Shown piece after piece: positions 1 through 64,000 of a stretch of DNA of 64,000 bases (positions are counted from its first letter, which is position 1; each line of letters opens with the position of its first letter). The position numbers and the translations under genes are program-made. Below the pieces are notes generated by a model that did not search any database, was not told the DNA's origin, and was given only the letters and a program-made list of their open reading frames with translations. This DNA comes from Malacoraja senta (lineage: Eukaryota), in NCBI GenBank assembly GCA_038087875.1, contig CM075992.1:1736001-1800000 (forward strand), given 5' to 3'.

Positions 1-150
1 CAACGGGACAGGCAGCATCTCTGGAGAAGGAATGGGTGACGTTTCGGGTCGAGACCCTTCTTCAGTCTCGACCCGAAACATCACCCATACCTTCTCTCCA
101 GAGGTACTGCCCGTCCCCGCTGAGTTACTCCAGAATTTTGTGACTATCTA
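1..150. repeat. Penelope-derived short repeat, head-to-head inverted pair
   Basis: 1-65 is the reverse complement of the family consensus and includes a full CTGAAGA..GAAACGTC core; 66-150 is a forward copy. Confidence 0.85.
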
Positions 151-296
151 CAGCAAACAAGGCCTTGGTCATGCCTGAACCTTAAAAACAATTGATGCTG
201 GCTTGCCAATTTAAAGAACGAACATTTTCTGAAAGGAAAATTGCACGTCAAGATAAAGCTGACAAAAATGATGATTCCACAAAGTTCAGCAGTTGT

Positions 297-318
297 TTTA
301 TTTTAGAAACATTTTATT
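297..318 (-). terminator. ILF3: Poly(A) signals of the NF110 3'UTR
   Basis: Two AATAAA on the minus strand (313-318 and 297-302), about 0.9 kb after the stop and just before repeat sequence. Confidence 0.65.
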
Positions 319-1200
319 GAACCACTGAGGAAGGTCAACCGCAATACTGTTCAACTAATACAGGGGAAAAAAGTACAAAACATGGTCTCTTAAAATAATC
401 ACACAATTATAAAACTAAACCGGGAAAAGGAAAAGTACATTCCAGAACAAAGCTCCACTTCTAGACAGCTGCAAGAAAAAAATCATTGAGGAGTTATACA
501 TTACAGAGGACGGGATATTAAAGCATCACAACTGCCAGGCAAAAAAAAGACCCATTAAAGTGAATCACTGGAACCTGTTTGCTTAGGTGCACCATTTTAA
601 AATCTAATTTTAAAAAGGAACCATTGATGGTGCCGATAACACAGGGATTGGAATAATTAAAAAAAAAGAGGGGTTCTGCTTTAGTATTACAGCATTTGGG
701 GCCACAAAAACAAAAAGGGAATCTTCATTCAGTATAAGCCAACACCAAGTTGATCTGTTGTGATCTTTGTCAGTACAGTATCTTATCCAACACAGGGCAC
801 TATTTGGTCAGTAGTTGACAGCAATGCCCACTACCAAGGCCTTTGTTCACTACCTTCTGAGAAAAAATAATAATTTAACATTTTATACAATTATGACGAT
901 GCAGAATTATTGAAGTGGGCTCTCTGCCACAGCAAAATTGAAGGCAGCCTGTGCCAATTAGTTGGTGGTGCTGGAATTCCAGTCAAGATTCTACACACTA
1001 CAATATAGCATCACATACCACAGCACTACTTACTAGAGGAATGCTATTAATCTCAACCATAAGAGTCTGCAGTGCTCATGGAAAATGGTCATACAGGGCG
1101 TTTTTTAAAATTCATTGGCAGCATAAAAAAAGATACAGCAGTTAGAAAATAAAACAGAAGGGATATAGGGTTTTCTATGACAGGTCCTAGACATGACGAT

Positions 1201-1328
1201 TTATCTGTATTGATAGGTGTTCATGTGGTCCCCTCGGCTATAGCCCCCACCAGGGCTCGAATAGGACGACTGACCGGAACCATATCCTCCAGATATTGGT
1301 GCATTATAGCCACTCTGGGATGAGTACC
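1201..1328 (-). CDS. ILF3: ILF3 NF110 terminal coding exon
   Basis: (G)YSSQSGYNAPISGGYGSGQSSYSSPGGGYSRGDHMNTYQYR*; the YQYR* end is typical of ILF3/NF110. Confidence 0.95.
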
Positions 1329-2498
1329 CTGTGGATGATTTAGTGTTAGAATTGGACAGTTACATAGAATACCAAATATTCCATCAAGAAACTTTTACTC
1401 TTCCCTCAGATGTAGCAGCCTAACGTGCTGAGTATTTCCAGAAGTTTCTATTTCTATTTTACATTTCCAGCATCGTTTTCTTTTAAATTTCACCATTAAA
1501 TCTAATGAGCCAGCTTCTACCACCCTCATTGGGGGGCATTCCAGAGATTCACCACCCACTGAGAGATAACATTTTTGCACATCTTAATTTTTCTTTATTT
1601 TGTAGGAGAGATGTTATTATTATAGATTGCAGATCGCCAAAGACTAAGAGGTAATCTTTGCTCAATCTAACAAGTTATCTGGCAACTAAAAATGAAGAGT
1701 TCATGACACAGGCATCTCAATCTAAACAGTGAATGACCCAGTTACTCCATGTATTAGATGGCAGTTTCATGAATTCTTCAGAAAGTAAGTGCACTAAATT
1801 CCTCCACTACCCACATTTTTGGGATGCGTGAAGAAACTGAACGCCCAGGGGAAATTAAACCAACGCAGGGAGCAATTGCAAACTCCTAACAGATAGCAGC
1901 CAAAAACAGAATCAGTGCTGGAACTGCTACAATATTTGAGACGGTGCAGTGCGCTGCTCATACTTTAAATAGAGCTACATAATCTACCTCCCAATCTACA
2001 AGAACATTTTTTTTAAACACAGCAATATCAAAACCAACACAATCAATTTCAGATAATTCTCTTTAATAACCTGAGAACGCAGGACAATTTTTAAATTGTA
2101 ATATTAAAACCTTGGATCGTCAAACTAAATTAATCACTATTTCCAGAATTCAATTAATTTTAAAATGCAGTTTATTCTTTTATAATTTAAATATTTGGAA
2201 ATTCATCACCAAATGCTTTAAACTCTTCTCACCCACAATTTTAGTATTTTTAATGACATTTTTAAAAACTTCCTAGTTTACTTTCAATTTCTCCTTTGAA
2301 ATTAACCCATTTTCCAATATTTCTTTTCTCAAATATATTAAGAATTCCAAATATAATTTCCTTGGTCATGTTTTGCACGCTCATACTGGTTGCTTTAATA
2401 CCACCGCTCATCTCTATTCCCCCGCTCCCTCCCCCACCACATTTAGCGCCCTTATCATTTTAACACAAGATTAGTCAGAATACTTTCACAGATCTTAC

Positions 2499-2600
2499 CA
2501 GCATAAGAGCCACCAGTATTTCCACCTCCTCCATAACCTGATGTGCTGGAAGCACCATATGAATTACCGCCACCAGAACCATACGTCGAACCAGTGTATC
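2499..2600 (-). CDS. ILF3: ILF3 NF110 penultimate exon
   Basis: (G)YTGSTYGSGGGNSYGASSTSGYGGGGNTGGSYA; AG/GT, phase 1/1. Confidence 0.9.
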
Positions 2601-2825
2601 CTACAAAATTACAAGCAATTAGGAAACATGGTTGTTTATTGAGCAGAATTATCTTATCGTCCAGATTTCCTGCTTAATAAATACTTGAAGGGTAACTATT
2701 TACCCAATTACTTGGTGAACATCCTCCTGCCCCTGCCCTTCCCCCCCAAAAATTACTCCACATGTCTGAGCAAATTGAATTGAACCCATTGATCAGACTT
2801 CCAGCAGAGGGTATTACATGCCACC

Positions 2826-4475
2826 CAGGCACGTGCTGTCATGGTGGGCAAGGTAGGCACTGCCTACCCTGACTAAAATAATAAAATGGTAATTATTAAA
2901 TATAAATAGTAAAGGCATGGGAGAATAATGCCTACCTAAGAGATCGATCTCTAAGATAGGCATAATTCTCCGTGCCTTTCATGCACAGTACATGTAACAC
3001 GCGAAGGTCTGTGCAGCTGACGTGCCATCGATGCGGCTTCAAGCTGTCAATTTCCAGGGTACTGAAGGCAGCTGAAATTCTGCCTTTGCAGTACTGCCCA
3101 TGAGCAGCAGCCTACTGCGCAGCGCAAGCTTCTTGGCGGGCTTTTAAAAAATGGACTGCCATTATCTTAAGAAACAAAGAGAGAAGAATGGAGTTCGGGT
3201 ACAAATGATGTAGTAAGTAAATTTCTTGGTGTTATAGGTTTTTAAATACTGTATTTCCCGGTGATGTAGATGCTATTTTTTACCCCAAAATAAGGCATGA
3301 AAATTTACATGTGTCTTGGAAGCCGAAGTTGGAAGGTTGTTAGCTAAGAAATATAAACTTGGCTATCCCTCAGTACAGCAATATCAAGAACAATGTTGTT
3401 GTACTGAGGGATACCCAAGTCTATCCCTCATTGCTGGCAGCTGATGGGAAGCGGCTGTAAAAGGACAGCACTGCTGAGGTGGGGAGAGTTCCTTTCACAG
3501 CGTGTGGGGAGTCTGTCCCAGGGTAAAGTTGCGTGGAGGGCAGGAGCGTTGAGAAGGAGGTGGATCATGCCAGCAACTCACTTGCCGCAACGCTCTGGGC
3601 GCGGAGCCACCGCATTGTGGCCGGGGGGAGAAGTAGCTCGGGTGGCTGCGAGCGGCCGCCGGGACCGGACAGCGGAACTGGTCCCCGCTCACCTCTTGCA
3701 GTGCTCTCCGTCTGAAAACCTCTCTCCTGCCGCTCGCCGGCCTCACTCATGTTAGCCGCTTCCCACAAATCCTTAGATCCCGACAGTGCGATCAAGGGAC
3801 CAATTGAGGTTACGCGGCTGTCGGAATTTAAGGATTTGCAGGAAGCGGCTGACAAGAGCGAAGCCGGTGAGAGATGTTCAGACGGAAAGCACTGCAAGAG
3901 GTGAACAGGCCGGCAGAAGGCGCTGAGGTGGCGTCCAGTTCCGCTGTCCGGTCCTGAGGCCACTCGCAGCCACCCAAGCTGCTTCCCATCCCGGCCACAA
4001 TGCGGGGCTCCGCGCCCGGAGCGCCGAGTGAGTGAGTTACTGGCATGATCCCCGACCCCCTCAATTGGTCCCTTGAACAAGTATTGTCATTCAATAAGAT
4101 CACAACTGATTCAACTTGTCCCGGTGTGCTCCCGTTTTCCCCACCATCTCTCCACCAGCCGTCACCCTCCATCCCCCATCCATTCAGTAATTCAGAATGA
4201 AGGAAAGGAAGCCTTGGGCAAATCGCTTTATTTATTTTTTAGCATAAGAAATTCTATGTCCCACAAGCCTTTTTTCAAAATTTAACAACTCAAAATGGGG
4301 GTGCGTTTTCATTGCCGGGAAATACGGTACTTATATTAAGAGATTTGGCTTTTGAAGACTTTATAAAAGTCGACCGACAGCTTACGGAGAGAACAATCTG
4401 TGCATGCGCGGTTTAAGATTTTTTTTAAAGCCGACTGACTGCCTACCCTGAGTAATTACTCACGGCACGTGCCTG
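2826..4475. mobile_element. Non-autonomous hAT-superfamily DNA transposon
   Basis: TIRs CAGGCACGTGC...GCACGTGCCTG; perfect 8-bp TSD ATGCCACC at 2818-2825 and 4476-4483. Confidence 0.85.
3249..4327. mobile_element. Tc1/mariner-superfamily (Tc2/pogo-like) non-autonomous element nested in the hAT element
   Basis: TIRs CTGTATTTCCCGG...CCGGGAAATACGG flanked by TA dinucleotides. Confidence 0.75.
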
Positions 4476-4882
4476 ATGCCACCAGAGAGTATATTTTCAG
4501 GAAACATGCCGAGATCGTCAGTACCATGAAGTGAATCAGTGTTCAATCTTGGAAAGATATCCACAGCCCACCCTGGAATGCTATTTCTCGTCTACATTTC
4601 CCAACTGTATTAAAATCAAGGACAATCATTTACAAGAATCTATAAATGTTTCAATTCTACTGTACAAATTCTCAGCACCTAGTGTCAGGATTATATATAT
4701 TTGCCTTATTTTTGGTTGAGTGATGTAGGGGAGATTCTACATTGTTTCCCACTACGACTAACAAACATACAACATATACATATTCCTACCACTAACCACC
4801 ACTCCACAATCCGTAAAACCCAGAAAAAAATCCGTAAAAACGACGAGATTCTGTTCACGAAAACGTTAAGAATATTACATAC

Positions 4883-5302
4883 CACCTTTTCGTTCATATT
4901 CCGCATTAGCACCAAGATTCTGACTTGGATAGGAACTACTGTAGGAGGATCCTGAATACGAGTAATTCTGACTGTTGTAGGCTTTTGATTTTGCTGGGGC
5001 TGAAAGTGGGGGTTGGCTGTAGCTGGTGTACTGGCCCTGGCTGTACGTGGCCGGTGGGGACTGGTATCCGCTGGCACCAGCGCTGCCGCCACCACCGCCA
5101 CCACTACCGGCGGCGGCACCACCACCACCACCACTGGCACTGCCGCCACTTCCTCCTCCACCGCTGTACGATGATTTCTGTAGCGGGGGCTGTGGCTTGA
5201 CTGGCTTCTTTGGCGGAGGGGTATTATAGCCATCATTCTGGCTATAAGAGTACCCTCCTGAAGTGCCTGAACCGGAGTAGCTGCCACTGTTGTAATAGTT
5301 AC
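4883..5302 (-). CDS. ILF3: ILF3 NF110-specific GQSY-rich exon
   Basis: (G)NYYNSGSYSGSGTSGGYSYSQNDGYNTPPPKKPVKPQPPLQKSSYSGGGG...NAEYERKG; strong acceptor; donor |GTATGT after 4883 (a weaker in-frame GT lies 3 nt upstream). Confidence 0.9.
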
Positions 5303-5729
5303 CTGTGGGAGAAAGGGGAAAAAAAAAGTCCAGTTACTTTATCCCAACTTCTCCAAATTAAATAGCTGATATTTAATATATATATATTTTTTAAATCCTA
5401 ATAAACCGGTCAAATTCAGATAAACCAGAATGATTTATGACAGTTCAAAAGACTATTGCATGCCCGGTACCACACTAACAATTTTACGCTGTGGTCTTGC
5501 AAGCCAAAACTGTTAACATTATTGTTTAAAACGATGCAAATTTAATACATTATCATTAACACCACAGTCTTTCAGAATAAACAAAAGACTCAATCAAGAT
5601 TAAGGGTTTTCAGAAATTGAAGAGAATTTTAGTGAGGCTTGAGCCAACAATGGCAAGATACACTAGAGGCTAGAATTTGGGGAGAGGGAAAGATCAGCGT
5701 CAGACTTGTAGTCAGAAATAGAAACTGAC

Positions 5730-5964
5730 TTTAGAGATCTGCGCTGACCAGCGACACCCGTACCCAAATTCTATCCAACACACTAGGGACAATCTACAGA
5801 CGCTAATTAACCTATCAAACTGAGCGTCTTTGGAATATGGGAGGAAACCGGAGCCCCCCGGAGAAAACCCATGTGGTCGCAGGGAGAAAGTACAAACTCC
5901 GTACAGACAGCACCCGTAGTCAGGATGGACCCTGCGTCTCTGGCGAAGTAAGGCAGCAACTCTA
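5730..5964 (-). mobile_element. tRNA-derived SINE, partial
   Basis: Reverse complement of the SINE family at 6433-6735. Confidence 0.75.
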
Positions 5965-6432
5965 AAGATTGAGCTTGCAACAAATGCAGTATTTCTATTG
6001 TGGATTTGAACGAGGCAGAAAGGGGCCAAGGAGACAGAACTGGGCACCATCAGCATGACGATTTCGCAGTGTGACCAAGGTACAGCATAAAGAGCAAAAA
6101 CAGATCAAGATTCTGACACAAGTGGAAATGTGAGAGTGGGAAAGACCATTCTGGAAATTCTCCTACTTGGGTGTGCTACAGAGCTCGACATACTTTGTAG
6201 AGTCCAGAAGACTGTCAACAACTATGGAAAGTTAAGAGTTGTGTGCTGGGGAAATGACAAACTCAAGATTTAAAGGAGAGTTCTGGAAATATGAAAATGG
6301 ATTTGAAATGCAGCAACACGTTTGTAACGTGGCAGGTAGTTTCTCTCCCCGAGTAGGGTATTGTGATGACAAAAGAATTTGCAAACAAGTGCTCTCTAGA
6401 TTGTGTTTATATTAATCATGCACATGGGCATT

Positions 6433-6735
6433 CACTGTGGTGCGGCGGTAGGATTGCTGCCTTTCAGCGAATGCACCACCGGAGACCCGGGTTCAACATC
6501 GACTACGGGTGCTGTCTGTACGTTCTCCCCGTGACCTGTGTGGGTTTTCTCCGAGATCTTCGGTTTCCTCCCACACTCCAAAGACATACAGGCTTGTAGG
6601 TTAATTGGCTTGGTAAATGTAAAAATTGTCCCTCGTGGGTGTAGGATAGTGTTAATGTGCGGGCATCGCTGGTCGGCGCAGACCCGGTGGGCCTGTTTCC
6701 GCACTGTATCTCTAAACTAAATAAACTAAACTAAA
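6433..6735 (+). mobile_element. tRNA-derived SINE (elasmobranch HE1/V-SINE-like), full length
   Basis: Pol III A/B-box-like 5' part, core GGTTTCCTCCCACACTCCAAAGAC, 3' CTGTATCTC(TAAAC)n tail; several copies in the window. Confidence 0.8.
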
Positions 6736-7454
6736 CTGCACAACAGAGGCGCAATTTTGGACCAGAAATGGTGCAATCTGAAAGAACCGTATATCCTAGT
6801 TTATTGGCTACAATTACAAACTAGTTGTCTGGCTTTTCATTGTGGGTCAACCACAAGTTCTATACTCAACATTCTTCACCAGTACCATTCCACACCATAA
6901 TCAAACTGTGCAAAGCAATGAACAATTTGTCTTACTGTTGACCTTCAAACCACATATCCCATTTCTAATTGAAACAAATGTTTCCCTTTACCATAATTGG
7001 AGCTCTCAACCAAATCTATTTACTCTCCCCTTCCAGCCAGAAATATATCTGTCCGTCTGAGCAGACTAATGTAAAACTGAAGAAATAGGCCCTTCAGCTT
7101 ACCTGATCTTTTTACTCATCTCCCATTAGGCCATAACGACCTATTTCCATGTCTTGGTCATTTCAGTGTATTTCCTTACCAAAATGCACTGCCTTTCCAT
7201 CTCAACAAAACCGTAGGGTAGCATAAAACAATTAGTCTGTTAATTTACATGGAAGACACCAATCTTGACCAGACACATCTTCCCCTCTCTGCCTGGCAGA
7301 GAGGTCCACTCCTTTCTCTGCTCTTCAAAACCACTAATTACCACTTTCACTCCCAGGAAATGCGACATCCATCTTTTTATCATCTTACCATTCAGGGACT
7401 TCAGGCACTTATAATTTCATAAAGAGGGATTCCACAGCATACGCGAGCCAAATT

Positions 7455-7715
7455 TGCACAGCAGTAGAGCTGCTACCTCTCAACGCTCGAGATCCAGGTG
7501 TGATCCTGACTACAGGTGTTGTACGTTCTCCTTATGACTGCATGGGTTTTCACTGGGTTCTCTGGTTTCCTCCCACATTCCAAAGATGTGCAAGTTTGAC
7601 TTCTGTAAATTGTCCCTAGTGTGCAGGATTGGATAGCATAAAACTAATGTACAGGCGATCGATGGCCCGCACGGACTCGGTGAGCCTGTTTCCATTCTGT
7701 ATCTCTAAACTAAAC
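7455..7715 (+). mobile_element. tRNA-derived SINE
   Basis: Same core and (TAAAC)n tail as 6433-6735. Confidence 0.75.
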
Positions 7716-8539
7716 TTCATTGGTCACAAAGGAATCATAGTTGAATTTGTACCATTGGCGTAGTAATTTTTGCAATCGCTAGGTTAGACTAATTTAGACG
7801 AATTAGATGACTGTGGCAATATTTAGCAGATATTACAACAGGGGAATTATATTTCAGGCAGCTTTAAGAGATCAGGATTGAATCTTAGAAAATGATCTCT
7901 TAAAAAGCATTAAAACAGCACTTTATTTACCCCTTGTTTGGAAATAGTGAAGAAAATAGAATATTGAAATATCATTTGAGTTGTGTTGCGTAGGACCTTC
8001 AAACCCAAATTGTATTTGGTCTATACAGATTACTGGTATGTCTGCCTTTAATAAGCGGGCCTTCTGTATTGGTTATTATTCTCTAAATAAAAGGTTATTT
8101 AGATTCTGCAGATATTAAAATAAATTTACCGACCTTTTGAATTGAAGGAAAAGGTTGGAATTATACCTACTTTATCAATAATCATACCTAGGTATGTTTC
8201 ATTATGGTCTTGATATAATTATTAAATTTCATATTGCTTAAATTTCAGTTCTGCAGACCGAGGAAAGAGCCTAAACCACAAGACTACTCATCTTGATATT
8301 TTAAGGTGGTAACGGCAAAAATGGGCGTCAATGAAATCTATGGGTGGAATCAGTAGTATTGAAATGTAGTTGTAATGCTATAATACTGTAATATGATATT
8401 CCGCACTCTGGTGCTTTTTGCTCTGCGTTATCTGTTGTTGTGTATGGCATAATTGAACTCGTATATGGTTTGACTCATTAACAGGGTTTTTCACTGTATC
8501 TAGGCAAGCGACAATAATAAACTAATACCACTGCCTACC

Positions 8540-9180
8540 TAAAAGTCTCATAAATACCACTATTGTATCTGCTTCTAGCACCACCCCTGGCAGCACGTTG
8601 CAGACAGCTACCCCTCCTGGTTAAAAACTAGCCCCACATGTCTTGTTTAAAAACTGTCCCTCTGATCTTCAAGCTAAACCCTCCAAGTCTTTGATATTTC
8701 TACCCTGGGAAGAAGGTTGTGATTGCCTACCTCTCCTATGCCTTTCATAATTTTATAACTTGCATCAGTCCCCAACACTCCAGAGAGAACAATCCAAATT
8801 TGTCCAACCTCTCCTTGTAACTAATCCAGGCAGCATCCTAGTAAACATCCTCTGCACCCTCTCTAAAGCCGCCAATACTTCATATAATGGGGCTACCAGA
8901 ACTACGCACAATTCTTCAAATACAGCTCAACCAGTTTTACAAAACTGCAACAACTTCCTGACTCTTCCGCTCAATCCCTGGACCGATGGAGGCAAGCATA
9001 CCATTCGCCTTCTTTACCACTGTATTACTAGTAGCTACAGAATTGGATCTCAAAATCCCTATATACCAATCCTATACAGCAACCCTTTCAAAGGTCCTGC
9101 CATTAACTGTATACTTTCCTCCTGCATTTGACTTTTCAAAGTGCAAAAACTCACACTTGCTCAGATTAAACACCATCTGC
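8540..9180 (-). mobile_element. CR1 LINE 3' fragment (degenerate)
   Basis: Reverse complement resembles the CR1 ORF2 C-terminal region seen at 21336; boundaries approximate. Confidence 0.6.
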
Positions 9181-9789
9181 CATAGATGTAGACAACTTCA
9201 AAGCTTTCCCAACCGTGTTAAATTACTGATAGTATTTTTTTGATACTCGGAGGGAGGTAACAGCAAAGCGATAAGGGTAGACAGGTTTGATCATTAATTA
9301 AGGTTAACAAACATTAATTTTCTTTTGCTGAGCGAGCAGAGGTTTGTAAAGTTACTTACAAGTGTTATAATTGGAATTGTTCCAATTGGGCTCTTCAAAA
9401 CCATCATTCCAACTTGGACATATTGACATTCCTTCATAGCAAACGGGTTAAAAACTTTTATTGAACTTGAATGAAACAACCTGACATCAGTTCTGATTAA
9501 GTTGCTATACAATTGTTCTCATAGAAAAAAATTGTTACACAACACAAAAAAGCAAGCAATAAAAGGTTGAGGCACAATAAAGTAGGTCATACATAAAATC
9601 CCTTGAATTGCAACCTTACTGCTTCAACTGAAATCGTTTATTTTTAAATTTGGATAGGGCCGGGTCAATACATTACACACCATACTCTATCTACATTATG
9701 AAAACTCACATTTAAAGTAACAGATAACCCAGCCCAGTAAGAACAAAGTCAAAACAAAGCACTGATCTGAATCATTTGAAACTGGCCCA

Positions 9790-10790
9790 ACATCAGTAGA
9801 GAAAATGCTGGAAAATGTGAAGGATGTAACAGAACTAGTCAGATTGATTAAATTCTGCGTAGACTAATCAATTGGAGCTCAACGATGTAGCTCATGGGAT
9901 AGGTGAGGAGGTGACATTCAGTGGATGTTTTTATAGCAATCAAGTCTTTCGATGAGGTCCATTCAGGTGCTGGTCATCGGGGTTGCATTGCAGAGTAATA
10001 CACTGACACAGACAAGGAATTACTTAACATGCAGTAGGTTTTGAGTGGGGTTTCAGCTGGCAGTTTTGAGCGAGACACAGCTGGGATCAATCAGTAACTT
10101 GGCCAAAACAGACCAAATGTCGTGTTTCAAAATTTGCTGACAGTACAAAGCTAGGTTGGATTGTGAAGACATGAGAATGCATTTGCTGGAATCTGTGTGT
10201 TTTCCAGTAGAGTGTAGGTAGGACTGCAAGTAGGGAGAAATAAAGAAGCTTCCAAGAGAATACAGGCAAGTGGGCGAAACATGGCAAATGGAAGAAATTG
10301 TGGAAAAATGTATGCAAACCATTTTGGGGCGAATAACAGAAAAGGTTTAAGCAAGGGCAACAGGCTGGGTATTCGCCATACAAGGAGAGACCAAATAGGC
10401 TTAGCCTATATTTTCTGGAGATTATGAAAATAAGAGATCTCATTGATACACAAATCCTTGAAGGGATTTACAGGCTGGATACAGAATATCCCCACTGCCA
10501 GGAGCCCAGAACCAGGGATCAATTACACACTAATGGTTAGGAAATTTAGAACCAAGGCACGGAGAAATATCTGTACCAAGGGTTGCAGATCTTTGGAATT
10601 TTCTACCCAGGAGTATTAAAGAGACTCAGATCATTGAGTTCATTCAAAATAGGTTTCTAGATAGCAAGTGAATCAAGGGACACAGGGACAGTACAGTAAA
10701 ATGGAGCTGAGGTAGAAGATCAGGCATGATCTAAATGGACGGCAGAGCAGGCTCAAAAGGGACAGATGGCTTTCTTCTGCTCTAATTCTT
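9790..10790 (+). mobile_element. CR1 LINE 3' fragments (degenerate)
   Basis: RT-like remnant (GATGTT...TTTCGATGAGGTCC) and a CR1-type 3' end; boundaries approximate. Confidence 0.55.
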
Positions 10791-11229
10791 ATGTGTTATC
10801 AAATACCACCACACAAATAGTTTGCTGGTTGATTTTTTTTAAATTTCAACCAGTAAAACATTGGATTTTAGATAATACTCCACACTGAAAAAAGCTATGT
10901 AAACATTAGATCTAGTGGCTCAATCGAACATGGTAATAGGGAAAAGCAAATATTTCTACCTCCTGACAAAACCCTTTCAGTGGAACATACTCGTTGATAC
11001 ATGGACATATATGGTTGTAAATGCAAGGTTAAGATTCCGTGTCCACAAGTATGAGAAGTGCACTTTCAAAGGAATACTCTAATCAGGATTGCAGTTTTTT
11101 TCCCCAGCAGGAGTTAGTTTTTAATTAGCAAAATGCTAAATGGAGATTCAATTTGTCTGTTGTCGTTTAATCCAGATCTACAACAAATATTTTTCAAAAT
11201 TTATAAACATACCATTTATAATAATGAGC

Positions 11230-11714
11230 TTTATTAACTAGCTCAATGTTTGCTCCATTTTGATTCAAAACAATACCTAATCTGCAAAAACATGTCAAAA
11301 TTATTTGGCATAAATGCAGTGCCAACACAAAATGTGATACTTGTTAATACACTGCTACCATCAATGAACATAACCATTCACTCTGCTAAACACCGTTAGC
11401 AATGTGAAGTTCTCAATGTAGAACTGGTGTTTTTTTTAGTTTTATTGGGAATGTTACTCTACTGTGAATAGCGGTAATGCCACATAAAATAAAATTGAAG
11501 TTATTTTGCTCCAGCTGCATGTTCAATGTATCACATTACCAGTATCAACAAGGACAACCTTTAAATTGCATTAAATTTAAATCAGGCTGACAGTCATATT
11601 TTGTTACATTGTATCACTGGGTTAAAACATATTCCAAATCAGAACAGTTTCTTTGGATAGCAAAATTCTTTTGTTTCTTCTCTGCTTTGGCATTCCCTCC
11701 CCCTACAATTTATT
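11230..11714 (-). terminator. ILF3: Candidate poly(A) signals of the NF90-type 3'UTR
   Basis: AATAAA on the minus strand at 11709-11714, 11441-11446 and 11230-11235; which one is used cannot be told from sequence. Confidence 0.5.
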
Positions 11715-11972
11715 GCTTTATAGGTGCGGTGATCTTTCAGAAGACTCCTCCCCAAGTCTTGACAATACAAAAAGTAACAAATCCTGCAGATGGATGCAAG
11801 AATTCGGAGTCAATAACCAGTGTGAATTATGTAGTTTCAGTGGTATCGACAAGAAACCAGAGTCCAGATGAAGCAGTATAGTCCAGCAAGTGTCTACAGA
11901 TTTTGGGCGTCAACAGTTCAAATGAGTTAGACCAAACTGGGAGGGGCAGGATTTTGAATCAATTTTCACCCT

Positions 11973-12016
11973 CTAGCCAGAGGGAAAATCTTGGAAGCTG
12001 TCTTTGAAAAAGTCAC
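11973..12016 (-). CDS. ILF3: ILF3 NF90-specific alternative terminal exon (coding part)
   Basis: Pyrimidine tract then tgtag|GT GAC TTT TTC... = (G)DFFKDSFQDFPSG*, resembling the mammalian NF90 C-terminus (DFFTDC...DFG). Confidence 0.88.
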
Positions 12017-13255
12017 CTACAGCTGGGAGACAGAGCAGAGAAAAAAAAATTAGGCCTGCTTTGTAAAAGGTAGAATGCCAATTTTTTTTTTAGATTTCTC
12101 TGCTCCTGTCACCTTGTGCAAGTGTCTTTTTCTGAGGGAAGCAGCTTCCTTGTGTACAATTTCAGCTGATAAATGCAGTTTGCTTCATGTGGCTTACAAA
12201 GCAGAGAAATATAAAACAAGCCAACTGCAATCCAGCAATAAGCAGTGGATACATCTACAGTACTAGAGACACTCTAGGAGGCTTCTGGCATTAACAACTA
12301 GCTCAGAGATTGTCATCAAGTACACATCATTCAAACCAGAACCAAACATAAACCCATTTCCAGATTGGAACTCAAATTATCCTGGAGACTGAGGGGGGTG
12401 GGCCCAGATTTTCTGCTCCCAATTTTTACTTAAACTGACACACAGCCTGGTGAGGACCAGATCAAGCAGAGTTGCTATACCAGCCAGTCCCAGTAACATA
12501 ACTGGTTCTGCTTAAATTCCAGGAATTTCACCTGGATGTGGGCATCTAACAAAAAAATAAGTGTCTGGAAAAGTGGTGCAAAACCTTTATCCATGTATCA
12601 ATTTTATTCTTCTACATTGAAACCCGTAAACCATTTCCACCAAGTTGGTAGTTATGATTCGTACCAAAATATTGGCCTTTATGAGCATAATTAATATCAG
12701 CTGCAAGAATCTATCTGGCGCAGTCAACTTGATACAAAAATTCAATATTTAAGTTAAGAATTTCAGTAATATTTTACTGAAACAAATTGAAAGAGACTGC
12801 GCGCGAGGCTGATTTAGAAATGAAAATTAATAATCCTAACATAACATGGCATCCTCTAATGGAATTACATCTTCACTTGGGTGAACAGCTTAATGATCGG
12901 AGCTAACTTACACCAGAAGATGATTTTTAAGGTACCAAAAGGTGTTTCCTTGCAAATTTAGTTACTGTCCCCAATATTGGGATTATACAAGATACATTTA
13001 TTTGTCACATGTACCAATTGGTACAGTGAAATGTGTGGTCTACGTGTGCAGAAATCAGAGGGCAACTAGCTTTATTTATCAGATTTAGACACAATGGGTT
13101 ATGTACTAAATAAAAATTGCACACATTTTGGTTAGAATCACACTTTTATCTTGCAAGCCCAAAAAGGGGGAATCAGAAAATGGGAGCCATTTGTTGGAGA
13201 ATAATGTGTAGCACATAAAGCTGTCCGATGCACTTTTAAAATAATTACTCCTTAC

Positions 13256-13354
13256 CATATCCACTTGAAGAATTAGAAGATCCATAACCATAGTTGGTGC
13301 CACCACTTCCTCCTCCTCCACCATATCCATAGCTTCCCCCACCATAACCAGTCC
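13256..13354 (-). CDS. ILF3: ILF3 last common coding exon (G/Y/S-rich)
   Basis: (G)TGYGGGSYGYGGGGSGGTNYGYGSSNSSSGY; AAG acceptor, G|GTAAGG donor, phase 1/1. Confidence 0.88.
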
Positions 13355-14083
13355 CTTTTTGGAGATTTATTTGGGTGAGAGGAAGAGAGGGCAAAAGTGT
13401 CAGTTGATAGATAATCTTACATTAACTACAACAGATGAGTGTCAAAAAAATCACAGACTATTTGCCAAGTGCAGAAATCCAGGACAATCAGAGTCATAGT
13501 CTTACAGCAGGGTAACAGGCCCTTTGGACCAACTTGCCCACACTGGCCAACATGTCCCATCTACACAAGCCCCACCTGCCTGCACTTAACCCATGTCACG
13601 CCAAACCTGTCCTATCCATTAAACATTGTAGAAGTACTTGCAGTGTTGATAGTTTTCTATAGGTTTCTTTGAATTGCAGATAAACGCAAAACTCTATGCT
13701 TTATCTCTTCATCCCAATAAACTAAACAATGGTTAGACAAATGATAACTTAAAGCCCAGCCATTGATTATAGCATTTCCATACTGATTACAGTGTAACAT
13801 GCAGCTATGGAGTGAAATGGAAGGCCCAATGAAGATACATTCACCCCACATTTGAACACAACGTCATCAGACCTACCAAGATAGCCAACTTAAGTTTTAA
13901 TGTGTTCCAAGACACTAAAATGAATCACATCATGCTAAAAGATAACAATGGCATAATTATAGGGAATATTTTAAATGTACAATCCACCAATAACAAGCTA
14001 GAGCTGGGTCTAAGGTATAATTAGGGACATAACATAAACTACAGATTAGAGACAAGATTTATATTCTTTAAACAAAACCTTAC

Positions 14084-14246
14084 CTGAAGACAAGTAACCA
14101 GAATTGTTGGAAGCATTGAAACCACCTCTGCCACCTCTTCCACGTCCCCTGCCTCTACCTCTTAGTACAGGAGGGCCTGCTGGGGGTCCAGCCGGAAGCA
14201 CTCCCATGCCCATGCCACCACCAAATCCCATATTATGCTGCTGTGG
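14084..14246 (-). CDS. ILF3: ILF3 coding exon, RGG motif
   Basis: PQQHNMGFGGGMGMG...LRGRGRGRGRGGRGGFNASNNSGYLSS; 163 nt, donor G|GTAAGG. Confidence 0.93.
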
Positions 14247-14390
14247 CTGTATGGAGAAATGTACATGTAAATGTGCAGTGACTAACAAATGGTTTATCCT
14301 CCCGTTTCCTCCATATTATATATGGACGTTAGACTGGACACACTTTATACAAAGTCTTTTATATCTTGTGTTGTTCAAATAAATGGGGCA

Positions 14391-14555
14391 AAAACAAACT
14401 GCTGTAGGAACTCAGCAGGGTAGGCAACATCTGTGGAGAGAAATAGACACACAGCATTTTGGGTCTGCACCCTCCAAAAATGCGGCCTGACCCACTGAGT
14501 TCCTTCAGCAGTTTGTTATTTTTACTCCAGATTCCAGCATCAGTAGTCTTTTGTG
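14391..14555. repeat. Penelope-derived short repeat, diverged inverted pair
   Basis: CTGCTG..GGAACTCAG / CTGAGTTCC..CAGCAG arms. Confidence 0.65.
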
Positions 14556-15695
14556 AGTCTGTCAGCATGACTCGGCCCTGCATTTTTAATTCACTGAGAC
14601 CATATCTGCGTTCAGACACAATAGTGTCAGCATGTTTTTTTTTTGGCATTATGCCCGGTTATGGCTGTGCGAATAGCACTGAGGTGGGTGTACTAACTTC
14701 ATGCAATGGGCAATTCAAAAACATGGCAAGTAATTTTGCAGTTTTGTCTTTAGCATTTAAAAATATATAATGTTAATAAAAAACAGCGTATCTGGTGATT
14801 ACCCAGCATTTCCATTTAGACCTTCAACCACCTCTCACCCATTCTTAAAGAAATTGCAACCCGTGCTTTAAACACTAATTTACACAATCAACATCTACAA
14901 CAGATTTTTTATCATTCTGCACCATGGGTCTTTAATTTGGGATCACTAAACTTCCAGCAGCAGTGTATTCAGTACCATCCCTTATATTAAATATTAACAT
15001 CTCAATCAAGTTTCCTCAAAATCTCAATTATTTTACTCTCATGAAAATACATGAAATTTGTTCAAATTTCCTCAATAGATTCCAGGACAGTCAAAGTTTC
15101 AATATACTCATAATACAAACAAAATGTAAGCTTAAGGTTTATTACTGTGGCTTTCTTATTGCATACATCTTGCCACAAAACCCAGGAGTCTGTAGTATTT
15201 TTGTCATGTCTTCATACCCAACTTAATTTTCTCCAAGATACAATCGCAAACAGTAGTAACTATCTTGATGAACCCAAATCGGCAAGTATAGTTTACTCTT
15301 TGACCACAATGTCTCAAAATAAAACCCGATCCCATCTTTCCCCAACAGCCACGTCCCTGGAAGTAAATAATGAAACATCCAAATCATCATCTTAGCCAAA
15401 GCAGCTGGTAAATCAAGGGTGGGGAAAGAAACTGGCTTTGTCTTGACCACGTGGTGGTCCTCATGGAAGCTCATGTATGGATTTGCAAGGACAGGATAAG
15501 ATGAATTTAAATTTAATGCTAGGTACTTCAACTCACATGAGCAACAAAATCGTCTTTATAGAAATGATTCTTTTTCAGTGTCGAGAAACTCCCATAAATA
15601 CAAAACCTATTGTTACTCTTGAAAGCACAAGTTTATCCAGCTTTTTTAAATTAATCAGAATGCATAATATAAACAAGGTGTTTTCAAAGACCCAC

Positions 15696-15833
15696 CTGAA
15701 TAATTCGTTTTTTCTTTACTTCCATGGGAGGCTGGTGGGGAAAAAGTTTTTCCAGGGCAGCGAGTGCAGCATGAGCTTTTGCCACTTTCTTATTGGAACC
15801 TGACCCTGTAAATTTCTGACCATCAACTTCGAC
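15696..15833 (-). CDS. ILF3: ILF3 coding exon, dsRBM2 C-half
   Basis: [46 protein letters not shown]; 138 nt. Confidence 0.96.
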
Positions 15834-15957
15834 CTGGAGGGGGAAAAAATGGTTAATTTTAAAACTGACATTAAACCAGATTCAATTGTCTAGTTATTTT
15901 ATCTTCAAAATCATCTGTTGTTTTTCCACATTAGGAAATATATAGTTTATACGTTCA

Positions 15958-16131
<174 letters not shown>

Positions 16132-16896
16132 TTAAAATACTAGATTAGTAAAAAAATTTTTTATAGCAGAATCTGTCCCTCAGACTATCCCAAATGAACT
16201 TGCCTACACACAGGTCATTCTGTACACTCAAAACAAAAGTACTTCACTTTGTACTATTCTATTGAGGGTAGGGTTATGGTGCAATTTTTTATAAAGATAT
16301 TCAACCAGCCTTTCTGCTTTGCAGGCTGAGAATCTGGTGGAAGTCCTTAAACTCTGCAGGCCTATCCACGACATAATGGGGAGTGGTTGCTTTTGAGGGC
16401 TGTTATCAAGCAGGCTGGGTGAACTGTGAAGCCGTTCAACAATGAGCGATGGGGCTCAGTACTGCACCCTTACTAGCATTGCGTGCAGGTCATTGCTGGG
16501 GATTTGCACGACCTCGGTGCTTTGGCAGGCTGCCCAGATCCTACAACCCCTCTCCAGTATTTCAGCAGATCACCTGTCTCCAGCCCCAGTTGTGGACAAT
16601 TCTAATCTGAGAGAGCACTAGGAGGGCTGAGGTTATCAACTAATTTGGAGCACAACAGCAAGAAGTGCAAGGGCTTGCATCAAATGCGCAGAGCTGACAG
16701 TAACATATCCCTGAATATACAATGCTATAAATGGTACTATGTAGCTCTGATTCAATTAGCATATGCTCCTGGTCTCTAAGCAGAGGGTGTAACATATGTT
16801 AGAGATCCATGTCCAGAGTGAATCTCCCTAGCTGCTGTAAAACTGCACCTCATCAAGAAAGGGTATTTATCAAACTGAAGACAAAGGATATAGTAC

Positions 16897-17034
16897 CTCA
16901 GGCTCTGGAGTTACGACGAGTGGTTTTACAGTCACTGCTGCAGGGACTGGAACAACAGGCTTGGGTTCCACTTTAATCAATTCTTCAATTTTCTCAGGTT
17001 CCACTCCTGTTGGGAGACCTTTATCTTGCAAAAC
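16897..17034 (-). CDS. ILF3: ILF3 coding exon, end of dsRBM1 and linker
   Basis: VLQDKGLPTGVEPEKIEELIKVEPKPVVPVPAAVTVKPLVVTPEPE; 138 nt, AG/GT. Confidence 0.93.
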
Positions 17035-17165
17035 CTGTCAGAAAATGAGTTGTGACACGAATTACACAAATTACAATACCCTAGATCATAATTCAGTTTT
17101 AGAGGCAAATTAAAGTAAAAAATAGATACTATCAATTTAATGCTCAAAATCAGATATCAACTTTT

Positions 17166-17291
17166 GTGTTAAAGAAGGAACTGCAGATGCTGGAAAATCG
17201 AAGGTACACAAAAATGCTGGAGAAACTCAGCGGGTGCAGCAGCATCTATGGAGCGAAGGAAATAGGCAACGTTTCGGGCCGAAACCCTTCT
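17166..17291 (-). repeat. Penelope-derived short repeat, subfamily B
   Basis: Nearly identical to 25511-25628, so a young copy. Confidence 0.85.
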
Positions 17292-17944
17292 TGCTCTTTT
17301 GTGCTCTGATTGGCGGAATCTTTTAATAATGGAACTTTATAGTTAGATTTGCTGCCATGATGTAATTTACTAATACCCAAATCTCACTTCCCTATCATTC
17401 CCAACACCACCCAAAATTATCTGAAGATGCCTTCCAATATCTTGGCCAATCTTTTAGGTTCACCTGAACATTTAAATAAGGCAAAGAGACACAGCTATTT
17501 AACAACGCAAATTCCTTCTCTCTAGAGATGCTGCCTCATCCGCTGAGTAACTCCAGCTTTTTGTGTCTCACTTAGATTTTACCAGCATCTGCAGTTCTTG
17601 CTTACACAGCTATTATATTGCTGATTATATTATTGAGTTGCTGATTGAAATCATATCCATGCGAAGTTCTGGACTTTAGCATCATTGTCAAATTCAAAGT
17701 TGAGACAAATTGTTTTTTTTAAAACTTATGGCTCCTTGTACTTTGTTGAATTTTAAATGATTCTTAATATTTTAGTGCTCAAATGCAAATTCAACAATGT
17801 GCAGTAGACATCACTTTAAACGATTCTAGACTGTTCAGGATCAATGAATGTTAATGAAATACTACCCTTTTGATTTTGTAAACCAAGTTTCTTAAACCAA
17901 AGGGAAACGAGAAAGACGTTGATGTCGATATCTCTCTACATCAC

Positions 17945-18075
17945 TGTCTGTATCTCTCGTTTCCCTTTTCCGCCTCTCAGTCTAAAGATGGGTCTCGACC
18001 TGCAACGTCACCCATTCATTTTCACCAGAGATGCTGTCTGACCCACTGAGTTACCCCAGCTTTTTGTGTCTATCT
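17945..18075 (+). repeat. Penelope-derived short repeat
   Basis: Family consensus with a mutated hammerhead core; another partial copy at 17510-17607. Confidence 0.8.
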
Positions 18076-18167
18076 TTTGTCGGAAATGTGTCCCAAGATG
18101 TCAATGTAGACCACCATTTACAGAAAGCAAGGATTTTGCATTCAAGATATAAGATTCACCACAATAC

Positions 18168-18373
18168 CTTGACGGCTACATGAAGTTTGGCAGTTTTCTT
18201 AGATGGGCCTGATGCTTCATAGTTCTTTCCATCCACTTCCACAGACATGGTGAATACTGGAGCATGGACAGGACCAGTCTGAGAGATTAATTTGTATTGA
18301 AGACCTGGCCGTAGTTGATTAAGTCTCATCAATGCATTCATAGCTTGGGCTGGCTCGATCTTTTCTTCTGCTG
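18168..18373 (-). CDS. ILF3: ILF3 coding exon, dsRBM1 (tandem acceptors at 18373/18370/18367)
   Basis: [67 protein letters not shown]. Confidence 0.96.
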
Positions 18374-18880
18374 CTGTCAGTCATACAAAATAGTTTGAGA
18401 CAACGAGGAAATTTCAACACATTCTCCAAAACAAGAAGTGGGTTCTGAAGGCTGAAATCTCAGATCTGCCTTTTTTGTCGTCACCCTATTAGGTGTATAG
18501 ATTTATTAATACTCTGTCAGGCCTGGTCTGTGCCAGTATTCTCCTCAGAAGTCCAGATAACAGAAAACTCAATGCAATCGATTAACTCCCAGCAGATTTG
18601 ACATTTCAACTAACAAACATTTTCTACAGAAAACAAAAAAGTTTCTTATTAGACCCTGTACAGTGTCCAAAAGCATAGGCTTTTCTACCTCCTTCCATAC
18701 ATGTTTATCCAAACTCTTACATAGGTAATCATTCAGTATAAATTGTCAGTGTCATGTATGTATCTAGCCTAAAGCAACACCTCACTTGCAGTGTTGAGCG
18801 AACTGTTCTGTTGTTTTCATCAAATAAAATTTATTGATGGATAATATCTAATGAAGCCATAGACATCACTGCCAACTTGC

Positions 18881-18988
18881 CTTTCTTTTGGGTCTTCTTT
18901 TTCTTTTTGTTTGGAGACTTGTCCTCACCGGAGTCTTCGTCCATTGGCCGCTTCACTGGGGTGCTGAATGCACTTGGAGGAATCTGAA
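18881..18988 (-). CDS. ILF3: ILF3 coding exon with bipartite NLS; GC donor
   Basis: (V)QIPPSAFSTPVKRPMDEDSGEDKSPNKKKKKTQKK; ends AAAG|GCAAGT. Confidence 0.92.
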
Positions 18989-19424
18989 CTGTAATATTTC
19001 ACACAGGGAATAATAAACATCCAACTGATGAACTACTGCAATTTACAGTATAAAAGCAACTTATTTTCTAATTATGGAATTCACCACGATGTCCAGACGC
19101 CAAGATTTATTAGTCCACATTTGTTTCGATTTGGCTTGGAACTAGAAAATAATGTCCAATTGTACACACTGTATAATGCACCCCCACATGATAAAGGCCA
19201 CTGACGAAAAGTAAGACTTCTTTTCTTTCCACCGAGATACTGCCCAACTTGTGATTGTTTTGCAGGAGTGTTTTAATTTCAGATTGAGCATGTGTAGTTG
19301 TTTTGTTTTGAAATTTTATCTTGGTCTTCAATGTCACTATCCTTTTTATCTGCTACTTCATTGCCACACAGTCAGAACTTAAATCCACACCTCCCCCAAA
19401 TCATGCAGGAGCTTTAAACGTTGA

Positions 19425-19600
19425 CAGGAACTGCAGATGCTGGTTTACACTGAAGACAGAAACATAATGCTGGCGTAACTCAGCGGGACAGGCAGCATCT
19501 CTGGAGAGAAGGAATGGGTGACGCTTCGGGTCAAGACCCCTCTTCAGACTGTCAGGGGAGAGGGAAACGCAGAGATATGGAAGGGTAAGGTTTGAAAACG
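19425..19600 (-). repeat. Penelope-derived short repeat
   Basis: Long reverse copy; core GAAA mutated to GAAG. Confidence 0.85.
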
Positions 19601-20034
19601 TGATCAAAGGTCGGAAGCTTGGCTATAAAGGCTCCTGGTTCTAACTTTATGTCTAGACTCCAATCAAGCAGTAACGTTGCTTCATTACCAATTCTTTAAA
19701 TATCAGTTATATTCGCCATTGTTGAGCAATGTGGCGATACATGAACCTAATTCTTCGTTGAGTTCCATTGAATAATGTGTATGAAGGCAGCCTTTAAATC
19801 TATGGCAAGGTGCATTACTATGTATCAGGAGTAGATTATAATGCAGGACCTTATTTCCTGGCCCATGGAATCTTGAAATTTAAACATTTAAAGAGTCATC
19901 CAATAAATTGCTACAAAGCTGTTAGCATTGCAGTGAGGAAAACTAATGGTCTAATTAATCCATAAATTAATAATCTCATTACATCTGAAAAGACTAGCAA
20001 AAAGAATTAAATGTTGGTGGTTTGCTATTCCTAC

Positions 20035-20146
20035 CTGTATAATCCACTGGATTTTCATTTTTCGGTTTTCTAGGGAGCTTAGAAGGCAATGGATCCATTC
20101 CCAATACCTTGTGCAACTGTCCAAAGGCAGCCAGCCTTAAGGCATG
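20035..20146 (-). CDS. ILF3: ILF3 coding exon, end of DZF domain
   Basis: HALRLAAFGQLHKVLGMDPLPSKLPRKPKNENPVDYT; 112 nt. Confidence 0.97.
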
Positions 20147-20229
20147 CTAAACATAAAGATTTAACACAGTTCAGGCACTGCAATTCAAAAGCAGGGAATA
20201 AAAGGTAATACAACACTTTTTTTTAGTAC

Positions 20230-20327
20230 CTGACTGCTCTGTGTTATGTCCTCTCTTTGTTGTCTGGTAAAAGCACCAACAGCATCAATAGCATCCTTTT
20301 CACATGGATCATAGATCCCAGGTCCAT
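20230..20327 (-). CDS. ILF3: ILF3 coding exon, DZF domain
   Basis: (D)GPGIYDPCEKDAIDAVGAFTRQQREDITQSSQ; 98 nt. Confidence 0.97.
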
Positions 20328-20439
20328 CTAGATTAAAAGGAAACGCAGGAGACAACTGATCAGATTGGCAGTTTCTTCTCAAAATTAGTAAAGTATACCT
20401 GGCCTCGATCACATCACTACCCAGATACCCAAGGACAAT

Positions 20440-20650
20440 TAGACACAAACTCAGCAGGATCGGCAGCATCTCTGGAGAGAAGGAATGGGTAACGTTTTGG
20501 GTCGAGACCCTTCTTCAAACTGAAGTCTGAAGAAGGGTCTTGACCCGCAGTCACCCATTCCTTCTCTCCAGAGATGCTGCCTGTCCTGCTGAGTTACTCC
20601 GACATTTTGTGTCTATCTTCGGAGTAAACCAGCATCTACAGTTCATCCAA
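20440..20650. repeat. Penelope-derived short repeat, inverted pair
   Basis: Two arms of about 75 nt meeting at CTTCTTCAAACTGAAGTCTGAAGAAG. Confidence 0.85.
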
Positions 20651-20775
20651 CACACTTTGAATTAACTTTACCATTTAAAGAATTTTTAAATCAGAATTTA
20701 TACAGTTGAATTGCAGTAACATTTATGAAAATATTCCACTGTTTGTAAAAAGCACCAACTGTACCAATCACATAC

Positions 20776-20887
20776 CAAGCATTAATATTCCAGAAGCTAG
20801 ACATTCCAGGACTCTTCTCATTGCCTCTCCCGCACCTAAAGGCCTATTAGCAGTTCCAATTGCTTTTTCACAGATCAACTCCAACGG
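20776..20887 (-). CDS. ILF3: ILF3 coding exon, DZF domain
   Basis: [37 protein letters not shown]; 112 nt. Confidence 0.97.
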
Positions 20888-21335
20888 CTGAAATTAAAAA
20901 TAAAGATTTAAGTTCTGACCTTGGCTGTAATTGACATAAGCATTAGGTGAAACAGAGTGAAACGGAGCAGTCAAGATTGGACAAGTCCTTCAAAGATTGA
21001 GGAGGGTCAAGTGGAAAAGGGGACAAAAAAATGAGAACCATTCATCATAGATTGAATTGCAAACTTTCTTGATTAGTACAGAAGTCAGAATTATGAGGAG
21101 AAGGCGGGGGAATGGGGTTAGGAGGAAAGAGAGAGATCAGCCATGATTGAATGGCAGAGTAGACTTGATGGGCCAAATGGCCTAATTCTACTCCTATCAC
21201 TTATAACATAAATAAATAAACTTGGGGATGATCGGCAGGAATCATTTATTTGGTAAGGCTGGAAATTAGAAAGGAAGGGTGGGGTCATAAGCGATTAGGA
21301 ATCAAAGGTGAACATTTTAAAATAGAATTGCTGAT

Positions 21336-22157
21336 TTGAGGAAAGACATTCTTGCCATAGAGGGAGTACAGAGAAGGTTCACCAGACTGATTCCTGGGAT
21401 GGCAGGACTTTCATATGAAGAAAGACTGGATAGACTCGGCTTGTACACGCTAGAATTTAGAAGATTGAGGGGGGATCTTATAGAAACTTACAAAATTCTT
21501 AAGGGGTTGGACAGGCTAGATGCAGGAAGATTATTCCCGATGTTGGGGAAGTCCAGAACTAGGGGGGTCACAGTTTAAGGATAAGAGGGAAATCTTTTAG
21601 GACCGAGAAAATCATTTTTTACACAGAGAGTGGTGAATCTGTGGAATTCTCTGACACAGAAGGTAGTTGAGGCCAGTTCATTGGCTATATTTAAGAGGGA
21701 GTTAGATGTGGCCCTTGTGGCTAAAGGGATCAGGGGGTATGGAGAGAAGGCAGGAATGGGACGGTAAGCCAGTCCAGCGGCACGGATTCGGCCGCTGGAC
21801 TGGCTTACCGTCGCCCGACGGGGCCACAGCATCAGAAGCCTGGATCGCCTCAGCGCAGAGGGAGAAGAAAGCGGGAAGAGACAGAGACTTTAAGACTTTT
21901 CCCTCCATCACAGTGAGGAGGTGTCTGGTGAACTCACTGTGGTGGATGTTAATTTGTGTTTATTGTGTGTTTTGTCATTTATTATTATATGTATGACTGC
22001 AGGCAACGAAATTTCGTTCAGACCGAAAGGTCTGAATGACAAATAAAGGAATCTCTAATCTCTAATCTGAGTTGGATGATCAGCCATGATCATATCGAAT
22101 GGCGGTGCAGGCTCGAAGGGCCGAATGGCCTACTCCCGCACCTATTTTCTATGTTTG
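21336..22157 (+). mobile_element. CR1 LINE 3' end, interrupted by a nested insertion
   Basis: ORF RKDILAIEGVQRRFTRLIPGMAGLSYEERLDRLGLYTLEFRRLRGDLIETYKILKG is typical CR1 ORF2 C-terminus; 3' end GGCCGAATGGCCTACTCC...TTCTATG. Confidence 0.92.
21760..22068 (+). mobile_element. 3' end of a second non-LTR element inserted into the CR1 copy
   Basis: Stem-loop TTCAGACC-GAAA-GGTCTGAA, AATAAA and (ATCTCTA)n tail; CR1 sequence resumes at about 22069. Confidence 0.65.
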
Positions 22158-22488
22158 ACCAGAAGCCATGGTAGGCGCGTAGTTTAGTTTATGCACTCAA
22201 AAAACAGTTCAATAAGGCAAGTAGATCAAAGAACACAGAATGCAAGTCTGACAAAAATGCCACAACAATTAAACTTCACATGAAAATAAAACTGCAAATG
22301 TGAAATACATACAAGATGCTAGAGCCATTCAGACAGCCAGGCAGCATTGTATGGAGAAATGGTTAACATCTTCATGGTCTCTAGCTGCGCATTGTTTCTT
22401 GCTCTCCGAATGTCCTATTTTCATAGCTTTTACGAAAGTTATTTTACGAGAAGGGCCTGGACCCAAAACATCACCCATCGATGTTCTC

Positions 22489-22522
22489 GGTCTGAAGAAG
22501 GGTCTCGACCCGAAACGTCACC
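22489..22522 (+). ncRNA. Minimal type-I hammerhead ribozyme motif in a Penelope-derived repeat (repeat spans about 22445-22615)
   Basis: GGT-CTGAAGA-A-GGGT(CTCG)ACCC-GAAA-CG-TC-ACC: conserved CUGANGA and GAAA boxes, stem II, GUC site, 3-bp stem I, palindromic loop-less stem III. Confidence 0.65.
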
Positions 22523-22893
22523 CATTCCTTCTCTCCAGGGAAGTTGCCTGACCCGCTGAGTTACCTCAGCACTGTCTTTTTTTGTAAACCAGCATCTGCA
22601 GTTCCTTGTTTCTTCATAGGTTTTTATGTTTCTTTGGTTAGGTTCCAACTGCTGCAATTAACCCATTGACCAGATTACCTCATTTCCAGCTTCTCCCCCA
22701 TGGAACGCTGGTCTCACCTTGGAGCGATTAATTTTGCTTTATCCGTTCCTTCCTCCTTTTCTCACAAATTAAAACCATCTTATTTTATGGTTCCCAGTTC
22801 TGAATGGGCTTTCGAACCAAGATGTTAACCATTTCCTTCCACAGATATTGCTTGACCATACGAGCCTGTACAGCATTTTCTGTTTCTCGATCA

Positions 22894-23001
<108 letters not shown>

Positions 23002-23442
23002 CTACAAAACCATGGAGCGGAAAGTTAGTGCGCAGTTACTGACTCGTGTTTCAAATTCAATATAAAGTACAAAACTTTCATATCTGCAGTGCTACTTTGT
23101 CAAGGGTAAGAGCCATTTACATTTAAAATAAAATCTACATTATCAATCCAGTATTCTCCATAAAAATTACTCTTAACACAAAGCAGCAACAATGCAATTA
23201 TACCAAAAAGACTAACATTAATTCCTAAAACCCCCACCCCATATATAGTTTGTCCATCTTACTATTATAGTCATTTACTTAAGTGCTTATTAGCAGCTGT
23301 GCCAAGACAGAAGCTAAGTGTTGCACAGAAATTAAAAATTCCGAAATCAACTCAACACACGCAATTAACAAAATGAACAGAATCAATAATTTTAATAAAA
23401 AACTTTCTACTTTAGACAATAATGTAAGAACAAGATCCAAAC

Positions 23443-23534
23443 CTGGAACCATTTGGCGTGTCGCAGGGACGCCAAGGCGGTTAGGCATTTCTGCCTGTCC
23501 AATACATCCGCAGGCTCACTCATCGTTACTGTTT
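23443..23534 (-). CDS. ILF3: ILF3 coding exon, DZF domain
   Basis: (E)[30 protein letters not shown]; 92 nt, AG/GT. Confidence 0.97.
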
Positions 23535-24697
23535 CTATTGATGGAGTGGAATAAGAAGACAGGCAGTTTGACCAAGGGGTTTCTGTCATGCGGCGGGGAG
23601 CGGCAGCATCCGACTGGGCAAACAGGGCTCCCCACCAAAAGTCAAGTTGCAGTGAAGACTCTCAACATTTCTAATGGATTTACTTTGTTATGTAGCTAAA
23701 TGGGGAGAACACTAGTGTACATCTGGACAATGATCGTGTCTAAAAGAATGTGTACTAATCTGACATTATATTCTGTAATAGGTATCCCTAATATGTATCC
23801 TATATGGCTTTTTAACCCACTAGACTAGTGTTACTGGTGATGTGAGGAAAACAATGTTGTACTGATATGACGTTATTGAACTATCTGATGTTGTTAGTTA
23901 AACTAGGAAAAGGAAACTATCAAAGTAGGCTTGGGGCTCTGTCCGAGGGAAACCCCCGCTGCCCACGAAGGTCGACTGCCCAGGCCCCCATGACAGAGAG
24001 CGTCCAGTTGGTCAAAGGTCCAGCGTCCCTAAAAGAATTGACAAACTAGAAGGCTTGGTAGACGTGATCAAATAGTAAATCCACAGGCAATATCAAAACT
24101 TCAAAAACACCATATAATTGTTTATATACAGTGGGAAACTGTTAAACCGTGTCCAAATGTTGTTACATGTTCAGCTTAAGCCCATTATCTCAGGTCTAAC
24201 TGTTTGGTGCACAGGCTTTCATCACCAAAAGTAAATTAGTTGCATTGTTACATTTCTCAGTCTCCCACTGCATATTCTGAACTTGGTGACATCTGCACTG
24301 CAGCAAAATTGAATGGTCTGGTAGTTCATTACTGACCAGAGTTTCAAATAAGGTCATTTTTATCATGGATATTCTAGAATACTGAGCCCAAGTGCTCAAA
24401 ACAATGCACTGTGTAAAAATACATTGTCAATCACTGCATTAGCAGCACCAATTTTGGAGATGTACCAAGTACCAGATGGTTAAAATCTTAGCCAAATCAT
24501 CTGAAAGTCAAGATCAACCTGGCATCCCCAAAACCACTATAAAATTCAGGATCAAATAGAGACCTGTACCAAAACAGATCATTTCAATGCTGGTATACAG
24601 AAAATGTGCCATGGAATCGAGCATGTATTTAATTAAACTTCCAATTCACTCCTGCAATTAATTCAGAACCCATAAATTCTATTGATGAAAAAGTAAA

Positions 24698-24980
24698 TTT
24701 TAGTTTAGAGATACAGTGTGGAAACAGACCCTGCAGCCCAAACGAGTCTGCTCCGACCAACTTTCACCCATACACTAGATCTATCCTACACACTAGGGAC
24801 AATTTACAGAGGCCAATCAACCTGTACATCTTTGGAATGTGGGAGGAAACTGGAGCACATGGAGAAAACCCATACAGTCACAGGGAGAACGTACAAACTC
24901 CGTACAGGCAGCACCTGTAGTCAGGATCAAACCCGGGTCTCTGGCGTTGTAAGGCAGCAACTCTACCACTGCGCCACCCC
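24698..24980 (-). mobile_element. tRNA-derived SINE
   Basis: Reverse-complement copy of the same family. Confidence 0.78.
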
Positions 24981-25510
24981 TAAATATACTTTGTTCAAGA
25001 CTTGGTACACCTTATTCCAGTTGGAGGAAAGTAACAGTCAAGATTTTTTTTGTCATTAATGCCTTGTTCAGTATATCACCCATGCAATCATTAAATTAAA
25101 ACTTTAGCTATTACTATTCATGAAGCAAGTTAATCAAATTATTCAGATTACACTTGGCTCACGGACTTCCATTCTCTTGCCGTCAAATGAACAAAATGTC
25201 CCAAAATCACTTAAAAGCCCAACCCATTTGAAACTAGTGGTTGGCTTTGCTTTGAAATCTATCAAACTAAAGCAGAGGTGCGATTGCAAAGTTCTGATCC
25301 ATTTGACAAAATATACAAGGCAAGACACCAACAACTTGGTGTAGTAGTCATGTGATGTAGGCCAACATATCGTGAAAATCTTTATTGCAACTCCCCAGTT
25401 TATTTCATACCAGAATATAAAACCAGACCTTCACCCCGTCACAACCAGTTGAATTTGCAACTGGATAGGAAAGTGCCAGACCAATGTTAAACTCACTAAG
25501 CTTTGTAGTT

Positions 25511-25710
25511 TGTGTTAAAGAAGGAACTGCAGATGCTGGAAAATCGAAGGTACACAAAAATGCTGGAGAAACTCAGCGGGTGCAGCAGCATCTATGGAGC
25601 GAAGGAAATAAGCAACGTTTCAGGCCGAAGAAGGGTTTCGGCCCGAAACGTTGCCTATTTCCTTCGCTCCATAGATGCTGCTGCACCCGCTGAGTTTCTC
25701 CAGCATTTTT
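25511..25710. repeat. Penelope-derived short repeat subfamily B, inverted pair
   Basis: Nearly perfect arms of about 70 nt (AAAAATGCTGGAGAAACTCAGCGGG... / ...CCCGCTGAGTTTCTCCAGCATTTTT). Confidence 0.88.
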
Positions 25711-27244
25711 GAAGCTTTGTAGTTTCAAGGATACCTCACTGCATATTGGACTATAATGTCCATTTTTCCCCATTTGGAAGTAAACCCACTGTACAACTAA
25801 ACGCAACATTGATGTTAAAAAGATCCGTCATGATTGAAGATGTGCTGATTCTCCACACTTTGCCATGTGCTTAGACGTAATGAGAATTATTAGCCAGAAA
25901 GACAGATGAGCAATTGCAAATTCAAGATCATTCACTGCTCAAGTCACCAGTAAGTTGTTTAATTTATTACTTCCTTTGTTTGTGTCACTTGCAAAAGTGT
26001 AGCGGAGCTACTTTACAGAGTAGCAATAAGTCAAAAAATTACCACCTTGGGTAGGACTCAATGGTTAAACAATGGCATATGCTGCGCAGTAAAAACAAAC
26101 GTAGAAGATAATGACTCTACATAGAGCCAGACATTATCCAAAACTCTCTGCCAGCCATGTCATCTTTTTCAGATGTTAAGCAAAACAGTGAAAATAAGGC
26201 CATCATTTGCCCAGTATTATACTACACAAGGCCCAAAAAATAGTCATTTTTGCTGCAATGCAAACTTACTTGGGTATAAACCAGTGGCTTTGAACAACTT
26301 GAACACATGCACAATCAAGAATAATTTTCATCATGAAGTTTCAAGCCTTCTGGACAATTTGTGCAGAAGCCTTAAATCACCTTATTAAAACTAGCTTTAG
26401 AGTATAACATTTGGTGTGTATTGGACCATCAAAAGGCTACAATTACAAAGATAACATGTCGAGCAGTTACAGGATGTAAAGCTGCAGTATACTACAGATC
26501 ATGACTGTTTTAATTGCCACATGAGTGTACTTCAAGTTATTCGGCATAGGTAGAAATGTTCATAATCAAGATATCTATGAGAAAATTGTGCAGATTAACA
26601 AACTCATTTCCTCAGCCCAAAATATAGGACATTTGGTACATATTCCAAAGTGATAATTTCAATTAGCCATACAAGTAAAATTGAATAGTGAAAATGAGGC
26701 CGTCAGTTGCCCAGTATTATACTACACAAGTGTTGTTACTGCACAATTTCAACAGATTAATTGATTCTTTCCCTCTTAAAAGTACCCCAGCTCTCTACTG
26801 TATTTGGGTGTACACATTGATGCAATCTCTTCCCATCTACAGACCACCCCGCCATTATGTCTGAAGGAACCAAAGCCCAACTACAACACAAATGTTAATG
26901 ATCAGCATGCGACTTTATACACTAACAAATGCCAATGACCAAAAGCTAACGGACAACTTCCTGCAAACCAAATGGGAATAGAGTCAAAGTGGATTTTCAA
27001 AGCTCTTGGTAAAATACATACCCACCAACTACCAACCAGGTGAACATCTTTTACAAAGTCTGTTTAATAAAAACAAATGCATCTGACCATTACACAATTC
27101 CACTGACCAATAACGGTGGAAGAGCAAGGAAAGTACACCTGACAGCATGGGGATCAAACTAGGAAAGGAGCTCCTATCCAACGCTAATTTTCATTTTATA
27201 AAATTGCTACTTATTAGTTTGCATTCATTAAAGAACGTTCAACA

Positions 27245-27810
27245 GGAATGTAATGCTGAGGCTCAATAATGCACAGGTCAGGCTGCATTTGGAGTATTGT
27301 GAGCAATTTTGGGCACCATGTCTGAGGAAGCTCTGGAGAGGGTCCAAAGGAGGTTTATAAGAATGTTCCCAGGAATGAGTGGGTTAACATATGATGAACG
27401 TTTGATGGCACTGGACCTGTACTCGCTGGAGTTTAAAAGGGAATCTCATTGAAACCTATCGAATTGTGAAAGGCTTGGATACAGTGGGTGTGGAGAAGAT
27501 GTTTCCACTAGTGGGAGAGTCTAGGAGTAGAGGCCATAGCCTCAGAATTAAGGGACGTTCCTTTAAGAAGGAGATGAGGAGGAATTTCTTTAGCCAGAGA
27601 GTGGTGAATCCGTGAAATTCTTTGCCACATAAGGCTGTGGGGGCTAATTAAATGGATATAGATAGATTCTTGATTAGTACAGGTGTCAGCAGTTATGGGG
27701 AGATGGCAGGAGAATGGGGTTAGAAGAGATAGATCAGCCATGATTGAATGGCGGAGTAGACTTGATGGGGCGAATGGCCTAATTCTGCTCCTATCATTTA
27801 TGACCTTATA
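27245..27810 (+). mobile_element. CR1 LINE 3' end
   Basis: Similar to 21336-22157, including the LVRPHLEYC-like region and 3' tail. Confidence 0.85.
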
Positions 27811-28215
27811 ATACATTCAGCAATGACAACAGTAGATCCAACCTACACATCCAGTCTCAATCTTTACCAGACCCTTTTCCTCCCCACAGAAAAACTCATG
27901 TTTCTTCGACATTACTGCAAATTCATTCTTAGACAGACAGTTCTGCATTAGTAAATCTGCACTATGAACTGCAGAGATTCAACAAGTACATCAAGCGTTC
28001 ATCTTCACAAATTTTCAAAACTGACATTTAAAACAAATTCTCTAGTAGGTGTCTTGCTGTCAGGGAGACACTAGGCTTAAGAGGAGCATTAATTACTCAA
28101 CACATAATATATTGCAGTTTTTACCTCAAGACATGACCTAAGAACAAGCTATATTGAAGGCCCAATAAACATTTTATAATGCGGGTTGAAGTTTGCCACC
28201 TACAACCCATCCTAC

Positions 28216-28363
28216 CTCCAGCAGCCTCCTTCTCGAGTTCTTCCCGGACCAGAGGAGAGGTCAGTTTAATCTTCAGGGTTAGTGGTTCCTCTTTGTCATT
28301 CTTTATAATAATCGCTGCATCTTGTTCTGAAGGATCTATTTCATACTTTTCCTTAGTGATGGT
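28216..28363 (-). CDS. ILF3: ILF3 coding exon, DZF domain
   Basis: TITKEKYEIDPSEQDAAIIIKNDKEEPLTLKIKLTSPLVREELEKEAAG; 148 nt, AG/GT. Confidence 0.95.
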
Positions 28364-28555
28364 CTACATAAAATGAAACAAACAACTCCATAACTCCTTC
28401 TAGGACTTCAATTATCAAAGTGGAAATTCAGATTAATGTAACGTTATTAAGATGTAGAAATCATCTTAGGACACACTTGTTAGCTACCAAATATCTTTTA
28501 TCAATGTAGTGCCCAACAGTTCGCAGTTTACTTTGTTCAAGGAAAATGTTCTTAC

Positions 28556-28739
28556 CGCTAATTGTACAGCCAGATTATCTTTGACCTTGGTCAGCAGCAA
28601 TTTAGTCGGCTTATCCCTGCACAACAGTACAAGTTCCAGGTCAAGATCTCCTTTCAGAAGAAGTCCTTTGGCAACCAGCCCAACTCGCATCACACCTCGT
28701 AGGGTCCGGCTGGCATTTAGTTCTGTAGACTTCTGTTCC
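28556..28739 (-). CDS. ILF3: ILF3 coding exon, DZF domain
   Basis: [45 protein letters not shown]...VQLA; AG/GT boundaries, phases consistent. Confidence 0.97.
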
Positions 28740-29499
28740 CTGTCAAGAGAAGCAAAACACTTCAAGTCTATACTACTACATTAAGATACTTTTGACACTC
28801 CCACCCAGAAGATTTTCTGGCTTCCAAAATAAGCAGGAGCCAACAAAAGAAAACCAAGGCAGTGCAGTATCCAAATTGGCAGTGGAGTCTCCTTCTAAGG
28901 GAATGCAATTTAGCCCAGATACACATTTAGCTGTCCTTTGGTACCAGCAGGTTCAGTGTCAGAATCAACATTTTAGATGTTCAATGGCTGGACCTTCTCA
29001 CTAAAATTCCTGATGAGACCACAAAAAAACTTTCTAGAACATCAAAATATAACAAAAAGACTGCAATATTTCATTGAAGAAATTAGAAGCCTGAATGTCA
29101 TTTCAGAAAATCATGCTGACGATGGTATATTTGTGAACAGAGTGCATGGAGCAATGGAGAGATGGTCAGTGTTATGAACATGTTTACTATGTAGGAAGTA
29201 AATGGAAACATATCCATTATCTGTTCTTAATGAGCAAACTGGACAGAAGCTTCATCTAGAAAAATTCTGCATATATTTAAAACCTAAAAACACATTAAGA
29301 CACTTAAAAACTGGGACTTTTTGAATTTGGACATTAATCAGAAGAGAAACTTCAGAATTCTTGTCAGCATATGAAGTTCTAATTAAACCTTCAATTTCCA
29401 AGTCATCAATTTCCACAAGATGAAATTCTATCCAAATAACTGCCCAGACATCTGAACTGCTGTCTGAGCCATAAATGCTGCTAACAGGTACTACAAAGG

Positions 29500-30130
29500 C
29501 ATCTTGTATAGCTGCAACACGATGACCCAACTCGTGTACTCTAGAGCATCGACCTATGAAGGCAAATATATCAAATGCCTTCTTCACTACTCTATCCATC
29601 CATGTTACCACTTTCAGGGAGCTATGGACTTGAACACAAAGTTCCCCTGTGCACTCACGTCTCTAAACCTCTCGCCATTTACTCACAAACTTTGACTTCC
29701 CAAAGATAAGATCAGTTTAACTTGTCATCATGTTCTGTACTGATATTGTGGGCCAAGGGCCCATTCCTATGCTGTACTGTTCCACGTACATTCTCATCAA
29801 TATTATAAACAAACGTCCCTGCCATAGCCCCCAAGGAACACTTGTCCACGCTACCCTGTGCTTTCAATCACCTAGCTAATTTTGGAACCAGTTTGCCAAC
29901 ATTCCAGAACCTTCTGAATTACTTTACAGGTCAAAGTACATGCAAACCACATCTATTATGTTGCCTTCCTCAATTACTAAGCTACATCCTCTCAAAAACT
30001 CAGATTTGAGACTTTCTCTGCATAAACCACGCCGTTCTTCTTGGTATCTGCTTTTCAAAAGTGAACATAAATCATATCCTTCAGAATTATTAACAACTTG
30101 GGCACCATTCATCTAAGGCTCACCGATCAG
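29500..30130 (-). mobile_element. CR1 LINE fragments
   Basis: Minus-strand remnants MDRVVKKAF..FAFIGR and EGNIIDVVCMYF; boundaries approximate. Confidence 0.6.
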
Positions 30131-30770
30131 GCTTGTCACCTCCCTTTTGAGCATACCTCCTGCCCCCCCCCCCCCCCCCCAATATAAACTCAGTGCTTGT
30201 TTTAATATTTCATGCAAGATTTGTCTCAAATCAATTTTTGAGATATTGCTTCTGGTATTTGCTTCTTATGTGTTATTCTTCTGGCATTTGCTTCTTATGA
30301 GTTATTGCTGCTGGTTATGAATAAATTCAAAGCCCTCTGGTCTACTAGATCATGCTTCTTTGCATGCCCTAATTTGATTTATTATTCTTGACTTTTAGTT
30401 AACAATGGACAGTTCTCTTTTCTCATGGATTCCTCTTTCTAAATGGGATAAACTGTTGAACGCCATGAACCAGTTGTATGAATATCTGCCAATGCGCACT
30501 CAATAAGCTCTCAGCTTATTTACCTAGCAGACAATTCTATCTTCAAACCATAATAAATGTCCTTATCATTGAAGACACTGGTCTTGGACCTGGAGTTCGC
30601 CCCCCTCCCCACTCTCAAACTGTATCTGGAATTCTGCCATGTTCTGGTCAGTCTTCCAAAACATTCTTAACTATAAGATCTCTTGTTAATCCTTAAGATT
30701 CAGTTTCTTTCTTGAAAGAGACAAATGAAAAGTGGGGAAAAAAAAGCAAAAGCATCCATTGCTCTCCTCA

Positions 30771-31769
30771 TCTATATATTATACTAAAAGTCTCGTCTTG
30801 TTTGTATGTGTCTGTGAGATCAAGGAACTGCGCCAAAACGGTACACAATAGCGCAATAATTCTGGCAGAATCTTACTCGACTTTTTGCCGTGGTCGTCAG
30901 TATCAAGTTTCTTCACATTTGATGTTATATTTCACAAGTTAATGATATTTAAAGTTTAAAAAAAGCCAACTTTGAAAATAATAACTGCCTGTGAGTGACT
31001 TTTCTAGCAGCTTGATGATGTCACGATGGCATCTCACAGCCGTCCAATCACAACGGGATTTAATTTACACAAGCTGCCATGAAGATTACGAAAACGACAT
31101 CACAATGTGATCTCTGCTGCCAATTCTATGAGAGCTGTCGGAGTGGGGGATGGGAGAAGAAATGTTATTTAAACATTGTCTTCAATGGGGAGAGGTGAGG
31201 GAGGGTGTGACTGAGGGTAGGGAAAAGGAGAGGGAGAGGTGACAGAGAGACAATGGGATCAGCAGCTTCAAGGGGAGTAAGGAGAGTGAGATTTTTGCCC
31301 TACCCCACACGGGAAGGATTGATTGGCTCAAGGGAGCGCTGACGCAGACCCAAAGTCAAGTACATTCATTGGCTCCGGGAAGTGGGAAGTGCCTACTGCC
31401 CCCCCCCCCCCCCCGTGGGAAGGATTGATTGCATTGGGGGAACGGGTGAGTGGTGGAAACGGGTTGCGTTGGGGAAAGGGGGTAGGGAGGGACTGACTGA
31501 GGGTTGGGGAAAGGAGAGGGAGGGAGAGAGTGGAGGAGGAGAGAGAAGAGGGAGGGTGAAGAGGAGGGGGAGGGAGTGTTGGAGGATGAGGGGAAATGAG
31601 CCATGCCTGCGCAGTTGGGGCGTGGGTGAGTGGTGGAATATTACGTTGGGCGAACAGGTCACGTTGGGGGAATGGGTGATTCGCTCCGGGGGGGGGGGGG
31701 GGGCATGTCAGATTTGTGCTAATTATGCAGTGTCCTGCAATAGCTGCACTGGTTACACAAATTGGCGAG
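30771..31769 (+). mobile_element. Probable non-autonomous Helitron-like element with G-rich interior
   Basis: Starts A|TCTATATATTATACTAAAAG; ends with a CAGTG...CACTG hairpin and CGAG|T (degenerate CTAG); no TSD. Confidence 0.4.
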
Positions 31770-33460
31770 TCAAGTATGTTCAAGCGAGTATACTCTGTTC
31801 CAGGTTAAAAAAGAACATTGAAATTTATATGGTACTTTTCACAACTCCACAGCCAATACTTCAGGAAAAAAGTGATAAGAAACATAGAAGCCAATTTGCA
31901 CACAGCAGAATCCCCAAACAGTACTGAGACAGCAGTCGGATAAACTGTGGCATCGGGTTGGTTAAATATAAGTACAGAGCATCTTATGCTCAGAGGGCAG
32001 AGAGAATCAGTTTGAATGACAAAATGAGAGAGGCCACCACTATTAATTTATGTTTGAAGGAAATGAAATAAGATTTCCTAGAATCTTTCCACATGCACAT
32101 TGCTACTTTGATAAACAACAGTAAAATGGAGTTCTAATTAAGGTCACAAATTTTCTAGAATTTATTTTAGTCACCAAGCCTCTCCTCCTTTAAAAAAAAT
32201 TAAACATGCAAGCACTATGGAGTCAGCTTGGTTAGAAAATAGTGGTTCAAATTGGAGTGTATGTAATTTTTTTTAATCCACTTTTGTTATAGTAGCAGCA
32301 AAATTACAGAAATGATCACAGATCTAGCGTTTGTCAATAATTGCTTCTGCAATAATCTAGTTTAATGATAATAAAATTTGGCATACATGGTAAAGTTGTC
32401 ATGGTCTTCCATTCTGTGAAAGAAAAAGAAAAATAATTGGTTACGATAGAAATGCATACACCAGTTTGGTGCCAGTCATGCCTTAGTTAACAGCCATTTC
32501 ATCAACTTGGGAAAAGGAGGCCAATCTGCCCCTCAGGCTAGTTGCTGATCTGACCCAATCACATGCCACCATCCTCTGCCCCATATCCACACTCCCGCAT
32601 ACCCTTGATAACAAAGCTATTAATATCAAAAAGCCAAGAGATCCTCCACTTTAGAAAACATTACCTAATTCAAATAAGAAAAAGAACTAGTTCTAACTTT
32701 GTAAAAATATGCCAAATGTTCACCCAATACTCCGAAAACATCTCAAATTACTTTAACAAGCAAAGGTCCAGGAACACAACCAATGCCAACAAAACTTTCC
32801 AAAGTTCCAAAAGGGTGGTGTGTAAGGGTGATTTAATGAGGCTTCTGTATAACTGCTGAAAAACCTCTACTTGAATCTTAATTCAAAGTAAAACACAAAA
32901 ATCATCTGGAATGTTAAGCAAATACCACCACGTGTTAATATTAAATTCATTAATGGCTGTGGATAAGGATAATTAGTAGTTTCAGTCATGGAGCTTACTA
33001 GTCTATGGATACATGATTTCACTTAATCAAAACTAAAGTATTGCCTCATTTACCCAAGACCTTTAATTTCCCATCTTAGAGCATAGCAAATGACTTGGAA
33101 AATCAAATTCCTCGTATGTTGCAAAACATACTTGGCTAATAAAGTATTATTGTATTGTATTGCAAAAACATCACAAGTATTTCAAATTACATTGTAATAC
33201 TTGTCAAGAATAAAATGTATTTCTGAAACAACAGTTGTTCCATTGGGAAGTAATAAATAACATTTGCATTAGAAGTCCAAGGGGAAAAGAGGAGCCTAGG
33301 ATATTACATTTAAATCAGTAAATATCCCGACGTCTGTCTAAAAGGAGCACGTTTACCACATTTTGACTAGAATTACAGCTGTACAGTTGTCAATTACCTT
33401 CCCATGGTCTGGGGGTTAGTGGTTGCACTACAGGGATAGGCAGAAACAGCAGAATGGAAT

Positions 33461-33512
33461 CATACATACCAGGAGCAATGGGGCTGCATACATACCAGGA
33501 GCAATGGGGCTG
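33461..33512. repeat. Perfect 26-nt tandem duplication
   Basis: CATACATACCAGGAGCAATGGGGCTG x2. Confidence 0.9.
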
Positions 33513-34206
33513 TCACAATTAAAGGGCGATTAGAGTACAAAACAAAAATTTGCAGAGGCATGAAATGATTAGATGAATAGGAAAATTGTATTTTTTTTTT
33601 TTACTTAAGGTAAAGATGGAAAAGCTTTTATGTTGCAAGGGAAGTATGAATGGCAATTGCAAAATGGTCCCGCAATGCTCCAATTCTACTTGGATTCAAA
33701 AGAGTTACAAAGGACGGAGGTGTTAAAAAAGGTTATCCCGTTCAAAAAAGGGTTCATAATCCAGCCAGCCCTATGTCACTAGTAGAGAATCTTATGGCCA
33801 TTTGGTACTGGGTCTGGGCTGAAGACCTGAACAAATTGAGTACACATCAAAACGAGACTCAGCGTGGCATTGTCTATAGGACGCAAAGTTAAAATGGATT
33901 CACTTGCATGAATTTATACGATCCCATAATTTCATATGCATTTTCTCCACAGATAAAGCGCCAAACACATTGAACACCTCCCCCCAAAGCATAGCAATGC
34001 AATTTTGAAAAGATAAGTTAAGGCAAAATTAATTGGCTCTGGGGAAGAAAAAAAAAAACTGATTGAGGGTCAGCACAGATTTAAAGGCAAATCCTTTTTC
34101 ATCAACCTTAGGAGTCTTCATCCTAAGGCAATGTAATTGGTATATTTAAAACTTCAACCAACACCACACAAAAATAAAGCCCAGTGGGTCAAAAGGGACA
34201 GCACAA

Positions 34207-34397
34207 ATTAGACACAAAATACTATGAAACTTCACAGGTCAGGCAACATCTCTGATAGGTGATGTTTTGTGTCTTGACCCTTCAGTACTGAAAGGGTCTC
34301 ATCCAGAAATGTCACCTGTGCATTTCCCCCAGAGATGCTGCCTGACCCACTTTGTTACTCCAGCATGTTGTGTCTATTTTTTGGTATAAACCAGCAT
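34207..34397. repeat. Penelope-derived short repeat, inverted pair (diverged)
   Basis: Centre CCCTTCAGTACTGAAAGGG. Confidence 0.7.
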
Positions 34398-35229
34398 ATT
34401 ACATTAGAACTAAGAAGATGTTAATTTGTCTTCAAAATAATTACTTATTTTGTCTATTAGATAGAGGAAAAGCTAGCCTTGATTAAATCTGCTGTTCCTT
34501 TTCATACTTTACTCCCTCAGCAGGTCAGACAACATCTCTGGAGAAAAGAAATAAGTGATTTTTTTGGTCGAAACCCTTCACACTTCAAAATTCTGAAGTG
34601 AGATCAATGTATGTAACAATCTATGTCTGAAAAAAATGCAGAAATGGACATTCACATGACAGATGAAATTGAATGCAGAGCAGTGTAGGAATGACTGAAT
34701 AAAATAAACAATGTTTTCAAAAGTGGTACAGGTATAAAACAATTGCAGGAGAAGTAGAGACATTTAACAGAATAGTTACACTACAATGATCAGGTTTGGC
34801 CTGAGCTATAAAGTACTGTATTTGTTTCTGGGATTTCAAAGCCTTAAGACACGTCAGAGGTTTAGCAGAATGGTACGGAGGATCAGGTACTTCCATTAAA
34901 TAAAGGTCAAAAAAGTAGTTGGATTTGTTCTCCTACACATTAACACTGGGAATGCAATGTCATCTGTGGCTCAGGGTAAGTAATTAATAACTTTTGAGTC
35001 ATAGTTTTTTAAGTTGTAACTGGACAAGCACAATATCCAGTGAAGTACCAATGGAACGCAGTACCTCCATCTTCTGGGTGAAACATTAAACCAAGGAGAT
35101 GTAATTTGTCTAAAAATGGAAAGCTCTTCCTCATATGCCAATCAATGTTCACCCATCACTCAACATCAATTTTGTGGTCATCAAATTACTGCAGTGGGAA
35201 CTTGCTCCACTAAACTGGCTAATCGGAGT

Positions 35230-36120
35230 AGTAGAGCTGTGCAACGGGCCCATCAGCCCAACGGTTTATGCTGACCAAGGTGCCTACCTGAGCTAATTCT
35301 ATATCCCCCAAACTTTTCCTATCCACAAACTTGTACCTACCTCTACTACCTCATTCCACATACCTGCCACTGTTTGAAAAACATATCCCTCACACTCTTC
35401 AAAATCTTTCTTCTCTTAGCTTAAACCCATGCACATTAATTTTAATTCATCCTACCTGGAAAAATAGTAGAACATCCACTTATGTATGCTCTTCATGATT
35501 TTATAAACTCTACAATGTCACTCTCACCTACCCCCAACACACATTCCTTCCCAATGCCCAACCTCATTCACTCCAGGAAAAACAGTCCAGCCTATCTACT
35601 CCTTTTAACTCAAGCCTTCCTGTTGCAGCAACACCCTCATGAATCTTTTCTGCACCCTCGCAACCTCAATCCTTTCATTTCTATAGTGCAGCAACCAGAA
35701 CTGCAGATATCCCAGATGCAGATTCACTATCATCATATACGGCTGAACATGACGTCTTAACCCTTGTATTTGATCCCATCTGGTGAATGCATGCATGCCA
35801 TATATCTTATTAACCACCTTGTCTACAAATGTCAACACTTGTACTTGTACTCCTGAATCTCCCTTTTGAACAACATCCCCAAAGGGCCCTGCTATTTACT
35901 GTGCAAATCCTGCTTTCAAAATGCATCACTGCATTAGAAGCTAAATTCTATCTGCTGTTCCCTTTCCCGCTTGATCTAGATCCTGTTGTAAACTTAGACA
36001 GCCTTCCTCAAGTGTCCACAACACCACCAATTTCCGTGTCATCCACAAAACGTATTAATCATAATGTATGACAAACAGGGTTCTAGCATTGCTTGCTAAA
36101 GCATTCCACTGGTCACAGGA
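35230..36120 (-). mobile_element. CR1 LINE 3' fragment
   Basis: Minus-strand remnant VDKVVNKIYGMHAF...YLQFWLLHYR...RVQKRFMR. Confidence 0.7.
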
Positions 36121-36151
36121 GCCCAAACCTGTAAAATAACAGTGCTGCCAC

Positions 36152-36285
36152 AGATAGACACAAATTGCTGGAGTAACTCAGCGGGTCTGGAAGCATCTCT
36201 GGAGAAAATGGATAAGGGATGTTTTGGGTCAGGACCCTTCAGTCTGAAGAAGGGTCTCGATCCAAAACATCACCTATCAATTTAC
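36152..36285. repeat. Penelope-derived short repeat, inverted pair
   Basis: Centre CCCTTCAGTCTGAAGAAGGG. Confidence 0.75.
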
Positions 36286-36681
36286 TCAGAAGATAGAGTA
36301 GTAGAGATAGATTTAAATTGACTGTCAAAAGAATTACAAGACATAAGGAAACATTTTAAGTGAAAATAGGATGCTCTTGCATTCACCCCCTGGGGCAATA
36401 GTGAAAGCCAATTCAATAATTTGTGAATTTGATATGGTCAAAAGGGGGGGGGGGGGGGAAATTGCAGGAATATGGGAAAACGAGAAAAGGGAATATTGTC
36501 TAGGTTTACCAGAGTTGGCAGATACACTGATTTGAACAGCTTCCTTCTCTGTTGCACCATCCAAAAATTTGACTTCTAGTACTCATGCAGCATTTCACCT
36601 ACAGTTGAGTGGGACTGCAAGCAAGCACTAATTACCCTCTAAACAGTTTCCCATACTTTTTCTCCCTCCACCAGATACCTA

Positions 36682-36996
<315 letters not shown>

Positions 36997-38348
36997 TCAA
37001 ATCTCTCTCTCTCTCTCTCTCTCGAGTTAGATTGTACCAACAGAAAAATGATCAATTATCTTAATTATAGTGACAAACTCAAAGGGGATGGGACTTTTGC
37101 GGGCACATTCCAGATGATGCACCATTTGCTAAATCTTTATCAGCTCTGAGAAATCACAGCCGCCTCAGATCAAATATTCAAATAAACACAATTTGGTATT
37201 TTAATCCCTTCTAATCAAGGAGCATTTGAACTGCCTTCTCTTTTCCTTGCTCTAGTGCCACATCTACAATGCGCTCAGCAGTGAGAATCACTAAGTACTA
37301 GAACGAAAAATAAATACTGAACTGCTAAAATAAACTTTCGAATTTAAGTCCAACATATTTCTGTCGATTTAGGAAGTTCTCTTCCATAAACAGGTTCTCT
37401 AATAATCAATTAATCAGATTAAAACTAAAAAAGGTTACAGCACAGAAGATAATTTGGACTGTCTAATCTACTAGATCTGCAAGCACAATCAAACTCCACT
37501 TTGCTGCTGCCATTCTACTTGGCCCCACCTGCCACCAGGACGGCACAGTGGTAGAGTGGTTGCAATAGTTTAATCCTGACCACAGGTGCTGTCTGTACAG
37601 AGTTTGCTCGTACTTCCAGTGACCACATGGGGTTTCTCCAGATACATTTGGACCATGGGATGTTATTCAAATTAATACTTTAACACATAATTGGCCCAGA
37701 AAATTAAGGCACACGGGATCCAGGCCAAGTTGGCTAAATGGATCGGTTAGAAAATTAAGCAAAGCACAAGCATTTTGGGAAGTCAAATAGAGATAGGACA
37801 TGTACAGTAAATGGCAGAGCGCTAAGGAATGTTGATGAACAGAGGGGCTTTGGGGTCCGAGTCCATAGTTCCTTGAAAGTGGCAACACAGATGGATAGGA
37901 CAAAAGCATCATATGACATGTTTGCCTTCAGAGCTCAAGGAAATAGAAGTGTGGTACGATTCCCATCTATATACCAGAAGAGGTTATGTAGTGAAACTAG
38001 ATAAGTAATCTTTAAAAAAAAGTAAATGCCATGGAAACAATAAATCTAAGCTACATTAAATTATGAGGGTCTAGTACACAAGGCTCTGTTCAAATTAGTG
38101 TAGGATAAAATTAATGGAGTAACAAGTCCTGGAGCGAAAGGAACCGCAACCTCAACAGGGTTGTAGTGTGGTAAATAACAGATCAATAAATATCTTTGGC
38201 GTGAATAAGCATAACTGCAGCTGGGCACAACAGCACTAGTCAATGACATTTTTTCAAAAATGCTAATTAACCTGTTTTTCCTGACTAAAATAAACCAATT
38301 TTTCAAATCATCAAAGGAAACAAAAAAGCTAAATTATGGTATACTTAC

Positions 38349-38514
38349 CATTTTGGCTTTAGTCTTCACCTGATCTTTCTTCTCAGGTTGTTGTAGCTTA
38401 GTGTGTTTATGACGTTTTTCTAGGGTTTTATAAATCTTTTCCAAGACCCTCAGCTGGTAAGATTTCAATTCCTCTTCACAGAGACAATTTTACCACAGAT
38501 GCAACTCCTCGTAT
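38349..38514 (-). CDS. ILF3: ILF3 exon 2: 5'UTR plus initiator ATG (38351-38349)
   Basis: Acceptor catag|, ends GCCAAAATG|GTAAGT. ATG joins phase 0 to [10 protein letters not shown], giving the ILF3 N-terminus MRPMRIF. Confidence 0.85.
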
Positions 38515-39149
38515 CTATGATTAAACAGAATGAATAAGAACTTGTAGCTTCCATTATTAGGTAAAATTAATTCTGTGTGCATATTCAAAATGCAGCACAA
38601 ATAACAAATTAGTTTGGATGAAATAAACCATCAGTATTTTAATTGCTCATACTAGAGAAGCTAGATCAGCTTTGAAGCTCCTAAATACCATTTATACAAC
38701 TGCTTTAATAGCACAGGTTATTTTCAGTACTTCCCAAATGTAGTTCTGATGACAAGTGTTACATGTTGTAGTTCAGCAGATCTACTCATGTTTTTCTAAC
38801 ATTCAGTTGCAATTTTCTCCTCGTCAACAATGTTTTAGAGACACAATCTATTCACATAAAATAAATTATTACAAACCACAGGTCAAGGGATTTTGCCACT
38901 GGGAAATAAAGCACAAGAGCAAAGTTGGACCACAGGATCACATTCTGTAGGCAAGTATTAAAATGGCCCAAACAATAGCACTCATTTGCCCCAAAGCACT
39001 TAAATTACAAAAGCTTGGACTACAGGCCAGCCAAGATTACAATAACTGGTGTTTAGGTATTAACATTTTAATTATTTCCTCAACAATATATTCGTTACAG
39101 AGGAGACAATTTTTTCACATCTCAAAATTTAACTGATGTAATTTGCATC

Positions 39150-39460
39150 TCAAATTTGAACTCCTGATGCAACTTGTACCCTATCTCCAGGCTACTGTTT
39201 GGGGGCCTGTAGATCACTCCCATTAGGGTATTTTTACCCTTACAATTTCTCAGTTCTATCCACAATGACTCTACATCTTCTGATTCTATGTCACCCCTCG
39301 CAAGGGACTGAATTGCATTCCTTACCAACAGAGCCACCCCACTCCCTCTGCCCACCTGTCTGTCTTTTCGATAGGATGTATACCCCTGAATATTCAGTTC
39401 CCAGCTCTGATCCTCTTGCAGCCATGTCTCTGTAATCCCCACATCATACTTACAAATTCT
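39150..39460 (-). mobile_element. CR1 LINE AP-endonuclease fragment
   Basis: GITETWLQEDQSWELNIQGYTSYRKDRQ...ESLWIELRNCKG...GVIYRPPNS, an APE-domain motif set. Confidence 0.9.
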
Positions 39461-42400
39461 AACTGAGCATTAAGATGTGACTGTGGTGTTGTTGACGGTG
39501 AGTGGGGGGGGGAGCTCTCCTAAAGTCTACTATCAATTCCACTCTTAAGAACATTGAGCTCCAGGTTGTTACAAAGGCACTTTAGACTCTTGATACACTT
39601 AGTTCTCAGGACTCTTGATACACTTATCCTTCTCACCCAAATATGATCCAAAGCTACATATTGAGAAGATTGCCCAAAACTGCAATCAGTATCAAGAAAT
39701 CAAGTACCAAATCAAGTATCAAAGACTTCACTCATTAACACATCACAAAAATGATCTTGTGTGTATAGTTAAAGAGCAATGTCAGACCAGAGAACTAAAT
39801 TAGACATCTTAGAAATCCAACACAATCATCAAAGAACTTCATCTTGATGTCAATCTGTGTCTGCAAGGTCACAGATCACTTCCTTTTGTTGCATATTGAT
39901 TTTAAAATTTACATTCACAATGCCGATATCACTGGGAATATAAGCATCTATTGTTGATTACTAATTGCCCCCGAGTCACAGTGTAATGTCAACCACTCTG
40001 GCAAGTCTAGGTAATAATCAGCGACCAGAAATAGTTAAGGTTATTGGTGGAACAGGCAGATATTTAAAAATATTTTACCTCTTCTGATGCTAATTCCAGA
40101 TATCTACTGGGACTTATGCTCCCCACATGCCACCGCAGAATATCAACTCAGGTTAATGGATCTTTGGTCTGCAAATATGACTGCTAGCCCAGGAATGTAA
40201 TTGCTATTCTGGCATTACAATTGCAGTTGCTTCTTATTGAAATACTTAAGATAAACTGACTGATCCTTGAAATTTGGTATACTGGGTGCCATCATCCAAC
40301 TCTTATTTTATATTCCAGACTAATTAACATTCACATTTTTTTTTAATATAGAAAGCACAGGGTGCAATTTTCTGGTTTTTTGTGGCCTGACTTGATATGT
40401 TACTCGATTACTGTCATAGCATAGAAACAGCTCTATTCATATTCACAAATTAAATTCTATTTGACGCTCCCTTCATCATGATTGCCGTCTTCAAAATCGA
40501 TGTTGACGCGTTCCACAAAACGCGTAAAACTCGTAGTTATTGTTCCCCCAGTTCTGAGCATTACTCTCACAACCAGGATCAATCCTCCTTCTCAAATGTA
40601 TATTGCTCCTTAAAGAACATATGATTGGCAAATGAGAAGGCAACTCTGCCATTGCAATTTATTGAAATGCAGAACCCATGCTGAAGGGCCCAAAACGTTG
40701 CCTATTTCCTTCGCTCCATAGATGCTGCTGCACCCCGCTGAGTTTCTCCAGCACCTTGGTCTACCATTGCAATTTATTTGTTTGTTGCAATTTAATAACA
40801 TTATGCTTGATCTGACTGTACCCACAATTGTCTACCCACAGTAAATTTCATTACTTTGCTTACCAAAAATCTACATGCCCTAAACAATCTGCTCCCATAG
40901 CCTTCAAGGAAGTGAACTCTCATGAAGCTTCAAACCAATCAACCTTTTAAATAATGATCATAGCTCTAGATTGCAGTTCTGCAGAGAACTATACCAGTTG
41001 CCACGATATAATTAATATGTACCATTTATTCAGGTTTTCTTTCTAGTTAATCAGGTTCGTTCAGTCAGTCATGTTCAGTTAAAATTAAACTGCAGGTTCA
41101 CACAAGTCTTTGATGCCATGGAGAATGCACAGAACATTTTACAGCCACAAAGCGATTTTTTCAAAAAGCACAAATAAAACAGTTTTGTTTTAATATTACT
41201 ATTATTTCTTCAATTGCAATAACACTAATTAAATCATTTATCAAATTGATGCTTCCTAGTTATGGCAATGCTCCCACCAATATGACCAACACCTGCCCCC
41301 CATTTAAGTATTAAAACACTGCAATTTACATTTTCCTGTGATCCCATCTCAGCAATGCATCAATGAAAAAATGTTAATCAACAGAAAATAAATCAGTCAT
41401 TAAAACCGAAAAAATACGTATAAAATTATGCATTCAGATTTATTTCACAACACAAGAGCAATAGATGGTACACAAATTAAGAATTGCCTGCACATTATTG
41501 ACCAGGTTTAAACAGTAAGACAAGCAGCAAGTACATAAATTGGCCGGATGCGAATTAATAACATGCTACGTACATCAGTGTCACGGAAACATTATTTTAA
41601 AATTCACACAATAGCTGTTCGGCGATGACTTGGTGGGCTGAAGGGCCTGTATCTCACACGTCTTAAAGTTCAGTAAACAGTGCTTTGTGGGTGATCAGTT
41701 TGCTTTCCAGTCAATTGTAATCTTCTACATGTTTATGGGGATTTACCATTAATTGTGCTATTGAAAGTCAAATGAAGATTATTGGATTCTCGTTGAAGGT
41801 GATCATCATCTGGTACTTGTGAGACAAGAATGTTACTTGCCACTGACCAGCATGCCAGAAGTTGCCCCGGTTCTGATGCATGCAGGCACAAGCTGTTTCA
41901 TATGAAATGAAACAGATCAATTTAGCATACATTCTATTTCTGACCCTCACAATGGAGAGAAGGCGACTGAAGCCTAGAATAAGGCACAGGGAAGATTTTT
42001 AAAATAATCAATAGAATGGCAAGAAGAAAGTTGGAAAGCGATTTTCTATGAAAGTAGATAACTAGAATTCATTGGCTAAAGGGAAATAAAAGCAAAGAAA
42101 CCAAATGTTTGTATTTATATGGACACTTAACATGCAAGATCTTAAAATGAATGTGTTCATTCGGCACAATGTACCAAACAACCTTATCCAGGTTGGAAAG
42201 TTATACAAATCTCTTGCATTCCCCAACAGGATCATGCAGCAATATTGTGGAGAGGAGACAAGTAGCCAATAATCACAACTATCGTCCTTTGTTAGGTATA
42301 ATCCCAACCAGTAGTGTTCCATAGCTCACTCCATATCTGCCCTCCCTCCCTCTTTCCGCACTGTCAAATACTTTAGAATAAAATGGATGCAAGTTAATAT

Positions 42401-43679
42401 TCCTGTTTAAAGAGGGAAAATATATCCATATTCAGAATCTACCATTGTCATCTTAATGCTGGTTAGCCCATGACTGGCCTTCACATTTCAATTTTCAAGC
42501 TAACAATATTTATACATATGCTCCAATATTTTAGTGTGTATGTTTGACAGATTGAAAAGCAGACCAGATCATTGAGTTGCAAGTTCTACAATCAGGAAAG
42601 GTTCGGAATATAAAACATATGTTCCTCACATTTTAGCTGCAAATGCATGTTGCATTTCCATATCAGTTAGTATTATAGTACATAAAAAGTAAAAGAACAA
42701 GACAAACATCTGTGGAGACAACAGAGTATGTTCCAAATCCTGTCTGAAGAACACAGATTTAAATGTAAACCATGTTCTTAAATACACTTTTATTGGTATC
42801 TGGCATTTTACTGCTATTTTTTCCAGCAACAAAACCAACATGGTGATATCTCACTTCACATACAAAATTCGATCCAAAGTGTAAAAGGTTTATGCACAAT
42901 CTATTTTCCCCACCAATGGATATATAAACATCATATACCATTTAAAAATGTTCTCCTTGTCCTTGTCTGTTCAATTAAACATTCCCATTGCTTCACAACT
43001 TCATTCATCTTACTATCTTTACATCAAAAATGGGTATTAGAAGTGCGGAGAGGGATTATTACAAGTGGCATGTTGAGGACCCCAATGGGTAAAAAATATG
43101 GGAGACAGGTACAAGATCTAAAAGATTATACCAAAACTTTCTTACACTGGTTATGCCACAGTTGCACCCAATTCACAATTATGAATGAATGTGAAGGTCG
43201 ACAGGATGCAGGAAAAAAATTAAGATAGCCAGCAGAACATGGGAGGCCAGGAGAATTATATAATATGAATGCTTGACTTAACGGGTGGAGGAAAGAGGAT
43301 TCAAAAATACTTGTGAAGCCCAGAGGGTAAAGGCTGAAGGCTTTTCAAGATCTAAACTGAACAACAGCTGGACAACCTCTAATTTCCAAAGGAGGATGAG
43401 GGGTAATATTATAGAGGTGTACAAAATCATGAGATGTAAATAGGTCGTTTAAGAAAGAACTGCAGATGCTAGAAAAATCGAAGGTAGACAAAAATGCTGG
43501 AGAAACTCGGATCTCTTGCAATCGAAAATCAGAGGAGATATACTTAAGATGAGGGAGGAGAGATCTAAGAGGAACCCGAGGGGTATATTTTCACGCAAAG
43601 GGTGGTGGGTGTATGAAACGAGCTGCAGGAGCTGGTAGTTGAGGCAGGTACTTTCGCAACACAGCAGAGATAGATAGAT

Positions 43680-43777
43680 TGTCTGAAGAAGGGTTTCGGC
43701 CCGAAACGTTGCCCATCTCCTTCGCTCCATAGGTGCTGCTGCACCCGCTGAGTTTCTCCAGTGTTTTTGTGTACCTT
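43680..43777 (+). repeat. Penelope-derived short repeat subfamily B with complete hammerhead core boxes
   Basis: CTGAAGAAGGGTTTCGGCCCGAAACGTT at 43683-43710; opposite-orientation partner at 43448-43510. Confidence 0.8.
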
Positions 43778-44074
43778 AGATTGATTTTTGATTAGTACGG
43801 GTGTCAGGGGTTATGGTGAGAAGGCAGGAGAATGGGGTTAGAAGGAGACAGATCAGCCATAATTGAATGGTGTAGTAGACGTGCGCAGGAAAGAAATATG
43901 ACGGGAGAATCTGCAGAAGGGTCTCGACCCGAAACGTCATTCATTTCTTCTCTCCAGAGATGCTGCCTGTGTCCCCCGCTAAGTTACTCCAGCATTTCCT
44001 GTTCCAGCATCACTTGGACGGAGTAGACTACTCCGAGTGGCCTAATTCTGCTGCAATCGCTTGTGATCTTATGA

Positions 44075-44860
44075 ATGGAGACACGAGGGAGAGGAGAGAA
44101 GACAGGCCCCGCCCCGGCCCTCTCCTCCTCCTCCTGCGCCGCCATTTTGACCGCGGCCACTCGCCGCCTCATGTTCAGTTCAGGGCCACAAGGCAAGGTG
44201 ATGGTGGTGGTGGTGATGGTGGGTGGGGGGCGGGGATCCGCGCCGACCCCGAGCGGCCATCCACACACCATGATCTACCCCTGTACCGCCTCCCATCCGC
44301 CGCTCCACCACCGTCCATCGACAAACCTCCCGGGGCCTAGGCCGCCAGTGACGCACTTTAGTTCGAGGGAGATGGAGGGGGGGGGGGGGGGGGGCACGAC
44401 GGCAAAGGGCCGATGATGGTGCGCTGGGCCCACCGTGCAGCTACAGCCAGCCGGCTCTCGGTTGCCTTTGGACCGACCCGGTTAGTTAGTTCATTCATCC
44501 ATTCACTCACCCGCTCGGTCGTTGTCTTTGCCGCCGCCGCCGCTCGCTCGCCACGGGGACAAGGACAAAAAGCCTCACGTGACCGCACCGCCGCCAACCG
44601 ACCCTTTTTATCGCCTCGCACCGCGCGTGCGCAGAGGCCGGCCCGACCAACGCGCTCCTCCCACGCGACGTCACCGAATCATTCAAACCGACCAATCGGC
44701 GGGCGGGGCGGGGGGGGGGGGGGAGGGGGGAAAGAAGAAACGGCCTTTGCGTCACTATGGAGACGCGGTCGCGCGTTGCATGCCGGTGAATGTAGTCCGA
44801 ATGCATCCGAAGCGATGGAACAATGGGCAGCCGCTTGCCTGCACGCAAATAGAAGGCTGC
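44075..44860. promoter_or_regulatory. ILF3: CpG-island promoter of ILF3
   Basis: Sharp GC/CpG enrichment in an AT-rich background. GC boxes 44701-44712, CCAAT 44692-44696, CRE-like CGACGTCA 44666-44673, TATA-like GATAAAAA (minus, 44605-44612), E-box TCACGTGA 44575-44582, YY1 consensus AAAATGGCGGC (minus, 44138-44148). Confidence 0.85.
44511..44575 (-). other. ILF3: ILF3 non-coding exon 1 (5' end approximate)
   Basis: Lies in the CpG island, has no ATG, and ends at a consensus donor CGG|GTGAGT (GT at 44510-44509). Confidence 0.65.
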
Positions 44861-45201
44861 GGTAGCTCAGCTGGAAGTTACCGAAATTCCCTTCTCTCCA
44901 GCGATGCTGCCTGAACCAATGAGTTATTCCAGCATTTCGCGCCTGTCTTCGGTGTAAACCGGCATCTGTAGCAATTCCTTCCTGCACATTTCCAATGCAA
45001 TTGCACATTGGGCAGTCTGCAGCAACTCGCAGTGCAGCTGGAACTGCATTGACACATAATTGGAAGACAGACACAAAACGCTGGAGTAACGAACCCGAAA
45101 CGTCACCCATTCCTTCTCTCCAGAAATGTCGCCTGTCCCACTGAGTTACTCCAGCATGTTGTGTCTATTTTCGATGTAAACCAGCATCTGTCGATTTACA
45201 T

Positions 45202-45295
45202 CTACACATTTCCTATGCACCTACACATTTCCTATGCACCTACAAGCACCTACACATTTCCTATGCACCTACAAGCACCTACACATTTCCTATGA
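45202..45295. repeat. Minisatellite
   Basis: CTACACATTTCCTATG(CAC / CACCTACAAGCAC) units, four copies. Confidence 0.85.
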
Positions 45296-46179
45296 TCAAT
45301 CAGTCTGCAGCAACTCGCAGGAAGCTAGAACAGTATTAACACATACATCTCTTATTGCAGGCCGACGAATAATCAAAATACATAGGATTTTTTAAACGGA
45401 TGATTGGTTTTGGAAGTGGAACCATTGGCTTATTCCGATTAAAGATCTGCGGATATTTACGCACAAAGGGTATCTGAGACGTCTGCTATCAGAACGTTAA
45501 ATGCAGCAGTGGGCTATTTGGCCCCTCAAGCCTGCCCTGTCGCTTAACAAGATTATAGTGTATTTTCCACGTAAATGCCATTATCCAATCCCATCCTATC
45601 CTATCCAATTATCCATTCACATTATCAATAAATCTATCAAATCTCCGCTTTGAATGCAATCAATGACAAAGTCTTCGAGGTCCTTTGGGAGCCTAAATAA
45701 CCTACCCCTCATCTCCATATTTTTTAAAATAAGGAACTGCAGATGCTGGAAAATCGAAGGTAAACGAAAATGCTGGAGAAACTCAGCGGGTGAGGCAGTA
45801 TCTATGGAGCGAAGGAATACTGTGAACAGCACTGATCAGAATAACATCCCTCTACTACTACTCTTTGGGCTCCCAAAGGAATATTTCCTTCGCTGCATAG
45901 ATGCTGCCTCACCCGCTGAGTTTCTCCAGCATTTTTGTCCATCCCTATTTTTTACCTCCATTTATCACCCTATACTTTGTAAACCATTTGACAAGTAGAA
46001 TGATTAAGACACATGAGATTCACAGAATATCGTTAGAGTGGATTTTTTTTAATAGCTTTGCCCAAAGAGTAGTAGTAGAGGGATGTTATTCTGATCAGTG
46101 CTGTTCACAGTGTTGGAATCTCTATTGTTACTGATTGTAGGCCGATTAGTAGTAGATCTGCAGACGAATTGGCAGAGTT

Positions 46180-46790
46180 GTGTACACAAGGAGATAGCTG
46201 GTTTTAAAAAAGCGTGGAGCATACTGCCTTTATTGATTGGACCTTTGAATATAAAAGTTGGGAAGTCACACGGCAGCTGTATAAAACATTTAGGCTACGT
46301 GCGTAGTTTTCTGTGCAGTTCTGGTTGGCACATTTCAGGCAGGATGCGGTGGCTTTGGAGAGAGTGCAAAAAAAGTTTACCAGGAAATAGACTGGATTAG
46401 AGACTATTTTGTATAAAGAGAGGATGCAAAACCTTGGATTGCTTTCTTTGGAGTGTCAGAGGCTGAAGGGCAACTTGATGGAAGTATATACGGTTATGAT
46501 GGGAGGCATAGATAGCGTAGAAAGTCAGAATGTTTCCCAGGGTGGAAACATCAAACACTAGAGGGCATAGATATAAGATAAGGCAGATAAGTTTCAAAGA
46601 GAGTTGCATTGCACACTTTTTTTTTAAACAGAGAATAGTCGGTGCGGGAACGTGTGCCAGAAATGGTGTGGAAGCATGATAATATTTAAGAGGCATTTAA
46701 ACAGACAAGCACGGGCAGACAAAGGGAAATACCATGTTTAGGCAGATGGGATTAGTTTAAATTGGCATCATAATTAGCTAAAGGGCCTAT
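46180..46790 (+). mobile_element. CR1 LINE 3' end (degenerate)
   Basis: Similar to the other CR1 3' copies in the window. Confidence 0.7.
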
Positions 46791-47719
46791 GTTCTTTCAC
46801 CTTCTGTTCAGCCCAATAAGAACTTTATCTATTTCACAAAACACAGGATAGTAGAAGCTACTTGAAATGATCATGGCTGATCTCTCTATAGCCCCCAACT
46901 GACAGATGTTTTAAACATTTATCTATTTTCTAAATACCTCCAGTGATCCAACCTCTGCAATTCTCCAGGGCAGACTATTGAGGTTACCTCCCATTCTCCT
47001 AAATTCCAGGGAACAGAGTGTACTCAATCTCTCTCCTGAGATAGACACAAAAAGCTGGAGTAACTCAGCGGGGCAGGCAGCATCTCTGGCGAGAAGGAAT
47101 GGGTGATGTTTCGGGTTGAGAACCTTCTTCAGATCTCCCGAGAGATTTGCCATCCAAGGAGCGTGTCTAGTAGATCTTTGCTACATTCTCTCTGTAACTA
47201 GTATATCTTTCCTTTGGAAAGGAAACCAACATTTGGTATAATATCCAAAGTATAATCTCATTAAGGCCCTAAATAATTGTATTGAAACATAGTTATTCTT
47301 GCACTTAACTCTTGCGATAAATGGTGACATACCATTTGCCTTCATACTGCTTGATACAATTACATCTAGCTTGCAATGGCTAGTATACAAGGATATCGAG
47401 GTCCTTATGGAAGTTATAACTATGATGAGGATCATTATTACTAGGCATTGGATGAGCTGCTTTAGGCATAACATTCTGGGGTCAAATGTAAATGTACTTT
47501 TACGTTCCAAAGTGCAACTGACAAATAATGTACATCAATAGGTGCAAATAGGAGTAAAAGCTATTTACTAGCTGACTTCTTCCATTGGAATAGAGATCCA
47601 TCCTATAATTAACCACCATGCTCCTTCCTGGTCATTGATGGAGAACTGTATCTGTTTACATCTTCTAAAGGTTTGCATTAATAAGATCTCAGCTAATAAA
47701 CTGATGAGACTGACACCGA

Positions 47720-47772
47720 CACACACACACACACAGACACAGACACAGACACAGACACAGACACAGACACAG
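47720..47772. repeat. (CA)n/(ACACAG)n microsatellite
   Basis: Read directly from the sequence. Confidence 0.9.
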
Positions 47773-48928
47773 AAGATGAAGCAAACTGGAATTAGGTCAG
47801 AGTAGAAAATGATAAAGCTATTTGGGTATCACAAGCACTGTAACTTTGTTGGTGCCTTTTGTGTGGCGACTATTGCATACATTGGGTGTGCAAGCAAAGA
47901 GTTTCACTGTGACTTGTCACATGTGGCAATAAAGTATTCATTCATTTATTCATTTATTCTTGTGATTGTGCATCTGAACTGCATTATTGGTGGATTAATA
48001 CTAATAACTGCCAGGCCATTAGTATATCAGATAGAGCTCAGTGGAACGGGCATGTGCTACATCCCATCTTGCCAGTTTTTGGAAATGGGTTTAGTAGACC
48101 AGCATTGTGGAACTCTATATATGGTTTCAAGGATTGCAAGGAAGATTCAGATAAAGATGGCTCTTCAATCAAATGTTTTCCATCCTTGCAAAATACCAAC
48201 CTTGCCACCTGCACTTTCCAACAGTTTCTGAGATGAGTTTAAGAGTATAGCCCCTGGAATTTGAATTCCATTTTTTCTGGACTCCTACGACCCAATTTAT
48301 CGGAATAATTCAAGGTGACCAAACAGGTTATACCATTCAAGACATGAGTTCAGAGAATTTAGTAGTTCAACTATCCCAATCTCTGGATCCATCTTAAACT
48401 CACCACAAACCATCAATCCCAAATTTTATTCCAAATCCACACCTGTCCCATCCTTTGCCAACTATGTTTAAGGAGGGACCATCTGTCCTGTTTCTATGCA
48501 TGCGCTCATAGTGCTATCTTATTGGTCAGGAAAGTTATGTGCTGTGCTGCTTCTCAGCAACGCCCAAAAGTCATAGGCATTCAGTCTGCCAGTGTACAAT
48601 CTTAACATGCAAATAGTTAAAATGTGCCAGCCAGAAAATACACAAATATTTCCATGCAAACTGTCCAACCATAACTGAGAAATCTTAGACATCTGTGTAG
48701 CTGAATGTTGCCATTATAATTTACTGGATCCACACCAACTTCATGCATGTAAATAAAAGAAAGTGGTGACAGTAATAGATGCATTGCATATCCAGACTCA
48801 AAATGCTGGAGTAACACAGCAGGGCAGACAGCATCTCTGGAGAGAAGGAATGGGTGACATTTCGGGGTGAGAACCTTTTTCAGACTGTCCCGCTGAGTTA
48901 ATTCAGCATTTTGTGTCTACTGTGTAAA

Positions 48929-49305
48929 CATAGAAAAATAGGTGCAGGAGTAGGCCATTCAGCCCTTCGATCCAGCACTGCCATTCAATATGATCATGGC
49001 TGATCATCTAAAATTAGTACCCCGTTCCTGTTTTTTCCCCATATCCCTTGATTCCTTTAGTCCTAAAAACTAAATTTAACTCTCTCTTGGAAACGTCCAG
49101 TGAATTGGCCTCCACTGCCTTCTGTGGCAGAGAACTCCACAGATTCACAACTCTCTGGGTGAAGACAATTGTCCTCATCTCAGTCCTAAATGGCCTACCC
49201 CTTATTCTTAAACTGAGACCCCTGGTACAAGACTCCCCCAACATCGGGAAATTTTTCCCGCATCTAGCCTGTCCATTCCTTTAGAATATTATATGTTTCC
49301 ATAAG
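48929..49305 (-). mobile_element. CR1 LINE 3' end inserted into a Penelope-derived repeat
   Basis: Minus-strand ORF TRGLSLRIRGRPFRTEMR..FTQRVVNLWSSLPQKAVEA; the host repeat resumes at 49306 (AAACCAGCATCTGCAG). Confidence 0.88.
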
Positions 49306-49484
49306 AAACCAGCATCTGCAGTTGCTTCCTACGCATGATTCAATCAGGCACCTGGAATTGTGTTTGAAATGGTTTTTATAGCAGGAATCATTCTGGGAGC
49401 AGTTTGCAAGAGGCCAGTTATATATTGCTGCAATCGATCACATGAATACAAGACAGCCGTATTTTACAAAAGGAAGAGTATAGT

Positions 49485-49490
49485 TTTATT
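49485..49490 (-). terminator. SLC44A2: Candidate distal poly(A) signal of SLC44A2
   Basis: AATAAA (minus) at the end of about 1.8 kb of AT-rich, UTR-like sequence, just before a repeat-dense block. Confidence 0.5.
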
Positions 49491-51255
49491 CATTGGTTGA
49501 TAATGTGGGCATGCAAATGAGAGATTGTCTATATAGCACATTTCATATGTACAGGCAAGTAAATGTAGATATTTTCTGTAGATATAAATCAGTTACCAGG
49601 ACAAAGCAGTCCCATTTATACAGAACAAGTATACATGTCATCTCTTAAAATAACAAACTTTTTAAAACATAAATGTAATAAAAGTGCTGTTTCTGCACAA
49701 GGCCAATTGAGGGAGGATTGTTTGAATTGAACAAGTCTCTCAAAAGTATTAGGCATTTAAAAGAAGTCAATGTTTCACTCCTAACCTCAACATTTTAAAA
49801 CAGGATACTGTTGCCCAGGCTCAGACTTCATGTGATATAGGACTGTACGCATCAATCTTAAACCAAGTAGCGGGATGGCAAGCATATTGTTTGATAAATG
49901 TGCCTGTGAAAATGTGTGTAAAGCACAAGATTAAACCATTCCTAATAGAAGAAGGCAGTTTGAAGGTATCCAGTACTGATGGACAAAACACATTTTAAAT
50001 TAATTTGCAAGTTGCGAATGTTGTTGGCTCGACCAGCATTTATTGGGCATTCATAACTGCCCTTGGCAAGCCGTGGTGAGTCAGCTTTGTGAACCATCTA
50101 AGCCCGTGTGCGGAGGTAATCCCATGTTCTTTCCCACAACTGTGTTTACTAGGCTATTTTGAAGAGTTCTTAATATTACAGCATTAGGAGGCACAACGAC
50201 CTGACTGTGCAAGGTTAACGGATTTATATCCTTAAAGCAATGAACCAGGTGGATTATTACAACAATGTTGTACTCTCAGGAGGAGCAGAGATAAAATGTT
50301 ACTATCACAGATGCTAAACTCTGGATTATTTAATTAATTGTATTTAAATTCCCAACTACCATGGTGGGATCTGAATTGATGTTTCTGAAGCAACAATTCA
50401 GGCTTTTAAATTACTTCAACAATAACAACATTTTCTTTTGTTTCAAAATTTAGAAGTTTAACATTCAATTTATTCTTCTCATCACTCACATGAGTTATGC
50501 AATAGTTACACTAACCTCAGAGGCAAAAAAATAGGTACATATCTTTAAAGTGATTTTAAGTAGTTTAATAAAGTCTTGTAGGGGGCTGCTCAATACCCTA
50601 TAATCTGCCACGCTGTGAACACTATTTGGGTGGGAAGGGGGGGTGGTGACAGGTGAAGATGAAAGAAAAGAAAGTTTACTATCTATACTTACAGGTAGCT
50701 GGGGTGTAAACCCTGTGTTTAACAACCCTGAATAAGTACATTTCATCGTCCTCTACAGCACAACATGCTCAACACAGCTACAAAGCTACGGCACACATGT
50801 GCCACAACTTATCAAAATACAGTTTTGGAATTTAAAGCCATCAGATCTGACATGCATAACCCATATGTTAGTAATACCTTTGAATATATCTTCAGTCACT
50901 GTACGGTAATTGAAGCGAGGGCGTGCCTGGCACAATCACAGGTGAATGATCATCTCCTTTTCCCCCCCAAATATAGGTAAAAAAATACAATGTCTTTCAG
51001 AGGACAATAACCTAACCTTATCTCAAACCACAACCCGTGTTTTGGCACAGCGTGAAATCACTGTAACGCACGTGAAGATCTCAGAGAGAGGACATCTGCA
51101 AATGGTGACGGTAAATCAAGCCAAGAGCTCAGATGTACTGTACTCTGTGTTCAGGCAATTTAGCTCCATGCACAGTTTATGATTTGGGAGATCTAATGAG
51201 GCTTCATGTTCTGAGTACAGGTATGTCCAGAGTTGCAAGCTGCACTCAGCAGTCA

Positions 51256-51347
51256 TCATTTATTTTTCTTCTGCAGGAGTTCCATGAGTTCTTTGGGCAT
51301 GAAATAGGGTTTCTCAGCCGATCCATCGTGCCTCTCAAGGTCTTCCA
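51256..51347 (-). CDS. SLC44A2: SLC44A2 alternative terminal exon B
   Basis: (L)EDLERHDGSAEKPYFMPKELMELLQKKNK* followed by a second TGA. Confidence 0.9.
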
Positions 51348-52033
51348 CTGCATGAACAGCAATGTCACATTTATAAGCAATAATCTCAAACATCATTGGT
51401 TTGCATCCAGAAACTGCACAATGTCAATACCCAAACCTTACTCTTTGGCCCACCACATTATAGCCTCTCAAACTCATGATTGCACACAGAAAACCAAACT
51501 TTCTAAAAGCAGCTAAAAGATTAAAAGGAAATTATTCATTTCCACTGCTGATGTTAATGTTATGCTGCATTAAAGTGCAAAATGATATCAATAGTTGATA
51601 TTGCATCACTTTGAAACGTTACAAAGTTAATGGTACCATAAACTGAACACTCAGTGAAATTAAATCTAAGCTCCAAGTTTACAAGAATCTTCAGAAAATG
51701 AGATTAAACTCCAACTTGATGAGCTTTTTATAAAAAATCAACCCCAATAACCACTCCCTAAGTTGTCTCCAGCCCCTTCTTTCTCCATTATAATTCTTAT
51801 ACACATGCAAATTGTTCATCTCAGTCTCCAACCCTGGGAAAGAATCGTAAATGCCTTACAACAGAGTTCTGGCACTCCCAACTTCACACTGTTTGGTGAC
51901 ATTACTAACACAGGGAATTCTGCAGAGGCAAAGCAACAGTCGGTAGTTGAATGCGGGATCTTCTCTGGAAGGTGTCACTAATGGCTTCAACAGAGGTTTA
52001 ATGAAAGTGACTGTGCTTCATCCAGAAGCTCGC

Positions 52034-52155
52034 TCAATCTTGTAACTCTGGCGCTTCAGGCGGGTCCAGATTCTTTTTGTACAAAATGTCTCGCAGCTCC
52101 AGTGATGAGTAGTAAGGTCTCTCTGGAGAGCCGTCATTCCGTTCCAGATCTTCAC
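52034..52155 (-). CDS. SLC44A2: SLC44A2 alternative terminal exon A
   Basis: (C)EDLERNDGSPERPYYSSLELRDILYKKNLDPPEAPELQD*. Confidence 0.88.
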
Positions 52156-52747
52156 CTGGTTGCCCCGACAAGGAGACAGCCGCAGAGGGAAAGCGTGAGA
52201 ATCCAAGCACAGTCCCCGTGCAGAAGTGATGAATGGAGGACGAGGCGACAGCAAGACAGGAAAGAAAGGAGAGAGTAAAAAAGAGAAAAGATGCAGATAA
52301 TAATCAGAGCCACCGAAAGGAAATCATGCCACATATAGACAAATACAGACAGAGCTCAGGCTCTCAAACTGACAATTAGCATTGAGAGATCAGGGAAAAC
52401 AGGTAGCTGGAAATACAAGTGCATCAACATGTGTAAAGAGGGAGTGGCTGGTTCATGCTTGCAGTGTGAAACCCCTCATCAGATGCTAGCAAATCTGGTG
52501 TGTGTTTCAGTATTCCCCTCACTCTTCTACTGGAAATTTGGAACTTGTTCTGGTCTAGTCAAACACACCAGGAAATAAACAAGGTGCCCATTAATTTGAC
52601 AGGGCAGAATTTAGCTAAGCATGCTGACAGAAGCCCCACTTTCACCTTCATACAACTCTACAACATACCCAAGTGCTGATTTCTTCTACATTTGCAGATG
52701 CACACAGAGTGGTATTATCAGGAACAACTCAAGGCTGACTACCTTTG

Positions 52748-52992
52748 GGTCTGAAGGGTCTCGACCCAAAACATCACCTATTCCTTTTCTCCAGAGATGC
52801 TGCCTGTCCCACTGAGTTACTCCGGCATTTTGTGGTCTGCCTCAAGGCTGACTACGAAGATAGACACAAAATGCTGGAGTAACTCAGTGGGACAGGCAGC
52901 ATTTTTGGATCTTCAGGTCTCGACCCGAAACATCACCCATTCATTCTATCCAGAGATGCTGCCTGTCCCGCTGAGTTACTCCAGCATTTTGC
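52748..52992. repeat. Cluster of three Penelope-derived short repeats (forward, reverse, forward)
   Basis: Family consensus three times. Further copies at about 40680, 43912, 44890, 45065, 45730, 47040, 48797, 58665, 59495, 60535 and 63968. Confidence 0.8.
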
Positions 52993-53714
52993 GCTTGTTT
53001 CAACGAGAGCTGAGAATGTATCCAGAGGCAGATCTCATTGAGAAACCAGACCAGATTTCTTACTGGAGTAAGTTTGTGGATTAGTGTATAACCCCCACCA
53101 TCTTTCTCAACACTTCACCTGTTGTGAGTGAAGATACAATGAAAAACTGGATTGGAAGTAAAATAAAACTAAGAGGGAAAAATAAATAAACTAAGTGAGC
53201 AAATGTGGGCCACGCTGACCTTGCTAACAGAAATAATTAGGTACAGATAATGTTTGAAAACAAAACCATCAGTTAAATTGACAAGACATTTGGGTAGTGT
53301 GGTTCATTCTGATCCCTGGCAAACTGCAGCTTAACTGAACCCAGTCTCTCAACATGTCTGCAAATGAGACCATCACATCTGACATCCAAAGCTGATTTTG
53401 GCACTTTCCCCAAAGCCAAGGTTGATTCATATTCTCAGTTTTCTTTCCAGTTTCCTGAGAGTTGCAACCCTACTGGTAATATAGCTCACTGAATGGCGTT
53501 CCCTGCCCAACTCCTGACTCAGGATCATTCTAGGAACACTGGATGAGAAGGAAGCCATTTATCTCTTCGAGGGAGTCCTTCCTTTCAATTAAATCATGGC
53601 CAGTCTATACGGAAATTATAAACCAACGTAAACTTGTCTTCAATTGATATCCACGTAGCAGGAAACCCTGAAGATCAGGAGCAAGTGCTCTTAGCTAATT
53701 CTCGCATTATAACT

Positions 53715-53957
53715 TTATAAGTTCATAAGTTCTATGAGCAGAATAAGGCCGTTCAGCCCATCAAGTCCGCCATTCAATCATGGCTGATCTCTCTTTCCCT
53801 CTCAAACCCAATCTCCTGCCTTCGCCCCATAACCCCAGACACCCTTACTAATCAAGAATCTGTCAATCTCCGCCTTAAAAACATCCATTGGCCTCCACAG
53901 CCTTCTGTGGCAATGAATTCCAAAGATTCACCACCCTCTGAAAAAATAAATTCCTGC
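53715..53957 (-). mobile_element. CR1 LINE 3' end
   Basis: Reverse complement of the same 3' UTR. Confidence 0.82.
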
Positions 53958-54212
53958 TGAGATCAATTGATGCATTGATAGATCCTCCTGGCTGTGATTA
54001 ACTAATTGAGCAGAGACTGGGGACCAGACTTTAACTGAGCACTTTGAGATGAAAAAAACATCTTAACATAATGAATAAATTACCAAATCAAACTTAGTTC
54101 ATATTTGCCAGTTCAGTCATTGAATTAAGATAATTATTAACACTTCCACTGAATCAAATAATCAGAACTCAAATGCAGTTGAGAAACACAAATGCTCGTG
54201 TGGGATACTCAC

Positions 54213-54297
54213 AGAAACAGAGGAACAGTGTGTCCACACACATAGCATAGACACTGAAGAACCCATGTGCAACGAGATAGGAGCCAACCATAAGAGT
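54213..54297 (-). CDS. SLC44A2: SLC44A2 exon
   Basis: [28 protein letters not shown]; 85 nt, phase-1 donor GTGAGT. Confidence 0.96.
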
Positions 54298-54737
54298 CTG
54301 CAACACAGAACAGGAAGATTAAAGGCTCAGCCTACTTTACGACAACTACTAGATGATCCATTCGCCTCCAATATCATCGCAGTTAGATCAATTAAATATG
54401 GCAGAACAATATTATTAATCACAGATAACTTTCTCTACATTACTATTATTGACATGTATCTCATCACCTTGAGATTAGCAAACATTTCACAATTGCCAGT
54501 CACGATCATCCCTTAAATGTACCCTTTCTCCTCTAGTACTCTGAACACATCACATCTCCTCTGGGCTGCTACCCTTCGAAGCTTTAGCAGGTAGTTATTC
54601 TTGCTGTAGGACTGCAAGTGTTAGCACATGCTGATGGACTGCAGCTAAAATCAACCCTGGTTTCATCTGCTGTATGTACACACATGCACAGTGTGTGTAC
54701 ATACAACCTGTACAGTCACAGGCCTTCCCCAATCCAA

Positions 54738-54990
54738 TAGACAATAGGTGCAGGAGTAGGCCATTCAGCCCTTTAGAGCCAGCACCGCCATTCAATGTGA
54801 TCAAGGCTCATCATCCCCAATCAGTACCCCGTTCCTGCCTTCTCCCCATATCCCCTGACTCCACTATCTTTAAATGCCCTATCTAGCTCTCTCTTGAAAG
54901 TATCCAGAGAACCGACTTCCATCGCCCTCTGAGGCAGAGAATTCCACAGACTCACAACTCTGGGAGAAAAAGTGTTTCCTCGTCTCCGTT
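54738..54990 (-). mobile_element. CR1 LINE 3' end
   Basis: Reverse complement of the same 3' UTR. Confidence 0.82.
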
Positions 54991-55206
54991 CAATGTTCTG
55001 AACCCATATGTAAAACCAGCCAAGATCAGTTAACTAGCACAGTAAAGATTAAAGTTGTGGCACCTTGCTAATCTGTGCATCTCAGGTACTCATTGCGTAT
55101 CAGTGGAAAGCTAACAATGGCGCGCGTTCGGGGAGCTGTGCTATCAGAGACACAGCAGAAAAGTATGTGCGGACTGTGCCGCATTTGACATAAGTGACTC
55201 TCTCAC

Positions 55207-55295
55207 CATCAGTGGAAGCCAGTAATAATTCAGAGTCGGTGCCTTGTCCTCCAGTATCGATATTCGATTAGTGAAGAAGAAAAATCCAAGGATGC
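55207..55295 (-). CDS. SLC44A2: SLC44A2 exon
   Basis: (G)ILGFFFFTNRISILEDKAPTLNYYWLPLM; 89 nt. Confidence 0.95.
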
Positions 55296-55951
55296 CTGAT
55301 GAAGAGAACAAGATTAAATCACTGAGCGATCAACTTCAAAGCATAAGCCCACATCGACAGGTTGAGGAAATGACCTGAGCACACTCAGAATAATCCTCAC
55401 GATAACTGGGATCTGAACTAAACGTACATGTTAATGCCCTAGCCCCACCCCCAAGCCTTTACTGGTCCTGATCTTATATGGCTGCAGTGTTAATTTATGA
55501 TCTTCTACAGCAAGCGTTTGTAGTTTATTACACAGACTCTAGGTCCAAACCCAACTCCATGGAAAAATGATCAGCAAAGTGAACCCCAGCTTCTTCTGCC
55601 CTTGAACCCAGGACACAGACCTGCAGCAGCAGTCACTGTCTGGCCAAGATCAACAAATGTAGAGTGGAGCAGGTCCCAAGGAGCAGATTTCTATCTTTCT
55701 ACAGTCTGGAAACACTCCATGCCACATCAAGCTGTACATGGTCTTCTGGTGCTATCTTCATCAAACTGCTCCTGCTCAGTGACCACAGAACTGTCCCAGC
55801 AAGGGCGCAGGAATGGGAAACTTCCCAGCAAGAAAGGCAAAGATGGGAGGCCCCCCTGACGTGGGAGCGTGGACCTGCCAGGCAGGGAGAGGGAGGCAGG
55901 TAGTCCTGTCCAAGGTGTGGAAGCAAAGGTGGAATAATTGTGTGTACTGAC

Positions 55952-56022
55952 CCACTGCTCCAACAATGAGTAGCTTGCCAAGGAGCAGAAGGAAATCCGT
56001 GACTTTGTCCAGAACCACCACT
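55952..56022 (-). CDS. SLC44A2: SLC44A2 exon
   Basis: VVVLDKVTDFLLLLGKLLIVGAV; 71 nt. Confidence 0.96.
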
Positions 56023-56170
56023 CTGTGGGGGAGAAGATAGATCAACACCGATTAACGAATTGCAACCAAATTGTTTCAGTAAATCCCCCTCAACACTCCC
56101 TGTTCCCCCGTCCACACACAGTTGCCGTTTCTCACACTCAACAATCTACGTTACACCTGTTCATACCTAC

Positions 56171-56244
56171 CGGATGATATTTCTCATCAGCAGGAAGAAT
56201 GCATTCTTTGCCGAAGTGCAGAAGTTGTTCCCATAAATTGCAAT
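56171..56244 (-). CDS. SLC44A2: SLC44A2 exon
   Basis: IAIYGNNFCTSAKNAFFLLMRNIIR; 74 nt. Confidence 0.96.
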
Positions 56245-56310
56245 CTGGTGAAGCAAGAGAAAGAGTGATAGCAATGATGGTGAAAATGATGGGTTTATTC
56301 ATTTGTATCA

Positions 56311-56460
56311 TCTCTTCTTCTTCTTCTTCTTGCGTATGGCGTGCACAGCCTAAAGTTGGAGGACAATTTGTTCTATTTGATCTTATTTGATTGAGCACAC
56401 CAGGTTGATTGCATTCGTCAATACAGTGCGGACCACGTGAAGGTTGCAATCTCTCACCCC
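56311..56460 (-). mobile_element. Short retroposon with (GAA)n tail
   Basis: (TTC)n tail on the plus strand; near-perfect 10-bp TSD CATTTGTATC (56300-56309) / CATTTATATC (56461-56470). Confidence 0.65.
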
Positions 56461-56942
56461 CATTTATATCTGTAGTGGCCCCTATCACATGTGCTACGTT
56501 CTATTTATTACCTCAAACAGTTAAGTGTTTTTCCCTCCTCTCTATCCTGTGCCCCTCCATCCCACCGCACACCCATTTCTCCAACAGACCCCCCCTTTCC
56601 CCCCGCCCGCTGCCCCCTTCCACTTCTATCCCTCTCTCTGGCTTTACATTTCACTTCTCTTTTGGGGTTCCAGTTAGAGTTTTAAAGCAAAGCAGACAAA
56701 TGAACAGAGAAAAACAGGCACAGTCATCATCTGAAATAAAAATAACATGATCTGCACCAGGGAGGGGATAAGGTTTGTGCAACAGGGAGACGGAGACAAC
56801 ACCCAGATAAAGGACTGGCATAGACTCATTGCTATAGATAGGAAATCTCAGAAACAGCAATGTTAATGACCAATTTTTATACTGGCAAGGCCAAGCTGAA
56901 TAATTCCCACTTGTCAATAAAAAACATAATGTAAACACTCAC

Positions 56943-57046
56943 CATGATATACGCATTCCTGTTCAAAAACTTCAAGAATTTCTCCAGACACCAGAAGCAA
57001 CATTTCATGCAGGATAATATGAATTTTGCAACTTTATTCTGCGCAG
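56943..57046 (-). CDS. SLC44A2: SLC44A2 exon
   Basis: (A)[34 protein letters not shown]; 104 nt. Confidence 0.96.
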
Positions 57047-58209
57047 CTGCAAACCATAATAGAAACAGAATACAACTGTTATCCTGTTCTCAACAGAATG
57101 GACACCAGCCCATCCAACCTCAACAGATCACCCAGTCCAAGTCAAAAACAATCTCAGAAATAAAAGAGAATTTACCTCTGACTTTCTGATCTATAAAAGA
57201 GAAATCAGGGATATGGAGATTTCATAGGTTATATGCTTCCAGTTGTGATTTTAGTCAACAGCAAAGTAAGTTTAAGATGCAAGAGGAACTACACATCTGC
57301 TCCCAATATTATTAATTACGGCATCAACTCTATATTAGCCTTCAATCGAAGAGTAACACTGCGTTTATAGTGTTCCATTGCCAAGGCATAATTTCTGTTG
57401 CATTCATAGTTTTTTTTCCATCTTCTGTACGTTGGTTGCTCACGTCAGTTATGTGAATATTTACATCACAAGCAGAGGACTCGGCCTCTGCCCACCCACT
57501 GCCTGTCAAAGCCACAGGACAGGACACCGAAGGGAATCGGTGAATCCTAGCAACCCAGCATCTAACCTTCGGAAGTCTGTGCATTTCTGTAAAGTAAACC
57601 AAACTCGACCAAAGAACTAGTAGGGCCAGTGCAAGGTTGCCGCCATGCCTTGCCCTGGGGAGGAACAAATTATCAGGAGTGTTTCTAGACTACTGCATGT
57701 CTATTAGTCCATGCTGGAAGAGCATTGGATCAGTCTCAGATCTCACCCTCCTCACTGGTAACAAACTATTGGCACTATATATAAAGGCACAAAAATTGTC
57801 CATCTGATTATTTATTTGCATATGCAGAACCCCACTCTAGTGCGTGGAAGCAACATCAACGTGGGGGAGCAGGGTAATTAGTGAGATATTGGCCCCATAG
57901 CAGAAGCGTCCACGTCACGGGGCTGGAATCTGGAAGTATCCCGAGCTAATTCTGCTACCACCATCATCTATTGCGTCTTGTTACAAAGGTTGACCTCGCT
58001 GTCATCTTCCGTCCTGAAAAGGATGTAAGCTTCCGGCGACAATCAGTGGAAGTGATCTTTTCACGTCCATCTTGTTACAAAGGTTGACCTTGAGGTCAAC
58101 CTTTGTAACAAGATGGACGTGAAAAGATGAAGAGTGAGATATTAGTGAGATAGTGTTTGTGGGTGCATTATGCCCATGGAGATAAAAGGGAAAGTTTAAA
58201 TGGTTATAC

Positions 58210-58304
58210 CTCTGACTTTCTGATCTATATATTCCAATATAACTCTGATGGTCTGGACAATGGCCAAGATGAGAGACCCAAACGCCAAGGAGCCGACATG
58301 GTAT
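58210..58304 (-). CDS. SLC44A2: SLC44A2 exon
   Basis: YHVGSLAFGSLILAIVQTIRVILEYIDQKVR; 95 nt. Confidence 0.95.
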
Positions 58305-59759
58305 CTGCAGGTACAGAGAGATGCAGTTAAAACGAATGGGAAAGATAACATCAAAAGCATTCCAAAGTCAGATAGGAATTACAAATCGTAGCAATGGGTA
58401 ACGTATAGCTTTGTCCCAGGTCAGCAATTCCTGCACCATTAAAGCCTACAACAGCCCCATCTCAAGCACAAGAAGCCAGTGAGATTCCCTCCTCTCGAGG
58501 AAGTGTTTCTCACCAATGAGTAGAGATTTAAACCCAGATATTTATTTTGTGAATGTTGATCTAAACACCTTCTGAACACAATTCAACGAAACATGCTTGA
58601 AATATAGAAAAAGTATATAGAAAGACTGGATATACTAACCATGTGCAGCATAGCTTAAATAAATAAAACAATCTGCTGGAGGAACTCAGTGGGTCATGAA
58701 ACATTTGTGGAGGGTAAGGAATTGTCAATGTTTTGGGTTGAAATCCTGCATCAGTAGCCCATAGATGCTGCTCGAACCATTGAGTTCCTCCAGCAGATTG
58801 TTCGTTTCTCCAGATTCCAGCATCTGCAGTCTCTGCCCCAATGATGATAGAAAATCCGCACTTGGTTTCATCTTGTGATCTCCACCATTTCTTGATTTCA
58901 GTCATTACATCCACCTTTTCTCATCTCCACTCCATATGTATGGGTCACCGTGTCTCTTTACTATTTTACCTTCCCCATTCTTTGCTCCTTCTGAAATGCT
59001 GCTCCTCTTACAAAGCCAACTAGGCCTGAAATTCTAAAGTGCACCTGCACTTGTTCAACAAGCCAGTGGGCGGCGCACACAGCAAATGCAAAGCAACATG
59101 CTCCGGCCTGTATAATGATTTGTTAGAACGTTAACAGAAGCAGACTCATACAGGCTCACTTCAGCACCACATAACAACACCTCGTATTCCACTTGGGGCG
59201 CTAACAATCCAATGGTATTGTTTTGTTTAGTTATACAGTGCGGAAACAGGCCCACCGAGTCTGGCTTATCTTACATTACATGATGTAATGGGCCATCTCC
59301 ACCCATTCAGGAGGCCAAATTCAAGATAAAGCACTATTGATTTTTCTCCCCTTCATTCTTTCCTGATTTTCTCATTTTTCTCCCCTTCATTCCCCCCCCT
59401 CCCCCCCCCCATGGTCACCTTTTACCTGCCATGCTTTGTCCTGCCTCTCCTCTCTTCCTGCTTTCAACCCCCCCCCCCCCCACTCCCTCACACAATCAGT
59501 CTGAAGTTCCAACCCGAAACGTCACTTATTCATGTTCTCCTGGGATGCTGCGACCCGCTGGGTTATTCCAGCACTGTCTATTTTTGTAAACCAGTGTCTG
59601 CGGTTCCTCGTTTCTACAATAGATCTTCCGATAGCTCAGGAGGTCAAGGGACATGGAACAAAGGTAAACATTGCTGATGTGCAATCAGACAACGTCCGAT
59701 TGAATGCTGGTGTTGGTGTGAGGTGCTGGAAAGTCACTTACTGTGTCCTAAACTCTTAC

Positions 59760-60022
59760 CTGAGAGCTCGTCCCATTGAAGCCATCACAGGAAACGTTGG
59801 TATGTCTGCTGGTTTATTGAAGGCCCAATAGTAGGAGGCAAATGCACCCGCTAAGACAATTTCTCCCAGGGCAATGATAAAATTGACGAGCCAGAAAAAG
59901 AGGAAGACGTTGTAGAATTGAAACACTATGAGGTACCGATGATAATAGGTCTCGCCGCCATATAATGCAAATGAACATTGCGCTTCTGCACACTCTTTTT
60001 TCATAATAGAATTAATGAAAGT
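59760..60022 (-). CDS. SLC44A2: SLC44A2 exon
   Basis: TFINS...CSFALYGGETYYHRYLIVFQFYNVFLFFWLVNFIIALGEIVLAGAFASYYWAFNKPADIP...GRALR. Confidence 0.95.
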
Positions 60023-60779
60023 CTGCAATGAAGAGAGATCACAGATTATAGTACGACTTGGATCATAGAACTAATTACCGCATAAATCGTGTTGCATAAA
60101 TGCTCTGACACTGGGTTGTAGTTGAGAGCAGTGAAAGGAAATCATCAATCATGTCTTCTCCATTATAAGCCATTTCTGGACATTTCTCCAATCAGATTAA
60201 CACCAGCATGAACATTTCACTATTGCGATAAAATGTTAACCGAGTATTTCCATCATAATCTGTTCCAATTTATTATTTGACATTTTACACATGCAATACC
60301 AAGAACCTTCTTCCAGCCCAACTCTTCCGCAGATGCATGACTCAATACAGCACTAGATCAGATAGATCAATGCCAGCTTGTTGAGGCGTGAACCACATAA
60401 GGGGAATTTGAAGCCGGAAGATTAAGCAGAAGCCAGTTTATCAGTCCTACACCAGAAAATGGATTTGAAGGAAATGTAATTAAAGCTGCATTAGATGCTG
60501 TATTGGTTCAATACAGCTATGGACAGGGACAAAAAAAAGCCACAAAGTGCTGGAGTAACTCAAAGGGCCAGGCAGCATCCTTGGACCACATGGATAGGTG
60601 ATGTTTCAAGTCATGACCCTTCTACAGACTTCAAACAGGGCGTACTGGGCTGTAGTATGTTCTTACTGGATGAGGTTTGGTCTCAAATCACCAAGGTGAG
60701 GCATAATCCTAAGAGAGGAACTAAGTGGGGGAAAACTGTTGAACTTGTTGCATTGACACAAGCTATTTGGCTCCACAGC

Positions 60780-61320
60780 ACAGTGTCAGTTCCGCACCAC
60801 TATACTGGTGAGCTTTGAACGATCGGTTGCATGCCATTTTAACTCTCCTTCTTACTTTAACACCAAGCTGTCTGTCCTCAGCCTTCTCCATTGCTATGAA
60901 GAGGCCAAACACAAATTGATAAACAATATTCCTTATTGTTATCTTACAACCAAATGGCGGGAATATACAATTTGCCAATTTCATGCATCCCACACCCCCC
61001 AATGTTCTCTTCCCTCACGCTCTCACCTGTCCACCTAGTTTTCTCCTCCCTTTGTTCTCTATTCCCATCCCTTCCCCATATCCGTTTCAGCTGCCCATCG
61101 TCCCCACCCCAACTGGTTCCAACTATCACCTACTAGCTTCTATCCCACCGATCCTTGCACTGCTATATAATGGCAATCTTTCCCCTTCCCTCTCCATCCT
61201 GGTGCAGTCTTAACCCAATGCTGCGATTTATACATTTGCCTCTACAGATGCTGCTCGACCCGCCGTGTTATTCCAACGTCCTGTTCTTTGTTCCAGATTC
61301 CAACATTTGCAGTCTCTTTC
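60780..61320 (+). mobile_element. Penelope-like element 3' remnant (GIY-YIG endonuclease C-terminus plus terminal repeat)
   Basis: Translation VACHFNSPSYFNTKLSVLSLLHCYEEAKHKL, then frameshifted LQPNG.NI.F.NF, then a pyrimidine-rich spacer and a diverged copy of the short repeat (CAGATGCTGC...TTCCAGATTCCAACATTTGCAG). Confidence 0.75.
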
Positions 61321-61635
61321 GCCTTCATCCTCCCAGCTCGCCCCATCACATTCCTTTCTTCCTCATTTTTATGGCAACGCAGGACAAATGTGGCGATTCA
61401 CCGCCACCACTCCCCATAAGCAAGAGTTCCATATGATCAATATTCATCGAGCATTGCATTTGAAGACACCTGTAAAACTCAGCCGGGCTTGTTTCCCCAC
61501 CAGCACCCAGTGCCCGGCTGCCAAATCATAATGCGGGAGCCCCCGGGGCTGGAATCAGATTCAAGTTCAACCAGAAGCAAAAGAATAAGTGTAAAACATC
61601 TCCCTCAGCATTGGTTTACAGGAAAGAGCACTCAC

Positions 61636-61723
61636 TTTCGGGTCGCAGGTCTTCGTCGTGTAGTTGCAATTTTTGTCATCGGCAAACACTTTATAAACTG
61701 CTTCGTTGGATGTTGCTAGGTAG
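61636..61723 (-). CDS. SLC44A2: SLC44A2 (choline transporter-like 2) internal exon
   Basis: YLATSNEAVYKVFADDKNCNYTTKTCDPK (human FLSTSNEAVYKIF...KTCNPE); upstream exons lie beyond the window. Confidence 0.9.
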
Positions 61724-61737
61724 CTTTCATAAATGCA

Positions 61738-61746
61738 GTCAAGGAA
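61738..61746 (-). promoter_or_regulatory. SLC44A2: U12-type (minor spliceosome) branch site
   Basis: TTCCTTGAC with branch A about 15 nt upstream of an AAG acceptor that has no pyrimidine tract. Confidence 0.75.
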
Positions 61747-61905
61747 ATGGAGGATTTGAAATTCAAAACAGGAAGCTGGGTTTTATAAAAATGACAGAAA
61801 ACAACAGCATTTCCACACGCAGTGGTGACCACAAATGGTTGACCAATATGCAATTATGCTGCCTTCATTACTCTGACAGTGCTGCACAGTATTCAGCAGT
61901 CAGCG

Positions 61906-62202
61906 TTTTTAGTTTAGATATACAGCACGGAAACAGGCCCTTCGGCCCATCAAGTCCACGCTGACCAACGATCCCCACACACTAACACTATCCTATACAC
62001 GTTAGGGACAATTTACAACTTTATTTTTACTGAAGCCAATTAACCGACAAACCTGTGCGTCTTTGGAGTGTGGGAGGAAACCAGGGCACCCGGATAAAAC
62101 CCACGCAGGTCACAGGAAGACCGTACAAAAGCCGTACAGTCAGATCCCGGATCAAACCTGGGTCTCTGGCGCTGTAAGGCTGCAACTCTACCGCTGTGCC
62201 AC
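61906..62202 (-). mobile_element. tRNA-derived SINE
   Basis: Reverse-complement copy of the same family. Confidence 0.78.
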
Positions 62203-62625
62203 CATGCCACCCCTTACTGATGTGACCTGCTTTGCAGTGCACTATTTAAGCAGATGGCCTCAGACATTGTCCGCCCAGAAGAGTAAGGAATGACTAACAG
62301 CTAACACACCAAGAAAACACAGATGAACTCAGGCAAATCAAAAACACATGTGAGCCACGCAACCTTGTCCATTGTTCAATAAGATCACGGCTGACCAGAA
62401 TGTCTCTATTCTGCATTCCTGCCTTCCCCCAGGAACTTTTTACTACTACTCTTCACCACCTCACTGATCGAGACTCTCTATCTCAGTCATAAAGACATTC
62501 AAAGAGTCTGCTTCCATGACCTTGAGAGCAAATAAAATTGTTGGCTCATTACTGTCATAAATAGGTAAACCTATATTTGTAAACTGTTCTATATTATTCT
62601 ACAGTAGATACATATTTGCTTTGTT

Positions 62626-62858
62626 CAGTTTTGAGATACAGCATAGAAACAGACCCATCAGCAATCACCCATACAATTTTGCAGAAGCCAATTAACCTCC
62701 AAACCTGCATGCCTTTGAATGAGGGAGAAAAATGGAGCACCCAGAGAAAGCCTACACAATCACAGGGAGAATGTACAAACTCCATACAGACAGCACCCAT
62801 AGTCAGGTATGAACCTAGGTCTCTGGTGCTGAAGGGCAGCATCTATACCGCTGTGCCA
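62626..62858 (-). mobile_element. tRNA-derived SINE
   Basis: Reverse-complement copy with an internal deletion. Confidence 0.7.
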
Positions 62859-64000
62859 ATGTGATATTCATCACATCCACCCATCCGAATGCTGCGTCCT
62901 ACACCACGAGCTTTAATTTCTACAATAGCTTTTGATGAGGCACCTTACCAAATCCCCTCTGGAAATCCAAGTCTTGTACATGCATTGTTTCCCCTTTATC
63001 CATAACAAGTAACTTCAAAGAACTGCATCAACTGATGACATTGTCTGACTATCTTGAAATTTTCCCCAAGTGCCCAGCTACAATGTTTTTAATAATAGTC
63101 TCTAACATTTTTTTTTTTTAAATGGCAGATGTTTAGCTCACGAACCCGAAGTGTTTACACCAGATTGACGAGACATTGCAGGAGGAAGAGGAAGATGTAA
63201 AAAGCAACGAGCCATTCATTCCAGATCCTCAAGAACAGGAGCCCCACAGAACTCCTTGAACACTTCAAGAATTTGAAGAGAACTCCTTGCGAGAGATATG
63301 CTACAAAGTAGTGCATAATCCTGAAATGGTTCCCAGAAACTCCATTAACTTTGCCCTCCCAGTCCTCCCCCAACCACTTTGTGTCCACTTACACAACACA
63401 CTTGTAGGGTTTCTAGACCTCGACAACGTCCTATGAAGTGTTACAGACTTAATTATTATAACCCAACACTATACTTGTAAGCGGACTATAAATAATGCTC
63501 TGAAAGTTAAAAGACACCCTCTCTCATCAACAGCAGACTGAGTCACCACTTCAGTCCTCAATCTCAGCCAGATCACAAGGTTTTCTTCAGAAATGTTAAG
63601 ACTTAATAGGATATGTCCACTTATCTTCATCCTTCAACTAGGCAAAATTATGAAAGTAATTCGTTATTATGCACACCACCTTCACGTTTCAGGTCCACCA
63701 TCTGATGCATCTTGACTTAATGTCCGAGGTTTACCATTTGCAAAGCTTACAAGTGTTCATCCTAAGGCCCACTTAAGAACACTTACAGTTACATACACTA
63801 ATAGATGGTGCAGAGCTACTCAACAAGATTGTTAGGGCACTCAATAATTTCCTCTAGCTTCAAACAGAATACTTAGGCAGCAGTTGCATTAGGGTCATTA
63901 TAGCACTTAGATCAATATGTAGCCTCACGGTTACTTTTTAAATTGCAGCCAACTCTTTAACACTGCATGTGTAGGAAAGAACTGCAGATGCTGATTTAAA

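Follow-up and report, generated by a model that had tools for sequence, protein, structure and literature searches.

In PTBP1, skipping of exon 11 is coupled to nonsense-mediated decay and serves autoregulation. By editing its own transcript, ADAR2 (ADARB1) generates a proximal 3' splice site that lies in an intronic duplex, and the mRNA of DGCR8 carries hairpins that are cleaved by Microprocessor. Genes of splicing regulators reportedly contain ultraconserved poison exons, as is said to have been described by Lareau and by Ni, both in 2007. ILF3 (NF90/NF110) takes part in antiviral responses, in the biogenesis of microRNAs and circular RNAs, in splicing and in other dsRNA-dependent processes. 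Its DZF paralogue ZFR is among the genes with ultraconserved exons (Haque et al. 2022, 10.1101/2022.06.15.495552). Furthermore, regulation of splicing by pairs of conserved complementary regions (PCCRs), which are long-range RNA structures in introns, has been described (Kalmykova et al. 2021, PMC8052449); ILF3 is named in this paper only as a binding protein. Judged from sequence comparison, the element of the ILF3 gene analyzed here would belong with the conserved long-range RNA structures that are tied to unproductive splicing in genes of RNA-binding proteins.

The window, i.e. the whole stretch of 64,000 nucleotides that was analyzed, carries ILF3 on its minus strand according to the translations of the exons. 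When the library was queried with the exon of dsRBM1, full-length ILF3 proteins were retrieved. The top match (P0002), ILF3 of the ray Narcine bancroftii, was near-identical to the window across the exons concerned, which places the window in a cartilaginous fish. An earlier model-made annotation of the same DNA (here referred to as the sequence-only reading) had called the gene ILF3 and assigned the phases of its introns and exons, and both agree with the translation. It had also located a productive acceptor at 23535. This site is real, but its exact placement had to be corrected, with the AG at 23536-23535 and the exon starting at 23534. The coordinates of all features are given in Table 1.

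Table 1. Features of the ILF3 locus around the two islands, in window coordinates.
Feature	Position	Strand	Basis or remark
Pyrimidine-rich lead-in of the pseudo-acceptor, flanking island A on its upstream side (GTCTACCAAGCCTTCTAGTTTGTCAATTCTTTT)	24031..24091	-	
Pseudo 3' splice site AG	24029..24030	-	first base after the AG is 24028
Island A, 5' arm of the predicted duplex	23925..24030	-	GC content 0.57; conservation in ILF3
Island A core common to STRBP	23987..24020	-	H1 arm, linker CTGGACGCTC and H2 arm
AT-rich spacer, looped out by the predicted duplex, unconserved	23646..23924	-	
Island B, 3' arm of the predicted duplex	23547..23645	-	complementarity, folds, conservation
Upstream ILF3 exon (..TITKEKYE..EKEAAG)	28216..28363 (start approximate)	-	translation; ends in phase 1; match to P0002
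Donor GT of the upstream exon	28215-28214	-	
Island-bearing intron, 4.68 kb	23535..28215	-	exon boundaries
Productive acceptor: pyrimidine tract, candidate branch point and AG (23536-23535)	23535..23563	-	sequence
92-nt exon, encoding 31 residues	23443..23534	-	translation
Conserved start of the downstream intron	23394..23442	-	weak donor GTTTGG, then a pyrimidine-rich block ending in GTAG
Next exon, encoding 32 residues	22906..23001	-	translation; seen in contigs of relatives J and L as the loose end at 23442

The segment of the productive acceptor from 23535 to 23563 was invariant among the ILF3 sequences and nearly so in the paralogue STRBP. It contains a candidate branch point CTTAT (CUUAU) with the A at 23552, which was assigned by consensus alone and is the sole good motif. 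On the other side of the 92-nt exon, conservation reaches into the downstream intron by 30-48 nt, in ILF3 as well as in STRBP, and includes the weak donor GUUUG. A conserved downstream intron together with a conserved weak donor is typical of a regulated exon, and the 92-nt exon may well be of this kind. According to the translation in the window species, skipping of this exon leads to a frameshift, and translation would stop in the next exon after 29 codons.

Two GC-rich islands, named A and B, are located in the AT-rich intron upstream of the 92-nt exon. Their GC content is 0.56-0.57, compared to approximately 0.35 in the spacer. As the sequence-only reading had proposed, they are collinear reverse complements, and all blocks it had listed, GGCAG/CTGCC included, were found in the positions it had assigned to them: TTTGACCAA at 23567-75 complements TTGGTCAAA at 24008-16, and TCTGTCATG at 23582-90 complements CATGACAGA at 23989-97. 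On the minus strand these blocks correspond to two helices, namely H1, in which TTTGACCAA of island A (24016-24008) pairs with TTGGTCAAA of island B (23575-23567), and H2, in which TCTGTCATG of island A (23997-23989) pairs with CATGACAGA of island B (23590-23582). In addition, TGTCTT of island B (23561-23556) pairs with GGGACG of island A. With respect to the pairing register, the earlier proposal held for H2 (23997-89:23582-90), which reached an ensemble pair probability of about 1.0 in the 541-nt region. The first register it had given for the distal helices was not recovered; in the ensemble these were found as 23980-75:23602-07 and 23965-60:23615-20, each with a probability of about 0.9.

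The 3' arm extends from -22 to about -110 relative to the productive acceptor and thereby takes in the 5' portion of the pyrimidine tract, its end being 4 nt away from the likely branch point. Thus island B lies over the branch-point and pyrimidine-tract region of this acceptor, as had been suggested before. Both cores are single copy in the window, in line with the earlier statement that the islands are unlike its repeats. An origin from the terminal inverted repeats of a transposon (MITE) was rejected on the basis of this single copy and of the conservation at orthologous and paralogous positions. A comparison with Rfam gave no match on the islands at E ≤ 1.

Within the window by itself, the match between A and B is weak and not significant. 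The fold of the 541-nt region was not unusual (z = +0.4). The energy of the A:B duplex was -85.2 kcal/mol versus -63.4 ± 6.5 kcal/mol for the shuffles (z = -3.3), with at least one of 500 shuffled duplexes being more stable than the observed one (minimum -92.8 kcal/mol). The local inverted-repeat alignment had a score of 25, which is equalled by other pairs inside the same intron, and by our own estimate about one collinear match of 9+8 bp is expected by chance per 64 kb. The significance of the match results from the cross-species comparison and not from window-only statistics.

For this comparison, the ILF3 loci of gar, egret, turtle, wolverine and bonefish were analyzed together with the window. 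With two STRBP loci they make up a set of eight sequences (six ILF3, the window included, and two STRBP), all from jawed vertebrates. The sequence-only reading had staked its proposal on the conservation of the islands, and both were found in all five of the other ILF3 loci. Here, islands A and B showed 80-87% identity over 66-153 nt (86-153 nt for island A). Approximately 60 nt from the AG of the pseudo-acceptor through TCTGTC were invariant in six of six ILF3 sequences, and about 55 nt of island B up to the productive AG were nearly invariant. Among the jawed vertebrates sampled, no other non-coding blocks of this intron are as conserved as the two arms. Pseudo-acceptor and real 3' splice site were separated by 452 to 644 nt in the five ILF3 sequences in which this was measured.

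Many organisms in an index of sequencing runs carry the island stretch nearly unchanged. Contigs from four of these runs, presumed to be RNA, were aligned to positions 23300-24820 of the window (relatives E, G, J and L). The close relatives E and G had zero changes in both islands and around 30 changes in 300 nt farther upstream. For the more distant relatives J and L, only two parts could be aligned at ≥ 85%, namely island B together with the exon and island A together with the adjacent flank, and unalignable sequence was present in place of the spacer. The islands had the same contig depth as their flanks in the RNA contigs of relatives.

In relative L, two short contigs matched the island cores only. 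One of them runs into the exon ENFAMKD and thus represents STRBP. We therefore compared the STRBP loci of the chimaera Callorhinchus and of a tinamou. The core of island A was identical to that of the window ILF3 by 97% over 34 nt in the chimaera and by 94% over 32 nt in the tinamou, and it was also present in a contig of relative L. Island B adjoins the homologous exon in both STRBP loci, and the arms are 2.6 kb (chimaera) and 4.65 kb (tinamou) apart. STRBP retains the part of island A that consists of H1, linker and H2 and lacks the pseudo-acceptor of ILF3. Since both arms are found in ILF3 and in STRBP, the pair of elements is older than the duplication that separated the two genes, an event which we assume to have taken place in early vertebrates.

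The conserved cores (34 nt and 43 nt) form perfect collinear helices of 9+8 bp. This was reached in 2 of 200,000 shuffles, corresponding to a p-value of about 1e-5 for the complementarity, conditional on the conservation of the arms; a helix sum of at least 15 was reached in 19 of 200,000. Across the eight sequences, the complementarity of the cores amounted to 9 bp plus 7-9 bp. The energy of the core duplex was moderately unusual (p about 0.003-0.007). The long-range duplex that had been postulated was recovered both in the RNAalifold consensus and in folds of the whole region. For five ILF3 regions, RNAalifold gave the A:B duplex as the consensus; among its 63 pairs, those of GGGACG with UGUCUU lie over the real pyrimidine tract. 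Whole-region minimum-energy folds contained H2 in eight of eight sequences and H1 in six of eight, with loops of 0.45-4.7 kb; the STRBP regions of 2.7 and 4.7 kb were included.

In the alignment of the arms of all eight sequences, 58 consensus pairs were found and 92% of the cells were paired. Both sides had changed in 12 of these 58 pairs, which none of 2000 column shuffles equalled, even if this figure comes from few lineages and the shuffles ignore relatedness. The two-sided changes were mainly contributed by gar and bonefish and concern a G-run in the distal arm A opposite a C-run in arm B, where the alignment is uncertain. One-sided changes were mostly compatible with G-U pairing on the mRNA strand, as GGACG, GGACA and GGAUG are all able to pair with the invariant UGUCU. 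The consensus of the sense strand reached -46.5 kcal/mol with 56 pairs, compared to -40.7 kcal/mol with 42 pairs for the antisense strand. Based on these data, the helix between A and B very probably forms and is under selection. By eye, a possible second helix of 6+4 bp can be seen between the upstream flank of island A and the downstream intron.

Not all of the conservation follows the pairing. The unpaired stretches of island A were as strongly conserved as the paired ones, and therefore something besides pairing, e.g. protein binding, is under constraint as well. The helix cores are invariant and hence without covariation, and with RNAalifold the five ILF3 regions gave a slightly unfavourable covariation term (+4.7) because nearly all pairs are invariant. 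When folded separately, the cores were slightly more stable on the antisense than on the sense strand. The half-site of nuclear receptors is GGTCA/TGACC, and the other strand of island A reads TGGTCAAAGGTCCA, which resembles a DR1 site. All this would suit islands that are conserved apart from their mutual pairing, as protein-bound silencers or enhancers or as DNA enhancers, the complementarity being a by-product of shared inverted motifs. However, a shared half-site accounts for 5 bp and not for 9+8 collinear bp. Moreover, the distal helix changes its sequence and stays complementary, and the arms are minimum-energy partners even over 4.7 kb. The position of island B, fixed at the 3' splice site in two paralogues of very different expression, is also in better agreement with RNA processing than with an enhancer. 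We regard separate elements of this kind as rather unlikely.

Isoforms with a premature stop exist in ILF3, on the one hand as the frameshifting skip in primates and on the other hand as intron-retaining contigs in the relatives. In a survey of 115 short N-terminal ILF3 products, exon-skipped products (..EKVLAG followed by GQSQ..) were found in RNA assemblies, and read-through into the intron after the upstream exon was common. The skip product is annotated as 'ILF3 isoform 15/16' in chimpanzee and orangutan; skipping of the 92-nt exon is documented in primates only. The contigs of relatives J and L had the downstream intron removed and the island-bearing intron retained. In relatives E and G, both introns had approximately 10-17% of the exon depth, so that retention there is not specific to the island-bearing intron. 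The main transcripts of all species include the 92-nt exon.

Taken together, we propose that A and B represent an ancient long-range duplex that masks the branch-point and pyrimidine-tract region ahead of the 92-nt exon, with skipping or intron detention as the outcome, a reading to which we assign a probability of roughly 55%. The helix, once formed, would hide the region that is required by U2AF and the U2 snRNP. With the acceptor masked, the upstream intron would be removed slowly or never (intron detention), or the 92-nt exon would be skipped. The skipped or detained mRNA would contain a premature stop and would be expected to undergo nuclear retention or nonsense-mediated decay, and the open form would give rise to the productive mRNA. 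Speculatively, free ILF3 or STRBP, or other dsRNA-binding proteins or helicases, could set the productive fraction via the helix.

ILF3 and STRBP both encode two dsRNA-binding domains, which makes the helix a plausible sensor. Knockdown of ILF2 was shown to decrease ILF3 protein and to increase ILF3 mRNA (bioRxiv 10.1101/2022.06.15.495552), which hints at a negative feedback on ILF3. More tentatively, the helix may be read as a dsRNA dosage sensor that was already in place when ILF3 and STRBP diverged. The free dsRNA-binding capacity of the two proteins, alone or as heterodimers with ILF2, would then stabilise the helices in their own and in each other's pre-mRNA, so that the branch region at the 92-nt exon is masked and transcripts end up frame-shifted or detained. 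We consider this extension possible rather than probable.

The duplex could also act as a positive or constitutive aid to splicing by shortening the effective intron, hiding decoys such as the AG at 24029 or positioning the branch region, which would allow efficient inclusion of the weak 92-nt exon. In support of such an aid, the conserved donor GTTTGG is weak, the intron is long and its length varies, the consensus fold sequesters the pseudo-acceptor, and the main transcripts contain the 92-nt exon. Against this, the 3' arm lies over the pyrimidine tract, next to the likely branch point, and a helix over these elements inhibits the use of the site in known cases. STRBP keeps the helix even though it has no decoy AG to be hidden. 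A helping function therefore appears unlikely to us.

A different role of the duplex was put forward in the sequence-only reading. There, the duplex, with or without bound NF90/NF110, masks the productive acceptor, and the acceptor at 24028 is used instead, so that the reading frame would end in ..AAG-GTLDL-stop and the mRNA would be degraded by nonsense-mediated decay. The sequence features it had described are present: ttcttttag is followed by GGACG, and the phase of the upstream exon reads G-T-L-D-L-stop with the in-frame TGA at 24014-24012. Of the 20 positions of the lead-in, 15 are pyrimidines. The AG was invariant in all six ILF3 sequences, as were the next 60 nt, and the lead-in was identical from shark to bird.

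The proposed use of 24028 as a regulated poison site was not supported, however. The AG is absent from the homologous position of STRBP, which retains the helix, and the lead-in with its pyrimidine tract is deleted in the mammal and only partially present in the chimaera STRBP. In the consensus fold the G of the AG and the following bases are paired, and therefore the helix would mask 24028 as well. The RNA contigs of relatives E and G cross the site without break or branch. In the protein collection, a GTLDL ending was found in none of the 115 N-terminal fragments of ILF3, although annotations and contigs miss rare isoforms that are subject to nonsense-mediated decay. Reading by eye, no convincing branch-point motif was seen upstream of the site. 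We therefore consider regulated use of 24028 quite improbable. More likely, instead of being a used poison site, the pseudo-acceptor belongs to the arm pairing with the real pyrimidine tract or is a decoy.

Two further functions of 24028 were rejected. A cassette poison exon starting there would have to use one of the GT sites of island A (GTCGAC, GTGGGC and GTTTCC), which are poor and unconserved. As for a recursive splice site, GG and not GT comes after the AG.

Finally, the long, imperfect predicted helix of 56-80 pairs is of a size range comparable to that of known editing substrates, but as a substrate of another dsRNA pathway (ADAR editing or Microprocessor-type cleavage) it is very improbable, given islands that belong to no Rfam family and show no A-to-G differences in the contigs of E and G, which drop rare variants.

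The element is a precise and testable cis-element of about 34 + 43 nt which is present in mammals too. If dsRNA-binding proteins read the helix, a protein family would sense the class of its own ligands in its own pre-mRNA. In case the reading as a dosage sensor is true, the family of dsRNA-binding proteins would share one loop of auto- and cross-regulation. If no dsRNA-binding proteins read the helix, the element would still be among the deepest-conserved long-range intronic structures beside a frame-shifting exon. No report of the ILF3 element was found in the literature, a comparison that did not extend to the individual entries of the PCCR catalogue (PMC8052449).

Among the known systems, the element resembles the PCCRs in having complementary conserved intronic segments that are hundreds to thousands of nucleotides apart and located beside the splice site of an alternative exon. 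It differs from them by its unusual depth, since it was found in all jawed vertebrates sampled and in two paralogues. As in PTBP1, the gene encodes an RNA-binding protein and has a frameshifting internal exon with highly conserved, pyrimidine-rich intron sequence on both sides. However, the repressor of PTBP1 binds single-stranded pyrimidine tracts, whereas the candidate repressor element of ILF3 is a predicted RNA helix.

With ADAR2 the locus shares a gene for a dsRNA-binding protein and a conserved intronic duplex by alternative 3' splice sites. The unproductive isoform of ADAR2 lowers the protein output. Its alternative AG is made by A-to-I editing, whereas the AG in ILF3 is genomic and without sign of use or editing. 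The likeness to DGCR8 consists, as proposed here for ILF3, in dosage control by a dsRNA-binding protein that would sense a structure within its own transcript. The element of DGCR8 is a local hairpin in the 5'UTR and coding sequence which is cleaved, whereas the predicted helix of ILF3 is intronic, spans a long range and is located close to a splice site. With the ultraconserved poison exons, ILF3 has in common the extreme non-coding conservation in a gene of an RNA-binding protein and a splice choice that introduces a stop. In contrast to these exons, ILF3 has no evident cassette, as island A offers no usable donor, and the documented unproductive event is the skipping of a coding exon; the conserved unit consists of two complementary arms.

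Beyond the 92-nt exon of ILF3, conservation covered the opening 30-48 nt of the downstream intron in the homologues L001-L007, which comprise ILF3 of gar, egret, turtle, wolverine and bonefish as well as STRBP of Callorhinchus and tinamou. This stretch resembles a second pyrimidine tract with GTAG at its end (CTTGTTCTTAYATTTGTCTTTAAGTAG) and is similar to the 3' splice-site region of the exon itself. A pyrimidine-tract protein may have binding sites flanking the exon on both sides. Another block of the downstream intron was retained in turtle as well as in egret and wolverine, where identity was 89% along 37 nt and 100% along 21 nt, respectively.

Four short blocks of the upstream intron matched the gar intron in conserved order, with identities of 84-100% over 21-38 nt. 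They may represent additional conserved elements.

Features of the ILF3 introns and their surroundings
Feature	Window position	Location
Gar-matching block	28147-28171	intron upstream of 92-nt exon
Gar-matching block	26415-26451	intron upstream of 92-nt exon
Gar-matching block	26241-26266	intron upstream of 92-nt exon
Near-perfect palindrome	25570-25696	intron carrying islands A and B
Very abundant repeat	24677-24872	
Gar-matching block	24292-24312	intron upstream of 92-nt exon
ACCAAG	24054-24059	conserved flank upstream of pseudo-acceptor
Paired part of H1 arm	23571-23576	island B
Pyrimidine-tract-like stretch	23394-23442	start of downstream intron
Second downstream block	23074-23109	downstream intron

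Within the 92-nt exon, about 50 mammalian contigs encoding ILF3 (Logan RNA contigs) carried a one-base frame shift, apparently located at a C run. The product, represented by proteins P0505, P0507, P0510, P0512-P0514 and P0516, reads ..ETLSVNDP/RTFWTGRNALLPW.. The shift could stem from an error that recurs in assembly, from a pseudogene or from genuine variation.

The palindrome had an inverted-repeat score of 117. Several miRNA precursor models matched both of its strands, all below threshold (MIR1507 scored 43 bits where its gathering score is 73). The abundant repeat reached a summed contig depth of 16,000-81,000 in relatives' sequencing runs guessed to be RNA, where its contigs showed numerous joints and loose ends; translated motifs resembling those of the repeat recurred at other sites of the window.

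Islands A and B are the arms of the proposed long-range intronic duplex, with H1 as one core helix. One predicted fold of the region pairs ACCAAG, rather than island A, with the H1 arm of island B, a pairing which would constitute a possible competing helix.
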